Assembly: GCA_963717935.1 (NCBI GenBank)
Contig: CAVQXP010000004.1
Coordinates: forward strand, 64,001-128,000
Source: Candidatus Eiseniibacteriota bacterium
Lineage (GTDB): Bacteria > Eisenbacteria > RBG-16-71-46
Length of the DNA: 64,000 nucleotides
Direction of reading: 5' to 3'
Positions within the stretch are counted from its first letter, which is position 1, and each line of letters begins with the position of its first letter. The notes below the pieces were generated by a model, which ran no database searches, had not been told where the DNA came from, and saw only the letters and a program-made list of their open reading frames with translations. This document shows, piece after piece, positions 1-64,000 of this stretch. The position numbers and the translations under genes are program-made.

Positions 1-143
1 GCGATGAATGATGAGCTGCTGGAAGGTGCTTTCGCGATGTGGCGCCGGGGAGGTCCGCACGCCCGGGGACCTGAAGGCGGGACGTGCAGCGAGCGGGACG
101 CGACCCGCCAGTTCACGCGGTGGCGTCACCCGTTCACGTACCT
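1..143 (-). ncRNA. candidate small RNA (runs off window), similar to the 384-495 candidate
   Basis: No credible ORF; follows the sigma-28-like promoter. Shares ordered blocks ACGUGA, GGGUG(A)CGC, GGGUCGCGUCCC, ACCUCC and GCCA(U)CAUCGCG with 384-495. Confidence 0.4.
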
Positions 144-150
144 AGAGTAG

Positions 151-179
151 GTATCGGCCTGCCGGGTGTCAAGGTTGAG
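151..179 (-). promoter_or_regulatory. sigma-28 (FliA/SigD)-like promoter
   Basis: Minus strand reads CTCAAC-N15-GCCGATAC, compared with the sigma-28 consensus TAAA-N15-GCCGATAA. Confidence 0.5.
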
Positions 180-358
180 CCGGGGGTCGAGTGGAGTCGC
201 GGGGCCACCCTGGACCGGCCACTACCGTGCAGCCCGGGACGTGAGGCCTCGCGAAACGCGATGGAAGTCGTGCGTGCTTTCGCCCGCGCCTTCGCACCCA
301 GCGCGGGAATCCCGCGCCAATCGAGGGTAAAGCGCTTCGCGCGCAGGCAGGCGGGGCG

Positions 359-373
359 TGGCACACGGCTTGC
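359..373 (+). promoter_or_regulatory. sigma-54 -24/-12 promoter
   Basis: TGGCACACGGCTTGC; GG-N10-GC spacing is exact and the match to TGGCACG-N4-TTGC is near perfect. Confidence 0.75.
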
Positions 374-383
374 CCTCATACGG

Positions 384-495
384 ACGTGAGGGTGCGCTGG
401 GTCGCGTCCCACCTCCGAGCCTGCCATCATCGCGCGGCCCGCCACCCCCCAATCAATCGAGACGCCCCGGGTCACGAGAGGACCCGGGGCGTCTT
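384..495 (+). ncRNA. candidate sigma-54-dependent small RNA (~110 nt)
   Basis: Lies between the sigma-54 promoter and a 14-bp hairpin, with no plausible CDS. Contains the anti-SD-like CACCUCC. Confidence 0.5.
460..495. terminator. intrinsic terminator-like hairpin, possibly bidirectional
   Basis: agacgccccgggtc-acgagag-gacccggggcgtct, a perfect 14-bp stem between convergent units. Confidence 0.65.
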
Positions 496-542
496 GTCGC
501 TGATTGCCGGCGCGGTCCGGGCCCGCCGGGGCCCTCCCGGCC

Positions 543-1211
543 CTAGCGCACGCGGTGCGCCAGCGGGACGGTCACCTTCACGAGCGCGGGCTCCATCACG
601 CACCAGTCGGGCAGCGACTGGGCCGCGACCTGCACCCGCAGCGTGTCGCGCCGGCCGCCGAGCCGCACGGGCTCGAGCACCACGCTGTCCAGGCGCGCCA
701 CGGCCGAGCGCGGGCCGGTGACCAGCACGCTCTCGGGGTCCACCATGACGGCGGGGGTCCACGAGGTGTCGCTGCCGGCCGGCACTTCGATGCGGGGCGC
801 CGCGGGCAGCCAGCGCCGCATCTTGGGCTCGATGCCGATGTCGATGACGCCGGGTCCGATCACGCGGGCCGCCTCGACGCCTTCGTAACCGGCCAGTGGC
901 AGGTCCGCGGCGGACACCTCCCGCTCGAAACGGCCGGGGCCGATGCCGTCGAGGGAGATCTTGATGGGCGGCTCGGTGACGCGCATCCGCAGGAGTTGCT
1001 TGCCGGTCCCGCGCACCTGCGCCTGTACGGTGGAGGGCACCGGCCCCGAGAGCGAGAGCAGGTCCCCCAGGTCCTGGATCTGGACCGGGAACGACATCGT
1101 CATCTCGGCCGGGCGGTCGAGGTAGACGTTCAGGTAGACGAGCAGCGCCAGCAGCAGGGCAGCCAGCTTGAGTCCGAGGTTGTCGAACAGCAGCCCGCGC
1201 AGCAGGTTCAT
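543..1211 (-). CDS. YbbR/CdaR-like membrane-anchored protein
   Basis: True start MNLLRGLLFDNLGLKLAALLLALLVY overlaps the upstream stop (ATGA). Contains YbbR-type motifs VQVRG and DPESVLVTGPRS. Confidence 0.75.
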   Translation of the reverse strand: MNLLRGLLFDNLGLKLAALLLALLVYLNVYLDRPAEMTMSFPVQIQDLGDLLSLSGPVPSTVQAQVRGTGKQLLRMRVTEPPIKISLDGIGPGRFEREVSAADLPLAGYEGVEAARVIGPGVIDIGIEPKMRRWLPAAPRIEVPAGSDTSWTPAVMVDPESVLVTGPRSAVARLDSVVLEPVRLGGRRDTLRVQVAAQSLPDWCVMEPALVKVTVPLAHRVR

Positions 1212-2641
1212 GCCCGCTCCTCCCCCGCGCCCGCGGGCGCGTCGCCTTCGTCCTCGGCCGCCTCGTCCCCCTCGCCGGGCTTGCGCAGACCGTGGCGCTC
1301 CATGCGCGAGTATAGCGTGCGGCGCGTCAGTCCGAGCAGCCGCGCGGCCTGGCTCTTGTTGCCCCGCGCGCGCTCGAGCGCCTGGAGGATCAACTCCCGC
1401 TCCAGCACCTCGAGCGAGAGCCCCCCGGGCGGGATCTCGGGGATCCAACCGGGGGCCGCCGTCGCGCCGCGGGACACATCCTCGCCGGAGCCGACGAAGC
1501 CCAGGTGCTCGACATCGATGGGATCGCTCCCCGCCAGGATCATGGCCCGCTCGAGAGCGTACTCCAGCTCGCGCACGTTGCCCGGGAACGGGTGGCGCTC
1601 GAGTGCCTGCAGCGCCCGCGCCGTGAGCTTGTCTTCCGAGGCCCCGTGCCGGCGCAGGAAGAACTCCGCCAGCGCGCGCACGTCGCCGGACCGCTCGCGC
1701 AGCGGCGGGACGGTGATGGGGAACACGTTCAGCCGGAAGAACAGGTCCTCGCGGAACTGCCGCTCGCGCACCATGGCCTCCAGGTCGCGGTTCGTCGCCG
1801 CGAGGATCCGGACGTCCACGGTCAGGGGCTGATTGCCGCCCACGCGGGTGAAGGTCTTCTCCTCGATCACCTGCAGGAGCTTGACCTGGAGCAGCAGGGG
1901 CAGCTCGCCGATCTCGTCGAGGAAGAGCGTGCCCTTGGCGGCGTCCTCGAAGCGGCCGGGCTTCTGGCGCACCGCGCCGGTGAAGGCCCCGCGCTCGTGG
2001 CCGAACAGCTCGCTCTCGAGCAGGGCCTCGGGCAGCGCCCCGCAGTTCACCTTGACCCAGGGCCCGCCGGCGCGCCGGCTCGAGAAGTGGATGGCGCGTG
2101 CGAACAGGTCCTTGCCGGTGCCGCTCTCGCCGCGCAGCAGCACGGTGGAGTCCGTGGCTGCCACCTTGCGCGCCAGCTCGAGCGCGCGGGCGAGGGACGG
2201 CGCGGTGCCGACGACGGTGGTCAGGTCGCGGGTGAGCGAGTCCACCGTGTGCGTCAGCCGCTGGTTCTCCGAGGCGAGGTGACGCTCGCGGGCGGCCTTC
2301 TCGAGGATGGCCTTGAGCTCCTCGCGGAACTCGCCCTCCTTGTCCACGTAGTCGTAGGCGCCGAGCTTGAGCGCGCGGCGCGCCGTGTCCAGGCTGGCGT
2401 AGGCCGTCATCAGCACGACCGTGGTCGCCGGCCAGCGCTGCTTCACCTCGCCCAGCAGCGCGAGCCCGTCAGGCGGGGCCATGCGCAGATCGGTCACCAC
2501 GGCGTCGAACGCCGCCGCTTCGAGCCGGCGCAGGGCGGCCGCCCCGCCGTTCACGAACTCGGTCTCGTGGCCTGCGTCACGCAGCTCGAGCGCCGTGAGC
2601 TCGGCGTTGCGCACCTCGTCGTCCACCACCAGCACGCGCAC
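1208..2641 (-). CDS. sigma-54-dependent response regulator (NtrC family; REC-AAA+-HTH)
   Basis: VLVVDDE receiver, GESGTGKD Walker A, ELFGHERGAFTGA, LFLDEIGE and a C-terminal Fis-type HTH. Confidence 0.95.
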   Translation of the reverse strand: MRVLVVDDEVRNAELTALELRDAGHETEFVNGGAAALRRLEAAAFDAVVTDLRMAPPDGLALLGEVKQRWPATTVVLMTAYASLDTARRALKLGAYDYVDKEGEFREELKAILEKAARERHLASENQRLTHTVDSLTRDLTTVVGTAPSLARALELARKVAATDSTVLLRGESGTGKDLFARAIHFSSRRAGGPWVKVNCGALPEALLESELFGHERGAFTGAVRQKPGRFEDAAKGTLFLDEIGELPLLLQVKLLQVIEEKTFTRVGGNQPLTVDVRILAATNRDLEAMVRERQFREDLFFRLNVFPITVPPLRERSGDVRALAEFFLRRHGASEDKLTARALQALERHPFPGNVRELEYALERAMILAGSDPIDVEHLGFVGSGEDVSRGATAAPGWIPEIPPGGLSLEVLERELILQALERARGNKSQAARLLGLTRRTLYSRMERHGLRKPGEGDEAAEDEGDAPAGAGEERA

Positions 2642-2642
2642 G

Positions 2643-3971
2643 CTACGTCCCTCCCTGCGATCGCTTCCTCGGGAAGCGCACCGTACACGTGGTGCCGCGC
2701 CCCACCTCGCTCTGGATCCTCAGCTCCCCGCCCGCCGACTCCGCCAGCCGCCGGGCCAGGAAGAGCCCGAGCCCCGAGCCGGTGGCCTTGGTCGTGAAGA
2801 ACGGGCGGCCCAGCCGCTTCAGCGTCCCGGCCGGGATCCCCGCGCCGTCGTCGGCGATGCCGACTTCGATGCGCCCCGCCCGCTCGGCCAGGCTGACCGC
2901 GAGGCGGCCACCCCGTGGCATGGCCTCGAGGGCGTTCAGGATGAGGTTCAAGTACAACTGCTTCAAGGACTCGTTGTCCAGCGCCACCGGCGCGGTCTCG
3001 AGCTGGCCGGCGCGCTCGAGCGCCACCTCGCGCGCACGCAACTCACCCTGGAGCAGCTCGAGCGTGGCCTCGAGCGCCGCGACCGCGTCCCCGACCTCGG
3101 CCGCGCCTTCCGGCTCCCCCACGCCGCTGCCCCGCGCGAACTCGAGGTAACGCGCCACGGTGCGCGAGAGCCGGTCGGTCTCCTCGACGACGAAATCGGC
3201 CATGCGCTGGGCCTCGGGCTCGAGCCGGCCGAGCCGCTGGGCCGAACCCCGGATGATGGCGAGCGGGTTCTTGATCTCGTGCGCCAGGGTCGCCGTCAGG
3301 CGCCCCATGGCCGCCAGGTTCTGCGCGCGCGACAGGCGCCGCTCGAGCCGCGCCGCCAGCCAGGCGCCGCGCACCACGATGGCGGCGAGCAGGAGCACCG
3401 CCAGCATGGTGGCCGCGGCGATCAGGAGCAGGGTGCGACCGAGCTGCGAGACCACCGGCAGGTAGGCCGGGGCCAGCTCCACCGCGACCGCCCCCAGCAC
3501 CCGGCCCGTCTCGTCGCGGACCGGAGCGATGCCCGCGCGCAGCAACGTGCCCTCGTGCCGGTACGGGGCCGAGACCGCGGCCTCGCCGCGCAGCGCGCGC
3601 CGGAGCGCCGGGCCCGCAAGCGTGTCGAGGACGCTGGGCAGTCCCTCCGTGAACTCGGACTCGCGTGCGTCCACGACAACCACGCCGGCCGAGTCCACCA
3701 GCGATGCGTCGGCCACCCCGGTCGAGGCACGCAGGGTCACGAGCTGCACCTGGAGCGAGAGGTAGGCGCTGCCTTCTTCGCGCAGGCGGGCCTCGGCCAG
3801 GTCCGCCGGGCCGACCTCGCGCGCGGCGGTCGCGGCGATGCGGCCGATGCGCTGCTCGAACTCGGACTCGAGCGCGCCGGCCACGCGGTGCCAGGTGACC
3901 CACGTCGAAATCGCGGTGGCCAGGACCACCACGAGGGCGAAGAGGGTGATGAAGACCAGGGTACGCTGCAC
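2643..3971 (-). CDS. membrane sensor histidine kinase
   Basis: Two TM segments, LAHEIKNPL H-box, NLILNALEA N-box, DDGAGI and FFTTK..GSGLGL. Confidence 0.93.
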   Translation of the reverse strand: MQRTLVFITLFALVVVLATAISTWVTWHRVAGALESEFEQRIGRIAATAAREVGPADLAEARLREEGSAYLSLQVQLVTLRASTGVADASLVDSAGVVVVDARESEFTEGLPSVLDTLAGPALRRALRGEAAVSAPYRHEGTLLRAGIAPVRDETGRVLGAVAVELAPAYLPVVSQLGRTLLLIAAATMLAVLLLAAIVVRGAWLAARLERRLSRAQNLAAMGRLTATLAHEIKNPLAIIRGSAQRLGRLEPEAQRMADFVVEETDRLSRTVARYLEFARGSGVGEPEGAAEVGDAVAALEATLELLQGELRAREVALERAGQLETAPVALDNESLKQLYLNLILNALEAMPRGGRLAVSLAERAGRIEVGIADDGAGIPAGTLKRLGRPFFTTKATGSGLGLFLARRLAESAGGELRIQSEVGRGTTCTVRFPRKRSQGGT

Positions 3972-4056
3972 GGGCTCCCTCCCGGCGGCGGGTTACGGGC
4001 CCGGGCGGGCCCGCGACGCGCCCCGCCCGGACGGGACGCGAATCGTCCACCAGCGC

Positions 4057-4084
4057 AATCTAGCAGGGCCGCAGGGGCTGTCAA
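4057..4084 (-). promoter_or_regulatory. sigma-70-type promoter of the kinase/regulator/ybbR operon
   Basis: Minus strand TTGACA-N16-TAGATT. Confidence 0.5.
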
Positions 4085-4230
4085 CGCGCCGACCACCCCC
4101 GTGGGCGGGAGTGGTCGGCGATCGCCCCGGTCGGCCGGTGGCGGGAGCCACCCGTACAGGCTCTTCAGGCCGCCCCGGCTCGAGGACCGGGCGGCCCCGC
4201 GCCTCGATTCGGGCTGGCGCCCTGCAGACC

Positions 4231-4635
4231 TCAGCCGGCGAGCTTCTGCTGGACGCGCAGGAGGCGGGCGCGTGCCTCCTCGCCGACGGACTTGAGCGCG
4301 TCGTTCCCCACGAAGCCCATGGCGGCCGCGGGGTCCATGAAGGTCACCACGGAGCCGCCTTCGTCCTCGTAGACCGCCACGTTGCAGGGCAGCAGGAGGC
4401 CGATGTTCAGCTCGGCCTGGAAGGCCCGGTGCGCGAGCGGCGGGTTGCAGGCGCCGAGGATGACGTAGCGCCGGAAGTCCACGCCCAGCTTCTCCTTGAG
4501 CGTCTGCTGCACGTCGATGCGCGTGAGGACGCCGAAGCCCTCCTCTTTCAGCAGCTCGGTCGTGCGCTGCACGGCCGATTCGTAGGGCAGCGTGACCTTC
4601 ACGCCGAAACCGTATGGGGTCGTGATGGCCGACAT
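4231..4635 (-). CDS. DUF302 domain protein
   Basis: EEGFGVLTRIDV, YVILGACNP and IGLLLPCNVAVYE motifs; good RBS. Confidence 0.9.
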   Translation of the reverse strand: MSAITTPYGFGVKVTLPYESAVQRTTELLKEEGFGVLTRIDVQQTLKEKLGVDFRRYVILGACNPPLAHRAFQAELNIGLLLPCNVAVYEDEGGSVVTFMDPAAAMGFVGNDALKSVGEEARARLLRVQQKLAG

Positions 4636-4734
4636 GATCGTCCCTCCTCGCGTGGGTGGATGCCCTCGTGCGGTTTCCCGGGCGTCGTCAGCCGGTGGGA
4701 GACACGAACCTGCGCCCGGGATCCGCGCCCCTGG

Positions 4735-6165
4735 CTACCGGGAGGCGGGCTTCGTCTCCTGTCTCAGCAGGTGGATGGCCATGTGGTCGGCATCCTCGGC
4801 CGCCTCGCCGATCGTCTCCGCCACCGTCGGATGCGCGTGGATGGCGTGCGCCAGGTGGCGCAGATCGAGGTCGGCGCCGAGGGCGAGCGAGCACTCGTGG
4901 ATGATCTCGCTGGCCTTCGCCCCGATGATGTGCGCCCCCAGCAGCTGGTCGGTCGCGGCGTCGCCGATGAGCTTCACGAAGCCCGTGGTCTCGAGGTCGG
5001 CGATGTTGCGGCCGTGTGCGCGCAGCGGGAAGCGGCCGATCTTGAGCGCGTGCCCCCGCGCCTTCGCCTCGCGTTCGGTGAGACCGACGCTGGCGATCTC
5101 GGGGTTCGTGAACGTGGCGGCGGGCACCGCGCGCCAGTCGGTCTGGGCCGGGAGCCCGGCGATGATCTCGGCGGCCGCCTTGCCCTGCGCCGAGGCGAAG
5201 TGCGCCAGCTGCTTCAGGTCGGTGACGTCGCCGATCGCGTAGACGTTCGGCGCCGAGGTCTGCAGCCGGTCGTTCACCTGCACGCGGCCGCGCTCGCCCA
5301 GTGCCACGCCGGCCGGCCCGGCACCCAGCCCCCCGGTGTACGGCTTGCGCCCGGTCGCGAGCAGCACCGTGTCCACCTCGACCGTCTTCCCGCCGGTGAG
5401 CGTGAGCACGATCGATCCATCGGGACCCTCCCTGCGGTCCTCGATCTTCGTCCCGAGGAAGACGGCGATCTTCTGCTTCTTCAGCTCGCGCTCGAGCGCC
5501 AGCGAGATCTCGTCGTCCTCGGCGACGACCAGGCGCGGCAGCATCTCGATCACCGTGACCCTGGTGCCGAGCGCGGCGAAGAAACTGGCGAACTCGCAGC
5601 CGATGACCCCGCCGCCCAGCACCGCCATGCGCTTCGGCTGTTCGGGCAGGGCCAGAGCCTCGCGGCTCGTGATGACCCGCGTGCCGTCGAGCGCGAAGTC
5701 CGGCGGGAGCCACGAGTCGGCCCCGGTGGCGAGCAGGACGTGCATCGCGGCCAGTTCGACGGTGGCGCCGTCCTGCTGGAGCACCGCCACGCGCCCGGGC
5801 GAGGCGAGCCGCGCCGTGCCGCGCACGATCTCGACCCCGCGGCCCTGGAGCAGGGTCTTCACGCCGCCCGTGAGCTGCTTCACCACCTTGTCCTTGCGCG
5901 CGAGCATCCAGTCCCAGCGCACCGTGGGCGCTGCGACCTCGATGCCGAAGTCCTTCGCGTGGCGGATCTGCTCGAGCAGGTGCGCGGAGACGATCCACGC
6001 CTTGGTGGGGATGCAGCCCCAGTTCAGGCAGGTGCCGCCGAGCTCGTCCTTCTCCACCACTGCGCTGCGCAGGCCCAGCTGGGCGGCGCGGATGGCCGCC
6101 ACGTAGCCACCCGGGCCGGTGCCGATGACGACGAGGTCGAAGGGACGGGAGTCGGGCACGGGCAT
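4735..6165 (-). CDS. lpdA: dihydrolipoyl dehydrogenase
   Basis: GTGPGGYVAAIRAAQLG, redox disulfide GGTCLNWGCIPTK and C-terminal HAHPTVAE. Confidence 0.95.
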   Translation of the reverse strand: MPVPDSRPFDLVVIGTGPGGYVAAIRAAQLGLRSAVVEKDELGGTCLNWGCIPTKAWIVSAHLLEQIRHAKDFGIEVAAPTVRWDWMLARKDKVVKQLTGGVKTLLQGRGVEIVRGTARLASPGRVAVLQQDGATVELAAMHVLLATGADSWLPPDFALDGTRVITSREALALPEQPKRMAVLGGGVIGCEFASFFAALGTRVTVIEMLPRLVVAEDDEISLALERELKKQKIAVFLGTKIEDRREGPDGSIVLTLTGGKTVEVDTVLLATGRKPYTGGLGAGPAGVALGERGRVQVNDRLQTSAPNVYAIGDVTDLKQLAHFASAQGKAAAEIIAGLPAQTDWRAVPAATFTNPEIASVGLTEREAKARGHALKIGRFPLRAHGRNIADLETTGFVKLIGDAATDQLLGAHIIGAKASEIIHECSLALGADLDLRHLAHAIHAHPTVAETIGEAAEDADHMAIHLLRQETKPASR

Positions 6166-6199
6166 CCTCTTGCGTGTGAAGGTGGCGTACGACCCTGGA

Positions 6200-6976
6200 C
6201 TACTTCCCCGGCCCGCCCGGTGGCGGCATCCCGCCCGGATCCAGGGGCGGCGCCTTCTTGCCGGTCTTCTCGAGGATCTGCTGCATGTGCTGCACGATCT
6301 GCCGCTTCATCTCCGCCGACGGGCTGGCCTCCAGCGACCGGTGGAAGTACTTCAGTGCCGTCTCGTTCTCGTCCAGGCGCTCGTTCACGACACCCAGGTT
6401 GAAGAGCGCGACGGGCTGGCGGGGTTCACGGGTCAGCGCCAGCTGGAACAACTCCTCCGCGCGCGCCGTGTCCCCCTGGTTGTAGTAGCACACGCCCATG
6501 TCCACGATCGCCATGACGCGGGTCGAGTCGCAGGCGATGGCGCGCGCGTAGTACGTCGCGGCCTCGGCCCAGTTGGCGGTGTCGTAGAGGACATTGGCGT
6601 ACTCGATGGTCGCCTCCACGTTCGTCGAGTCCCGCAGGATCACGGTGCGCAGGCTGTCGATCAGCCGCTGCTGGTCCACCGAGGCGCCCTCGACGGGCAC
6701 CGCGTTGTTCTTCCTGGATCCATCGACGGCCTGCCAGACCAGGAGCGCGGCGGCCACGACGCCGAAGAACATCCAGAGGGAGAGCGTGTTCGCGTTGGCG
6801 ACAGGTCCCGGCCGCGGACGGCGCACCGGGCGGCGGATGATGATCTCGGGTTCGGCTGCACCGGGGAGCCCGGGGCCGGGAGCCGTCTCCTGGAGCGGGT
6901 AGTTGCAGTGGCTGCAGCTCGTGCTGCCGGCCGGATTCTCGCGCCCACAACCGGGGCAGCGGACAACGTCGGACAT
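6200..6976 (-). CDS. zinc-ribbon + TM + tetratricopeptide repeat protein
   Basis: N-terminal CPGC..CSHC ribbon, one TM helix and TPR-like repeats. Confidence 0.75.
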   Translation of the reverse strand: MSDVVRCPGCGRENPAGSTSCSHCNYPLQETAPGPGLPGAAEPEIIIRRPVRRPRPGPVANANTLSLWMFFGVVAAALLVWQAVDGSRKNNAVPVEGASVDQQRLIDSLRTVILRDSTNVEATIEYANVLYDTANWAEAATYYARAIACDSTRVMAIVDMGVCYYNQGDTARAEELFQLALTREPRQPVALFNLGVVNERLDENETALKYFHRSLEASPSAEMKRQIVQHMQQILEKTGKKAPPLDPGGMPPPGGPGK

Positions 6977-7109
6977 GGCTTCCTCGAGGTTGGCGCGCGG
7001 CCGGGCACCATCGGACGAGCCGATGGCTCAGGACGCCCGGACTATAGGCACGCCGGGAAGAACCCGGCAAGCGAAACGGGGCCGGGGCGCACCCGTGGCC
7101 TGCGACCGC

Positions 7110-9425
7110 TCAGGGCGCGTCTCCCAGCGCCCGCCGCAGAGCGTTCCGAAACTGCTCCAGGCTGTAGGGCTTCCGGATGAATCCGGCCAGCCGGTCCTTC
7201 GCGACGCGCCGGGTGGCCTCCGCCTCGTCGTAGCCGCTGGACAGGATGACCTTCATGCCGGGCTCGATGCACAGGATCCGCTCGAGCGCTGCCGCACCGT
7301 CCAGGCAGGGCATGGTCAGGTCCAGGATGATCGCGCGGATCCCGGCGCCGTGCCGCCGTACCATCTCCACGGCCTGCTCGCCATCCCCTGCCGTGAGCAC
7401 CGTGAAACCCATGGATTCCGCCATGGCCACACAGGCGTTCCGGACGACGTCCTCGTCGTCCACGACGAGGATGACCCCGCTCCCTGCGGGCGGCGGCGCC
7501 ACCTCGGCCGTGCCGGAGGGCGCCCCCTCCACCGGGGCCGCCGCTCCCGGCGCCACCTCGACCGCGGGGAACAGCACCCGGATCGTGGCCCCCGCCCCCG
7601 CGGCACTGTCGAGCAGGATCGCGCCGCGGTGGCCCCGCACGATCCCGAGCACTGCCGACATGCCGAGCCCGCGGCCCGTGAACTTCGTGGTGAAGAACGG
7701 CTCGAACATGCGCTTCTGCGTCTGCTCGTCCATCCCGCAACCAGTGTCCGCCACCTCGAAGTAGGCGTAGCGCCCTGCAGGCGGCGTCACTTCGAGACGG
7801 CTCCGGCCCAGGTAGGAGACGTCGCAGTCCTGGACACCGGTGGAGAGCGTGATCGTGCCCGGCTCGCCCCCGATGGCCTCGGACGCGTTGGTGATGAGGT
7901 TCATGATCACCTGCTGGATCTGCCCGGCGTCGGCTTCGACGGCAGGCAGGGCACGGGCCAGGCGGAGTTTCAGCGTCGTGGTCCTGGGGACGGACGTGCG
8001 CAGGAGGTCGATGTTCCCCTCCAGCAGCTCGTTCAGGTCCAGGCGCCCGACCACGAACTTGCCCCGGCCGGAATAGGCCAGCATCTGGCGCGTCAGGTCG
8101 GCCGCGCGCCGGGCGGCGTTGCTGGCAGCCTCGAGCCGGGGCCGTGCGGAGCCCGGGGAGAGATCTCGGAGGGCCAGATCGAGGTTCCCCAGCATGGCCA
8201 TGAGCAGGTTGTTGAAGTCGTGTGCGATGCCCCCCGCCAGCACTCCGAGGCTCTCCAGCTTCTGCGCATGAAGCAGCCGCCGCTCCATCTCCAGCCGCTC
8301 CTCCCCGACCCGCCGGCGCTCGGTCACGTCGCGCACGATCGCCTGCAGATAGACCCGCCCCTGCCACTCCACCCGGGCCAGTGAGACCTCGGCGTCAAAG
8401 GGCGTACCGTCCCTGCGGTGGTGGAGCCACTCGAACGACTGTGGCTCGCCCGCCAGCGCCGCGCGCATCCAAGCCTCGGCCAGGGGCACCGACGGGGCGC
8501 CGTCCCGTTGCTCGGACGGAGAGAAGTCCGCGGGGTGGTGACCCAGGATCTCCTCCCGGGTGCAGCCGAAGACCTCGAGGGTGCGCGCGTTGCAGTCCAC
8601 GAACCGCCTCCCCTCCACGAGGAAGATGGCGTCGCTCGCGCCCTCGAACAGCGTCCGGAGCCGGCCCTCGCTCTCCCGCAGTGCCTCCTCCGCCTGTTTG
8701 CGCTCGGTGAGGTCGGTGGTCATCTCGTAGCGGACGATACGGCCGTCCGGCCAGGTGATCGCCCGGTCCACGCACCGGTACCAGCGCCCGTTGGATTCGT
8801 TCTGGAACTCCCATACGAACGTCCTGCCCAGGTTCGCTCCGAGGATCCTGTCGTTCGTGCAGAACGGGCACGGCGCGCTGCGATGCTGCAGGTACTCGTA
8901 GCACTTCCGCTGCTCCGGAGCGCCGAAGGCCTGCTCGAGGGCGCGGTTGACGTAGAGCACTTCGTAGGTCTCGGGGTCCGCGACGTAGACGGGGTCGGCA
9001 TTGGCATCCAGAATCGACAGCAACCGCAGGTGGTTCGCCTTCGCCTCCGCCTCCGCCCGCTTGCGCTCGGTGATGTCGCGCCCAACGCCCAGCAGGTGAC
9101 CGTCGGGCAGAATCCGCGTGGTGAGCTCCACCGGGAGCAGGCGCCCGTCCTTGCAGCGCAGTTGGCGCTCCGCGACCACCCTCGTCCCGGCGCGATGACC
9201 GGCAGCACGCAGGGAATCCGTCCGCGGGTCCTCGGGGCCCGTGAAATCCTGGAACGGCCGGCCCAGGATCTCTTCGGCGGCAAAGCCCAGGATGTCGGAC
9301 AACTGCGCGTTGACGGCGACCATCCGGCCCTGGGGATCGGCGACGAACATGGCCTCTGCGGCCTGCTGGAAGAACAGGACGTAGAACTCCGCGGGCAGGC
9401 TCGGGGCCGTGGATTCAGGGTCCAT
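7110..9425 (-). CDS. cytoplasmic multi-PAS hybrid sensor kinase/receiver
   Basis: Three PAS/PAC units (RDITERK), AHDFNN H-box, G-boxes and a C-terminal receiver. Likely start MDPEST at 9425 with RBS. Confidence 0.92.
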   Translation of the reverse strand: MDPESTAPSLPAEFYVLFFQQAAEAMFVADPQGRMVAVNAQLSDILGFAAEEILGRPFQDFTGPEDPRTDSLRAAGHRAGTRVVAERQLRCKDGRLLPVELTTRILPDGHLLGVGRDITERKRAEAEAKANHLRLLSILDANADPVYVADPETYEVLYVNRALEQAFGAPEQRKCYEYLQHRSAPCPFCTNDRILGANLGRTFVWEFQNESNGRWYRCVDRAITWPDGRIVRYEMTTDLTERKQAEEALRESEGRLRTLFEGASDAIFLVEGRRFVDCNARTLEVFGCTREEILGHHPADFSPSEQRDGAPSVPLAEAWMRAALAGEPQSFEWLHHRRDGTPFDAEVSLARVEWQGRVYLQAIVRDVTERRRVGEERLEMERRLLHAQKLESLGVLAGGIAHDFNNLLMAMLGNLDLALRDLSPGSARPRLEAASNAARRAADLTRQMLAYSGRGKFVVGRLDLNELLEGNIDLLRTSVPRTTTLKLRLARALPAVEADAGQIQQVIMNLITNASEAIGGEPGTITLSTGVQDCDVSYLGRSRLEVTPPAGRYAYFEVADTGCGMDEQTQKRMFEPFFTTKFTGRGLGMSAVLGIVRGHRGAILLDSAAGAGATIRVLFPAVEVAPGAAAPVEGAPSGTAEVAPPPAGSGVILVVDDEDVVRNACVAMAESMGFTVLTAGDGEQAVEMVRRHGAGIRAIILDLTMPCLDGAAALERILCIEPGMKVILSSGYDEAEATRRVAKDRLAGFIRKPYSLEQFRNALRRALGDAP

Positions 9426-9791
9426 CAGCGGTCTCCCTCGGAATCGTCGGAGGCGTTCGCCTCGCGCTCCCCCGGGAGAGCGATGTCGGCCTGCACCGGC
9501 ACCCACCGCGGGGAACACGGGGAGGAATGCCGGGGCTTGTCGGACCGGGCGGTGCCCTGTCCCCGGCGGGGCAGGGAGCGGGGTGAAGTGTCCTCCTTCC
9601 GAGGACCACGTCAATATACGTTCCGTGCGCGGAACACGGCAATCACGCTTCCGGTCCGTGGTCCGGGTTCGCCCGCGCGCCGGCTCCGCCGGGCGCATCC
9701 GCCGGATGGCCAGACCGCAGCCGGGCGGGTGCCCGGGCGGCCGCCCGGTGTCCGTTGCCGAACTCCGCCGCGACGGCTAGCATCGGGCCCC

Positions 9792-12700
9792 ATGAGACCT
9801 CCCATCTTCCTGTGCCTGCTCGCCGTCATCGCCGCTTCGCTGCAGCCCATGCTCGCCCCGGAGGCGCGGAGCGAGACCGCGCGCCTCACGGTGCTCCACA
9901 CCACCGACCTGCATGGCGCGCTCACCGCGCATGACTACCTCGCGGACCGGCCGGCCCCGGCCGGGCTCGTGAGGATCGCCAGCCTGGTGCGGGCCGTGCG
10001 CGCCGAGGGACAGCCGGTGCTGCTGCTCGACGGCGGCGACGCCATCCAGGGCGGAGCGCTCGAGACGTTCTACTGGCGCGGCGACCTGTCGCGGCCCGAA
10101 CCGATGATGGCGGCCATGACGCGCCTGGGCTACGACGCGATGGCGGTCGGGAACCACGAGTTCTCCTGGGGGCCCGCGGGGCTGGCGCGGGCGCAAGCCG
10201 AGGCCGGCTTCCCCTGGCTCGCCGCCAACGTCGTGCGCGCACCGGACGGCAGCCTCGCCTTCGGCGCTTCGATCGTGAAGGCCCTCGCCGGCGTGCGCGT
10301 CGGCGTGGTCGGGCTCACCACGCCGGCCGTGCCCGCGCTCGAGGACTCGGCGAACTGGGCCGGCCTGCGCTTCCTCTCCCCGCTCGAGACCGGGAACGCC
10401 GAAGTGAAGCGGCTGCGCGAGGTCGAACGATGCGACGTGGTGGTGGTGCTCGCCCACACCGGGCTCGAGAAGGACCCGGCCACGGGAGTCGAACGCCAGG
10501 GCGACGCACCCGACGAGAACTGGGGCACGCGCCTGGCCGCCGGGCTGCAGGGCGTGGACGTGCTCATCCTGGGCCACACGCACGCGGAGCTGGTGCATGC
10601 GAACCCGCCCGCCGGGCCGCTGGTCGTGCAGGCGGGCCACGACGCCGAGTCGCTCGGCCGCGTGGACCTCGAGTTGACACGCGGCGGCCCGCAGGAGCCG
10701 TGGCACCTCGGGCTGCGCCGCGGCCAGACGATCGCCCTGGCCGATTCGGTCCCGGTGGACGCCGAGCTGGACGCCTTCGCCGCGCCCTACCACGCAGCCG
10801 CTCAGGCGGCGCTGAGCGAGCGCATCGGCCGGGCCACGCAGGACATCGGCTCGCCGCAGGGGCGCTTCGCCGACGGCCCGCTCTGGGACCTGCTCCACGC
10901 GGCCCAGCTCGAGGCCAGTGGCGCGGACGTCTCGCTGGCCGCGCTGCTTCGATCCCGCGGCCGTCATCCGCCGCGGCCCGGTGACCGTGCGCGACGCGCT
11001 GCGCGCCTACCCGTACGACAACACGCTCGCCGTGGTCGAGTTGACGGGCGCCGAGTTGCACCAGGCGCTCGAGCGCTCGGCGCGCTACTACGCGCCGTAC
11101 ACCTTCGAGGCCGGTCACGCCCTCGCCGAGCCGGGGATGGCGGGCTACAACCTGGACGCCGCGCAGGGCGTCAGCTACGAAGTGGACCTCACGCGCCCCG
11201 CGGGCGAGCGGATCGTCAACCTCATCTGGCAGGGGCAGCCGCTCGCGCCCGACCAGAAGCTCAAGGTCGCGGTCAACAGCTACCGGCTGAACGGCGGCGG
11301 CGGCTTCGAGGAGATCTCGCGCGCGCCGCGTCTGGCTCGCCCACGGGCCCGAGGTGCGCGAGGCGCTGGTGGACCACGTCCGCCGGGCCGGCACGCTCGA
11401 GACCCGCACGGATCGCTCCTGGACCGTGCTGCCCGACTACGCCCCGAGCCCGGAGCGGCCGCTGGTGGACCTGCTGGTGCGCCGGGGAGTGGCACCGAAG
11501 GACGAGGTGCTGCACCTGTTCCCCGACGAGCCGGCGCGCCGCACCGACCTCGCGCTACTGGCTGGCGCGCGCCTTCGACTGGCGCGAGAAGCGGCTCTCG
11601 GGCGCCTTCGCCGACGTGCCCGACGCGCTCGAGCCCTGGCTCGACGGGCTGCTCAAGCGCGGCGTGCTCGGGAGCGAAGCCACGCAGCGAGCTCATCCGG
11701 CCGTTCGTCGGTGGCCTCGCTCGCCAACGCCCAGGACTGGTGCGAGGCGGCAGCCCGGGCCGTCGGGCTACGCGCTCGGGAGCGATGCCGAACGCGCCTC
11801 GTTCCGCCGCGGCCTCCTGACCGGCACGAGCCGTCGCGGGCCGTGGCGACACGCTGACGCGCGCACAGGTGCTGGGGCTCGTCGCCAACACCCGCTTCCC
11901 CACCGTGCGGGTGCTCGAGACCACCGACTTCCACGGCGCGCTGCTGCCGGGCGCCACGGAGCGCCGGCAGCGGACGCGCCTACGGCGGCTCCGCGGTGCT
12001 GGCCGCGCATCTGCGGCGGCTGCGGGCCGAGAATCCCGAGGGCACGATCCTGCTGGACGGCGGCGACACCTTCCAGGGCACGATGATCTCGAACCTGCAG
12101 TACGGCCGCCCGGTGGTCGAGCAGATGAACCTGCTCGGCTACAGCGGCTTCGCCGTCGGCAACCACGACTTCGACTGGTCGGCCGACACTCTCGCGCGGC
12201 GCGTGGCCGAGATGCGCTTCTCCGCGCTTCGGCGCCAACCTGGTCGAGCGCAGGAGCGGCCGCATGCCGCGCTGGGTGCGCAGCGACACGCTGCTCGTGC
12301 GCCGCGGCGTGCGCGTCGGACTGTTCGGCCTGTCCTACGTCGGGACGCCGAGGGTGACGCTGGCGACCAACGTGGCACACCTGCGCTTCGAAGACGACTC
12401 GGCCACCGCGGCTCGGCTCGTGCCCGCGCTGCGCAAGCGCTGGCGCCCGCAGCTGGTGATCGAGATCGGCCACACGCCCGGCCGAGACCGACTCGACGCG
12501 GCACGCCTCGGGCGACCTGGCGCGGCTCGCGCGCGGGGTCCCGGGCGTGGACCTGTGGATGGGCGGCCACAGCCACAACTACGTCCTCGACGAGATCGGC
12601 GGCGCGACCGTGATGATCCCGGGCTCGCAGGGCCAGGCGGTCGGCGTCTGCGACCTCACGGTGGACCCGGTGGCCGGGCGCGTCGTGGAGCGCCGTGCCC

Positions 12701-13379
12701 GGCTCATCACCACCTACGCCGACGAGGTCACGCCCGACAGCACCCTCGCCGGCGCGGGTGGCGGACTGGAACGCGAGCGTGGCGCACGCTCGCGGCCACG
12801 CCCATCGGACGCAACGCGCGCACGCTCACGCGCGGCCGCGGCGGGGAGTCCACGCTCGGCGACCTGGTGGCCGACGCGATGCGGGCCGAGGCGAAGGCCG
12901 ACATGGCGTTCACGAACAGCGGCGGCCTGCGAGCCGACCTGCCCGCGGGCACGATCACCAGGGGCTCGGTCTACGAGGTCATCCCCTTCGACAACACCCT
13001 GGTGATGGTGAGGCTCACGGGCGCCAGGGTGCGCGACGCTGCTCGAGGACGGGCCTGGCCCATGGACGGGTCTCCCAGCAGAGCGGGCTGCGCTACCGCT
13101 TCGACCTGTCGCGCCCGCCGGGGCAGCGCCTGCTGTCGGTGACGCTCGCCGACGGCTCGGCCCTCGACGAGCACGAAGACCTACACCGTGGCGGTCAACA
13201 ACTTCATGGCCTGCGGGCGGCGACAACTACGACACGCTGGCGCGCGACGAAGGACCAGACGGACACCGGGCGTGCTGGTGCGCGACGCGCTCGAGCGCTA
13301 CCTGGCGGCGCGCACGAAGGACGGCCCGCTCGACGTGGGGACGGACGGACGCATCGAGCGCGTGGGCGGAGGCGAGTAG
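9792..13379 (+). CDS. secreted tandem 2',3'-cyclic-nucleotide phosphodiesterase/5'-nucleotidase (YfkN/CpdB-like), frameshifted in this assembly
   Basis: Signal peptide. Two metallophosphoesterase modules (TTDLHG/GDAIQG/GNHEF/GHTH and TTDFHG/GDTFQG/GNHDFD/GGHSH), each followed by a 5'-NT C domain (YPYDNTL; NSGGLRADL, IPFDNTL). Pieces are split across frames. Confidence 0.85.
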
Positions 13380-13402
13380 CGGAAGCAGCGGATCGCGGCA
13401 GA

Positions 13403-13441
13403 CCCGAGCCCCCGGCGGGAGGATCCCGCCGGGGGCTCGGG
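13403..13441. terminator. hairpin between convergent genes
   Basis: cccgagcccccggcggga-gga-tcccgccgggggctcggg, an 18-bp perfect stem. Confidence 0.7.
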
Positions 13442-13479
13442 CGTTTCGCGCGAAGCGCGGGCGGGGTCGCCCGCCACGC

Positions 13480-14700
13480 TCAGCGCGCCTTGCCCGGGTC
13501 GAGTCGCGCCCGTCGGCCGCGTAGCCGATGCCCGACTTCTCGAGGTAGGAGCGCACTCCCGCCGCGAGCTGGCTGCGCGATCTGGCGCTGGAACTCCTCG
13601 CTCGCCAGCAGGCGGGCCTCGACCGGGTTGTTGATGAAGGCGGTCTCGACCAGCACGGACGGGAACTCCACCGACTTGAGCACCACGAAGCCCGCCTGCT
13701 TCACGCCGCGCTCTTCGAGCCGCCGGTCCCGGGTGACGTGGTCGAGCAGGGTCTCGGCAAGCAACTGGCTCTGCTGCAGCACCGAGGAGCGCTTCACGTC
13801 GTACAGGATGCTCACGAGGTCGTCCTCGGCCCGCGCCGGCACGCCACCCACCAGGTCGGCCGCGTTCTCCATGTCGGCCAGGTCCTTGGTGGCCTGGTCC
13901 GTGGCCCCGCGCAGGGACAGGAAGAAGACCTCGGTGCCGCTCCCGCTGCCGCGCCGCGACGAGGAGTTGGCGTGCAGGCTGATGAACAGGTCCGCCTTCG
14001 CCCGCTCGGCGATGCGGTAACGCTCGCGCAACGGGATGAAGCGTGTCGCTCGTCGCGCGTCAGCACCACGCGGATGCCGGGCGTCTTCTCCAGCTCCTCG
14101 GCGAGCGCGCGCGCCACGGCCAGATTGGCCCGTTTCTCCAGCACGCCGCGCGGCCCGCGCGCGCCGACGTCCTCGCCGCCGTGCCCGGCGTCCACGACCA
14201 CGACGCGCACCCGCGGCTGCCTCTTCCCGGCCGCGACGCCGGCCGGGGCCTTGTCCGCGACCGCCGCGGCGCCGGGGCGCACCAGGTCCACCACGATGCG
14301 GAACGGCTTGTCCCCTCGGCGGCTTCAGGGTGAAGACGCGGAAGCGCGTCGTGTCGCGCAGCCACACCTGGAAGCGCGCGCTCCTGCGCTCGGTGAACAC
14401 CACGACCGAGTCCACCAGCCCGTCGCGCACGGCGAGCACGGCGGGCACGCCGGCCGCGCGCAGCAACTGCTGGCCCGGCACGCTCACCACCAGCGCGCGA
14501 GGACCGGCCGGAATCCGGCGCCACCATGGCGCACGGGCGCGGAGAAGTCGAACACCACGCGCGTGGAGGTCGGCGCCGACCAGGAGCGCAGACCGGTGAG
14601 GAAGACACCACGCGGGGCGGCCGCGGCGGGGCCAGGGCCCGCAGCGAGCAGCAGCGCCGCGATCAGGACCGCGAGGCGCAGCACCGGGTGGAACGTGATC
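13480..14700 (-). CDS. N-acetylmuramoyl-L-alanine amidase (AMIN + Amidase_3), frameshifted; start approximate
   Basis: TRVVFDF AMIN-like N-terminus, VVVDAGHGGED, LFISLHAN and SVLVETAFINN, found in different frames. Confidence 0.85.
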   Translation of the reverse strand, partial: DHVPPGAAPRGPDRGAAARCGPWPRRGRPAWCLPHRSALLVGADLHARGVRLLRARAPWWRRIPAGPRALVVSVPGQQLLRAAGVPAVLAVRDGLVDSVVVFTERRSARFQVWLRDTTRFRVFTLKPPRGQAVPHRGGPGAPRRRGGRGQGPGRRRGREEAAAGARRGRGRRARRRGRRRARAARRAGETGQSGRGARARRGAGEDARHPRGADARRATRFIPLRERYRIAERAKADLFISLHANSSSRRGSGSGTEVFFLSLRGATDQATKDLADMENAADLVGGVPARAEDDLVSILYDVKRSSVLQQSQLLAETLLDHVTRDRRLEERGVKQAGFVVLKSVEFPSVLVETAFINNPVEARLLASEEFQRQIAQPARGGSALLPREVGHRLRGRRARLDPGKAR

Positions 14701-14793
14701 GTGCCCTCCCTGGCTCCCCGTGACGGTTCGTCACGGGTGGCGGCGGCGGGACCGCGCCCGCCGCCGCCCTCCGGGTTCCTCACGCGCCGGGCC

Positions 14794-16276
14794 TCACTCG
14801 AGCCCCAGCGGCACGTAGCGCGTATTGCCGTCGGTCGTCACGAGCAGCACCGCGTGCGCCTTGCCGGCCGCCTTGGCGTCGCGCAGCACCTTCGCGAAGG
14901 CCGCTGCCGACGCCACCGGCTTGCCGCCCACCTCCTCGATCAGGTCGCCCGGCTGCAGCCCCGACTCCTGCGCGGCGCTGCCGTCCTTCGACCGCGGTCA
15001 CGATCACCCCCGACTGCGCGGAGGCACCGGTCCTTCTCCTCGGGCGTGAGGTCGCGCACCCGCAGACCCCCGGGTGCGGGCGCCGGCTCGTCCCCGCCGG
15101 ACGGCCGCGACCGGGCCACCGCCGCGTCCGTGCGCTCGGCCAGCGTCAGCGTGACGGGCAGACGGCGTCCGTCGCGCAGCACGACCAGGTTGATGCGGCT
15201 CCCCACCGGCATATCGGCCACCTGGAGGCGGAACTTCTGCATGTCCGCGACCGGCGCGCCGTTGAGCTCGACGATGACGTCGTTGCGCTTGAGACCCGCC
15301 CGGGCGGCCGGCTGCCCGTCGAGCACGCTCCTGCACCACCACGCCCCTGGTGCCCTTGATGCCGAAGCCCTCCGCCAGCTCGGGGGTCAGTTCCGCCAGC
15401 GTCACGCCCATCCAGGCCCGCTTCACCTTGCCCGAGGCGATGAGCTGCTCGGCCACGTGCTTCGCCAGGTTGATGGGGATGGCGAAGCTGATGCCCTGTC
15501 CGCTCGGGTTGATGGCGGTGTTGATGCCGATGGCCTCGCCGTGGATGTTGCAGAGCGGGCCGCCCGAGTTGCCGAAGTTGATCGAGGCATCGGTCTGGAT
15601 GAAGTCCTGGTACGTCGGCGCGCGCACCGAAGATGTTCAGGTTCGAGCGCCCCTGCGCGCTGATGATGCCCACGGTCACCGAGCCGCGCAGCTCGCCCAG
15701 CGGATTGCCGATCGCGATGGCCCAGTCACCGATGCGCAGCTGGTCCGAGTCGCCCAGCGGCAGCGACGGCAGGTCCCGGCCCTCGATCTTGATGATGGCG
15801 ACGTCGGTCTCCTGGTCGGTGCCGACCACCTTGGCCTTGAAGGTCCGCTTGTCGTTGAGCGTGACGGTGATGGCCTCGGCGTTCGTGACCACGTGGTTGT
15901 TCGTCAGGATGTGCCCCTCGGGGTCGATCAGGAAGCCCGAGCCGGAGGAGGGCTCGACGCGCGGCCGTGAAGGCCGCTCCTGGCCGAAGAAGCGGCGGAA
16001 CATCTCGTCCTGCGGGAACGCCGTCACGCCCGACACGTTCTTCTTCACGTCGATGAAGACGACCGCCGGGAGCGTCTGCTCGACGACTCCGACGAACGGG
16101 CTCTCGAGGGAGCTTCCGCCGCCCGCGATCGCGGGGCGCTCCCGGCGCTGGGCGACGGAGTCGCGCTGCAGGCTGAGCCCGACGCTGAGGCCCAGGCCGA
16201 TCACGAGTCCCGCGAGGATGAGGACCGCTGCCGTGAGGTAGTGGCTGCGCGGCCGGGTGAAAGGCTCACTGCTCAT
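14794..16276 (-). CDS. degP: DegP/HtrA (Do family) serine protease with PDZ domains, frameshifted
   Basis: [36 protein letters not shown] and PDZ segments; at least three frame changes. Confidence 0.88.
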
Positions 16277-16601
16277 GGAGAATCCCCCTGTCAGGTGTCC
16301 GGCACCGGGCCCTGGTCTCCTCGTGCCGCGGCGTCTGCGCGGACGGGGCGCCCGCGGAAGCGGGTCGCGGGCCTCCGTACGGTGCGGGCCGGAGTACCCA
16401 TGATCGTCGTACCGTTAGGTTATCGCGTACCGTCGAAAGGCTGTCAGAAAGCCGTCAATTGTCCGCGCCGGCAGGCCGGGCGCGGTGTGGAGCGCCCTGG
16501 CCGCGGCATCTCCGCGCCGGCCGCGCGCAGTATAACCCGCGGCGGCGGTGCGTCACCCAGGCGGTGGAAGCCCGGACGGCGGCTCGGCTACACTGCGGCC
16601 C

Positions 16602-17336
16602 ATGCCCCCCGAGGCCGTGTACTTCATCTCCGACGCCCACCTGGGCGTCGACGATCGCGCGAGCGCGAGGCGGCGCGCGAGGACCGGCTTCACGCTTTCC
16701 TGCACTCGCTGCCCGGCCGCGCCTCCGCCCTGGTCATCGTCGGTGACCTGTTCGACTTCTGGTTCGAGTACCGCACGGCCATCCCGCGGCGGCACTTCGC
16801 CACGCTCGCCATCCTCAAGCGCCTGCGCGAATCGGGCGTGGCGCTCAGCTACCTCAACGGCAACCACGACTTCTGGCTCGGGCGCTTCCTCGCCGGAGAG
16901 GTCGGGATCGAGACGCACGACGGCCCCCTGGCGCTCGCCACGCAGGGCCGCCGGATCTGGCTCCATCACGGGGACGGACTGGTCGGCGGCGACCTGGGCT
17001 ACCGCGTGCTCCGGCGCGTGATCCGCCACCCGCTCAGCATCGCGCTCTACGGACTGCTGCACCCCGACCTCGGCATCCCGCTCGCCCACCAGGTCTCGCG
17101 CTGGTCGCGCCGCTCGCGCGGAGAGCGGCCGCTCGAGCCGGAGCGGCTGTGGCGCGAGATCGCGCTGCCGCGCTTCGCCGAGGGATTCGACACGGTGATG
17201 GTGGGCCACTTCCACCACGTCTACGAGCGGCGCGAGCCGGGCCGCGAGTTCTTCCTGCTCGGCGACTGGATCGACGCGCTTCAGTCACGCGGTGCTCGAG
17301 GACGGCGCGGTGCGGATCGAGAACTGGGGCGCGTGA
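16602..17336 (+). CDS. lpxH: UDP-2,3-diacylglucosamine hydrolase-like metallophosphoesterase, frameshifted
   Basis: YFISDAHLG, GDLFDFWFEY, GNHDFW, HHGDG, GHFH and LGDWI. Confidence 0.8.
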
Positions 17337-17345
17337 GCGCGCGGC

Positions 17346-18285
17346 TCAGAACTGTGCGGTGAACGAGATGCGGTGCGTGTCGCCCAGGTCGAGGCGCAGG
17401 GGCACGAAGGCGTAGTCCACGCGCAGGCCGGCGAGCGCGTACCCCACGCCCAGGCTGTAGCTCGACGCGTCGTCGTTCACGCGCAGCCCGCCGCGCAGCG
17501 CGGCGGCGCCCGCGCCGTTCGCTCCGCCCGCGGTGGCGAGCTCCACGCCCAGCATGCCGACGCCGCTGCGGCCGCGCGTGAAGCGGCCCTCGAGCGCCGT
17601 CCGCAACACCGCGCCGGGGGCGAGCGCGCGCTGCCAGGAGCCACCCGTCTGCACCGCCGCCGGCAGCGTCGACGGGCGCGCCCGGGCCACCCTCGAGATT
17701 GAACCGGGCGGCCGGGCCGAGGTTGTACGCGCTGAGCCCCAGCCGCAGACCGCTCACGCGCGCCGGTGCCCATACCGCGCCGAGCCCGGCCGCGCAGGTG
17801 CTGGCCGAGGCGTCGGCGATGCGCTCGCGCAGGACCTGCACGGTGCCGCCCACGCTCAGCCCGGCTGCGACGGAGCGCCCGTAGGCCAGCGCGAACTCGA
17901 GGTCGTGCGCGCCGAAGGAACCGATCAGGTTCCCCAGCACGTCGCGCTCCTCGATGGGCTCGGAGTAGAGCGCGCGGAGCGAGGCCGCGAGCCCACCGCC
18001 GAGGACGCTGGCCCGCGACCACGAACTGCTCGTGGCGCAGCGTCTGCATGTACTCGGCGTGCGTACCGGTGATCTGCGACGCCCTTCACGTCCTCGAGCC
18101 CGGCCGGATTCCAGAAGACCGCCTCGACGCCCTGGGCGAGCGACGCGAAAGCGCCCCCGAGCGCGGAGGCGCGTGCGCCCGCCGGCACCTCGAGGAAGGC
18201 GAAGCCGGACGGAGCGCAGGATGGCGGGCCGTGCGCAGAGCAGGACGAGCACGGCGCACGCCGCCGCGGTGCGGAATGGCTTCAT
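17346..18285 (-). CDS. PorV/PorQ-family outer-membrane beta-barrel protein, frameshifted
   Basis: Signal peptide, PAGARASALGGAF..AVFWNPAGL and C-terminal VDYAFVP..DLGDTHRISF. Confidence 0.75.
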
Positions 18286-18410
18286 CGAGTCCCCTCGGAG
18301 CGGGCGCCGATCGGCTGAGAGCGGCACCAGGAGGATGCGGGCGAGGCGGAGCCGGCCCTCCCGGCCCCGCTCCTCGCCCACGCGGGTGCGGAGTCTACCA
18401 TGCGGAACGA

Positions 18411-19793
18411 TCAGCCCCGGCCACGCCGCTCACCGCTCGAGCCCCGGTCCGAGCTGCCCCGCGCAGGCTTGGAGCGCGGCGCCGGATTGTCCGGCGGCGG
18501 CGAGGGTCGCGCCTCCTCGCTCGGGCGCTCGTACTTCGGCGGCGCTGGCGAGGGTCGCGTCCCCTTGCTCGGGCGCTCGTACTTCGGCGGCGCTGGCGAA
18601 GGCCGCGTCCCCTTGCCCGGGCGCTCGTACTTCGGCGGCGCTGGCGAGGGTCGCGCCCCCTCGCGCGGGCGAACGTAGCGCCCGCTCCCGGCGGGCCCCC
18701 GGGTCGTTCCCGGCCTGCTCGCCTGGCCGGGCCGCACGCCCGCCTGCGGCCGCACGCCCTGCCCCGGCTCCCCGATGGCCGGGCGGTTCGCCCCGACCGG
18801 CACACGCAGGCGCACGCCGTCCGCACCTCTCACGTACGTACCGGCCAGGAAGCCCGGCGGCAGCGGCTTGCCTTCCTTCCAGCGCGACCAGTCGTAACGA
18901 TTCGGCGGCGTATAGCCCACGGGCGGCGCCGTCTTGTAACGCGTGAGATGGCCGCTCCACAGGACGCTCCATTGCCGCTGGCCGTTCCACGACGAGTAGT
19001 AGGGCCGGTCGTATGGCGCGCACGGATAGCAGCGAGGCACGTAGCAGAAGTAGGGCACGGTGCCGAACCAGTAGCGCGGCCCCCAGCTCCAGCCCCAGTA
19101 GACGCGGAAGTCGAACGCCGAGCAGTTCGTGTAGTAGGGATCGTAGCCGTCCCACCAGGCCCACTGGTTGGGACGGTGGCAGTCGTTGCAGAGGTAGCGC
19201 GGGTAGCGCACGGGCTGGTGGATGTAGTACGAGGTGTAGGCCGTGGCGAAGGTCTCGGGGTCGTTCGCATCGCTCAGCACCTGCCGGCGGATGCGCTCCA
19301 TGGCCACGAACGGGTCGCCCATGATGCGTCCGTCCGAGGTCACGTCCTCGTCGTCCTGCTCCTCGCCCACGTAACCGGCACCCTCGGCCTGGGGATCGTA
19401 GGGACGCAGGAAGCGGGGCAGGGCGTTGAAGGGCTCACGGGAGACGAGGGCCACGATGTAGCCCTGCCCCACGGGCCCCTGCACGACGAGCTGCAGGCCG
19501 GACTGGTAGGGCGGCACCCGGTAGGTCTGCCGGCCCGCGACGTAGCCGCTGCTCCCCTCGTAGGGGTACAGCACGCGCACGTAACCCTCCGAGTCGATGT
19601 CGTAGACCAGCAGGTAGCCCTCGTCGGAGGCGCGCACCTTGATCTCGACCGGCTCGCCCGGCTCGTACACCGCGTCCTTGCCCCGATCGGTCCAGATGTC
19701 CACGCCCATCGCCCGGGCCCGAGCCGCGGGCGGGGCGAGGACGAGCCCGATCATGAGGGCGCCAAGAAGCCACCGCGCTCGGAACATGGTCAC
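18411..19793 (-). CDS. secreted DUF4384-domain protein with Trp/Tyr-rich region and Pro/Arg repeat tail
   Basis: Signal peptide, VDIWTDRG..YEPGEPV..GYLLVYDIDSEG.VRVLYP (DUF4384-like) and a CNDCH motif. Confidence 0.75.
   Translation of the reverse strand: MTMFRARWLLGALMIGLVLAPPAARARAMGVDIWTDRGKDAVYEPGEPVEIKVRASDEGYLLVYDIDSEGYVRVLYPYEGSSGYVAGRQTYRVPPYQSGLQLVVQGPVGQGYIVALVSREPFNALPRFLRPYDPQAEGAGYVGEEQDDEDVTSDGRIMGDPFVAMERIRRQVLSDANDPETFATAYTSYYIHQPVRYPRYLCNDCHRPNQWAWWDGYDPYYTNCSAFDFRVYWGWSWGPRYWFGTVPYFCYVPRCYPCAPYDRPYYSSWNGQRQWSVLWSGHLTRYKTAPPVGYTPPNRYDWSRWKEGKPLPPGFLAGTYVRGADGVRLRVPVGANRPAIGEPGQGVRPQAGVRPGQASRPGTTRGPAGSGRYVRPREGARPSPAPPKYERPGKGTRPSPAPPKYERPSKGTRPSPAPPKYERPSEEARPSPPPDNPAPRSKPARGSSDRGSSGERRGRG
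18502..18678 (-). repeat. 48-bp coding tandem repeat (~3.5 copies), RPSPAPPKYERPxKGT
   Basis: Units start at 18502, 18550, 18598 and 18646. Confidence 0.9.
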
Positions 19794-19880
19794 GCTCCCT
19801 CCGGAGGTCCGGGCCGCTGTCCGTCGGCCGGCCGCGCGTCCCGCGGTTTCTCGGCCGGACGGCGCTCCCGGTCCCTCTCT

Positions 19881-20336
19881 TTACTTCGGTTTCGTCTTCC
19901 TGGTACCCGGCTCGCGACGGGTCTTCTCCCGGACCTTCAGCTCGCCGGGCCCCGGCAGCTTCCCGGAGGCCACCCCGGCCCGCCATGAATCGTAGTCGCG
20001 CGGCTCACGGTAGCGCCGCTGTGCCCGGTATCCTGCCGGGTAGCGGTAGCGGCCGTACGAGGGGTTCTGCTCCTTGATTCGCACGTAGCGTTCGCGGTAG
20101 ACGCGGACCGTTTCCGGGTGACGGTTCCACGCGTAGCGGAACCCGTAGCCCGCGCACCAGTCGTAGTACGGGTCGAGGTAGCGGTACCCGTGACAATCAT
20201 AGCAGTAGTAGCTCGCCGATGGGCGCCCGGTGGAAGCGTAGGATGCAGTCAGCGGGTAGCGCGATCCGACCCAGATCGCGCAGCCCGGGAGCGCGGCGAG
20301 CACCACGGCCGCGCAGGCTGCCTGTGTCCAGCGCAA
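19881..20336 (-). CDS. hypothetical lipoprotein with CxxCH motif
   Basis: TTG start with RBS, lipobox LPGC, YYCYDCHG..LDPYYDWC; Tyr/Arg-rich. Confidence 0.65.
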   Translation of the reverse strand: MRWTQAACAAVVLAALPGCAIWVGSRYPLTASYASTGRPSASYYCYDCHGYRYLDPYYDWCAGYGFRYAWNRHPETVRVYRERYVRIKEQNPSYGRYRYPAGYRAQRRYREPRDYDSWRAGVASGKLPGPGELKVREKTRREPGTRKTKPK

Positions 20337-20347
20337 GAGAGCCCCTC

Positions 20348-21193
20348 CTACTGGTGCAGCCAGACGATGGGCCGCCGCTGCGACACGCCTTCTTCGGTCG
20401 CCGGTGTCGCCTTCAACTCGCGGTTGCCCGGGTCGATCTGGTAGGCCCAGTCGAGCGTGATCTGGGTCGGCCCCACGGCGGTGACGCGGAACTTGGCGTA
20501 GTGGTTGTCACGGGTCCAGACCACGTAGGCATGCCCTACGACGGCCTCGACCGTGCCGCTCGGGGACCAGCCCGAATCGGGAGCGAAGTCCACGGCGTCG
20601 AGCGAGGACGTGTACCCCGCATCCTGGATATCGGTCGAGGGGTCCGGGACGAAGACCTGCTGGTGGATGAGCCCGGTCGTGTCCTCGTAGTAGCCGAAGA
20701 AGATGTCTGCCGGCGGTTCGGTGGTGAGGGTCCGCGCAAAGGCCGAGAAGTCGTAGCCGATGTCCGTGCTGTAGACCAGGTAGTTGTTGAGCACCAGCCC
20801 GGTGCCCGCCGGCCGGGGCGTGTCGAAGACGTTGTCGTAGCTGAGGTCGCCCTCGACGCCCGCATGGTTCACCGCCGCGACCGCGAAGAAGCGCGGCACG
20901 CCGTTCACCAGGCCGGTCACCACGTACTCGACGTATTCGGCGCCCGTCGGCGCCGGAAGGACCGCGATGCGCGTGTAGAGGCAGTCCGGCTCGCCGCACG
21001 GCGACTCGTAGACGCGGTAGCCGACCACATCGGCCTCGGTGTTCGCCAGCCAGACCAGCGTGACCTCGTTGTCGCCGGTGACACTGAACAACCCCCGCGG
21101 AGCCGCGGGCGGCAGGACGGGGGCCGTGGTCCTCTCGCTGCATCCACCGAGGAGGATGCCGAGCGCCACGAGGGGCAGAAGCAGCCTGTTCAT
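20348..21193 (-). CDS. lipoprotein with fibronectin-III-like domain and HmuY-like C-terminal motif
   Basis: MNRLLL..LLGGC lipobox with RBS, FN3 pattern (PAAPRGL..VTLVW..GYRVY..VTGLVNG..FAVAAVN) and AYVVWTRDNHYAKFRV. Confidence 0.7.
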   Translation of the reverse strand: MNRLLLPLVALGILLGGCSERTTAPVLPPAAPRGLFSVTGDNEVTLVWLANTEADVVGYRVYESPCGEPDCLYTRIAVLPAPTGAEYVEYVVTGLVNGVPRFFAVAAVNHAGVEGDLSYDNVFDTPRPAGTGLVLNNYLVYSTDIGYDFSAFARTLTTEPPADIFFGYYEDTTGLIHQQVFVPDPSTDIQDAGYTSSLDAVDFAPDSGWSPSGTVEAVVGHAYVVWTRDNHYAKFRVTAVGPTQITLDWAYQIDPGNRELKATPATEEGVSQRRPIVWLHQ

Positions 21194-21248
21194 CAGTTTC
21201 CCTCCGGTCAGGCGTGGCGGTGATGGAGCCATTCGCCGGCATCATAGG

Positions 21249-21263
21249 GCAATGGCCGTGCCA
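21249..21263 (-). promoter_or_regulatory. sigma-54 promoter of the lipoprotein/DUF4384 operon
   Basis: Minus strand TGGCACGGCCATTGC, a perfect consensus, about 55 nt upstream of the ATG at 21193. Confidence 0.8.
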
Positions 21264-21419
21264 TGCCACATCGCCGTCCGCACGCGGCGGGGCGCGGGCA
21301 CAACCCCCTGCGGGTCAACGCGGAAGAAGCGAGGAGCCGCCCTGCGGAAGGCCCGCGGAGCGGCTCGATCGTGCGCCTCGGACGCAGGTGTGAACCTTGC
21401 GCCACACCGTCCTGCACGC

Positions 21420-21753
21420 ACACACGCAACAGGACACCGGCCTGTTGCAGATGCGGCCAGCCGGGACATCCCCCAATGTCGGCCAACCACGTCTTCGACC
21501 GGTGCCCTGAAACCCGAAGCGGGCCGGGTCTGCGCGTTGAGGCTGCAGAGACCGGGTATGCTTGCTTTCTCGGCGGCAGGCGCCGACCCACTCCGGGTGG
21601 TGTTTTCGTGATCCAAGCTAGGCGGTCGCAGAGGACGGTGCGTTGTCTAGTGACTGGGGCTCGTACCCTCGACCGGATCCCCCGCAGTGCCGCCTAGCCC
21701 AGACTGTCGTCCGGCAGCATCACCGGATTTCTTGGAGGTCCCCCCCTCCGCGG
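21420..21753 (-). ncRNA. candidate structured sigma-54-dependent ncRNA (~330 nt)
   Basis: Follows a -24/-12 promoter with no credible ORF. Multiple hairpins, including a long stem (21612-21703) whose G-U pairs work only on the minus strand. Confidence 0.5.
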
Positions 21754-21763
21754 GCAGACGAGC

Positions 21764-21779
21764 AGCACGCGCCGTGCCA
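21764..21779 (-). promoter_or_regulatory. sigma-54 promoter with upstream IHF-like site
   Basis: Minus strand TGGCACGGCGCGTGCT (GG-N10-GC). TAACTCGTTG at about 21808-21817 resembles the IHF consensus YAANNNNTTG. Confidence 0.6.
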
Positions 21780-22082
21780 GCCCGGAGTCAGCCCAGTACG
21801 ATTCTCTTAACTCGTTGCACTGCAACTGACACGAGGTCTTGGCGGACTCACCGGCAAGGTCACTCGGAAGGCCCAGACCCGGGGAAACCATGAAGACATT
21901 TTATGGTTCCACGACCTCTCGGCTAAGCGCATGGTTCGCATGGTCTTCGATGTGAAGGAGTTTGATAACGCGATTGGCAATGGACCTGCGCATCAGGCCT
22001 GGGGCCAGAGGCGCGCCGGGAAGACAAGGCTGAGGGGAGGCCTGGAGAGGACCCCGGGAGGTCCCGCGTGCAGCGCGCGAGG

Positions 22083-25000
22083 CTACGAGCGGCGGCGCTC
22101 GAGCTCGAGGTTGCGGATCCTGGCGAGCAGCGTCGGATAGCTCAGGCCGAGCTCGCGCGCCACCTTCGCCTTGTTCCAGCGGTGCCGGTCCAGGGCCTCG
22201 GAGATCACGCGGCGCTCGAGCTCCGAGACGCTCGAGCGCAGGCTGCGGCCCGCCTCGCCCCCGTTGCCCGCGGCAGCCGCCACGGCCCGCGTGGCCGGCT
22301 CGCGCATCTCGGGCGGCAACAGGTCGAGCCCGAGCAGATCGCCCTCGTCCGCGAGCACGACCAGGCGTTTCACCGTCTTGTCCAGCTCCCGCACGTTGCC
22401 GCGCCACTCGTGCGCCAGGAACAGCTGCATCACTTCGGGACTGAATCCGCGGACGTTCTTCTCCATCTGGCGCGAGTACACGTTGAGGAAATGCTGCGCC
22501 AGCACCGGGATGTCCTCGCGCCGCTCGCGCAGCGCGGGCACGCGCACCGTGATGTCGTTGAGCCGGTAGTAGAGGTCCTCGAGGAAACGGCCCTCCCGGA
22601 TGCGTTCGCGCAGGTCCACGCCGGTGGCGCAGATCACGCGCGCGTCCACGCGCTTGCTCCGCGTGGCGCCCACCGGGCGGATCTCGCCGCGGTCCAGCAC
22701 GTGCAGCAGCTTCGCCTGCACCGACTCGGGCACCTTCTCGATCTCGTCGAGGAAGATGGTCCCGCCCTCGGCCTCCTCGAAGAGTCCCTGCTTGTCGCGC
22801 ACCGCTCCGGTGAAGGCGCCGTGCACGTAGCCGAACAACTCGCTCTCGAGCAGCGACTCGGGCAGCGCCGCGCAGTTCACCTGGACGAACGGCCGGTCGC
22901 GACGGTTCGAGGACTCGTGCACGACCTGCGCGAGCAGGCCCTTGCCCGTCCCGGTCTCGCCCATGAAGAGCACCGTGGCCGAGCTGTCGCCGACCTTCGA
23001 GAGCAGGGCGAGGAGGCCCTTCATCTCGCGCGAGGCGGTCACCACGCGATCCATGCCCGCGCTCGGCCTCAGCTTGTCCCGCAACTCGCGGTTCTCGGCC
23101 AGCAGCAGGGACCGCTGCGCCTCGACGATCGCCACCGCCGCGCTGTTCGCCAGCACCGCGAGCAGGTTCACGTCGCGCTGCTTGAACGGCCCCAGCAGGT
23201 TGTCGTTGAGCCGGTCCACGAACACCAGCCCCACCGACTGCGAGGGGAAGTTGAGCGGCACGCAGACCAGCGAGGCGACGCTCTCCAGCGCGTCGGCCAC
23301 CGCGACGCCGAAACGCGGATCGGCGGCCACGCGGCTGGAGAACACCGGACCGCTCTCGGCCAGGCGCGAGCCCACCGCCTCTTCCAGCGCGCGCAGGATG
23401 CGCCGCGCCCGGTCACGGCCCAGGCCATGCTGAGCGACCACGTCGAGCCTCACGCCCCCGCTCGAGAACGCCACGAAGCCGCGGTCCCCGCCGGCATTCT
23501 CCACCGCGAGCTTGACGGTCTGGGCGAGCAGCCCGTCCATGTCCGAGGTCTCGCGGAACAGGCGGTTCGCGTCCTCGAGCGCGCGGAACTCGTTGCTCGT
23601 GGAGAGCGAGACGGCGACGTACTGGCGCTCGATCTCGCGCCGCAGCGCCTCGGCCCGCCCGCCCGCGGGCGCACCGGCCTCCAGCAGCCAGAGTTCGGCC
23701 TGTTCGAGCAGCCCCAGCGCCTGGTCGTAATGCTCGCGCTCGGTCTCGAGGCGGGCGAGTGTGAGCAGCGCCTCGGAGGCGAGCGGCACCACGCCGAACT
23801 GGCGGAACAGAGTCGCCGCGCGCTTGGCCGCGTCGGCCACCGGCTCGAGCGGCAGGCGCAGCCGGGCGCTGGCCGGCAGCAGCAGCAGGAAATCGCCCCA
23901 CGCCGCCAGCGTGGTGGCCAGCTCGTAGGACTCGCCCAGGGTCTCGAAGGCCTGTGCCGCCGCGAGGATCTTGGCCTGCGCTCCGGCCGCGTTGCCGCGC
24001 ACGGCGTCGAGCTGGGCCAGCGCGCGGTCGGCGATGGCGGCCTCGATGCTGTCGCCCAGCTGCGCGGCCAGCGCCGCGCCGCGCACCAGGTGCGCCTGCG
24101 CCTCGGGCGTGCGCCCGGCCGCGAGCAGCGCGAGCCCCATCCGGGTCTCGAGCTCCGCGACCAGGTCGCCCTGCGGTGCGCTGCGGCGCGCTTCGTCGAG
24201 CGCGGGCTCGAGCAACGCGAGCGCCGCCATGACGTCGCCGCGGTCCAGCGCCAGCTCGCCCAGGAACTCGCGGGCCAGCGTCGCCTCGCGCAGCGCGCCC
24301 ACGGGCAGCGCCAGCTCGAGCGCGCGCCGGAAGTGCTCCTCGGCGGATTCCAGCTGGCGCCGGCGCCGCGCGAGCAGACCGGTCGCCAGCAGCGCCGCGG
24401 CCTCGCCCTGCAGGTGGCCGGTCTCACGGGAGATCTTCAGCGACTGACGGAAGTTCTCCTCGGCAAGGTCCCACTGCCCCAGGCGGTAGCGGATCAGGCC
24501 CAGGTTCTGGTTGTGCCCGCGCATGCGGGAGTAGAGGCCCGCGCGCTCGTCGAGGCGCAGCGCCTGCTCCAGGAAGCGTGTGGCCTCACGCCACTCGCGC
24601 AGGTTCTTGTAGACCAGCCCGAGGTTGTTGAGCGCGGTGACCAACCCGTCGGTGTCGTCGATGCGGCGGAAGGTGGCGGCCGCGTTCTGCAGCCACTCGA
24701 TGGCCTCGCCGGTGCGGCCCTGGCGCGTCGCGCACAGCCCGAGGGTCACCGCGACCTCGCCGACCGCGTGGTGCTCGTCGGTGTCGCGAAGCACGCCGTA
24801 GGCGTACAGCGCGTAGCGGCGGCTGCGGCGGTACTGCCCCTGCTGGATGAGCGCGCCGGCGAAGCGGGCCGCGATGACCGCGGTCTGGCGCGGGTCGCCG
24901 AGCAGGCGGGCCGCGGCGCGCGCTTCACGGAGGGTGGCAACCGCGGGCTCGTATTCGCCGTGGGCCGTGTGCACCCTGGCCACGCTGAGCAGGAGCCGCA

Positions 25001-25175
25001 CACGCTCCCCGGGAGCCTCGGGACCGACCGTCTTCAGCGCGGCGCGGTATTCCTCGAGTGCTTCCGAGAAGTTGTCGGCCGCCAGATGCAGATCGCCGAT
25101 CGCCTCATGCTGGCCGGAGCCGGCACGACCGGCGCCTGCTGCATGAGCCAGATCGGGGGGGATCGCTCTCTGCAC
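22083..25175 (-). CDS. TPR-GAF-sigma-54 AAA+-HTH enhancer-binding protein
   Basis: About 500 aa of TPRs (ALNNLGLVY, NLGLIRYRLGQW), a GAF domain (SLVCVPL..VGLVFVD), GETGTGK, ELFGYVHGAFTGA, IFLDEI and an HTH. No receiver domain. Confidence 0.9.
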   Translation of the reverse strand: MQRAIPPDLAHAAGAGRAGSGQHEAIGDLHLAADNFSEALEEYRAALKTVGPEAPGERVRLLLSVARVHTAHGEYEPAVATLREARAAARLLGDPRQTAVIAARFAGALIQQGQYRRSRRYALYAYGVLRDTDEHHAVGEVAVTLGLCATRQGRTGEAIEWLQNAAATFRRIDDTDGLVTALNNLGLVYKNLREWREATRFLEQALRLDERAGLYSRMRGHNQNLGLIRYRLGQWDLAEENFRQSLKISRETGHLQGEAAALLATGLLARRRRQLESAEEHFRRALELALPVGALREATLAREFLGELALDRGDVMAALALLEPALDEARRSAPQGDLVAELETRMGLALLAAGRTPEAQAHLVRGAALAAQLGDSIEAAIADRALAQLDAVRGNAAGAQAKILAAAQAFETLGESYELATTLAAWGDFLLLLPASARLRLPLEPVADAAKRAATLFRQFGVVPLASEALLTLARLETEREHYDQALGLLEQAELWLLEAGAPAGGRAEALRREIERQYVAVSLSTSNEFRALEDANRLFRETSDMDGLLAQTVKLAVENAGGDRGFVAFSSGGVRLDVVAQHGLGRDRARRILRALEEAVGSRLAESGPVFSSRVAADPRFGVAVADALESVASLVCVPLNFPSQSVGLVFVDRLNDNLLGPFKQRDVNLLAVLANSAAVAIVEAQRSLLLAENRELRDKLRPSAGMDRVVTASREMKGLLALLSKVGDSSATVLFMGETGTGKGLLAQVVHESSNRRDRPFVQVNCAALPESLLESELFGYVHGAFTGAVRDKQGLFEEAEGGTIFLDEIEKVPESVQAKLLHVLDRGEIRPVGATRSKRVDARVICATGVDLRERIREGRFLEDLYYRLNDITVRVPALRERREDIPVLAQHFLNVYSRQMEKNVRGFSPEVMQLFLAHEWRGNVRELDKTVKRLVVLADEGDLLGLDLLPPEMREPATRAVAAAAGNGGEAGRSLRSSVSELERRVISEALDRHRWNKAKVARELGLSYPTLLARIRNLELERRRS

Positions 25176-25280
25176 GTTCGAACCCTCGAGTCACATCACC
25201 CGGTTGGGCATCCCGTCGGTTCGACTCCGGGATGCCGTTGGTGTTGCGTAGAGCTTGGATGCCCCAGCGGTCAGGCGGGG

Positions 25281-25604
25281 CTACCTCGCTCCAAGATATC
25301 GAATCGCCCACGTCCTCCTGACGATCCAGCGGAACCATGCGTCGGCGCGCGAACCCTGCGAACTTCCGTTCTCGCCACGCGGGGCCGGTGACATCGAGCC
25401 CGTCGTGGGTTCGGCGCGTGGGGTCTGACCGACATCGGGCTCCCCAGAAGTCGTGACCACAGGTGGTTTCGCCGCGTCCGCAAGGGATGAGAAGACATCA
25501 GGCGAATCCGTCTTCCCACCCGCGAGCGCGGGCGTCCAACCTGCGGTGGCGACCACCGAAAGCAGGACCAGCAGGAACAGGAGTCTGTTGCGTTCAGAAA
25601 GCAT
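25281..25604 (-). CDS. small secreted protein/pre-peptide (107 aa)
   Basis: GGAGGGA RBS, Sec signal ending PALA, low-complexity middle with SGEPDVGQ and Trp/Arg-rich C-terminus AWFRWIVRRTWAIRYLG. Confidence 0.65.
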   Translation of the reverse strand: MLSERNRLLFLLVLLSVVATAGWTPALAGGKTDSPDVFSSLADAAKPPVVTTSGEPDVGQTPRAEPTTGSMSPAPRGENGSSQGSRADAWFRWIVRRTWAIRYLGAR

Positions 25605-25726
25605 GTGCTGCCGCTCCCTCCGAGGCTGGTGGCTGTGAACCACAGTACCTGACCGCCCGGGGTTGGAGCCGCCCCGGACGAATCCGAACCTGAGGGGACC
25701 TCGTCTACTACCGCGCCACGACAACA

Positions 25727-25755
25727 AGTATCCGGCGGTCGTCCGCGAGCGTCAA
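25727..25755 (-). promoter_or_regulatory. sigma-70-like promoter of the peptide/TPR-regulator unit
   Basis: Minus strand TTGACG-N17-GATACT. Confidence 0.45.
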
Positions 25756-25776
25756 CAGCAACTTCACCGACGCCCC

Positions 25777-26826
25777 TTAGGATGCGTCCGGGCGCGGAGC
25801 GGACCGGGCCTTGCTGCCGCGTGGCAGGGGCGGGGCGCCCGGGACCTGGCCGGCCGGCACGGGACCGGGGGGGGGCTGCCGGCGGTCGAGCAACTCCCCG
25901 ACGGCCATGCGCACCAGCCCGTAGCGAAGCCCCTGGGTGGAGCATACGAGCGCCGACGAGGGGAAGCGCTCGAAGAGCAGGGCCACGACCAGGGCGCCAG
26001 CCACGACGATGTCGGCCCGGCCTTCTCCCACGGTGGAGAGGCCCCTGCGATCCGCGTGGCACGATCGGGAAAGATGGTCGACCAGCCCGGAAAGCCGCTC
26101 GGGACGGATGGACCAGCCCTCGAGGAGCGCCGGATCGTAACTCTTGAGCTGGCGGTCCATAGAGGCAAGGACCGTGACCGTTCCGCCGACACCCACGAGG
26201 AGTGGGACCTTCTCCGGCATCAATGCACAATGATGCATGATTCCAGCCTGCACCTCGGCCCGCAGAGCCATGATCTCTCCCGGGTCAGACGGGTCGGAGC
26301 GCAGGAACCGCTCGGTCAGGCTGACCGCGCCAAACGGCAGGCTGGCCCACCTTCCGGCCTGCGGCCCCACCCCGCTGACGACCTCGGTGCTGCCCCCGCC
26401 GATGTCGAAGGCGACGCAGGCGCTATGGGCTGCGCTGCGCCCCAGGCCGAGGACGACCGAGCGGTAGACCAGTTGCGCCTCGTCGTCGCCGGTGAGCACG
26501 CGAACGGGCAGCCCCGAACGACGTTCGACGATGCCGGCCACCTCGGCCCCGTTGCGGGCGTTGCGGATGGCGGCGGTCGCGCCGATCACGATGTGCTTCG
26601 CTCCCAGCGACCGCGCGCGCCGCACGAATTCCGCCGCCAGACCGCCGGCCCTCTGCGCCAACTCCTCCTCGATGCTCCCGGCCCGGTCGAGCCCCCGCGC
26701 CAGACGGCAGACCTCGCCCGCCCTGGCCACCGTCTCCAGCGTCCCGCCCGGGCCGCCGCGTTCGTCCACGTCGGCGACCAGGAGTCGGATGGAGTTGGAT
26801 CCGATATCAATTGCAGCTACGCGCAT
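25777..26826 (-). CDS. ppx: Ppx/GppA exopolyphosphatase family
   Basis: AAIDIGSNSIRLL, ATAAIRNARN, FDIGGGSTE and GLRYG. Confidence 0.9.
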   Translation of the reverse strand: MRVAAIDIGSNSIRLLVADVDERGGPGGTLETVARAGEVCRLARGLDRAGSIEEELAQRAGGLAAEFVRRARSLGAKHIVIGATAAIRNARNGAEVAGIVERRSGLPVRVLTGDDEAQLVYRSVVLGLGRSAAHSACVAFDIGGGSTEVVSGVGPQAGRWASLPFGAVSLTERFLRSDPSDPGEIMALRAEVQAGIMHHCALMPEKVPLLVGVGGTVTVLASMDRQLKSYDPALLEGWSIRPERLSGLVDHLSRSCHADRRGLSTVGEGRADIVVAGALVVALLFERFPSSALVCSTQGLRYGLVRMAVGELLDRRQPPPGPVPAGQVPGAPPLPRGSKARSAPRPDAS

Positions 26827-26842
26827 ATGTGGCTTTCAGTGG

Positions 26843-27406
26843 TCAGAGGAGATAGTCTTCGAGGTCACCCGGCCTCCGTGCCGGCATGGAGTCGGCAACT
26901 GCTTGTCGATCTTCCTGTTCAAGGCCCAATGGACTTGCCGGGCCGTTTGATTCCGGCTCTGCCTCTGGGGATCGGACGGATTCTTCCGGAGGTCGCATGG
27001 CGCCGGTCGGCCGCGCCCGGCGGGCGGCCTCCGTCCGGACCTTTCGCTCTGGAAACCCGACCACCGCCGGGGCAGACCGGGTCAGGTGATGCTCCATCCC
27101 GGCGGCCAACGCCTCCGGTCCGGCCCCCGAGAGCGCCCAGCCCAGAAGCTCGCTGAGCCCCGGCGCTTCGGCCTGCAGCCTGAAACGCACCCGCCGGCCC
27201 TCCCGGCACCCCTTCACCAGGCCCACGCGCTCGAGCGCCTGCAGGTGGCGGGTCGTGCACGACTGCGACAGACCGACCACCTCGGCCAGCTCACCCACAC
27301 ACCGGTCGCCCGCGGCCAGGGCCCTGACCAGCCGGAAGCGCGAGGCCACCCCGAGACAGGCCAGAACGGTCCGTGTGTGAGTCTCCTGCAGGTCGGATTC
27401 ATTCAT
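26843..27406 (-). CDS. ArsR/SmtB-family transcriptional regulator with acidic C-terminal tail
   Basis: RFRLVRAL..CVGELAEVVGLSQSCTTRHLQAL..GLV..REGRRVRF; start uncertain. Confidence 0.8.
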   Translation of the reverse strand: MNESDLQETHTRTVLACLGVASRFRLVRALAAGDRCVGELAEVVGLSQSCTTRHLQALERVGLVKGCREGRRVRFRLQAEAPGLSELLGWALSGAGPEALAAGMEHHLTRSAPAVVGFPERKVRTEAARRARPTGAMRPPEESVRSPEAEPESNGPASPLGLEQEDRQAVADSMPARRPGDLEDYLL

Positions 27407-27496
27407 TGCACAGCGATGCATATCACATCCCGCGATTGACCGCAATGACTTGGCTCTGATAGTTTTCGCACAACTCGGCCATAACCGTGCGCCACC

Positions 27497-28570
27497 ATGC
27501 CAACTCTCCCGCCGTCACCCATCCCCCCCCCTGCCATCCCCGGCTTCTACGGCCTGACGCGTGAGCGGCTGGGCGAGCGGCTGGCCAGCCAGGGCGTGCC
27601 CGCCTACCGGGCCTCCCAGCTCTTCTCCTGGATCTACCGGAAGCACCAGCGCGACACCGAGGCCATGACCAACCTTCCGCTCGCCTTCCGGCGCGACGTG
27701 GCGCGGCTCGCGGACCTCAGCCTGCCGGCCGTCGCCTCGCACGTCGCCACACCCGACGGCGATACCCACAAGCTGGTGCTCACCCTGGGCGATGGCCGGC
27801 ACGTCGAGTGCGTCTCGATGCGTGCGGAGCGCGGCCTGACGTTCTGTCTCTCGAGCCAGGTCGGCTGCGCCCTGCGCTGCTCCTTCTGCGCGACGGGACT
27901 CATGGGGCTCCAGCGCAACCTGCGCGCCGAGGAGATCGTGGCCCAGGTCCTGGTCCTGGGGGACCTTCACCGCTGGGAGGACGACGGCTTCAACGTGGTC
28001 TTCATGGGCATGGGCGAGCCGTTGGGGAACTACGAGGCGGTGATGGACGCCGTGCGCATCCTCCACGACGAGCAGGGCCTCAACCTGGGTGCGCGGCGCA
28101 TCACGATATCCACTTGCGGGCTCGTGCCGCAGATCGAGCGCCTCTCGGGCGAGGGCCTCGCGCTCGGGCTGGCGCTCTCACTGCAGGCCACGACCGATGA
28201 GTTGCGCGATACGCTCGTCCCCGTCAACCGGCGCTGGCCGCTGCGCGAACTGCTCCCGGCCGCGCAGGCCTACGGGCTGCGCACCGGCCGGCGCGTGACA
28301 CTCGAGTACACGCTCATCGCGGGCGTGAACGACTTCCCGGAGGACGCCGACCGGCTGGCCGCCATCGCGCGCGACCTGCCCAGCAAGATCAACCTGATCC
28401 CCTACAACGCCGTTCCCGGCCTCCCCTACCGGCGGCCCACGCCGGAAGCGCTGCAGGCCTTCGCCGAACGGCTCTACCCGCGCGCTCCCGCGGTCACCGT
28501 ACGCCACACGCAGGGCGGCGAGATCTGGGCCGCCTGCGGGCAACTCGCGGGCCTGGGCGAGGGGGCCTGA
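27497..28570 (+). CDS. rlmN: 23S rRNA m2A2503/tRNA radical SAM methyltransferase
   Basis: CLSSQVGCALRCSFCATG, VFMGMGEP, INLIPYN and AACGQL. Confidence 0.95.
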   Translation: MPTLPPSPIPPPAIPGFYGLTRERLGERLASQGVPAYRASQLFSWIYRKHQRDTEAMTNLPLAFRRDVARLADLSLPAVASHVATPDGDTHKLVLTLGDGRHVECVSMRAERGLTFCLSSQVGCALRCSFCATGLMGLQRNLRAEEIVAQVLVLGDLHRWEDDGFNVVFMGMGEPLGNYEAVMDAVRILHDEQGLNLGARRITISTCGLVPQIERLSGEGLALGLALSLQATTDELRDTLVPVNRRWPLRELLPAAQAYGLRTGRRVTLEYTLIAGVNDFPEDADRLAAIARDLPSKINLIPYNAVPGLPYRRPTPEALQAFAERLYPRAPAVTVRHTQGGEIWAACGQLAGLGEGA

Positions 28571-28596
28571 GCGAAGATGCGGGCAGGGGCCGTGCC

Positions 28597-30114
28597 GTGA
28601 GCCTCCGCGCCCGTCTGATCGCGGCCCTGCTGGCGCTCGCGCTCCTGCCGACCGCGGTCTTCACGCTCTTCACGCTGGTCGAGCTGGACCGCGCCACGCA
28701 GGGCTGGTTCCGCCCCGGCGTGGACCGTGCCCTCGAGTCGGCCCAGCAGGTGAGCCGCACCGCGCTCACGCGGATGGAGGCCACCGCGCTCTCCCAGGCC
28801 GCCGCCTGGGCCCGCGGGGCTCCTGCTGCGCGCCTCGACCCCGCCGCTCGCGCCCGCACGCGCGCGGGGCTGCGCGACGCGGGGCTCGACTTCCTGCAGA
28901 TCTACCGCCGCACCGACGGCCGCTGGGAACTGCTCGAACAGGTGCTGCCCGCGGGGGTGCTCGGGACCCGTGGCGCGGACTTCGGCGGCGAGCTGGACGC
29001 CGCGCTCGCCGGCGATTGCCTGGTGCGCTCGAGCCACGGCGCGCTCGCCGGCGTGGCCCCGCTGGACACCACCCACGCGCTCGCGGTGGGCATGTGGGTG
29101 CCGGCCGACTTCTTCGCCGACGTGGAGCGCGTGAGCGAGGGACGCGGCGCCTACAGCCAGCTCGGCGTGATGGTGGACGTGCAGCGCCCGCTCACCTGGC
29201 TGCTGGTCGCGGGGCTCGTGCTCCTGCTGGCGGCGCTCGCGCTGCTCCTCGCCCACGCGCTCGCGCGTCCCATCGCGCGGCCCCTCAGCGAACTGTCGGT
29301 CGCGTTGGACCGCGTGGCCGACGGAGACCTGCGGGTGCGGGTGGCGCCCCGCGGAGCGCGCGAGCTGCGAATGCTCGGCATGGCCTTCAACGCCATGACC
29401 GCGCGGCTCGAGGAAGCGCGGACGGCGATGGCCGAGGCGGAGCGCGAGGCGGCCTGGCGCGACGTGGCACGCAAGCTGGCGCACGAGTTCAAGAACATCC
29501 TCACGCCGCTGAAGCTCTCCCTGCAGCTGATCGAGGCGGAGCTCGAGGCCGCACCGGGCGCGCGGGCGGACACCGGCGTGAACCTCCAGGCCGCCCTCGG
29601 GGAGGTGGCCCAGCTGGCGCGGCTCGCGGACCAGTTCTCCCAGTACGCGCGCCTGCCCGAGCCGCACCTGGAACCGCTCGACCTGGCCCAGGTGGCCCGT
29701 TCGGCAGCGGGCCGTCCGATGTGCGAAGGTGTGAGTGTCGCCTGCGCACCCGGGGAGCCCGTGCCGGTGCGGGGCGACCGGGTTCTGCTGGCGCGCGCCG
29801 CGCACAACCTGGTGCTCAACGCGTGCGAGGCGAGCCCCGCGGGCGCGACGGTGGAGGTCGCTGCGCGGCGCGAGCACGGGCGCGCGGTGCTCGAAGTGCT
29901 GGACCGCGGCCCCGGCCTGCCGGCCGGGCTCGCCGACCGGCTGTTCGAGCCCTACGTGAGCACGAAGCGGCGCGGCAGCGGTCTGGGCCTCTCGCTGGTG
30001 CGCGACATCGCGCGGCAGCACGGCGGGACGGTGTCACTGGAGAACCGCGAGGGCGGTGGGGCATGCGCGCGGCTCGTGCTGCCGCCGGCGAAGGAGGGCG
30101 AAGTCCACCGATGA
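28597..30114 (+). CDS. HAMP sensor histidine kinase, NtrY-like
   Basis: Two TM segments, HAMP, AAWRDVARKLAHEFKNILTPLKLS (NtrY-type H-box) and G-boxes. Confidence 0.9.
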   Translation: MSLRARLIAALLALALLPTAVFTLFTLVELDRATQGWFRPGVDRALESAQQVSRTALTRMEATALSQAAAWARGAPAARLDPAARARTRAGLRDAGLDFLQIYRRTDGRWELLEQVLPAGVLGTRGADFGGELDAALAGDCLVRSSHGALAGVAPLDTTHALAVGMWVPADFFADVERVSEGRGAYSQLGVMVDVQRPLTWLLVAGLVLLLAALALLLAHALARPIARPLSELSVALDRVADGDLRVRVAPRGARELRMLGMAFNAMTARLEEARTAMAEAEREAAWRDVARKLAHEFKNILTPLKLSLQLIEAELEAAPGARADTGVNLQAALGEVAQLARLADQFSQYARLPEPHLEPLDLAQVARSAAGRPMCEGVSVACAPGEPVPVRGDRVLLARAAHNLVLNACEASPAGATVEVAARREHGRAVLEVLDRGPGLPAGLADRLFEPYVSTKRRGSGLGLSLVRDIARQHGGTVSLENREGGGACARLVLPPAKEGEVHR

Positions 30115-31457
30115 GCACGGAAGAGCGGCTGGAGATCCTGGTGGTGGACGACGATCCGGCCATCCGGAGCGCCCTGCGGCGGGCGCTCGAGGGCGCCGGG
30201 CACGTCGTGCAGGAGGCCGCGGACGCAGCCGAGGGCCTGGCCCGGCTGGATCCGCGGGCGACGGACGTCGTGCTGCTCGACATCAACCTGCCCGGGCTCG
30301 ACGGACTCGACGCGCTCGAGCGCTTCCGCGAGCAGGCCCCGGTCACGGCGGTCATCATGGTGACCGGCGAGGCGACGCTCGCCAACGCGATGCGGGCGGG
30401 CCAGCGTGGCGCCTACGATTTCATCGAGAAGCCGCCCGACCTGCCGCACCTGCTCGGGGTCGTGGCCGAGGCCGGACACGTCGCGCGGTTGCGCCGCCGG
30501 CCGGCCGCCCCGCCCGGCGAGCCCGAACTCGGCATCGTGGGGCGGAGCGCGGCCCTGCAGGCCGTGCTCGAACAGGCCCGCCGCATCGCGCCATCCCAGG
30601 GGCGCGTGCTCATCACCGGGGAGAGCGGCTCGGGCAAGGAGCTCTTCGCCTACCTGATCCACGCGCTCTCGAAGCGCGCGGACGGGCCGTTCGTGAAGCT
30701 CAATTGCGCGGCCATCCCGCGGGACCTCCTCGAGAGCGAGCTGTTCGGCTACGAGCGGGGCGCGTTCACCGGGGCCGTGGCGGGCAAGAAGGGCCGCCTC
30801 GAACTGGCCGACCGGGGCACGCTGTTCCTCGACGAGGTCGGCGACCTGTCGCTCGAGGCGCAGGCCAAGCTGCTGCGCGCCATCGAGACCGGTGAGGTCG
30901 AGCGCCTGGGTGGCACCAAGACCTCGCGCGTGGACGTGCGGATCGTGGCTGCCACGCACAAGGATCTCGCCACGGCCGTCCCCGAAGGCGAGTTCCGCGA
31001 GGATCTCTACTACCGCCTCAACGTGTTGCCGATCCACGTGCCGCCGCTGCGCGAGCGCCGCGGCGACCCGGTCCTGCTGGCCGGGCACTTCCTGGCGACG
31101 TTCTGCCACGCCGAGGAGAGGCCGCCGAAACGGCTGAGCCCCGAGGTGCAGCAGGTGCTGGAGGACTACCACTGGCCGGGGAACGTGCGCGAACTGCGCA
31201 ATCTCATGGAGCGCGCCGTCGTCCTCGTGCCGGGCGAGGAGATCCGCGCCGAGGATCTGCTGCCCTGGCTCGAGAGCGCGTCCAGCCGCGAGGAGACGGC
31301 GGGGCTGCGCGGCGAGATCGAGCGGCGCGAGGCCGACGCCATCCGCAAGGCCCTGGAGAACGCGGGCTGGAACGTGACGCAGGCCGCGGCGAGCCTCGGG
31401 ATCGACCGCACGAACCTGCACCGCAAGATGCGCAAGTACGGCATCAGCCGCCGCTGA
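30111..31457 (+). CDS. sigma-54-dependent response regulator, NtrX-like
   Basis: Start MSTEERLEILVVDDD overlaps the kinase stop; GESGSGKE, GAFTGA and HTH IDRTNLHRKM. Confidence 0.93.
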   Translation: MSTEERLEILVVDDDPAIRSALRRALEGAGHVVQEAADAAEGLARLDPRATDVVLLDINLPGLDGLDALERFREQAPVTAVIMVTGEATLANAMRAGQRGAYDFIEKPPDLPHLLGVVAEAGHVARLRRRPAAPPGEPELGIVGRSAALQAVLEQARRIAPSQGRVLITGESGSGKELFAYLIHALSKRADGPFVKLNCAAIPRDLLESELFGYERGAFTGAVAGKKGRLELADRGTLFLDEVGDLSLEAQAKLLRAIETGEVERLGGTKTSRVDVRIVAATHKDLATAVPEGEFREDLYYRLNVLPIHVPPLRERRGDPVLLAGHFLATFCHAEERPPKRLSPEVQQVLEDYHWPGNVRELRNLMERAVVLVPGEEIRAEDLLPWLESASSREETAGLRGEIERREADAIRKALENAGWNVTQAAASLGIDRTNLHRKMRKYGISRR

Positions 31458-31596
31458 TGCGCCCCGCGCGCGTGAGCGGGGCCGGGACGTGGCGCGATGG
31501 CGCGCGCGTGTCGCGCGAACGCCACACCGCGCCCGCCGGCAGCCGCGACCGGCGTCCCGGGCACCGCGCCCATCGCGCGCCGGCGTGGGCGGTCGG

Positions 31597-31611
31597 TGGT
31601 ATGGGGTTTGC
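31597..31611 (+). promoter_or_regulatory. sigma-54 promoter
   Basis: TGGTATGGGGTTTGC (GG-N10-GC), 40 nt upstream of a GTG start with GGAGGT RBS. Confidence 0.6.
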
Positions 31612-31650
31612 GAAGGGCGTGGAGCGCTCCCACCCTGCTCCGGAGGTGAC

Positions 31651-32958
31651 GTGAGACCCATCATCCCCACCCTGCTGCTGGCGGTCCTGGCCCTGACCGG
31701 CGGGCACCCGACCCGCGCCGCCGAGCCCGACACGCTCGGGGCACCCCCACCCGGACTGCTCGAATTCGCTCCCCTCGCCCCCGAGCCCGATTCCGCGGAC
31801 ATCCCCTGCAACCCGGACGCCGGGCTGGTGCGCGAGGCCGAGTGGCTCAGCGCCCCCTTCGGCGAGCGGCTGCTCACCGAGCCCGAGGCGTGGCGCACGT
31901 GGCACGGCCACAACGGGCGCCTCAAGCCGATCGCCGACTACAACCGCGTGGACCTGCTCCGGATCGGCTTCGCCGGCGAGGCGCAGGACCCGTCCACCAT
32001 GGCTCCGCGCATCGGCGGCCGGTTCGAGTACGCCACGGGACGACGGCGCGCGCTCTACGGCGTGCAGCTCGAGCAGCCGCTGCTGCCCCCCGGCCGGCTG
32101 GCCTTCGGCGTCTCGATGTCGCGCCGCACCGACCACAGCGAGTTGCAGCAGGTGGACGACGTCGAGAACAGTCTGGCGCTGCTGTTCGCCCGCCAGGACT
32201 ACCGCGACTACTTCGAGCGCGAGGGCTTCGGCGCCCATCTGGCCTGGCGCGTCCCCGACTTCTCGGTCGTCAGCCTGCACGCGCGCAACGACACCTACCG
32301 TTCGCTCGTGCTCCAGGGCGGCACGCGCTCGATCTTCGAGCGCGACCGCGTGCTGCGCGACAACCCGCCGGTGGACGAGGGCGACATCCACGCCGTGCTG
32401 CTGCGGCTGGAGCGCCAGACCCGGCGCACGGCGCGCACACGCGCCGGTCTCTATCACTGGATCGAGCTCGAGCGCGCCGGCCACGGGATGGGCGGTGACT
32501 TCGAGTACACGCGTGCGCTGGCCGACCTGCGCGGCGTACTGCGGCTCTCACCGACCGCCACGCTGGCCCTGCGCGCCGTGGGCGGGACCACGATCACCGG
32601 CGGGCTGCCGGCACAGAAGGAGTTCACCACCGGTGGCGTGGACGGGCTGCGCGCGCACGCCTTCGCGCAGTACCGCGGCAACCAGCTGCTGCTGGCGCAG
32701 GCCGAGTACACGACCGCGCTGTGGCGCGTGCGGCCGAGCGGGTTCGACGCGGGGCTGCACGCGATCGCGTTCGTGGACGCCGGCCGGGCCTGGGACGACG
32801 CGGAGCACGCGTGGGAGCCCGACCGGCAGCATCTGCAGGTGGACGGCGGCTTCGGGCTGGCCACCGCGGAGGACAACCTGCGGGTGTACGTGGCCCGCAG
32901 CCTGCAGCGGCCGCGCTCGGGCGCGGTCTTCAGCGTGCGGCTCCAGCGGCCCTTCTGA
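31651..32958 (+). CDS. BamA/TamA (Omp85-like) beta-barrel outer-membrane protein
   Basis: Signal peptide, YNRVD, GGVDGLRAH (similar to the Omp85 RGY loop), FVDAGRAW and C-terminal Phe. Confidence 0.7.
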   Translation: MRPIIPTLLLAVLALTGGHPTRAAEPDTLGAPPPGLLEFAPLAPEPDSADIPCNPDAGLVREAEWLSAPFGERLLTEPEAWRTWHGHNGRLKPIADYNRVDLLRIGFAGEAQDPSTMAPRIGGRFEYATGRRRALYGVQLEQPLLPPGRLAFGVSMSRRTDHSELQQVDDVENSLALLFARQDYRDYFEREGFGAHLAWRVPDFSVVSLHARNDTYRSLVLQGGTRSIFERDRVLRDNPPVDEGDIHAVLLRLERQTRRTARTRAGLYHWIELERAGHGMGGDFEYTRALADLRGVLRLSPTATLALRAVGGTTITGGLPAQKEFTTGGVDGLRAHAFAQYRGNQLLLAQAEYTTALWRVRPSGFDAGLHAIAFVDAGRAWDDAEHAWEPDRQHLQVDGGFGLATAEDNLRVYVARSLQRPRSGAVFSVRLQRPF

Positions 32959-32970
32959 CCCGGTCCCCTC

Positions 32971-33675
32971 GTGCGCTCCCCGCTCCCCGCCCGCTCCTCC
33001 GGTCCATCGCGTCCCCCCCGGCAGGCCCAGGCCGTGGCGCGCACCGCACTCCTGCTCCTGCTGGCGCTGGCGCCACCCGCGCGGGCGCTCGAGATCACGG
33101 CCCAACCGCCCCGCGAGCGGAGCGGCTATCTGTGGGTGGACATCCAGCTCGGTGACCTGTTCGAGCCGCGCGTCGAGGGCAGCCTCGCGCGCGGCATGCC
33201 GGCGACGCTCACGCTGCACGCCGAGCTATGGCGGCGGCGCGTTGGCTGGTTCGATGGTCTCGAAAGCGTCTTCGATGCCGAGTTGCGCCTGCGCTACGAC
33301 TTCCGCAGCGCCGCCTACCGCCTCGAGCGCACCGGCGCCCGGCCGCTCGTCGTGCCCGGACTGGACTCGGTGCGCGCCGTGCTCTTGCGCCCCCTGCCCC
33401 TCCCGGTCGGGCGCGTCGGTCCGCTGCTGGCGGGCCAGCGCTACTACGTCGTGGTGTCCGCAACGCTCAAGCCCCTGAGCGTGGAGGATGCGGCGGAGGT
33501 CGAGGGCTGGCTGTCGGGCGAGGTCGGAGGCGGACGCAACGAGCCCTTCGGCCTGCTCACCGGCCTGCCCCGCTCGCTGTTCGACGCAGCGCGCAACTTC
33601 GCCGGCTTCGGCGACGAGCACGCGCGCGCCATCACGGAGGAATTCGGGCTGCGGGATCTCTTCGGCGCGCGGTAG
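32971..33675 (+). CDS. DUF4390-like secreted protein (start may be 33034)
   Basis: Signal peptide; SLARGMPATL..ELWRRR.GWFD..LRYD..YRL pattern typical of DUF4390. Confidence 0.65.
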   Translation: MRSPLPARSSGPSRPPRQAQAVARTALLLLLALAPPARALEITAQPPRERSGYLWVDIQLGDLFEPRVEGSLARGMPATLTLHAELWRRRVGWFDGLESVFDAELRLRYDFRSAAYRLERTGARPLVVPGLDSVRAVLLRPLPLPVGRVGPLLAGQRYYVVVSATLKPLSVEDAAEVEGWLSGEVGGGRNEPFGLLTGLPRSLFDAARNFAGFGDEHARAITEEFGLRDLFGAR

Positions 33676-33713
33676 CCACGGCCCGGCACGGCATCAGGCC
33701 GCGCGGAGGAAGG

Positions 33714-34733
33714 TCAGGGCAGCAGGGTCACGCGCGCGCTGGCGCTGCCGTCGCGCACCCGGGCGAAGACCACACCGGGGCCGGCGCGGCGGCCGGACTC
33801 GTCCCGGCCGTTCCAGCTCCAGCGCTGCCAGCCGGCGCCGACCTCGGGCGCGACCGTCGCCAGACGGCGGCCCGCAAGGTCGAACAGGTCGAGCGCCACC
33901 GCCGCCGAGCCCTTCCGCGAGAAGACCACCGCACCGCGCGCCGGATTGGGACGCGCGCCGAGCGTGACGGCCAGCGGCGCTCCGGAGAGCGAGAACAGGA
34001 AGTCCGCCAGGCCCTCGACCTGCGCGGGCGGCGTGAGCGCGGCGTTCTCGATGCTCCCGGTCGAATTGGCGAGCGCGCCACCGAACAGCGCGCGGAAGTC
34101 CTCGGCGAAGATCTCGTGCGGCCGGTCGGCGTGCACCGGGCTCTGGGAGGAGTAGACACTGAAATCGGTGATGCCACGCAGCGCGCGGTAGCGGTCCCAC
34201 GACGCGACATCCAGGTCGGGCAGGCGCGCGTACTGGACGACGTGGCCGAGTTCGTGGTCGAACTCCGCGTGCTGCTGCTCGCGCGGCACCGGGTAGACAC
34301 CTGGCGAGAGCAGGATGAGCCCGGGCCCCGCCGCCGAGGTCAGGCCGGCGCGCCGCGGGTAGGGCAGGATGAAGACGTCGGCCGCCACGTCGTCGAGCCG
34401 GTAGCGCACCGCGGCCAGCGCGGCGCTCACCTCGTCGGCGTCGAAGGCGTGGAAGGACCCGTCGCCGGGGTTCGTGATGGCGGGGTCCTCGGTGGAGGTG
34501 ACCAGTTCGAAGCTCATCCCACCGGGCAGCACGAGCCAGAGTCCGCCTTCCGCGTCCGGGCGGCACCAGTCACGCAGGGTCTCCTGGGCATCGTGGATGA
34601 CGATGTGGCTCGAGGTCGGCGCGCCGCTGGTCGCCAGTTCGTTGGCGAGGGCCGGCGCGGCGAGCAGGACGGCGAGCAGGCCCGCAAGGGCGGCCTGGCG
34701 TGCGACGAGGCGAGTGCGGAGGATGGGCTCCAT
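33714..34733 (-). CDS. secreted zincin-like metallopeptidase with FlgD/T9SS-type C-terminal domain
   Basis: Signal peptide, HELGH plus downstream EIFAE, and C-terminal PNP..LDLFDLAGR..WNGRD.SG..GVVFARV. Confidence 0.65.
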   Translation of the reverse strand: MEPILRTRLVARQAALAGLLAVLLAAPALANELATSGAPTSSHIVIHDAQETLRDWCRPDAEGGLWLVLPGGMSFELVTSTEDPAITNPGDGSFHAFDADEVSAALAAVRYRLDDVAADVFILPYPRRAGLTSAAGPGLILLSPGVYPVPREQQHAEFDHELGHVVQYARLPDLDVASWDRYRALRGITDFSVYSSQSPVHADRPHEIFAEDFRALFGGALANSTGSIENAALTPPAQVEGLADFLFSLSGAPLAVTLGARPNPARGAVVFSRKGSAAVALDLFDLAGRRLATVAPEVGAGWQRWSWNGRDESGRRAGPGVVFARVRDGSASARVTLLP

Positions 34734-34747
34734 GCCGGAGCTTTAAC

Positions 34748-34762
34748 GCCACAAACATGCCA
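34748..34762 (-). promoter_or_regulatory. sigma-54-like promoter (would give a nearly leaderless mRNA)
   Basis: Minus strand TGGCATGTTTGTGGC (GG-N10-GC); no RBS before the ATG at 34733. Confidence 0.5.
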
Positions 34763-35068
34763 TCCACGGGGCCCTCGCGCGGCACCGGTCGAGCGGCGCG
34801 GTGGCTCTGGCAACTCGATGTCGTGGAGGTGCTTGCGGGGGAAGCTTCCGGGCCGGCCGGGCGGCGGCGCGGCGCGGTTTCCACCGCACAGGGGCGCGGA
34901 GCGGGGAATAGCACCCAGGGGATCACAGGCCATGGGGGGAAACCCACTCCGGGGTGCTCGTCTCGGGGGGGGCGGGCTCCGGGAGGTGCGGAGGACGGCC
35001 AATTACCCACACGCTCGCCCTCCACACCTCCGGAGCCCGCCCTGAGCGGAGCGCCGAAGCGCGGGGGG

Positions 35069-36232
35069 CTAGACGGCGGAGGGGGCGGCGGCGGCGGCCG
35101 GGGACGCGGGCTGCGTGGGACGCGAGCCCACGCGCGAGAGGATCAGAGCGCCGGTCCCGATGATCGAGAGCCCCACGATCAGCAGCACCCCCAGCAGGGT
35201 GAAGAAGAGCGAGAGCGTGCGCGGCAACCCCTCGGGCACGGCAAGCGCCGCGCCCAGCCCGAAGCACAGGGCGACCAGGAGCGTGCCCACGAGGATCGGA
35301 CCCATCAGCCCGCCCTCACCCGGCCGGCGGCGCAGGATCTTGCAGCCCAGCACGTAGCTCCCGGCGACCTGGCCGGCCCAGATGGCCAGCAGGTAGACGA
35401 ACGGCAGCAGCAGCGCGAACGGGATGCCGACCACGGTGATGAAGAGCAGCGCGAGCGCGATCACGAAGAGCGGCGCCGAGAGCAAGCCGAGGAAGAACGA
35501 GCCCGCGCTGTGGCGCGAGGCCGTGCTCCCGATCTGCAGCATGCGCTCGGAGAACAGCAGGGTGAGCAACCAGCCCAGGATCAGCGTGACCAGCCAGCCC
35601 AGGAACACGACCGTGAGCAGCGTGGCCAGCGTCGGCACGCCCCAGCCAGGCGACAGGATGCCGACTGCCACGCTCTGGCCGCTCACGTACGCGTCCGGAG
35701 GCTGGTCGAGCACGCCGCCGATCGCGATGGCATCGCCCTCCACGTTCGCCCCGGCACGCAGGCGCACCGAGCCGAACACGGCCACCACGTCCCCCTCGAC
35801 CGTACCTTCCACATCCACCGAGCCGAACACGGCCACGACGTCCCCGGGGATGGTCTGCCCGGCGGGCACGTGGGCATCGGCGAACAACCGCACCAGCCCG
35901 GCGTCGCCGGTGTTCACGATGATGGAGGTTCCGCTCCCGGAACCGTCTCCGCCGACGACCACGCTCTCGCCTTCTCCGCTCTCCAGGGTCTCGACGGTCA
36001 ACCCGTGCCGGCCCACCTTGAGCACACCCGCGGGGCTCCTGTGGCTACGCGTCTCCCAGCGGCTCGTGCTGTCTCCGGGGCCGGAGCGTTCGATCTGGAT
36101 GCCCGCGGGCCCGATGCGCACGTGACGCACCACCCGCCCGCTGTCGCTGGCGGCCAGTGCCAGAGCGGGCGCCAGGACCAGGGCGATCGCCAGCAGAACG
36201 CCGGTCGCCGCGCCCCGGGCGCGTCCACTCAC
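35069..36232 (-). CDS. membrane protein with bactofilin/polymer-forming-like beta-repeats
   Basis: Repeated GDVVAVFGSV motifs followed by several TM helices; GTG start with RBS; third gene of the ECF operon. Confidence 0.7.
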   Translation of the reverse strand: MSGRARGAATGVLLAIALVLAPALALAASDSGRVVRHVRIGPAGIQIERSGPGDSTSRWETRSHRSPAGVLKVGRHGLTVETLESGEGESVVVGGDGSGSGTSIIVNTGDAGLVRLFADAHVPAGQTIPGDVVAVFGSVDVEGTVEGDVVAVFGSVRLRAGANVEGDAIAIGGVLDQPPDAYVSGQSVAVGILSPGWGVPTLATLLTVVFLGWLVTLILGWLLTLLFSERMLQIGSTASRHSAGSFFLGLLSAPLFVIALALLFITVVGIPFALLLPFVYLLAIWAGQVAGSYVLGCKILRRRPGEGGLMGPILVGTLLVALCFGLGAALAVPEGLPRTLSLFFTLLGVLLIVGLSIIGTGALILSRVGSRPTQPASPAAAAAPSAV

Positions 36233-36248
36233 CCGCCCACTCCTCACC

Positions 36249-36872
36249 TCAGAACCCCAGGACGCTGACATGACGTACCTCCCGCGCCGCGGCGCCCGCC
36301 CGCGGCCGCATCCACCACAGCAGGGCCGCGCAGACCGCGGCCGCCGACCAGATCGTGAAGGCGATGCTCGGCTCCGTGAGTACGGCACCCAGCGCCCGCG
36401 ACAGCGGTGCGAAGCGCTCGCCGACCACGTGGAGCAGGCTCCAGCCGTCCGCGAGACGCACCGCGGAGGCCCCGAGCATGTTCAGCACGAAGAGCCCCAC
36501 GCCCAGCAACCGCTGCGACAGTTGGCCCGAGAGCGTCACGATCAGTGCGTTCCCCCCGGGCTGGAACGCCCACAGCGCGGCGACCCCGACGCAGGCGGCC
36601 AGCGCCCCCGCATAGCCCCAGCCCAGCGCCACGAGCCGGCGGTGCCGCGCGCGCGACGGCAGCACCCGATCGAGGATCCGCCCGGTGAGCTCGGGCCGCG
36701 GCGCCAGGAGTGGCGCGACCTCGAGCGTGCCGATGAGACTCTGGAACGACGCCACCTCGGCGGCGCAGTCCCGGCAGCCCGCCAGATGCGCGCGGAAGGC
36801 CATGGCTTCCCCGGGCGGCAGCTCGCCGTCCAGGAAATCCTGGATGCGGACGTTCTCACGACAGGGCGTCAT
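36249..36872 (-). CDS. zinc-binding anti-sigma factor (zf-HC2, RsiW-like)
   Basis: MTPC..FLDGEL..AHLAGCRDC followed by TM helices; fused in frame to the sigma factor in this sequence. Confidence 0.8.
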   Translation of the reverse strand: MTPCRENVRIQDFLDGELPPGEAMAFRAHLAGCRDCAAEVASFQSLIGTLEVAPLLAPRPELTGRILDRVLPSRARHRRLVALGWGYAGALAACVGVAALWAFQPGGNALIVTLSGQLSQRLLGVGLFVLNMLGASAVRLADGWSLLHVVGERFAPLSRALGAVLTEPSIAFTIWSAAAVCAALLWWMRPRAGAAAREVRHVSVLGF

Positions 36873-37436
36873 GACCCGCTCTCCAGTCGTCTCCTTCAGC
36901 AGGGCGCGCGCCCGGTGGATGCGCGCCTTCACGGTGCCGAGCGGCAACCGCAGCGCTTCGGAGATCTCCTCGTACGAAAGCCCCTGCTGGTGCCTCAGCA
37001 CCACGACGATGCGGTAGTGTTCGGGCAGCGCCCCGATCAGCCGGTCGACGCCCCGCTGCTCCTCCCGCTGTTCGGCCAGTTCTTCGGGCCCCGGCCCGGG
37101 ATCCGCAAACTCGACGATGCGCTCCTCCCCGGAGTCCGGTTCGCTGCGGAAGAACGGGACCGTCTTCACCCGGCGCCGGCGCAGCTGGTCGATGCTCAGG
37201 CGCGCGGCGATGGTGAGCAGCCAGGCCGGGAAGGGCCGGGAGGGGTCGTAGCGGTCGAGGGCCTTGAACATGCGGACGAACGTCTCCTGGGTGAGGTCTT
37301 CGGCATCCTCGGCCACGCGCACCATCCTCATGGCCACCGAATAGACCTGCCTCTCGTAGCGCTCGATCAGCTCGCGGTAGGCTCGCTCGTCCCCGGCCAG
37401 GCATTGCCTGACCAGTTCGGGATCGCTGAGGCTCAC
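36869..37436 (-). CDS. ECF RNA polymerase sigma factor (SigW/SigE-like)
   Basis: DAEDLTQETF, WLLTIAAR and LSYEEISEAL.LPLGTVKARIHRAR. Confidence 0.9.
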
Positions 37437-37457
37437 CGGCCGACCTTCAACTCCGCC

Positions 37458-37484
37458 TACGGGCGGCGGGCGGGGAAGGTTTCA
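37458..37484 (-). promoter_or_regulatory. ECF (SigW-type) autoregulatory promoter
   Basis: Minus strand TGAAAC-N17-CGTA immediately upstream of the sigma gene. Confidence 0.65.
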
Positions 37485-37584
37485 TGGCTGCGGACATTAG
37501 GCGTCCGGTTCGGTGATGGTCAAGGACCTGCGGGACTTCGAGTTGGCCAGCGGACCGCTTGACGGCCGCCAGAGCCGAACGTAG

Positions 37585-38919
<1,335 letters not shown>

Positions 38920-39080
38920 CGCGGAACGCATCGCGGATACATCTTGTGGGGTGCGGTCGGACGCAGCGAGCGTCCGGCCCGCCCTGACCGGCTGGTGCAG
39001 CAGTCGCAGGCTCGGCACTCGCAAGGATGCGAGACCCCGGCCCCCCCGGACCGGGGACGATCGAGGAGGACAGGGACGTC

Positions 39081-39437
39081 ATGCGCGACATCGGCACCCG
39101 CATCCAGCGCTACCGCCTCTCCCGCTACGCCCCGCCCGAGGACCGCGTGCGCCGCAACCTGCGCTGGGCCTGGCTCGCCGGCGCGCTCTGGCTCGTCTGG
39201 GTCGGGTTCGTGAGCGAGCACAACCTCATGCGGCTCCGGCAGCTCTCCCGCGAGTGCCAGCGCTCGGAGGCCACGTTGCAGCGGCTCAACAGCGAGATCG
39301 CCCGCCTGGACGCTCAGCAGCGCGATCCGGCGGCCCAGCGCTCCCTGGCCGAACACGCCCTGCGCGAGAAATCGGGCATGGCCAAGCCCGACGAGATCAT
39401 CTACCAGATCCGGCCCGGCGGCCCGGGGAAGCACTGA
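39081..39437 (+). CDS. ftsB: septum formation initiator FtsB/DivIC family
   Basis: One TM segment, coiled coil and LREKSGMAKPDEIIY; canonical position after eno. Confidence 0.8.
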   Translation: MRDIGTRIQRYRLSRYAPPEDRVRRNLRWAWLAGALWLVWVGFVSEHNLMRLRQLSRECQRSEATLQRLNSEIARLDAQQRDPAAQRSLAEHALREKSGMAKPDEIIYQIRPGGPGKH

Positions 39438-39552
39438 AAGGACGCGGTCCCCGCGAAGCGGGGGCCATCAGGCTCGCTGCCGGACGGAACAGCGAAGCGG
39501 CACGGGCACGGCCCGCGCCGCTTCGCTCTCCGCAGTCCGCAGGAGAGCCCGA

Positions 39553-40395
39553 CTAGAAGCCGATCCCCAGGGCCATTCGCACGCCGACGCCGCTCAGGTC
39601 CAGATCGGAGATGCGGACCGGCTTGCCCCCCAGGTCCAGAAGCATCTTCTTGAGGGGGACCTCCGACTGCGGTCGGTCGGGATCGGGCACCAGGACGACG
39701 CCCTCGGTCGCCAGGTTGCGGACCTTCATGCTCCGGTAGACGGCGCCCACCATGACGGAGTAGCGCGCTGCGAAGAACAGGTGCGCTCCCACCTCGGCAT
39801 AGTACCCCGGGCTGTCCCCGCGGGCGACGAGCTCGTTGTTCCCGCCCAGTGAGGCGACATCGAGCGTGTCGCCGCTTCGGATCGGCAGGCCCGCCTCGAC
39901 GGTCAGGAAGCGCGCCCGGGTCGCCGTCAGGCTCATCAGCCCGCCGCCCACGAAGGCGCGGGCCTGGAAGTCGCCCTGGTTGTAGGGTGCGAGGTAGTAC
40001 TGAGCGCCGACGTGGAGCGGCACCGAAAGCACCTCGCCGCTCACGTTGATGGACGTCCCGATGCTCGGCAGGAACTCCCGCTTGGTCAGGACCTTGAGGT
40101 GGCCTACGCCCGCGGCCAGGGCGAAGCTGGGGCGCACGAAATAACGCAGCTCGCCGTCGAACAGCCAGCCCATGCCGAGCTTGTCGATTTGCTCGAAGCC
40201 ACGGGCCCCGAGCGGATACTGGTTGTAGCGCTCGAGCAGGCTGTTCATGCCGCCACCGTCGAGCTGGCTCGGCATGGCCGAGATCACCAGGTTCAAATGG
40301 TGCACCTCAGCCGCCGCCATGGCCTCCGGGGAAAGGCTGAAGGCGCCGAAGGCCACGGCCAGCGCCAGCAGGGCCCCGAGACGAAGACGAGTCAA
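39553..40395 (-). CDS. outer-membrane beta-barrel protein (OmpW/OmpA-like); start approximate
   Basis: Signal peptide after a TTG with GGAGG RBS, alternating beta strands and C-terminal IGF. Confidence 0.6.
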   Translation of the reverse strand: MTRLRLGALLALAVAFGAFSLSPEAMAAAEVHHLNLVISAMPSQLDGGGMNSLLERYNQYPLGARGFEQIDKLGMGWLFDGELRYFVRPSFALAAGVGHLKVLTKREFLPSIGTSINVSGEVLSVPLHVGAQYYLAPYNQGDFQARAFVGGGLMSLTATRARFLTVEAGLPIRSGDTLDVASLGGNNELVARGDSPGYYAEVGAHLFFAARYSVMVGAVYRSMKVRNLATEGVVLVPDPDRPQSEVPLKKMLLDLGGKPVRISDLDLSGVGVRMALGIGF

Positions 40396-40530
40396 CGCGA
40401 ACCTCCCCACATAAAGAGCCAATCCCGATGCGTGAGCCCCAGAATCCCGGTCAGAGTGCCGCATACTATCCGGCCGGCGGCCCCAGATGCAAGGCGCAGA
40501 AGGGCCTTCCGGGGCGCCCCGGGGCGCCAC

Positions 40531-40560
40531 TTGACAGCCCGCGGGCCGGGAGCATAACGT
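40531..40560 (+). promoter_or_regulatory. sigma-70 promoter of the tRNA
   Basis: TTGACA-N18-TAACGT, 12 nt before the tRNA. Confidence 0.6.
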
Positions 40561-40572
40561 TTGTGCCGTTGA

Positions 40573-40649
<77 letters not shown>

Positions 40650-40654
40650 AATGG

Positions 40655-40680
40655 GCCCCGGAGCCGGTCGGCTCCGGGGC
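40655..40680 (+). terminator. terminator-like hairpin after the tRNA
   Basis: gccccggagcc-ggtc-ggctccggggc followed by a nearby T-run. Confidence 0.6.
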
Positions 40681-40925
40681 TCGCCCTTTTCAGCAGATGC
40701 TGCGCGGGTCGCCCGGCGCGGCGGGCGCGTTGGCACACGGGCGCCCGGTAGGATCCAGTCCTCGAGGTCGGGCGGGCGCATCAGCGGATGGCGGAGCAGA
40801 CCCGGCGCTCTCACCGAACTTGCCCCGCGAGCGTGCTGCAGGTCACAATCGTCGGCAGCATGGAACCTGGCGCCGCCCCACCCGCCAACGAAGTTCATCC
40901 CGCGGAAGTGCAGCGCGGGCGCCCC

Positions 40926-41942
40926 ATGCGAACTCGCAAGGGCGCTTGGGCCGCGCTCGCACTCGTGTGCCTGTGGGTTTCGGCCGCCCTCGTCTACCCG
41001 CCCATCACGAAGTACCAGCTCTACGATCCCGGGCTGGGCGGCCGGGGCGGAGACGTCGGGCAGTACGTCCGGATCTACCGGGGCGTCCCGCTGCAGGAAA
41101 TCGCGCGGCCCTGGCGTTACCGGGTGCTCACGCCGCTGATGGCCCGGCTCGTGCCCACCCCACCGCAGCCCCTGCTGCGCTACTTCGACGTGAACGCGGA
41201 CAAGCTCGTGATGTACCACTTCGGGATGGTGAACCTCCTGGGGCTCGCCCTGGCCGGCCTGCTCATGGTGGGGTTCTGCGAGGCGCTGGGGTTCACGACC
41301 CTGGAGGGGGTGCTGGGGGCGCTCCTGTTCTACACCTCGTTCCCCGTCGTCAACTTCGCGGGGACGCCCATGGTGGATGCCTGGGCCTACGCGTTTCTCC
41401 TGCTCGGGCTCCTCGCAGCACTGCGCGGCTCCCTGGCATGGCTGCTCGTCGCGTCCCTCGTCGGGATGCTGGCCAAGGAGACCACCCTGCTGCTCGTGCC
41501 GGCCGTGCTCCTGCTGGGCGGCCCACCACGCACGGTGGCCCGGAAGCTCTTCGCGCTGCTCCCGGGCGTGGTCATCTACGCGGTGTTCCGGTTCGTGCTC
41601 TTCCCCGGGGGCTACGGCCACCCCAGCGATTCGGGCACGGCCTGGTCGACACTCGTCTCGCGCATGCAGGAGGGCCCCTACTGGGCGTGGCTCCTGTTCG
41701 ACGGTGGCATGGCCTTCGGGTTGCTCTGGCTGCTGGCTGGGGTCGGCGCGTGGAGCCTGCGCGGCTCCCGCCACCATCCCCTGCTCCGGTTGGCCTGGCT
41801 CGTGCCGGGGATCCTGCTGGTGCCGTTCCTGATCGGCACCAACATCGGCCGGGTCTGGTTCTACGCGTTCCCGGCCTTGATTCCACTTGTCATCACCGGG
41901 ATCCGGCGACTGATGAACGGCCCCCGCGTTCCCGCTGTCTGA
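40926..41942 (+). CDS. polytopic membrane protein, GT-C/ArnT-like glycosyltransferase candidate
   Basis: About 9-10 TM segments, DVGQY..PWRYRVLTP loop and GMLAKE motif; start uncertain. Confidence 0.5.
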   Translation: MRTRKGAWAALALVCLWVSAALVYPPITKYQLYDPGLGGRGGDVGQYVRIYRGVPLQEIARPWRYRVLTPLMARLVPTPPQPLLRYFDVNADKLVMYHFGMVNLLGLALAGLLMVGFCEALGFTTLEGVLGALLFYTSFPVVNFAGTPMVDAWAYAFLLLGLLAALRGSLAWLLVASLVGMLAKETTLLLVPAVLLLGGPPRTVARKLFALLPGVVIYAVFRFVLFPGGYGHPSDSGTAWSTLVSRMQEGPYWAWLLFDGGMAFGLLWLLAGVGAWSLRGSRHHPLLRLAWLVPGILLVPFLIGTNIGRVWFYAFPALIPLVITGIRRLMNGPRVPAV

Positions 41943-42042
41943 GCCGCGGGCAGGGCCGCCGCGGGGAACGGGGACCCAGAGCCTGCGACCGGGAGGGCGG
42001 GATGGAGCCCCGCGCGCAGAGGGTGCTACGCTGCGAACCCTC

Positions 42043-43071
42043 ATGAGCCCGCCGCCCTCATCCGAAGACCGCGCCTGGTGCGACGCCGAGCTGCCGCGCG
42101 TCTCGCGCACCTTCGCGCTCAACATCCGCCTCCTCGCGGGCACGTTCCACGAGGCGGTGAACATCGGCTACCTGCTCTGCCGGGCCGCCGACACCATCGA
42201 GGACTCGTGGCCCGGAAGTGCGGACGAGATCCGCGCCCGCTTCCGGCTCCTGCTCGACTCGTTCGGAGAGGACGACGCCCCCGCCGAATCACTCGCCGCC
42301 CGGGCGCGCGCAGCCGCCGGCGGGGAGAACGACCTCGAGCTGGTGGCTGAGCTGCCCCGGGTGCGGCGCGTCTGGCGGGCCCTGCCCACCGGCGACCGCG
42401 AGGTCCTGGCCGAGTGCGTGCGCACCATGGCCACGGGCATGTGCCGCTACGCTTCGCGCGCCGCGGAACGCCCGCCCGGGGCCCCCTACCTCGACACCGA
42501 GGCCGAGCTGCACGACTACTGCTGGGTGGTGGCGGGCTGCGTGGGCGTGATGCTCACCCGGCTGTTCGAAGCGCGCCAGCCCGCCGGCGATCCCGCGCTG
42601 GAGCGACGGCGGCTCGAACTCGCCCCGTCCGTCGGCGAAGCGCTGCAGCTCACCAACATCCTGCTCGACTGGTCGGCTGACGCCAGGCGCGGCCGCTGCT
42701 ACCTGCCTGCCGCGTGGCTGGCCGAGCACGGCCTTGCGCCGCGCGACCTGGTGGGGAGCGCGCGACCCGGCGTGGCGGCGCTCGAGCGGCGGCTCGAGGC
42801 GCAGGCGCGCGCCGCCCTCGCCCGCGTGCCCGACTACCTCGATGCCCTCCCGCCACGGGCCCTGCGCTATCGCCTGTTCGCCCTGCTGCCCGCGCTCTGG
42901 GGACTCGCCTCGCTCGAGCACGCGCGCACCGATCCCGAGTTCCCGTGGGGCGCGCGGCGCCCGCGCCTGCCACGCGCGCGGCTCTGGGGCGAGGCGCTGA
43001 GCGGGCTCCTCGGGCACCACGGCGCTGCGCTGCGGCGACTGCGCGCGGCGAACGGCCCCGCCGGCGCGTGA
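42043..43071 (+). CDS. squalene/phytoene synthase family protein
   Basis: VSRTFA, YLLCRAADTIED, YCWVVAGCVG, LQLTNIL.D and GRCYLP. Confidence 0.9.
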   Translation: MSPPPSSEDRAWCDAELPRVSRTFALNIRLLAGTFHEAVNIGYLLCRAADTIEDSWPGSADEIRARFRLLLDSFGEDDAPAESLAARARAAAGGENDLELVAELPRVRRVWRALPTGDREVLAECVRTMATGMCRYASRAAERPPGAPYLDTEAELHDYCWVVAGCVGVMLTRLFEARQPAGDPALERRRLELAPSVGEALQLTNILLDWSADARRGRCYLPAAWLAEHGLAPRDLVGSARPGVAALERRLEAQARAALARVPDYLDALPPRALRYRLFALLPALWGLASLEHARTDPEFPWGARRPRLPRARLWGEALSGLLGHHGAALRRLRAANGPAGA

Positions 43072-43096
43072 CCCGTGGCCGCGGCGGGCGGCGCGG

Positions 43097-44374
43097 CTAC
43101 TCCAGCCGCTCGGTGGGCGCCGGCTGCGCGGCGCGGTCGCTCTGCAGCCGCGCCAGCAGGGCGAAGCGCCGGGCCGCCAGCACGAACCCGATCAGCATGA
43201 CCCCGGCGCTGACCGTCGTCGAGACCGGCGCCCCCCAGCGCTGGGCGATCGCCCCCGAGCCGAGTGCGCCGATCGGGACCGTGCCCGCGAACATGAGCGT
43301 GTAGAGACTCATCACGCGCCCGCGGAAGCGGTCCTCGGTCGTGAGCTGGAGCAACGTGTTCGTGCTCGCCACGTAGACGATGAGACCGAAACCGGCGAGC
43401 GCCCCCGCGCAGAGCGAGAGCGGGATCGAGCGCGACCAGGCGAAGAGCGCCAGGCCCGCGCCGCAGGCCGCCAGGCCCAGCAGCAGGTTGCGGCGCAGGC
43501 CCGAGCGAGCGGACCTCCCGGTGAGGCGCACCGCCCCGAACAGCGCGCCGGCGCCGAAGGCCGTCACCAGCAGGCCGTAGGCCTTCGGGCCCGCGTGCAG
43601 GATGTCGCGCGCGTAGACCGGCAGCAGCAGCAGGTACTGGAAACCGAGGCCGGCGGTCACGCCGAGCAGCAGGAGCAGGTTGCGGATCGGCCGCACGGCC
43701 CAGGCGTAGCGCACCCCTTCCCTCAGACTCGAGCCCAGCGCGCGGCCACGGTGGAAGAACTCGCGCTTCGGCAGGTCCAGGCGCGCGAGGCTCGCCAGCA
43801 CGGCCACGTAGGAGAGCGCGTTGAGCCAGAAGCAGCCGCCCTCGCCGACGGTAGCCAGGAGCACGCCCGCCACCGCCGGCCCCACCATGCGCGCGGTGTT
43901 GAACGCCGCCGAGTTGAGCGCGATGGCGTTGCCGAGATCCTCCTTGCCCACCAGCTCGACCACGAAGGACTGCCGCGCCGGCATGTCGAAGGCGTTGATG
44001 ATGCCGAACGCGCCAGCCAGGGCGAGCACCATCCACGGGCGCGTCACGCCCGCGGTCACGACCGCAGCCAGGATGGCCGCCTGCACGAGCGCGGCGCCCT
44101 GGGTGAGGCAGAGCAGGCGGCGGCGGTCCATGCGGTCGATCATCGCGCCGGCCCAGAGCGAGAGCAGCATCACCGGCAGGAACTGGGTGAAGCCGAGCAG
44201 GCCGAGCCAGAAGGCCGAGTGCGTGAGCCGGTGCATGAGCCAGCCCTGCGCCACGCTCTGCATCCAGGTGCCGACGAGCGAGACGAGTTGCCCGCTCCAG
44301 TAGAGCCGGAAGTTGCGGTGGCGAAGCGAGCTGAAACGCGCGACAAGGACCTCGCGGAAGGACGATCCACTCAT
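43097..44374 (-). CDS. MFS transporter (MFS_3 type)
   Basis: NFRLYWSGQLVSLVGTWMQ, 12 TM segments and RGRVMSLY. Confidence 0.92.
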   Translation of the reverse strand: MSGSSFREVLVARFSSLRHRNFRLYWSGQLVSLVGTWMQSVAQGWLMHRLTHSAFWLGLLGFTQFLPVMLLSLWAGAMIDRMDRRRLLCLTQGAALVQAAILAAVVTAGVTRPWMVLALAGAFGIINAFDMPARQSFVVELVGKEDLGNAIALNSAAFNTARMVGPAVAGVLLATVGEGGCFWLNALSYVAVLASLARLDLPKREFFHRGRALGSSLREGVRYAWAVRPIRNLLLLLGVTAGLGFQYLLLLPVYARDILHAGPKAYGLLVTAFGAGALFGAVRLTGRSARSGLRRNLLLGLAACGAGLALFAWSRSIPLSLCAGALAGFGLIVYVASTNTLLQLTTEDRFRGRVMSLYTLMFAGTVPIGALGSGAIAQRWGAPVSTTVSAGVMLIGFVLAARRFALLARLQSDRAAQPAPTERLE

Positions 44375-44517
44375 GAGTCCCGGACGCTACTACGGCCCCC
44401 GCCATCGTGCCAGCCGGAGCCCACCGGCCGCGGCCTTTCCATTACGCGCTCCGTGGGCGAGACTGGGCGGACCGTCGCGCCCCGGACGCGCGGCAGGTTC
44501 TCACGCGAGCGAGGGAC

Positions 44518-45852
44518 ATGGACCGCATCCTCACCCGATTCCCGCAGGGGTTCCACTGGGGGGCCGCCACCTCGGCGCACCAGGTCGAGGGCGGTAACCG
44601 AGGGAACGACTGGTGGCGTTTCGAGCAGCGGCCCGGCGCGATCCGCGGCGGCGCGAGGAGCGGCGACGCCTGCCGCCACTGGGAGCGCTTCGACGAGGAT
44701 TTCGCGCGCGCGCGCGGCTACGGTCACACGCTGCACCGGCTCTCGCTCGAGTGGAGCCGCATCGAGCCCGAGCACGGCCGCCACGACGCGGCGGCGATCG
44801 CGCACTACCACGAGGTCTTCGCCTCGCTCGGGCGCCACGGTCTCACGCCGCTCGTGACGCTCCACCACTTCACCAATCCACTGTGGATCGCCGACGCCGG
44901 CGGCTGGGAGGCACGCTCGACACTCGACCGCTTCGACGAGTTCACGCGCTTCTGCGCGCGCGAGTTCGGCGGCGAGGTGGACTGGTGGTGCACGGTGAAC
45001 GAGCCCGAGGTCGGCGCCTTCCGCTCGTACAGCGAGGGCGTCTGGCCCCCGGGCCATCGCGACGACGGCCGGGCGCTCCGCGTGATGGCGAACCTGCTCG
45101 AGGCACACGGGCGCGCCTACCGCATCCTGCACGACGAGGACCGCGCCGACGCCGACGGCGACGGCCGCGCGGCGGTCGTGGGCTTCGCCAAGCACCTGCC
45201 CCAGTTCGTGCCCGACCGGCCCTGGTTCATCCCCGACCTGGTGCGAGCGAGCGTCGAGGACCGCGTGTTCAACACCGCCGTGCTGCACGCGGCCGTCACC
45301 GGGGACATCGCGCTCTCGATCCCCGGCGTGGCGGCAGTGAGCCGGCACGTGCCCGAGCTGGACAGGAGCCTCGACTACCTCGGGCTCAACTACTACACGC
45401 GCTGGCGCGTGCGCACGTTCGCGCGCGTCCCGCACGTCGCGCGCCGTGGCGCGCCGCTGAACGACCTCGGCTGGGAGGTCTGGCCCGCGGGGCTCGTCGA
45501 GGCCGCCCGCCGCGCAGCCGGGGCCGGCGTGCCCGTGATCGTCACCGAGCACGGGCTCGCCGACGGCGCCGATGCGCTGCGCCCGCGCGCGCTGGTGGAG
45601 TCGCTGCTCGGGCTCGGCCGCGCGATCGGGGCCGGCACACCCGTGATCGGTTACCTGCACTGGTCCCTGATGGACAACTTCGAGTGGTCCGAGGGCTTCG
45701 CGGGCCGCTTCGGCCTCGAGCACGTGGACTTCGACGACCCGGCGCGCGCGCGCACCCCGCGGCGCAGCGCCGGGATCCTCGCGCGCATCGCGAAGGCCAA
45801 CGCCATCGACGAGGACCTGGCGCGCGAGGTGGGCGCGGACACCGGCGACTGA
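44518..45852 (+). CDS. glycoside hydrolase family 1 (beta-glucosidase)
   Basis: FPQGFHWGAATSAHQVEG, RLSLEWSRIEP, TVNEP, VTEHG and WSLMDNFEW. Confidence 0.93.
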   Translation: MDRILTRFPQGFHWGAATSAHQVEGGNRGNDWWRFEQRPGAIRGGARSGDACRHWERFDEDFARARGYGHTLHRLSLEWSRIEPEHGRHDAAAIAHYHEVFASLGRHGLTPLVTLHHFTNPLWIADAGGWEARSTLDRFDEFTRFCAREFGGEVDWWCTVNEPEVGAFRSYSEGVWPPGHRDDGRALRVMANLLEAHGRAYRILHDEDRADADGDGRAAVVGFAKHLPQFVPDRPWFIPDLVRASVEDRVFNTAVLHAAVTGDIALSIPGVAAVSRHVPELDRSLDYLGLNYYTRWRVRTFARVPHVARRGAPLNDLGWEVWPAGLVEAARRAAGAGVPVIVTEHGLADGADALRPRALVESLLGLGRAIGAGTPVIGYLHWSLMDNFEWSEGFAGRFGLEHVDFDDPARARTPRRSAGILARIAKANAIDEDLAREVGADTGD

Positions 45853-45991
45853 GCGCGGGGCGGGCCGGAATCGTGCGCAGCCGGTCGAATGGGCTCGGGG
45901 TGGGCGGTGGAAGGCCGGAGGGCGGCGCCCGCGTTGAGCGCCTCCTCTGCCTGCGCTAGACTCCGGCCTCCGCCAGCGAAAGGACCTTCGG

Positions 45992-46174
45992 ATGTGCCCC
46001 TTCTGCAAGGAACACGACGGCAAGCCCTGTAAGGTCACCGAGAGACCGAACGGCCGCCTGGCCTGTGAGTGCGGCAGGCACTCCTGGCCGAACTCGGGCG
46101 TCCTCCTCGAGACCTGCCGGCGCCAGAGCCTGACGATCACCGGCTTCCCGCAGATCTGGACGCAGAGCTACTGA
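45992..46174 (+). CDS. small Cys-rich (putative zinc-binding) protein
   Basis: RBS AAAGGA; CPFC..C..CECG.H..C in 60 aa; first gene before hsp20-lon. Confidence 0.6.
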   Translation: MCPFCKEHDGKPCKVTERPNGRLACECGRHSWPNSGVLLETCRRQSLTITGFPQIWTQSY

Positions 46175-46188
46175 GCGCGGAGCCGACC

Positions 46189-46635
46189 GTGACGCACGAG
46201 CCTCCGAATCCGCTCGAGAGCCTGCAGCGCGAGGTGGAGCGCCTGTTCCACGACCTCGTCTACCGGCGGCATCCGGCCTCGCACTTCGCCGAGCCGCGCT
46301 GGTCGCCGGCCGCCGACCTGGTCGTGGGCAAGAAGTCGGCGCGCGTCATCTTCGAGCTGGCGGGGGTGCCGCGCGAGAGCGTGAAGGTCCTGCTGCGCGG
46401 CAACGTGCTCGAGGTGAGTGGCCGGCGCAGCCCGCCGCAGGAGCCGGCCGGCACCCACTACCACCGCGCGGAGATCTACTTCGGCGACTTCCGCCGCCTG
46501 GTCGAGCTGCCCTGGGAGGCCGACGAGACCAGGGTCGAGGCCGTCTACCGCGAGGGCATGCTCGAAGTGCGGCTCAAGCGCGCACCCGGGACCGAACGCA
46601 AGGAGATCGAGATCGAGGAGCCGGAAGCCCGCTGA
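46189..46635 (+). CDS. Hsp20/alpha-crystallin small heat-shock protein
   Basis: ELAGV..LEVSGRR, EIYFGDFRRLVELP and AVYREGMLEV.LKR. Confidence 0.9.
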   Translation: MTHEPPNPLESLQREVERLFHDLVYRRHPASHFAEPRWSPAADLVVGKKSARVIFELAGVPRESVKVLLRGNVLEVSGRRSPPQEPAGTHYHRAEIYFGDFRRLVELPWEADETRVEAVYREGMLEVRLKRAPGTERKEIEIEEPEAR

Positions 46636-46663
46636 GGGCGGCCGGCCGCTCGAGAGGACGCCC

Positions 46664-49097
<2,434 letters not shown>

Positions 49098-49207
49098 CGG
49101 GGCCCGTCATCCTTCCCGGCCTCGTGCGCCAGCCACGGGGGCGGGACGGAGTCCGTCAAGGCCGCGCCCGGCGCCCACCTGGACCGTCCCGGGCCCGGAA
49201 GCTGCCC

Positions 49208-49660
49208 TCACCCCCGCGGGCGCCGCAGCGCGTGGACCGCCCGGTCCAGCGCCTGCAGGAAGCGCGAGCGATCCCGCGGGTCGAAGGGTGGCGGACCGCC
49301 CGCCTCCAGGCCGGCGCCCCGCATCTCGGAGAGCAGGTTCCGCGTCGCCAGGGCCTCTCCGATGTTCGACTCGGTGAACGGCCGGCCGGTCGGGCCCAGC
49401 ACGTACGCGCCGCCTGCGAGGCACCGGGAGGCGAGCGGGATGTCCGCCGTGATCACGATGTCGTCCGGCGCGACGTGCGCGACGATCCAGTCGTCCGCGG
49501 CGTCGAAGCCCTGGTCCACGACCTCGAGGGCGATGCCCGGGCCGCTCGGGACGCGCATCCAGGAAGCCGCCACGAGCGTCACGCCGAGCCCGTAGCGTTG
49601 GGCGACCCGATGGACCTCCTGTTTCACGGGACAGGCGTCGGCGTCAACGTAGATGCGCAG
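49208..49660 (-). CDS. YaiI/YqxD (DUF188) family protein; start approximate
   Basis: IYVDADACPVK, DAADDWI and DIVITADIPLA. Confidence 0.9.
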   Translation of the reverse strand: MRIYVDADACPVKQEVHRVAQRYGLGVTLVAASWMRVPSGPGIALEVVDQGFDAADDWIVAHVAPDDIVITADIPLASRCLAGGAYVLGPTGRPFTESNIGEALATRNLLSEMRGAGLEAGGPPPFDPRDRSRFLQALDRAVHALRRPRG

Positions 49661-49671
49661 GGATGGATCCC

Positions 49672-50580
49672 CTATCCGGTCGGAGCGGGCGCGGGGCGCG
49701 GGGCCGGGCCGCATTGCGCCGCTGCCCTCCGCAACTCCACCGTCACCTCGTCCATCTCCGCCAGGTCGGGCGCCACACCGTGCGCGCCGTGCTCCAGCGC
49801 GTAGCGCACACCTTCCTCGAGGCTGCACAGCCCACCCGCCCGCAACTCGGTGGCGATGAACGGCACGCCGCCACGCGCGAGCTCCGCCAGCGTCTCCACG
49901 GGGCGCGGCTTCATCCCCAGGCCCCTCGGGTTCACCGGGCCCACGATGAAGTCGGGACCCACGCCCCATTCGCGCAGGCGCTGCAGCAGCAGGCCGGGAT
50001 TGCGGGTCTCGAAGCCCGCGGCGGCGTGGAAACGCGCGCGCACGAAACGCGGCAGCGACTCGAAGAAGACGCGATGGCCCCCGGCAAGCGCCGCGTCCGT
50101 GAGCGGCGCGGCGATGACGATGCCCGTCACACCCCGGCGCGGCAGCAGGCGGGCCCCGGCCTCGAGCAGCACGGGCACGCGCGCGGTGAAGTCGCCGCGG
50201 CGGAAAGCCGAGAACCGCAGGGCTCCGGTCACGCTCATGCGCAGGCGGCACGCGAGGCCCGCATCGCGCCGCGCGCGCGTGATCAGCGGCTCCACGCCGG
50301 GCTCGAGCATGCGGTAATCCTGCGCGCTGAGCGCGGGCAGGACGGCGTAGATGGGCACGACTCGCTCCAGTTCGGCGAGCGCGGTGCGCAGCGCCGGCGA
50401 GGGCGAGCCGAGCACGCCGGCGGCCCCCACGTCCACCGCCTTCACCAGCGTGACGGCCAGGGACTCGGGCTCGCGGAAGCGATTCTGGATCTCGAGCAGG
50501 CGCTCGCGCGTGGCACGCGTCACGCCGTCGAGCGAGCGGACCGAGAGCAGCAGGCGCGGCGCGGCGTAGATGCGCTTCAT
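49672..50580 (-). CDS. hypothetical protein (possible TIM-barrel)
   Basis: Start MKRIYAAPRLLLS is coupled (ATGA) to the oxidoreductase stop; GPVNPRGLGMKP motif. Confidence 0.6.
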   Translation of the reverse strand: MKRIYAAPRLLLSVRSLDGVTRATRERLLEIQNRFREPESLAVTLVKAVDVGAAGVLGSPSPALRTALAELERVVPIYAVLPALSAQDYRMLEPGVEPLITRARRDAGLACRLRMSVTGALRFSAFRRGDFTARVPVLLEAGARLLPRRGVTGIVIAAPLTDAALAGGHRVFFESLPRFVRARFHAAAGFETRNPGLLLQRLREWGVGPDFIVGPVNPRGLGMKPRPVETLAELARGGVPFIATELRAGGLCSLEEGVRYALEHGAHGVAPDLAEMDEVTVELRRAAAQCGPAPRPAPAPTG

Positions 50581-51665
50581 GAGGCCACCTTCACGGTGAT
50601 GCCGCCGGCCGCGGCCGAGCGGTAGAGCGCATCCATCACGCGGTGCGTGTCGAGCGCGGCGAGAGCCTCGTTGGGCGGCACCGGGCCACCGGCCACCCAG
50701 TCGAGGAACGCGGCATCGTGCGACCAGAGCGTCTCGCCCCCGAAGTCGAACCGCGCGGGCGCGTCGAAGTCGGCATCGCGCACCCGGGTGTAGCCCGCCG
50801 GGAAGCCGGCCCCCGCGCGCGTGAGATCCACCTCCAGAGCCTCGTCGGAGGCGAGCAGCTTGCCGTCGGGACCGGCCAACTCGATGACGGTGGAGGCACG
50901 CGAGTAGCCGGGCACGCTCCAGGAACAGTCGAAGCCCACCTCGGCGCCGTCGGGCAGGGTCATCATGCCGTGCAGCTCGTCCTCGACCATGCCGTAGAGC
51001 AGGTTCCACTCGGCGCGGACTTCGACCGGCACACCCAGCATCCGCACCAGCACGAACAACAGGTCCGAGGCCAGGTGCGCGACCACGCCGCCGGCCACCC
51101 GCTCCGGGTCGAGCCGGCCGGGACCCCGGCGCGGACGCGGCGCGAAGACGCGCGAGACGAACATGGCGGAGCGGGCGTGCCGTACGGAGCCGAGCGCACC
51201 CGAGCGCACGACCTCCTGGACCCGCGCAAAGACGGGCTCGAAGGCGAGCGGGTGCCCCACGGCGAGCGGAACGCGGCGCTCCGACGCCAGCCGGACGAGC
51301 GTTTCGGCCTCCTCGAGCGTGCGCGCCATGGGGCGCTCGAGCAACACGGGGATGCCCGCCCCGAGCACGATCTGCGCCACGCGGGCGCGCTCGTACTGCG
51401 CGGCGCACACCACCACGGCGTCGGGGCGAACCTTCTCGAGCAGGCGCTCGACGCGGGCGAAGGCGGGCACCGTGAAGCCCATGCCGCGCAGCGCGGCGCG
51501 GGCGCTGGCGCGCGGGTCGGCCACGGCGACCAGCTCGCAGCCGGGGATGTGGGTGAGCATGAGCGCATGCGCGACGCCGGCGCGGCCGAGGCCGACCACG
51601 GCCAGGCGCTGACTGGCGAGCGGAAGCACGGCAGAGCCGTCGGGTGGGCCAGCCATGGCACTCAT
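50577..51665 (-). CDS. Gfo/Idh/MocA family oxidoreductase
   Basis: VVGLGRAG Rossmann fold, VLLERPMA (EKP variant) and AGGVV.HL.SD. Confidence 0.85.
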   Translation of the reverse strand: MSAMAGPPDGSAVLPLASQRLAVVGLGRAGVAHALMLTHIPGCELVAVADPRASARAALRGMGFTVPAFARVERLLEKVRPDAVVVCAAQYERARVAQIVLGAGIPVLLERPMARTLEEAETLVRLASERRVPLAVGHPLAFEPVFARVQEVVRSGALGSVRHARSAMFVSRVFAPRPRRGPGRLDPERVAGGVVAHLASDLLFVLVRMLGVPVEVRAEWNLLYGMVEDELHGMMTLPDGAEVGFDCSWSVPGYSRASTVIELAGPDGKLLASDEALEVDLTRAGAGFPAGYTRVRDADFDAPARFDFGGETLWSHDAAFLDWVAGGPVPPNEALAALDTHRVMDALYRSAAAGGITVKVAS

Positions 51666-51956
51666 GCTCCTCCTGTGCTTCGCGCCGGGTGGCGCGACGG
51701 TGACCGGACGCATGGGCGCCGGCCTGCGGAATCCATTCCCGGATGGCGACCCCCACAGGCTACACGCGTGCCGCCGCCGCGGCAATGCAGCACCGGAGGC
51801 GGCACCACCGGAGGCACGCGGGGCGGGCGGCGATGTCCCGGCGCGATCGCCGGGCGCTGGCGGACGCGAGCCACGGCGATACCACGTGGGAACGTCGCGG
51901 CCCCCGGCGAGGACCCGCCGGGGGCCGCGCTGCGCCGCGCTCGAGCGGGCTCCGAC

Positions 51957-52526
51957 TCAGGCCTTCGCCACCTCGGGCGAGCGGCCGGCCAGCAACTCCT
52001 CGGCGTACTCCCGGCCCTTCTCGAAGGCCTTCCGGTTCAGCTCCTCGGTCCCGGACGGGACCGAGAGGCGGAGCGCCTCGCGCATGGCCTCCATCGGCAC
52101 CAGCTTCGTGATGGCGGAGAAGAAGCCCAGCATCACCACGTTCTGCACCAGCACGCGGCCGAGCACTTCGGCGATGCGGGTGGAGGGGATGCCGTGGGCG
52201 CGCTGCGTGGGCTTGACGACCGGATGGACCAGGTTCGACTCGTAGATCAGCACGCCGTCGTCCTTCAACTCGTTCTTGTACAGCTCGAAGCCCTCGGACG
52301 ACATGGCCACCAGGACGTCCGGATGACGCACGTACGGGTAGAGCACCTCGGTCTCCGACATCGCCAGCGTGGCGCTGCACGACGAGCCGCGCGCCTCGGG
52401 GCCGAAGCTCTGGATCATGGCGGCGTGCTTGCCGGCGTGCACGGCCCAGGCGCGGCCGATCACCGTGCTGATGAGCACGACGCCCTGGCCGCCATAGCCG
52501 GTGACGCGGACCTCAGTCCTGCCCAT
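51957..52526 (-). CDS. korC: 2-oxoacid:ferredoxin oxidoreductase gamma subunit
   Basis: GYGGQGV, SFGPEARG, NVVMLG and NRKAFEKG. Confidence 0.88.
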   Translation of the reverse strand: MGRTEVRVTGYGGQGVVLISTVIGRAWAVHAGKHAAMIQSFGPEARGSSCSATLAMSETEVLYPYVRHPDVLVAMSSEGFELYKNELKDDGVLIYESNLVHPVVKPTQRAHGIPSTRIAEVLGRVLVQNVVMLGFFSAITKLVPMEAMREALRLSVPSGTEELNRKAFEKGREYAEELLAGRSPEVAKA

Positions 52527-53415
52527 GGAGCATCCCCCCCTCGGGCGGCATCGGCACGTACTTGTCGCCGAGCACGCCACGGTAGTGCGCCTCCATCGCC
52601 TCGAGGAACGTGGGCCGCTCCTCGTCCACGAACTTCCCGCAGATGATCTTGCTCTGGAAGTCGAGGTCGAGTTCGCGCGTGTCGGCCTTGTTCTTGATCT
52701 CGAAGTTGTCGCGGTAGTAGGTCATCAGGTCGAGCCCGGTCCCGAGCTTGTTGAGGCGCGCGTACAGGGTCGAGCAGGGCGCGATCACCTCGATGAAGCG
52801 GAAGCCCTTGCGCTTCAGGGCCTCGGTGAAGGTCCGGGTCATCTGGGCGGTGTGCATGCTGGTCCAGCGCGCCACGTAGGTGGCCCCGCAGGTGGCGGCC
52901 AGGTGCGGCAGGTTGAACGGCCGCTCGAAGTTGCCCAGCGGCATGGTCGAGGAGCGCGCGCCCAGCGGCGTGGTGGGCGCGTTCTGCCCGCCGGTCATGC
53001 CGTAGATGAAGTTGTTCACCAGGATCACCAGCAGGTCCATGTTGCGGCGGGCGGCGTGGATGAAGTGGTTGCCGCCGATGCCCATCAGGTCCCCATCGCC
53101 CGAGATCACCGCCACCGTCAGCTCGGGCCGGCCCAGTTTGAGGCCGGTGGCGAAGGGCAGCGCGCGTCCGTGGGTCGAGTGGAAGCTGTCCATCTTCACG
53201 TAGCCCGCCACGCGTCCCGTGCAGCCGATGCCGGAGACGACGCTCACCTTGTCGAGGTCCAGCTTCGAGCGGCCCAGCGCCGTGGCGAAGCACTTCACCA
53301 CCGTGCCGATGCCGCAGGTCGGGCACCAGATGTGCGGCATCCGGTCCATGCGGATGTAGGGGGTGATCGGGTGTTCGCGTTCCTCGCCCGTGCCGAGCTC
53401 GATCAGCGTGCTCAT
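52513..53415 (-). CDS. korB: 2-oxoacid:ferredoxin oxidoreductase beta subunit
   Basis: WCPTCG, VSGIGC, HGRA and GDGD..NN.IYGMTGGQ TPP motif. Confidence 0.92.
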   Translation of the reverse strand: MSTLIELGTGEEREHPITPYIRMDRMPHIWCPTCGIGTVVKCFATALGRSKLDLDKVSVVSGIGCTGRVAGYVKMDSFHSTHGRALPFATGLKLGRPELTVAVISGDGDLMGIGGNHFIHAARRNMDLLVILVNNFIYGMTGGQNAPTTPLGARSSTMPLGNFERPFNLPHLAATCGATYVARWTSMHTAQMTRTFTEALKRKGFRFIEVIAPCSTLYARLNKLGTGLDLMTYYRDNFEIKNKADTRELDLDFQSKIICGKFVDEERPTFLEAMEAHYRGVLGDKYVPMPPEGGMLHGQD

Positions 53416-54608
53416 CGTGCCGCTCCCAGGATGGCCTGGCAGATCGCCTCGGGATCGTGGACCCCACCGCCGGCGTGCGGGATCCCGATCGTGGCGGCCT
53501 GGCCCGCCGCGCAGCGCTCCACCTCCAGTGACATCTGCCCGAAATTGATCTCGGGGACCACGAAGGCCTTGATCCCGCGGGCCAGCTCGCGGATGCGGGC
53601 CTCCGGGAAGGGCCAGCACACGACCAGCCGCAGCGTGCCCACCTTCGCCCCCTGCTCGCGCGCCAGCTCCACACCCAGCTGCGCGACGCGCGAGGTGATG
53701 CCGTAGCTCACCACCACCACGTCGGCGCCGGCGGTCTGCTCCTCCTCGATGCGGATGATCTTGTCGACGTTCTTCTGGATCTTGTCCACCAGGCGCCGCA
53801 CCAGGGTCTGCTGGGTCTCGATGGTCATCGCCGGGTAGCCGCGCTCGTCGTGCGTGAGGCCGGTGGTGTGGAAGCGGTAGCCGTCGCCGGCCCGGACCAT
53901 CTCCGGCACCAGGCTCTCGTCGGCGCGGTACGGCAGGTACTCCGCGGGGCTCTTCTTCGTCAGCCGGCGCGGGACGATCTCGATCTGCCCGGCCGGCGGG
54001 ATGACGACCTTCTCGGTCATGTGGCCGACGCACTCATCCATCATCATCAGCACCGGGACGCGATAGAGCTCGGAGAGGTTGAAGGCATCGATGGTCAGGT
54101 CGAAGGCCTCCTGCGGCGAGCGCGGGCTGAGCGCGATCAGGCTGTAGTCGCCGTGCGAGCCCCAGCGGGCCTGCATCATGTCGCCCTGGCCGACCATGGT
54201 CGGCAGCCCGGTCGAGGGCCCTGCGCGCTGCACGTCAACGACCACGACCGGGGTCTCCATCATCGCCGCCAGGCCGATGTTCTCCATCATCAGGCTGAAG
54301 CCGGGGCCGCTGGTCACGGTCATGCACTTGGTGCCCGACCACGAGCCGCCCACGATGGCCGCCATGCTGGCCAGCTCGTCCTCCATCTGGATGAAGATGC
54401 CGCCCACCGTGGGGAAGCGGCGCCCGATGCGCTCGACGACCTCGGTCGAGGGGGTGATCGGGTAGCCCGCCACGAACCGGCAGCCGGCGGCCATGGCGCC
54501 CTCGCCGCAGGCGAAGTCGCCGTCCAGATAGTGCGTGCCGGTGAGGACTCCGCGGGGGTCGGCCTTGACGGTGCGCGTTCCGGAGGCTTCCAGGTAGTGG
54601 GGGCGCAT
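53412..54608 (-). CDS. korA: 2-oxoacid:ferredoxin oxidoreductase alpha subunit
   Basis: AGYPITPSTE, QMEDE, TSGPGFSLM.E and QRAGPSTGLPT. Confidence 0.93.
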   Translation of the reverse strand: MRPHYLEASGTRTVKADPRGVLTGTHYLDGDFACGEGAMAAGCRFVAGYPITPSTEVVERIGRRFPTVGGIFIQMEDELASMAAIVGGSWSGTKCMTVTSGPGFSLMMENIGLAAMMETPVVVVDVQRAGPSTGLPTMVGQGDMMQARWGSHGDYSLIALSPRSPQEAFDLTIDAFNLSELYRVPVLMMMDECVGHMTEKVVIPPAGQIEIVPRRLTKKSPAEYLPYRADESLVPEMVRAGDGYRFHTTGLTHDERGYPAMTIETQQTLVRRLVDKIQKNVDKIIRIEEEQTAGADVVVVSYGITSRVAQLGVELAREQGAKVGTLRLVVCWPFPEARIRELARGIKAFVVPEINFGQMSLEVERCAAGQAATIGIPHAGGGVHDPEAICQAILGAAR

Positions 54609-54931
54609 CACTTGGCCTCCTCGTTCCCGTTCTCCTCGCCGGCCGCACCGTCCGCCAGGCGGACGGTGAAGATCGCGAAGTCGGGGCAGATCATCTCGCA
54701 GGTGTCGCAGTTCTTGCAGTTGTCGGGGTTGACGACCTTGGGCGGGTGATAGCCCTTGCGATTGAACTTCTCCGAGTTCTCGAGCACGTCCCGGGGGCAG
54801 AACTCGACGCAGAAGCCACACCCCTTGCACCAGTCCGTGATGATGCACAACTCGCCGCGCGGTACACGGACACGCTCCACGTCCGGCGGCTTGCGCTGGG
54901 GTACCGACTCAGTCCCCTCGACCGGCTTCAT
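54608..54931 (-). CDS. korD: 2x[4Fe-4S] ferredoxin, oxidoreductase delta subunit
   Basis: CKGCGFCVEFCP and CKNCDTCEMICP; start MKPVEG with RBS. Confidence 0.9.
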   Translation of the reverse strand: MKPVEGTESVPQRKPPDVERVRVPRGELCIITDWCKGCGFCVEFCPRDVLENSEKFNRKGYHPPKVVNPDNCKNCDTCEMICPDFAIFTVRLADGAAGEENGNEEAK

Positions 54932-55230
54932 CCGATGCCCTCCGCGATCGTCTCGTCCCCCGCCCCTCGCCTCCCGGGGCCGTGCTCCGCTGGACCGGCT
55001 GTCAGGCGGACTCTGACGGACTCTACTTCCGTTCAGGCAAGCAAGATACAGGCCCCCGCCACGGTGGGCCCGGAGCCCGCTGCCTGCGACCGCGCGATGC
55101 GCCCAACGGCTTGGGGAGAACGGGATTGGGACGAGCGGCGCTCCGGATGCCGTGGACCCGTGAGCGCCCCGGACACGGGCGCGCGCCTGCCATGCGACAG
55201 CCCGGGTCTGTGACATGGCAGGAAGACGGA

Positions 55231-55262
55231 GCGGCCCCCGGTGGGGGTCCACCGGGGGCCGC
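55231..55262 (-). terminator. hairpin downstream of lemA
   Basis: gcggcccccggtgg-gggt-ccaccgggggccgc, a 14-bp stem. Confidence 0.6.
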
Positions 55263-55290
55263 GCGTGCCGCTCGGAAGGCCGGGGTCGGG

Positions 55291-55869
55291 TCAGCCCGCC
55301 ATGGCGAACTTGATCTCGACGTCCTGGCGGTCCTCGGCCGTCGCGTGGAACAACTCCGCCGGGGTGAAGGCGAGCCAGCCCGCCACCCACTTGTCGGGGA
55401 TCTGGCCGAGCCGCGTGTTGAAGGTGGCGACGGTGTCGTTGTAGTACTCGCGGCGGTCCGCGATCTGGCTCTCGATCTCGCTGATGCGCGACTGCAGCTG
55501 CAGGAAGCCCTGGTTGGCCTTGAGGTCGGGATAGGCCTCGGCCACGGCGAAGATGCCGCCCAGCGCCCGGGTCAGCAGGTTCTCGGCTTCGGCGCGCTGC
55601 CCCACGCCCTGCGCCCGGAGCAGCGCCCCTCGCGCCTCGCTCAGCTTGTCGAACACCGAGCGCTCGTGCTGCATGTAGCCTTCGCAGGTCTTCACGAGCT
55701 TGGGCAGTTCGTCGTGGCGCTGCTTCAGGAGCACGTCGATGTTGGCCCACGAGCGCGCGATGGCGTTCTTGAGGGCGACCAGGCTGTTGTAGATGGAGAA
55801 CCACACGCCAGCCAGCGCCACGACGCCGAACAGCACCGCGGCCGTACCAAGGATCTCACCGGGATGCAT
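55291..55869 (-). CDS. lemA: LemA family protein
   Basis: YNSLV..WANIDVLLKQRHD.LP.LV, AEAYPDLKAN and RREYYND.V..FN. Confidence 0.93.
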   Translation of the reverse strand: MHPGEILGTAAVLFGVVALAGVWFSIYNSLVALKNAIARSWANIDVLLKQRHDELPKLVKTCEGYMQHERSVFDKLSEARGALLRAQGVGQRAEAENLLTRALGGIFAVAEAYPDLKANQGFLQLQSRISEIESQIADRREYYNDTVATFNTRLGQIPDKWVAGWLAFTPAELFHATAEDRQDVEIKFAMAG

Positions 55870-55911
55870 CCGCTGCCTCCTGGGGGTTGCCGGCGGGGCC
55901 GGCGGACGGGG

Positions 55912-56724
55912 TCATCGGAACCACTGGCTCGTGCTCAGAGCGTGGAGCCAGTACGCGAGACCGAACAGCGTGAGCGCGGGCCCGCCGATCAGCTCGGCCG
56001 TGGCCCGCAACCCCAGCTGCATCGTCAGCTCGCGCTCGGACTGCTGGGAGATGATGTAGGTGCGCTCGTTCTCGCCGCGCCGGATGATCGCCTGCGTCTC
56101 GTGATCGAGGCTCCGCAGCCGGCGGGCGCGACGGTCGTCGGTGCCGGTCGCCTCGAGCTCGTCGTCCATCGAGATCGCGACCGACTGCGGCCGCGGCATG
56201 GCGGTCCCCAGCACGTAGACGCGCTGGCCGGCCTCCAGCACGCGCTCACGGAAGCGCAGACTGCCCAGGCGCCACAGCGCGCTCCCGGCGGGGCGGTGCT
56301 CATGCAGGTACTGGGCGTAGAGGTCGGGGAGCGAGATCCCCAGGCACTCTTCCTGGATCTGGAAGTTGAGCCGCACCGTGGCGTCCTGCGGGTAGACCAG
56401 CGCCACGCCGGTCTCGTCGCGCAGGAAGAAGGGGCTCCCCGAGGCGTTGCGGTGCACCACGTGCCAGGTGTTGCGCCGCGAGCGCGTGGCGATGTCCACC
56501 TGCCAGTAGGCGCACGGCCGGCCGGAGAATGGCGCCACGAGTTCGCTGCGCGGGCTCGCCTCGCCGTCGATCTCCACGAGCCCCATGGGCATCGAGCGGA
56601 TGCGTGCGGTCGGCGTGTTCTGGATGAGCCGCTGCACGCGCAGGTCACGGAAGCTGCGCCAGAACAGGACGGGCCCCGTGCCCAGCGCCAGCGAAGCCCA
56701 GAAGGGCAGCTCGAGACCGTGCAT
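55912..56724 (-). CDS. GIDE-domain membrane protein
   Basis: N- and C-terminal TM segments, IQNTPTARIRS..GLVEI.G, APFSGRPC, PFFL.DETG and RFRERVL..G.RVYVLG. Confidence 0.7.
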   Translation of the reverse strand: MHGLELPFWASLALGTGPVLFWRSFRDLRVQRLIQNTPTARIRSMPMGLVEIDGEASPRSELVAPFSGRPCAYWQVDIATRSRRNTWHVVHRNASGSPFFLRDETGVALVYPQDATVRLNFQIQEECLGISLPDLYAQYLHEHRPAGSALWRLGSLRFRERVLEAGQRVYVLGTAMPRPQSVAISMDDELEATGTDDRRARRLRSLDHETQAIIRRGENERTYIISQQSERELTMQLGLRATAELIGGPALTLFGLAYWLHALSTSQWFR

Positions 56725-56733
56725 CGCCGCCGC

Positions 56734-57564
56734 CTAGAAGCGTCCCAACGCGCGCAGGTAGTCGGCCACGGCGGCCAGATGGAGCAGGCCGAGCAGGCTC
56801 AGCGCCGGCCCGGCGAACACGCCCAGCGCCCGCCAGGCGGGCACGGCAAGGTCGCGGGCCACCGGCGCCCGGTCGGAGACGAAGAGGAAGTCGAGGAGCT
56901 CGCCCGGACCCAGCCACAGGTCGCACACCTGCGCGGTGGCGCTCGCGGGGGCCACCTCGAACGTGGAGTCCGTGCCGGTCCGCACGAGCTCGAGGGCCAC
57001 CGGCTGATCGAGCGGGTGCGAGCGCCGCGCGAACCCCACGACGTGGCAGGACGAACCGGCGAGCAGCGCGCGCTCGACCAGCCGCAGCCGGCCTCCCGCG
57101 CGGCGCCACCACAGCGCCTCGGGGACCTGCTCCAGCAGCCGCGCCAGGCTCTCCGTCAGGGGCTCGTCGGCCGCGACCTCGCGCTCCGCGGTGGCAGAGA
57201 GCGACCAGCGGCCCTCGGCCGATTCCAGGCGTGCCAGGGCCTCGCGGCCCGCCACGCGGAAGGGACGGCGCTCCTCGACGGTCTTCACGATGTGCGCCCC
57301 GACGGCGTGCACTTCGAGCTGGAAGCCGGCGCACGGGGCGGCGGAGAGCGGCGTGAACATGGGGCTCTCGAGCGCCACGGTGCCGCTCACGTGCACGAAG
57401 CCCGCAAGACCATCGGCCAGCGGCCTTTCCGCGAGGCCGGCGAGGTGCCTTCGCAGCCGCAGTGAGCGCAGGCCGTCGCTGAAGATCGGCGCCCCGGCCA
57501 CGACGGCGCCGATGGCGCACGCGAGCCCCCCGGCAGTCGGATGAACGAGCTGGGTAAGGTCCAT
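56734..57564 (-). CDS. GIDE-like membrane protein (paralog)
   Basis: Same layout: GFVHVSG, TPLSAAPC, RLVERAL..G..CHVVG, FVSD and a terminal TM. Confidence 0.55.
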   Translation of the reverse strand: MDLTQLVHPTAGGLACAIGAVVAGAPIFSDGLRSLRLRRHLAGLAERPLADGLAGFVHVSGTVALESPMFTPLSAAPCAGFQLEVHAVGAHIVKTVEERRPFRVAGREALARLESAEGRWSLSATAEREVAADEPLTESLARLLEQVPEALWWRRAGGRLRLVERALLAGSSCHVVGFARRSHPLDQPVALELVRTGTDSTFEVAPASATAQVCDLWLGPGELLDFLFVSDRAPVARDLAVPAWRALGVFAGPALSLLGLLHLAAVADYLRALGRF

Positions 57565-57573
57565 CGTCCCGGG

Positions 57574-57581
57574 TTATCGGC
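57574..57581 (-). promoter_or_regulatory. sigma-28-like -10 element
   Basis: Exact GCCGATAA 10 nt upstream of the ATG at 57564; weak -35. Confidence 0.4.
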
Positions 57582-57650
57582 GCCCCGGACGCGGGACATC
57601 AGCCGGAAATGAGGCCCGGGATGGGTCGGCGGAGACGCTCTACCCGCCGC

Positions 57651-58427
57651 TCAGCGCGCGCTTTGCAGCTGCCTGCCCCCATCGATCGGGACCGTCGCTC
57701 CCGTGATCCACGCAGCTTCGTCGCTCAGCAGGAACAGCACCAGCGCGGCGATCTCCTCGGGCTGCCCCACGCGGCCCAGCGGGTGCGTGGTCTTCGAGCG
57801 CTCGAGGAAGCCCGCGTAGTCCGGCACCGCGTTCGTGACGGTCTGCAGCTCCGTCACCACGACGCCCGGGTTCAGCGCGTTCACCCGCACGCCGTGCGGC
57901 GCCAGGTCCAGCGCGGCGCAGCGCGTGAAGGCATCCACGCCGGCCTTGCTCACCACGTAACCCATGAGGTTGGCGTACGGGCGCGGCCCCGCGACCGAGG
58001 AGAGGTTCACGACCGCGCCGCGGCGCTTGATCAACTCGGGCGCGGCGGCGCGGGTGAGCAGGTACATGGCGCGCAGGTTCGTGTCCATCATGCGGTCCCA
58101 TTCCACGGGCTCGAGGTTCAGCAGCCCGCCGCCACCCATCACGCCGGCCGAGTTCACGAGCCCGTCGAGTCCCCCACAGGACTCCACGGCCACATCCACC
58201 CAGGAACGGCAGGCACTCTCCTCGCGTACGTCGCCCGCCACGGCGATCGCCTCGCCACCGGCGCCGCGGATCCGTGCCACGACCTCGTCGAGCCGGGCCT
58301 GCCGGCGTCCCGCGGCGACCACCTTCGCGCCCTCTGCGCCCAGCGCGAGAGCACACGCCCGGCCGATGCCGCTGCTCGCGCCGGTGACGAGGTAGACGCG
58401 GTCCCTGAAACGGGCCTGGCCAGTCAT
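57651..58427 (-). CDS. short-chain dehydrogenase/reductase
   Basis: TGASSGIG, NSAG, YVVSK and ITGATVPIDGG. Confidence 0.93.
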   Translation of the reverse strand: MTGQARFRDRVYLVTGASSGIGRACALALGAEGAKVVAAGRRQARLDEVVARIRGAGGEAIAVAGDVREESACRSWVDVAVESCGGLDGLVNSAGVMGGGGLLNLEPVEWDRMMDTNLRAMYLLTRAAAPELIKRRGAVVNLSSVAGPRPYANLMGYVVSKAGVDAFTRCAALDLAPHGVRVNALNPGVVVTELQTVTNAVPDYAGFLERSKTTHPLGRVGQPEEIAALVLFLLSDEAAWITGATVPIDGGRQLQSAR

Positions 58428-58748
58428 TCGTCTCTCTCCATTCGAGTTAGGGAGGTGCTGAACAAGTCCGGAATCGGTCCGGCCGGGAGGTTATCCAAGG
58501 CGTCGGCCCGAGTCCAACTTTCCACACCCTGGAGTGCGTGCACGGGTCCACGGAAACCCCTGCGCGAGGTCTTCATCCAGGGGCGCGGCGGCCGACGCAT
58601 CCCCGATCGATTCGAGGGCGGCCTGGAAGAACCGCGAGTGGCTCGACGCCCTGGGCGTCGAGGTGCTCTCGCTCGATACCGAGGAGGCCGGAGCGCAGGT
58701 GCTGCGCGTCATCGACCAGGCGCGGGTCCGCCCGCGCGCCTAGCCTCG

Positions 58749-59174
58749 CTACCGGACGCTTCCCCGTTCGGCCTTCGCCAGCACGGCCAGGAATCCGCGG
58801 TCCGCGTCCAGCACCTCCGCCGGATCGACCTCGGAAGGCCGGTTCCAGCGCACCTCGTGGACCTCGGGGCTGGGCGTGAAGTCGAGCGAGTCCAGCTCGC
58901 AGCGCACGAAGTGCAGCTCGACCGAAAGGCCGTGAGCGTACTCGTGCGTCTCCACGGCCAGCGTGCCTTGCGGCACGGAGCCCACCCCCAGCTCCTCGCG
59001 CAGCTCGCGCACCAGGGCCTGCTCGGCCGTCTCGCCGGGCTCGAGCTTGCCGCCGGGGAACTCCCACTTGAGCCCGAGCGGCCCACCCGGCGGGCGACGC
59101 GTCAGGAGCACCCGCCCGTCGCACCAGACGACCGCGGCGGCCACCTTGACGGGGCGGGAGCTGGCATCAGCCAC
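58749..59174 (-). CDS. NUDIX hydrolase, MutT/NudG-like
   Basis: WEFPGGKLEPGETAEQALVRELREELG Nudix box. Confidence 0.92.
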   Translation of the reverse strand: MADASSRPVKVAAAVVWCDGRVLLTRRPPGGPLGLKWEFPGGKLEPGETAEQALVRELREELGVGSVPQGTLAVETHEYAHGLSVELHFVRCELDSLDFTPSPEVHEVRWNRPSEVDPAEVLDADRGFLAVLAKAERGSVR

Positions 59175-59775
59175 GGCGCGGCCCCTCCCCCAGCGCCTCG
59201 CGCACCTCGCGCTCGAAGAGCAGGAGGTAGCGCCGCTCGCCCGACTCCCGCGCGGCGATGGCCCGGCGCGCCGCCTGACAGAGGAAGGCCGCCGGTTCGG
59301 GATCGAGCCTGCGGCAGCGGCGCAGCGGCCCCGGCAGCCGCAGGTAGCCCGGGGGCGCGTCGTTGAGCAACGGTGAGCGCGCGAGTGCCCACAGGTCGCA
59401 GGCGCGCTCGCCGCGCGGCACCTCGCGGCGGGCTTGCAGGAGGTGCGTGAACTCGTGCGCGATGGTGAAGTACGAGAGCCGGCGGGGGCGCACCCAGATG
59501 CCCGGGCGCTCGGGGTCGAGCGAACCCCAGCCGAGCACGCCGCGCTTCTGAGCCAGCCCGACGCGCACCGTACGGTCGGCCAACTCGGGAAAGAAGCGCC
59601 GCACGAACTCCAGGCGCTCGAGGATGCGCGGCCGGTGCGGTGAGCGCTCGACCAGCCTCGAGAGGTCCCAGCGGGGACGCGGCGGCCCGAAGTCCATCGC
59701 GAGCTGCTCGAGCGGCACGATCCGGCGGCGGCGGCGCACGGACCGCGGCTGCAGAGCGACGGAGAGAGCGGGCAT
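59167..59775 (-). CDS. hypothetical HExxH (minimal zincin) protein
   Basis: TIAHEFTHLLQ..GERACD; the stop overlaps the NUDIX start; start uncertain. Confidence 0.6.
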   Translation of the reverse strand: MPALSVALQPRSVRRRRRIVPLEQLAMDFGPPRPRWDLSRLVERSPHRPRILERLEFVRRFFPELADRTVRVGLAQKRGVLGWGSLDPERPGIWVRPRRLSYFTIAHEFTHLLQARREVPRGERACDLWALARSPLLNDAPPGYLRLPGPLRRCRRLDPEPAAFLCQAARRAIAARESGERRYLLLFEREVREALGEGPRRG

Positions 59776-59848
59776 CGCGGGACTTTCTAGCACAGGGGGC
59801 GGGACTGGCAAAGGGCGAAGGCGGGCGAGGGCGGAGCTTGCGGCGGGG

Positions 59849-60113
59849 GCGGCGGGAATCGTGCAGGCCGGAGGACGGCTAAGTACGGACACGCTCGCCC
59901 TCCGGCCTGCACGATCCCCGCCGCGAAGCTTGGACCATGGACGATGCAGCCGGCATGGGCGAGAGGGACGACGCAGAGCCCGCAGCGAGGGTCCGGGCCC
60001 CGGCCGACGCAGGATGCGGCGGCCGGGGGATTGCCCGGGAGCGAGCACCGCCAGGATGGCGGCGCGCAGCGTCCTCGCGGAGGGCTTTGCGTCGTCCCTC
60101 TCGCCCATGCCGG
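59849..60113. repeat. two long inverted repeats in a divergent intergenic region
   Basis: 26-bp arms at 59849-59874/59899-59924 and 32-bp arms at 59950-59981/60082-60113, each with one mismatch. Confidence 0.85.
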
Positions 60114-60186
60114 GGACAACAGCCTCGGGCCTCGCCGCGAAGCCTGCTGGCCCGGCGGGCCGCCTTCTGCCATGCTCGGCGCGCCC

Positions 60187-60918
60187 ATGAGCGAACCGAC
60201 CCAGGCGCCCGAGATCTCCGTCGTCATCCCGGCCTACGACGAGGCCGAGAACCTGCCCATCCTGCTCGCCGAGCTGCGCCCGGTGCTCGAGGCGACCGGG
60301 CGGACCTGGGAGCTGGTGCTGGTGGACGACGGCAGCCACGACGGCACGGCGGAGCGCATCCGCGCCGAGTCCGTCGCCGACCCCCGCATCCGGCCCGTGC
60401 TGCTCGCGGCCAACGGCGGGCAGAGCGCGGCGCTGGCCGCCGGTTTCGCGCAGGTCCGCGGAGGCGTCGTCGTGACGCTCGACGCCGACCTGCAGAACGA
60501 CCCGGCCGACCTGCCACGCCTCCTGGCCGCGCTCGAGCAGGCCGACGTGGTCTCGGGCATCCGCGCGAACCGTCAGGACTCGGCCGTGCGCCTGATCTCC
60601 TCGCGCATCGCGAACAGCTTCCGTCGCTGGGTGTTGGGCGACCGGGTCACCGACATCGGCTGCTCGTTCAAGGCCTACCGGCGCGAGGCGCTCGAGGGCC
60701 TGCCCATGTTCGTGGGCGCACACCGGTTCCTGCCCGCGTTGTGCGTGTTCCGCGGCGCGCGGCTGGCCGAGGTCGAACTCTCGCACCGCCCCCGGCGTCA
60801 CGGTGTGTCGAAGTACGGTGTCGGCAACCGGCTGTGGCGCGGGCTGCACGACCTCCTGGGTGTGCGCTGGCTCAAGTCGCGGCTAGTGCGCTACCGCGTG
60901 CGCGACGACTCGCGCTGA
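60187..60918 (+). CDS. glycosyltransferase family 2 (polyprenol-phosphate glycosyltransferase-like)
   Basis: ISVVIPAYDE, VDDGSHDGT, TLDADLQNDP and HRFLP. Confidence 0.92.
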   Translation: MSEPTQAPEISVVIPAYDEAENLPILLAELRPVLEATGRTWELVLVDDGSHDGTAERIRAESVADPRIRPVLLAANGGQSAALAAGFAQVRGGVVVTLDADLQNDPADLPRLLAALEQADVVSGIRANRQDSAVRLISSRIANSFRRWVLGDRVTDIGCSFKAYRREALEGLPMFVGAHRFLPALCVFRGARLAEVELSHRPRRHGVSKYGVGNRLWRGLHDLLGVRWLKSRLVRYRVRDDSR

Positions 60919-61070
60919 GGCTGCCACTCCGGCGGACGGCAGGGGGCCCGGCCCGGCCGGCGTCGTCGAAGGTTGTGGCATCGGGGGCCGGGGCGGGCTT
61001 ATAGTGCCGGCACGGCAGCTCCCCCGAACATGGACGTTGGCCCCGAGGACGGATCCTCAAGGAGCCCCGC

Positions 61071-61616
61071 ATGCGCATCATCGTTCGCTTCTGCTTCGTC
61101 ACCCTCCTGCTGCTCGTTTCCGCCGTGCTCGCCCGCGCCCAGGCGCTCTCCGGCGTGGACGTGATGAGTTCCACCGTGATGCAGCAGCATCAGAGCTCGT
61201 TCTCGGGCCTCAGCGCCCGCGTGCGGCTGCGCTCGGCACGCATCGTCGAGGACTTCGACCTCCTGCCCTACGTCGAGTATTGGCGCAACAGCACCCGGGT
61301 CGAACCCTTCGGCATCACCAGCACGCGCAAGGACGCGACCCTGGGCGCCGACGCGCGCTACTCGTTCCGGCGCGAGGGCTGGCGGCCCTACGTGGGAGCC
61401 GGCCTCGGGGTCCACTTCCTCTCGACCGAGGTGGACGCGCCCTCGCTGGGCCTGAACCACGCGACCGACTCGGTCATCAAGGGCGGTCTCTCGGCGCTCA
61501 CCGGGATCACGTTCCCGCTCTCCAAGCGCCTCGACAACTTCATGGAGCTGAAGTACCACCACCTGCCGGGCTACAGCCAGCTCAAGATCAATCTGGGGAT
61601 CGCCTGGAGGTTGTAG
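61071..61616 (+). CDS. outer-membrane beta-barrel protein (OmpA/OmpW-like)
   Basis: Signal peptide, RPYVGAGLG and terminal LGIAWRL; AAGGAG RBS. Confidence 0.75.
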   Translation: MRIIVRFCFVTLLLLVSAVLARAQALSGVDVMSSTVMQQHQSSFSGLSARVRLRSARIVEDFDLLPYVEYWRNSTRVEPFGITSTRKDATLGADARYSFRREGWRPYVGAGLGVHFLSTEVDAPSLGLNHATDSVIKGGLSALTGITFPLSKRLDNFMELKYHHLPGYSQLKINLGIAWRL

Positions 61617-61712
61617 GACGGTAGGAGACATCTGGCGCCCCCGGGCACGACCGCGAGGCCCGCCTCGTGGTCGTGCCCCCGGAGAGCGCGCCCCCGCCGC
61701 GCTCCGCGGCCT

Positions 61713-61739
61713 GGTAACGTTCCCCTCCCCTGCGGCGTA
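61713..61739 (+). promoter_or_regulatory. ECF autoregulatory promoter
   Basis: GGTAAC-N17-CGTA upstream of the ECF sigma gene. Confidence 0.55.
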
Positions 61740-61759
61740 GTCCCCTCGGAGGGTCGAGG

Positions 61760-62245
61760 ATGCTGACGTTCCAGGAGTTGTACGAGGCTCACGCGGTAGC
61801 CGTGTACCGCTTCGCGCTCTCGCTGACGCGCGACCGGCATCAGGCGGAGGACATCACCTCCGAGACGTTCGTGCGCGCCTGGGCGAGGAACGACCGCATC
61901 CGCACCGAGACCCTCCTGGGTTATCTGTTCACGATCGCCCGCAACCTCTTCCTGGACGGACGCCGGGGCGGCAGGCGGCAGGTCGCCCTGGACGAAGCGC
62001 TCGTGGATCCCGCCCCCGGCCCGGCCGAGCGCGCGGTGGCCGGGATCGCGCTGGAGCGTGCGAATCGGGTGCTGCGCACACTGCCCGAAGCCGACCGCTC
62101 GGCTTTCCTGCTGCGCGTCCAGCAGGACCTGCCTTATGCCGAGGTCGCGCGCGTCCTCGGCATCTCGCTGGTCGCCGCCCGGGTGAGGGTGCACCGCGTC
62201 CGCGCCAGACTGATCGCCGCCTGCATCGGAAAGGAGCCGTCCTGA
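61760..62245 (+). CDS. ECF RNA polymerase sigma factor
   Basis: AEDITSETFVRAW, YLFTIARN and LPYAEVARVLG..RVRVHR.R. Confidence 0.9.
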   Translation: MLTFQELYEAHAVAVYRFALSLTRDRHQAEDITSETFVRAWARNDRIRTETLLGYLFTIARNLFLDGRRGGRRQVALDEALVDPAPGPAERAVAGIALERANRVLRTLPEADRSAFLLRVQQDLPYAEVARVLGISLVAARVRVHRVRARLIAACIGKEPS

Positions 62246-62562
62246 TGGAAGTGACTCGAAACGTGATCCTGGATCTGCTGCCGCTGTATCTGGCGGAGGA
62301 GGCCAGCGCGGACACGCGCGCCCTGGTGCAGAGACATCTCGAGAACGATCCCGAGCTGGCGCGCGCCGCGCGCGAGATGATGGGAGCGGTGTCCTCGCGG
62401 GACGTGCCGGTCCCGCTCAACAAGGAGGCTGGGATGGAGGCCTATCTGGAGGCCAGGCGTCTGCAGTACCGCCGTACCGTGCTGTTCACGGTGACGGGGG
62501 CCGCGATGGGGATCCTGGTCCCGCTCGTGATCGCCGTCCTCTATCTGCTCGTGAAGGGCTAG
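62245..62562 (+). CDS. anti-sigma factor-like membrane protein (Cys-less zf-HC2-like)
   Basis: VILDLLPLYL..EAS..TRALVQRHLENDPEL, C-terminal TM segment; coupled to the sigma gene. Confidence 0.7.
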   Translation: MEVTRNVILDLLPLYLAEEASADTRALVQRHLENDPELARAAREMMGAVSSRDVPVPLNKEAGMEAYLEARRLQYRRTVLFTVTGAAMGILVPLVIAVLYLLVKG

Positions 62563-62664
62563 CCCCGCTGGCAGGGGTGGCGCTTCCCGCCGATCCTCGG
62601 GCCCGCCCGCGGGAACCCGCGGCCGAGCGTCTCGGTCGCGGATTCCTGCTCGCCGTCGCTCGCG

Positions 62665-64000
62665 CTATTCCAGCACCGCCACGCGCGCCACCCGCGTGCT
62701 CGTGCCCTGCCGCAGGCACACCAGGTAGAGCCCCGGTGCAAGGCGGCGCCCCTCGCCAAGGTCGAATGCGTGGTGTCCCGCACCGAGCGGTCCCACCTCG
62801 CGCGCGACGATTCGGCGCCCCGCCACGTCGAGCAGTTCAAGCGAGGCTGGCGCCGCACTTGCGAGCGTGAAGTGCGCCGTCAGCGCACCTCCCGCCGCGG
62901 GATTCGGGCGCACGGGATCGAGCGTCAACGCGAACGAGGCCTCGCCGTCGAGCGTTGGCAGGTCGACCCACACCTCGCCGTAGAAGCCCTCGACGCCCGC
63001 GTCGACGATCCCGAGCCGGTAACCCAGGCGGGTGGCCGTGGCATCGACGCGGTCCGTGTACCGCAGGTAGCCCATGCCGTCCACCGCGACCTCCCCGATC
63101 CGTGTCCACTCTGCACCCACCGAGCACCGGTAGACGGTGGCCACGGCGCTCTCGCTCCCGCCCGCGAACCACGTGAGATCGATGTGGTCCACGCCCACGT
63201 CGACGCTGACGAACGAGAGCAGCACGGGAGTGGTCCCGTCGGCCCAGATCCGCTGGGCGTGGATGTCCCAGTTGCCGCTGCGCTGGTCCTGCCAGGCGAC
63301 GATGGCCCCGGCCGCGCCGTCCGGGACGACGGTGGGGTACCACTGATCGCCGAGGGCGGTGCAGAGGACCTCGCCGTCGGCCGTCCACTGGACCGCGCCG
63401 GCGGCCGAGATCCGCTGGGCGTAGATGTCCCAGTTGACGCCGCGGTTGTCGTCCCAGGTGACGATGACCCCGCCCGCCCCATCCGAGACGAGGGTGGCGT
63501 CTTCCTGCTCGCTGATGTCGGTGCAGAGGGCCACGCCGTTGGCCGTCCACTGGACCGCGCCGGCGGCCGAGATCCGCTGGGCGTAGATGTCGGAGTTGGT
63601 ACCGCTGCGGAAATCGTCCCAGATGACGATGGCCCCGCCCGCGCCGTCCGAGGCGAGGGTGGGCGTGTACTGCTCGCCGGTGGTGGTGCAGAGGGCCACG
63701 CCGTTGGCCGTCCACTGGACCGTGCCGGCGGCCGAGATCCGCTGCGCGTAGATGTCGTAGTTGCCGCTGCGGTAATCGTACCAGGTGACGATGGCCCCGC
63801 CCGCGCCGTCCGAGACGAGGGTGGGGTAGTACTGGTTGCCGGTGGCGGTGCAGAGGACCGCACCGTTGGCCGTCCACTGGACCGCGCCGGCGGCCGAGAT
63901 CCGCTGGGCGTAGATGTCGGAGTTGGTGCCGCTGCGCTCGTCGTACCAGGTGACGATGGCCCCGCCCGCGTCGTCCGAGACGCTGGTGGGGTAGTACTGG
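62665..64000 (-). CDS. secreted beta-propeller-like repeat protein with FlgD/T9SS-type C-terminal domain (5' end outside window)
   Basis: Frame is open to the window end, with 54-55 aa repeats; C-terminal PNP..LELLDVAGR..LAPGLYLV.L. Confidence 0.75.
   Translation of the reverse strand, partial: QYYPTSVSDDAGGAIVTWYDERSGTNSDIYAQRISAAGAVQWTANGAVLCTATGNQYYPTLVSDGAGGAIVTWYDYRSGNYDIYAQRISAAGTVQWTANGVALCTTTGEQYTPTLASDGAGGAIVIWDDFRSGTNSDIYAQRISAAGAVQWTANGVALCTDISEQEDATLVSDGAGGVIVTWDDNRGVNWDIYAQRISAAGAVQWTADGEVLCTALGDQWYPTVVPDGAAGAIVAWQDQRSGNWDIHAQRIWADGTTPVLLSFVSVDVGVDHIDLTWFAGGSESAVATVYRCSVGAEWTRIGEVAVDGMGYLRYTDRVDATATRLGYRLGIVDAGVEGFYGEVWVDLPTLDGEASFALTLDPVRPNPAAGGALTAHFTLASAAPASLELLDVAGRRIVAREVGPLGAGHHAFDLGEGRRLAPGLYLVCLRQGTSTRVARVAVLE
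63245..64000 (-). repeat. 162/165-bp coding tandem repeats (at least 4.5 units)
   Basis: Anchor (g/c)agatccgctg at 63245, 63407, 63569, 63734 and 63896. Confidence 0.9.

Follow-up and report, generated by a model that had tools for sequence, protein, structure and literature searches.

A candidate sigma-54-dependent small RNA encoded back to back with the rho leader in a family of uncultured Eisenbacteria

At the left end of the window, that is, the whole stretch of 64,000 nucleotides analysed here (C4:64001-128000 of a Candidatus Eiseniibacteriota genome), two predicted transcription units diverge. An earlier note, made from the sequence alone, took both for small RNAs (sRNAs) of common descent, feeding a sigma-54 and a sigma-28 signal into the same mRNA targets through a shared ACCUCC seed. 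We asked whether the two units are related, what each of them is, and how an RNA made at this locus might act. The features of the region are collected in Table 1; positions are those of the window unless a contig is named.

Table 1. Features of the divergent region and of the neighbouring genes.
Feature	Position	Strand	Basis
rho 5' leader, first 137 nt	1..137	-	rho downstream, TIGR00767; start site inferred from the -10 box
Sigma-70-type rho promoter, TTGACA-N17-TACTCT	144..172	-	motif coordinates; kept across the family
Sigma-28-type promoter, TCAA-N16-GCCGATAC, overlapping the sigma-70 box	151..178	-	genome-wide spacing class; FliA-type sigma
Conserved enhancer-like site, GTGCA-N17-20-TGCG-N3-CGCA type	227..260		some 132 bp ahead of the sigma-54 box
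Sigma-54 -24/-12 promoter, TGGCAC-N5-TTGC; predicted start about 385	359..373	+	metagenome conservation; rpoN
Predicted small RNA of about 115 nt: long stem-loop, A/C-rich linker, terminator hairpin	385..500	+	conservation, covariation, fold
Stem-loop, 390-407 paired with 432-447 around a C-rich loop of 24 nt (408-431)	390..447	+	centroid fold, covariation
Near-invariant loop core AGCCUGCCAUC, likely functional surface	418..428	+	conservation, unpaired probability
GC-rich terminator-like hairpin	458..496	+	covariation; weak U tail in the window copy
YbbR-like membrane protein gene, convergent with the RNA	543..1211	-	PF07949, E 1.1e-11
NtrC-family sigma-54 response regulator with GAFTGA, candidate activator	1208..2641	-	domain search, motif
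Sensor histidine kinase	2643..3971	-	HisKA, HATPase_c

The left unit and its likeness to the right one

When the contig was continued leftwards, the minus strand was found to run unbroken from the window into rho, 220 bases away. The encoded Rho is a 427-residue protein starting at C4:63781 on the minus strand (TIGR00767, E 1.8e-217). The left unit is, almost certainly, the 5' leader of this gene and not an sRNA, an outcome which the earlier note had itself named beforehand as speaking against its reading. The whole leader measures about 355 nt and extends left of the window to the ATG at C4:63781. Nothing else about the left unit resembled a free-standing, terminated sRNA: the covariance model of the right unit did not match it, even with filters off, and its folding was no better than that of shuffled sequences (z +0.95). 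The extra hairpin ascribed to the left copy was likewise not borne out by this value, to be compared with z -4.48 against shuffles for the window copy of the right unit.

The leaders of rho are C-rich, with C/G ratios of 1.35-1.94 in 24 of 24 leaders (above 1.2 in all), as expected for Rho autoregulation. A long C-rich leader between promoter and rho, the mark of an autoregulated rho leader, is present at this locus. Judged from its composition, the leader probably serves autoregulation by Rho, a mechanism documented in E. coli and elsewhere (available part of PMC6582626). Several short elements recurred when the rho leaders were read by eye (L002-L030), namely CCCCGGGCGCGCG...CTCCCC, CGAGGA and a GGCCAGC...CACGGCC stem. 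Contigs of relatives from RNA runs were also inspected (4 runs of 11 with small word shares; one study, strandless, with DNA as a possible source). One of them joins rho codons to the leader up to window position 16. A second contig of the same run (X2) starts at window position 379, and in X3 a contig spans the promoter region; these too are strandless contigs of relatives and may stem from DNA.

Promoters were assigned by means of the consensus sequences of the sigma factors. According to the box sequences, a family-wide sigma-70-type promoter of rho is overlapped by a sigma-28-type promoter limited to this genus. TTGAC was found 265-450 nt upstream of the conserved rho coding start in 24 of 25 related loci, the 25th offering only 199 nt of sequence, and was followed 16-19 nt further on by a -10-like pattern in 22 of 24 loci; one of the misses (L011) arose where the script cut at a second TTGAC. 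The strict promoter scan does not list TTGACA-N17-TACTCT at 172-144. As for the sigma-28-type box, the pattern T[CA]AA...GCCGAT[AG] occurs in this genome at 14 intergenic sites with a spacing of 16, the rho promoter among them, compared with 0-3 sites at each of the remaining spacings between 10 and 23; a FliA-type sigma is also encoded. Of the 24 rho leaders, 6 contain this box, and these 6 all belong to the present genus. A similar box (T[CA]AA-N16-GCCGAT[AG]) was seen upstream of csrA, near a FliA-type sigma gene (C2:334-341 kb).

Both promoter calls of the earlier note were upheld: the sigma-28-like box GCCGATAC at 158-151 fits a real promoter class of the genome, and the sigma-54 call for the right unit, TGGCAC-N5-TTGC at 359-373, agrees with a box present in 33 of 33 metagenome copies (see below). 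The overlapping sigma-70 promoter had escaped it. Its picture of two divergent transcription units under different sigma factors stands, with sigma-54 on the right and a sigma-28-type box on the left.

The claimed kinship of the two units fared worse. The shared blocks are indeed present at both sides: ACGTGA (384-389/139-134), GGGTG(A)CGC (390-397/131-123), an identical 12-mer (399-410/106-95), ACCTCC (411-416/54-49) and GCCA(T)CATCGCG (423-434/43-33). For an overall comparison, 380-500 (+) was aligned locally with the left unit. With lenient gap costs, 266 of 2000 dinucleotide shuffles scored at least as high as the best alignment, and so did 547 of 5000 windows drawn at random from the genome. 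Under BLAST-like gap costs, 103 of 2000 shuffles and 225 of 5000 genome windows scored as high. The 12-mer itself occurs 6 times in this 3.0-Mb genome of 71% GC. On the left, the 12-mer, ACGTGA, GGGTGA?CGC and GCCAT?CATCGCG were each found in 1 of 24 homologous rho upstream regions, that of this genome, and ACCTCC in 8 of 24. Blocks that fail to recur in relatives were a second outcome which the earlier note had named as telling against it. Among 48 copies of the right-hand RNA, ACCUCC, the supposed seed, was present in only 9, and the 12-mer also in 9; in the window copy, 9 of the 12 bases of the latter are stem-paired. The core AGCCTGCC, which is conserved in the right-hand RNA, was absent from all 24 left regions.

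The resemblance of the two units is thus very likely a matter of chance. Two sibling sRNAs that would carry sigma-54 and sigma-28 signals to the same targets via ACCUCC are highly improbable: the order of the blocks in this genome and the reality of both promoter types fit such a pair, but the similarity lies within chance, four of the five blocks are found in a single left region, and the left unit leads into rho with neither a model match nor a stable fold. A seed common to both units and a shared set of mRNA targets were not supported either. What remains of the sRNA interpretation is its right half.

Structure, distribution and promoter of the right unit

A DNA search of 60 relatives singled out positions 357-497 as the non-coding segment of the region that is conserved best. 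When 21 copies were aligned, two helices emerged, and the inner helix was paired in 94.8% of cases, compared with 33-52% in slid registers. Changes on both sides were observed in 11 of 21 pairs (5 of 10 in the inner helix and 6 of 11 in the terminator hairpin), a level that none of 500 shuffles reached, although kinship among the copies inflates this shuffle test. Across 48 distinct copies, 99 cells of the inner stem were G-U and 7 were A-C, indicating that the stem works as RNA of the + strand and not as DNA or antisense RNA. The loop core AGCCTGCCA was found in 42 of these 48 copies, with AGCCUGCCA as its near-invariant part; the copies had been chosen by promoter and a looser core pattern, so that counts for those two features lean high. 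The mean unpaired probability of the loop core was 0.68, versus 0.37 for the whole RNA. Next to the terminator stem, a stretch of 12 nt with 4 or more T was counted in 28 of 47 copies on the + strand and in 10 of 47 on the - strand. The strict terminator scan does not list the hairpin at 458-496, which may also end the convergent operon. A small peptide encoded on either strand was considered and rejected, since one-base loop indels between copies break the frame. The loop core (418-428) resembles the reverse complement of the sigma-54 box at 359-373 (AGCC and UGCCA), probably by coincidence.

The covariance model matched 49 of 59 genomes of one Candidatus Eisenbacteria family at E<0.001 and none of 91 other genomes of the phylum. 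Since 17 of the 59 belonged to the training set, the figure for the others is 32 of 42. This genome contains one copy. Ten weak matches, 7 of them from other families, had neither the sigma-54 promoter nor rho beside them; ten rho loci of other families gave no match to the model, and viral contigs gave 0 matches. Metagenomes provided 38 further loci, found by the loop pattern alone, and rho was divergent in 19 of the 23 with enough sequence; the metagenome and GTDB copies are related and come partly from the same taxa. In one genome of another family (G045, L099:2511 to the contig end), a sigma-54 box is divergent from rho, and the hairpin-like sequence after it is a different one, truncated where the contig ends. 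Genome G138 carries two copies of the sRNA, C106:243-365 (L070) and C55:23696-23818 (L077), both with a sigma-54 box. These are either true siblings under one sigma factor or the result of bin contamination.

The promoter pattern TGGCA[CT]-N5-[TCA]TGC was present 46-51 nt upstream in 33 of 33 metagenome copies found by the loop pattern alone (the 38 loci less one duplicate and 4 with less than 70 nt upstream). The enhancer pattern was detected in 29 of 47 copies, compared with a mean of 0.1 in shuffles, the pattern having been derived from these same copies; out of sample, it was detected in 25 of 32 metagenome copies. This genome encodes rpoN. Locus and genome together offer what is asked of a sigma-54-dependent sRNA, namely a box at fixed distance, an enhancer, rpoN, NtrC-type activators, and a conserved non-coding structure with a terminator. 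On these sequence features, the right unit is very probably a real sigma-54 RNA. The opposite view, that it is not a free RNA but the mere terminator of the convergent operon accompanied by DNA elements, draws on the hairpin, which could end the kinase-regulator-ybbR message. It is very hard to reconcile with the promoter, enhancer, loop and + strand wobble pattern, which are kept together even without an adjacent ybbR or rho, and likewise in the second copy of G138.

The identity of the activator is less clear. In 25 of the 28 genomes with a regulator match, the neighbouring NtrC-type regulator is encoded no more than 5 kb from the RNA (on another contig in the other 3; 2 of 30 genomes gave no regulator match), and we lean slightly towards this neighbour as the candidate activator. 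The choice is not fixed, because this genome encodes about 15 NtrC-type proteins, the order regulator-ybbR-rho also occurs in G038, a genome without the RNA, and a similar enhancer is found at pilA. At the sigma-54 promoter of this type IV pilin gene (C4:1883145-1883312, L148), an upstream site scores 25.3 on the enhancer matrix of the RNA, whose own site scores 21.5; among the pilin promoters of relatives, only 2 of 18 score above 15.

Possible modes of action

The reading that we favour on balance, with some reserve, is that of a rho leader and, back to back with it, a conserved sigma-54 sRNA candidate which pairs its C-rich loop with mRNAs without the help of Hfq, the blocks common to both units being due to chance. 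An NtrC-type activator, most simply the one encoded 0.7 kb away, would bind the site at 227-260 and switch on sigma-54 transcription at about 385. The resulting RNA of about 115 nt would display AGCCUGCCAUC in its loop, and the loop would pair with G-rich sites of the UGGCAGG type near ribosome-binding sites, repressing translation. In the other direction, rho would be read through its C-rich leader from its own sigma-70 promoter, and in this genus from the sigma-28 promoter as well.

That the RNA acts by base pairing appears reasonably probable by analogy, and an Hfq-independent sRNA with its seed in the loop is the most likely form of such action. A single conserved, unpaired, C-rich core is best accounted for by a seed that the loop exposes, sX13 being a case in point. 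Hfq was found in none of 61 family genomes; the combination of a conserved C-rich loop motif and a family without Hfq is that of the sX13 type. RapZ was not found in this genome (93% complete), which does encode CsrA and a KH protein of the KhpA/B type. No loop among the 48 copies contains GGA.

Targets were sought in several ways. Ranking duplexes in the single genome gave noise, and the loop core was not enriched near start codons in this genome. A search for a Shine-Dalgarno sequence with AUGGCAGG across 81 genomes gave 309 matches, and no gene recurred among the 30 loci read. Sites at ihf, dapA and nusG were not conserved beyond the genus (median percentiles 0.54, 0.30 and 0.37), and the start regions of the neighbouring regulator and kinase were only mildly favourable (0.17, n=8, and 0.25, n=5). 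Among 640 orthologue pairs with G020 (2.0 of its 4.16 Mb, with genes delimited by a rough caller written for the purpose), rbfA alone has retained an exact 7-mer site in the same position, over the ribosome-binding site; 588 of 2000 shuffled cores find an equally placed hit in this comparison. In 19 of 22 family genomes, and in 0 of 8 others, a TGGCAGG lies across the ribosome-binding site of rbfA (C4:1339193-1339210; L417-L446). The same bases encode Trp-Gln-Glu at the end of the upstream gene, the coding of which may explain their conservation. The median percentile of the rbfA site was 0.26. In G022, the rbfA site and the RNA loop both differ, yet about 10 pairs still form. No candidate of the whole set (ihf, dapA, nusG, rbfA, rho) passed the comparative test, and rbfA and rho are retained as weak leads.

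Conservation of the loop at the level of sequence, with no convincing mRNA target, would also suit an RNA that is real but acts as a protein decoy, its loop binding Rho, the KH protein or another protein that is titrated upon sigma-54 activation. The loop and linker are C-rich and G-poor, and the linkage to rho is tight (19 of 23 metagenome loci). GlmY is a precedent for a sigma-54 decoy RNA. Another is CrcZ, which binds Hfq (available part of PMC4063720). The right-hand RNA differs from what a decoy would lead one to expect in having one motif instead of repeats, and the 48 loops are free of GGA despite the presence of CsrA, in a setting with neither Hfq nor RapZ. Moreover, 24 unpaired bases are short for Rho loading. 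We regard a decoy as improbable, if the most serious competitor of base pairing with mRNAs.

Regulation of the neighbouring rho gene by the RNA was also weighed. The CCAU...GCCU of the loop could pair with the AGGC-N-AUGG start region, or the leader could be shielded from Rho, for which SraL of Salmonella is a precedent (available part of PMC6582626). Of 56 loci that have the RNA, 48 show AGGC ahead of the rho start and 1 shows AGGAG; for other genes, the counts are 67 and 48 of 476, and outside the family 6 of 9 rho genes have AGGAG. However, the duplex is weak (-12.3 kcal/mol), mismatched pairs of RNA and rho do as well (-12.4), and the median percentile is 0.63. The best pairing along the leader (-17.6) is no better than that of shuffled sequences (-18.8), and AGGC is kept in family genomes in which no RNA adjoins rho. 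Such regulation is quite unlikely. At the rho start itself (C4:63781 and relatives), AGGC(G) replaces AGGAG, and a CGCCUUCG hairpin with the potential to pair with this AGGC(G) is present in many leaders. A wider version makes the locus a three-sigma switch on termination, in which sigma-70 and sigma-28 read rho and a sigma-54 RNA fired by the two-component system sets the level or activity of Rho, either by pairing with the family-specific AGGC start region or by binding Rho via the C-rich loop. We consider this switch unlikely too, by a shade less; if true, it would amount to an Hfq-free, enhancer-gated RNA controller of Rho.

Comparison with known systems

The Rfam search of window positions 1-3000 gave nothing near a gathering score, the best hit over the RNA being Scr3920 (21 bits versus 88), and no match was obtained at the RNA in 8 loci. 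In the part of the published work available, the link between Eisenbacteria and small RNA was limited to CsrA, with nothing on this RNA. The main text of a 2026 preprint on prokaryotic non-coding sequence (bioRxiv 10.64898/2026.10.21.760802), in its available part, does not mention Eisenbacteria; its supplements could hold the motif. The right unit is likely a new sigma-54 sRNA candidate, spread over the family and of a kind already known, without an Rfam match. Its interest lies in a well-defined sRNA family carried by the majority of genomes in one family of an uncultured phylum, a family for which the search revealed no Hfq; promoter, enhancer, structure and invariant core have all been mapped. 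Should the RNA prove linked to Rho or to RbfA, it would connect sigma-54 signalling with global termination or with ribosome maturation.

On the left, the likeness to the autoregulated rho leaders of E. coli and others, and to SraL-rho, consists in the long C-rich leader before rho (PMC6582626, in its available part). The present leader differs by its overlapping sigma-70 and sigma-28-type promoters and lacks a conserved site at which the neighbouring RNA could pair.

GlmY and CrcZ, too, are sigma-54 RNAs with a two-component system next to them. The right unit is distinguished from GlmY/GlmZ by the lack of an Rfam match and of RapZ in this genome, and from CrcZ by the absence of the protein that would be titrated, Hfq (0 of 61 family genomes). 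In contrast to CsrB/RsmZ, it has no repeated GGA loop motifs (0 of 48 copies), CsrA itself being present. The Qrr sRNAs depend on Hfq, and the right unit departs from them in the absence of Hfq from the family, in being single-copy in almost all genomes and in having no Rfam match. It shares with Qrr and LuxO of Vibrio the activation, predicted for the right unit, by sigma-54 and an NtrC-type protein, and Qrr acts on ribosome-binding sites (PMC13501541, in part).

Closer in its control is Pxr of Myxococcus, a lineage-limited sigma-54 sRNA with the sigma-54 regulator Nla19 (part of PMC5568312). The right unit is like Pxr in its length, about 110 nt for Pxr, in having its own sigma-54 promoter, in being limited to one lineage and in lying downstream of a sigma-54 response regulator. 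Unlike Pxr, it consists of one long stem-loop and a terminator instead of three stem-loops, and it is convergent with the regulator and divergent from rho; RF01812 gave no hit over the cut-off and none at the locus. In its presumed action, the nearest known parallel is sX13 of Xanthomonas, 115 nt long with a C-rich loop motif, which represses mRNAs carrying G-rich motifs near start codons independently of Hfq (PMC3771888, in part). The right unit has one 24-nt loop with a complex core, where sX13, as far as that part of the source describes it, has three short CCCC loops, and it is preceded by a sigma-54 promoter. By analogy, the RNA would probably be controlled like Pxr or Qrr and act like sX13, standing as a member of none of these families.
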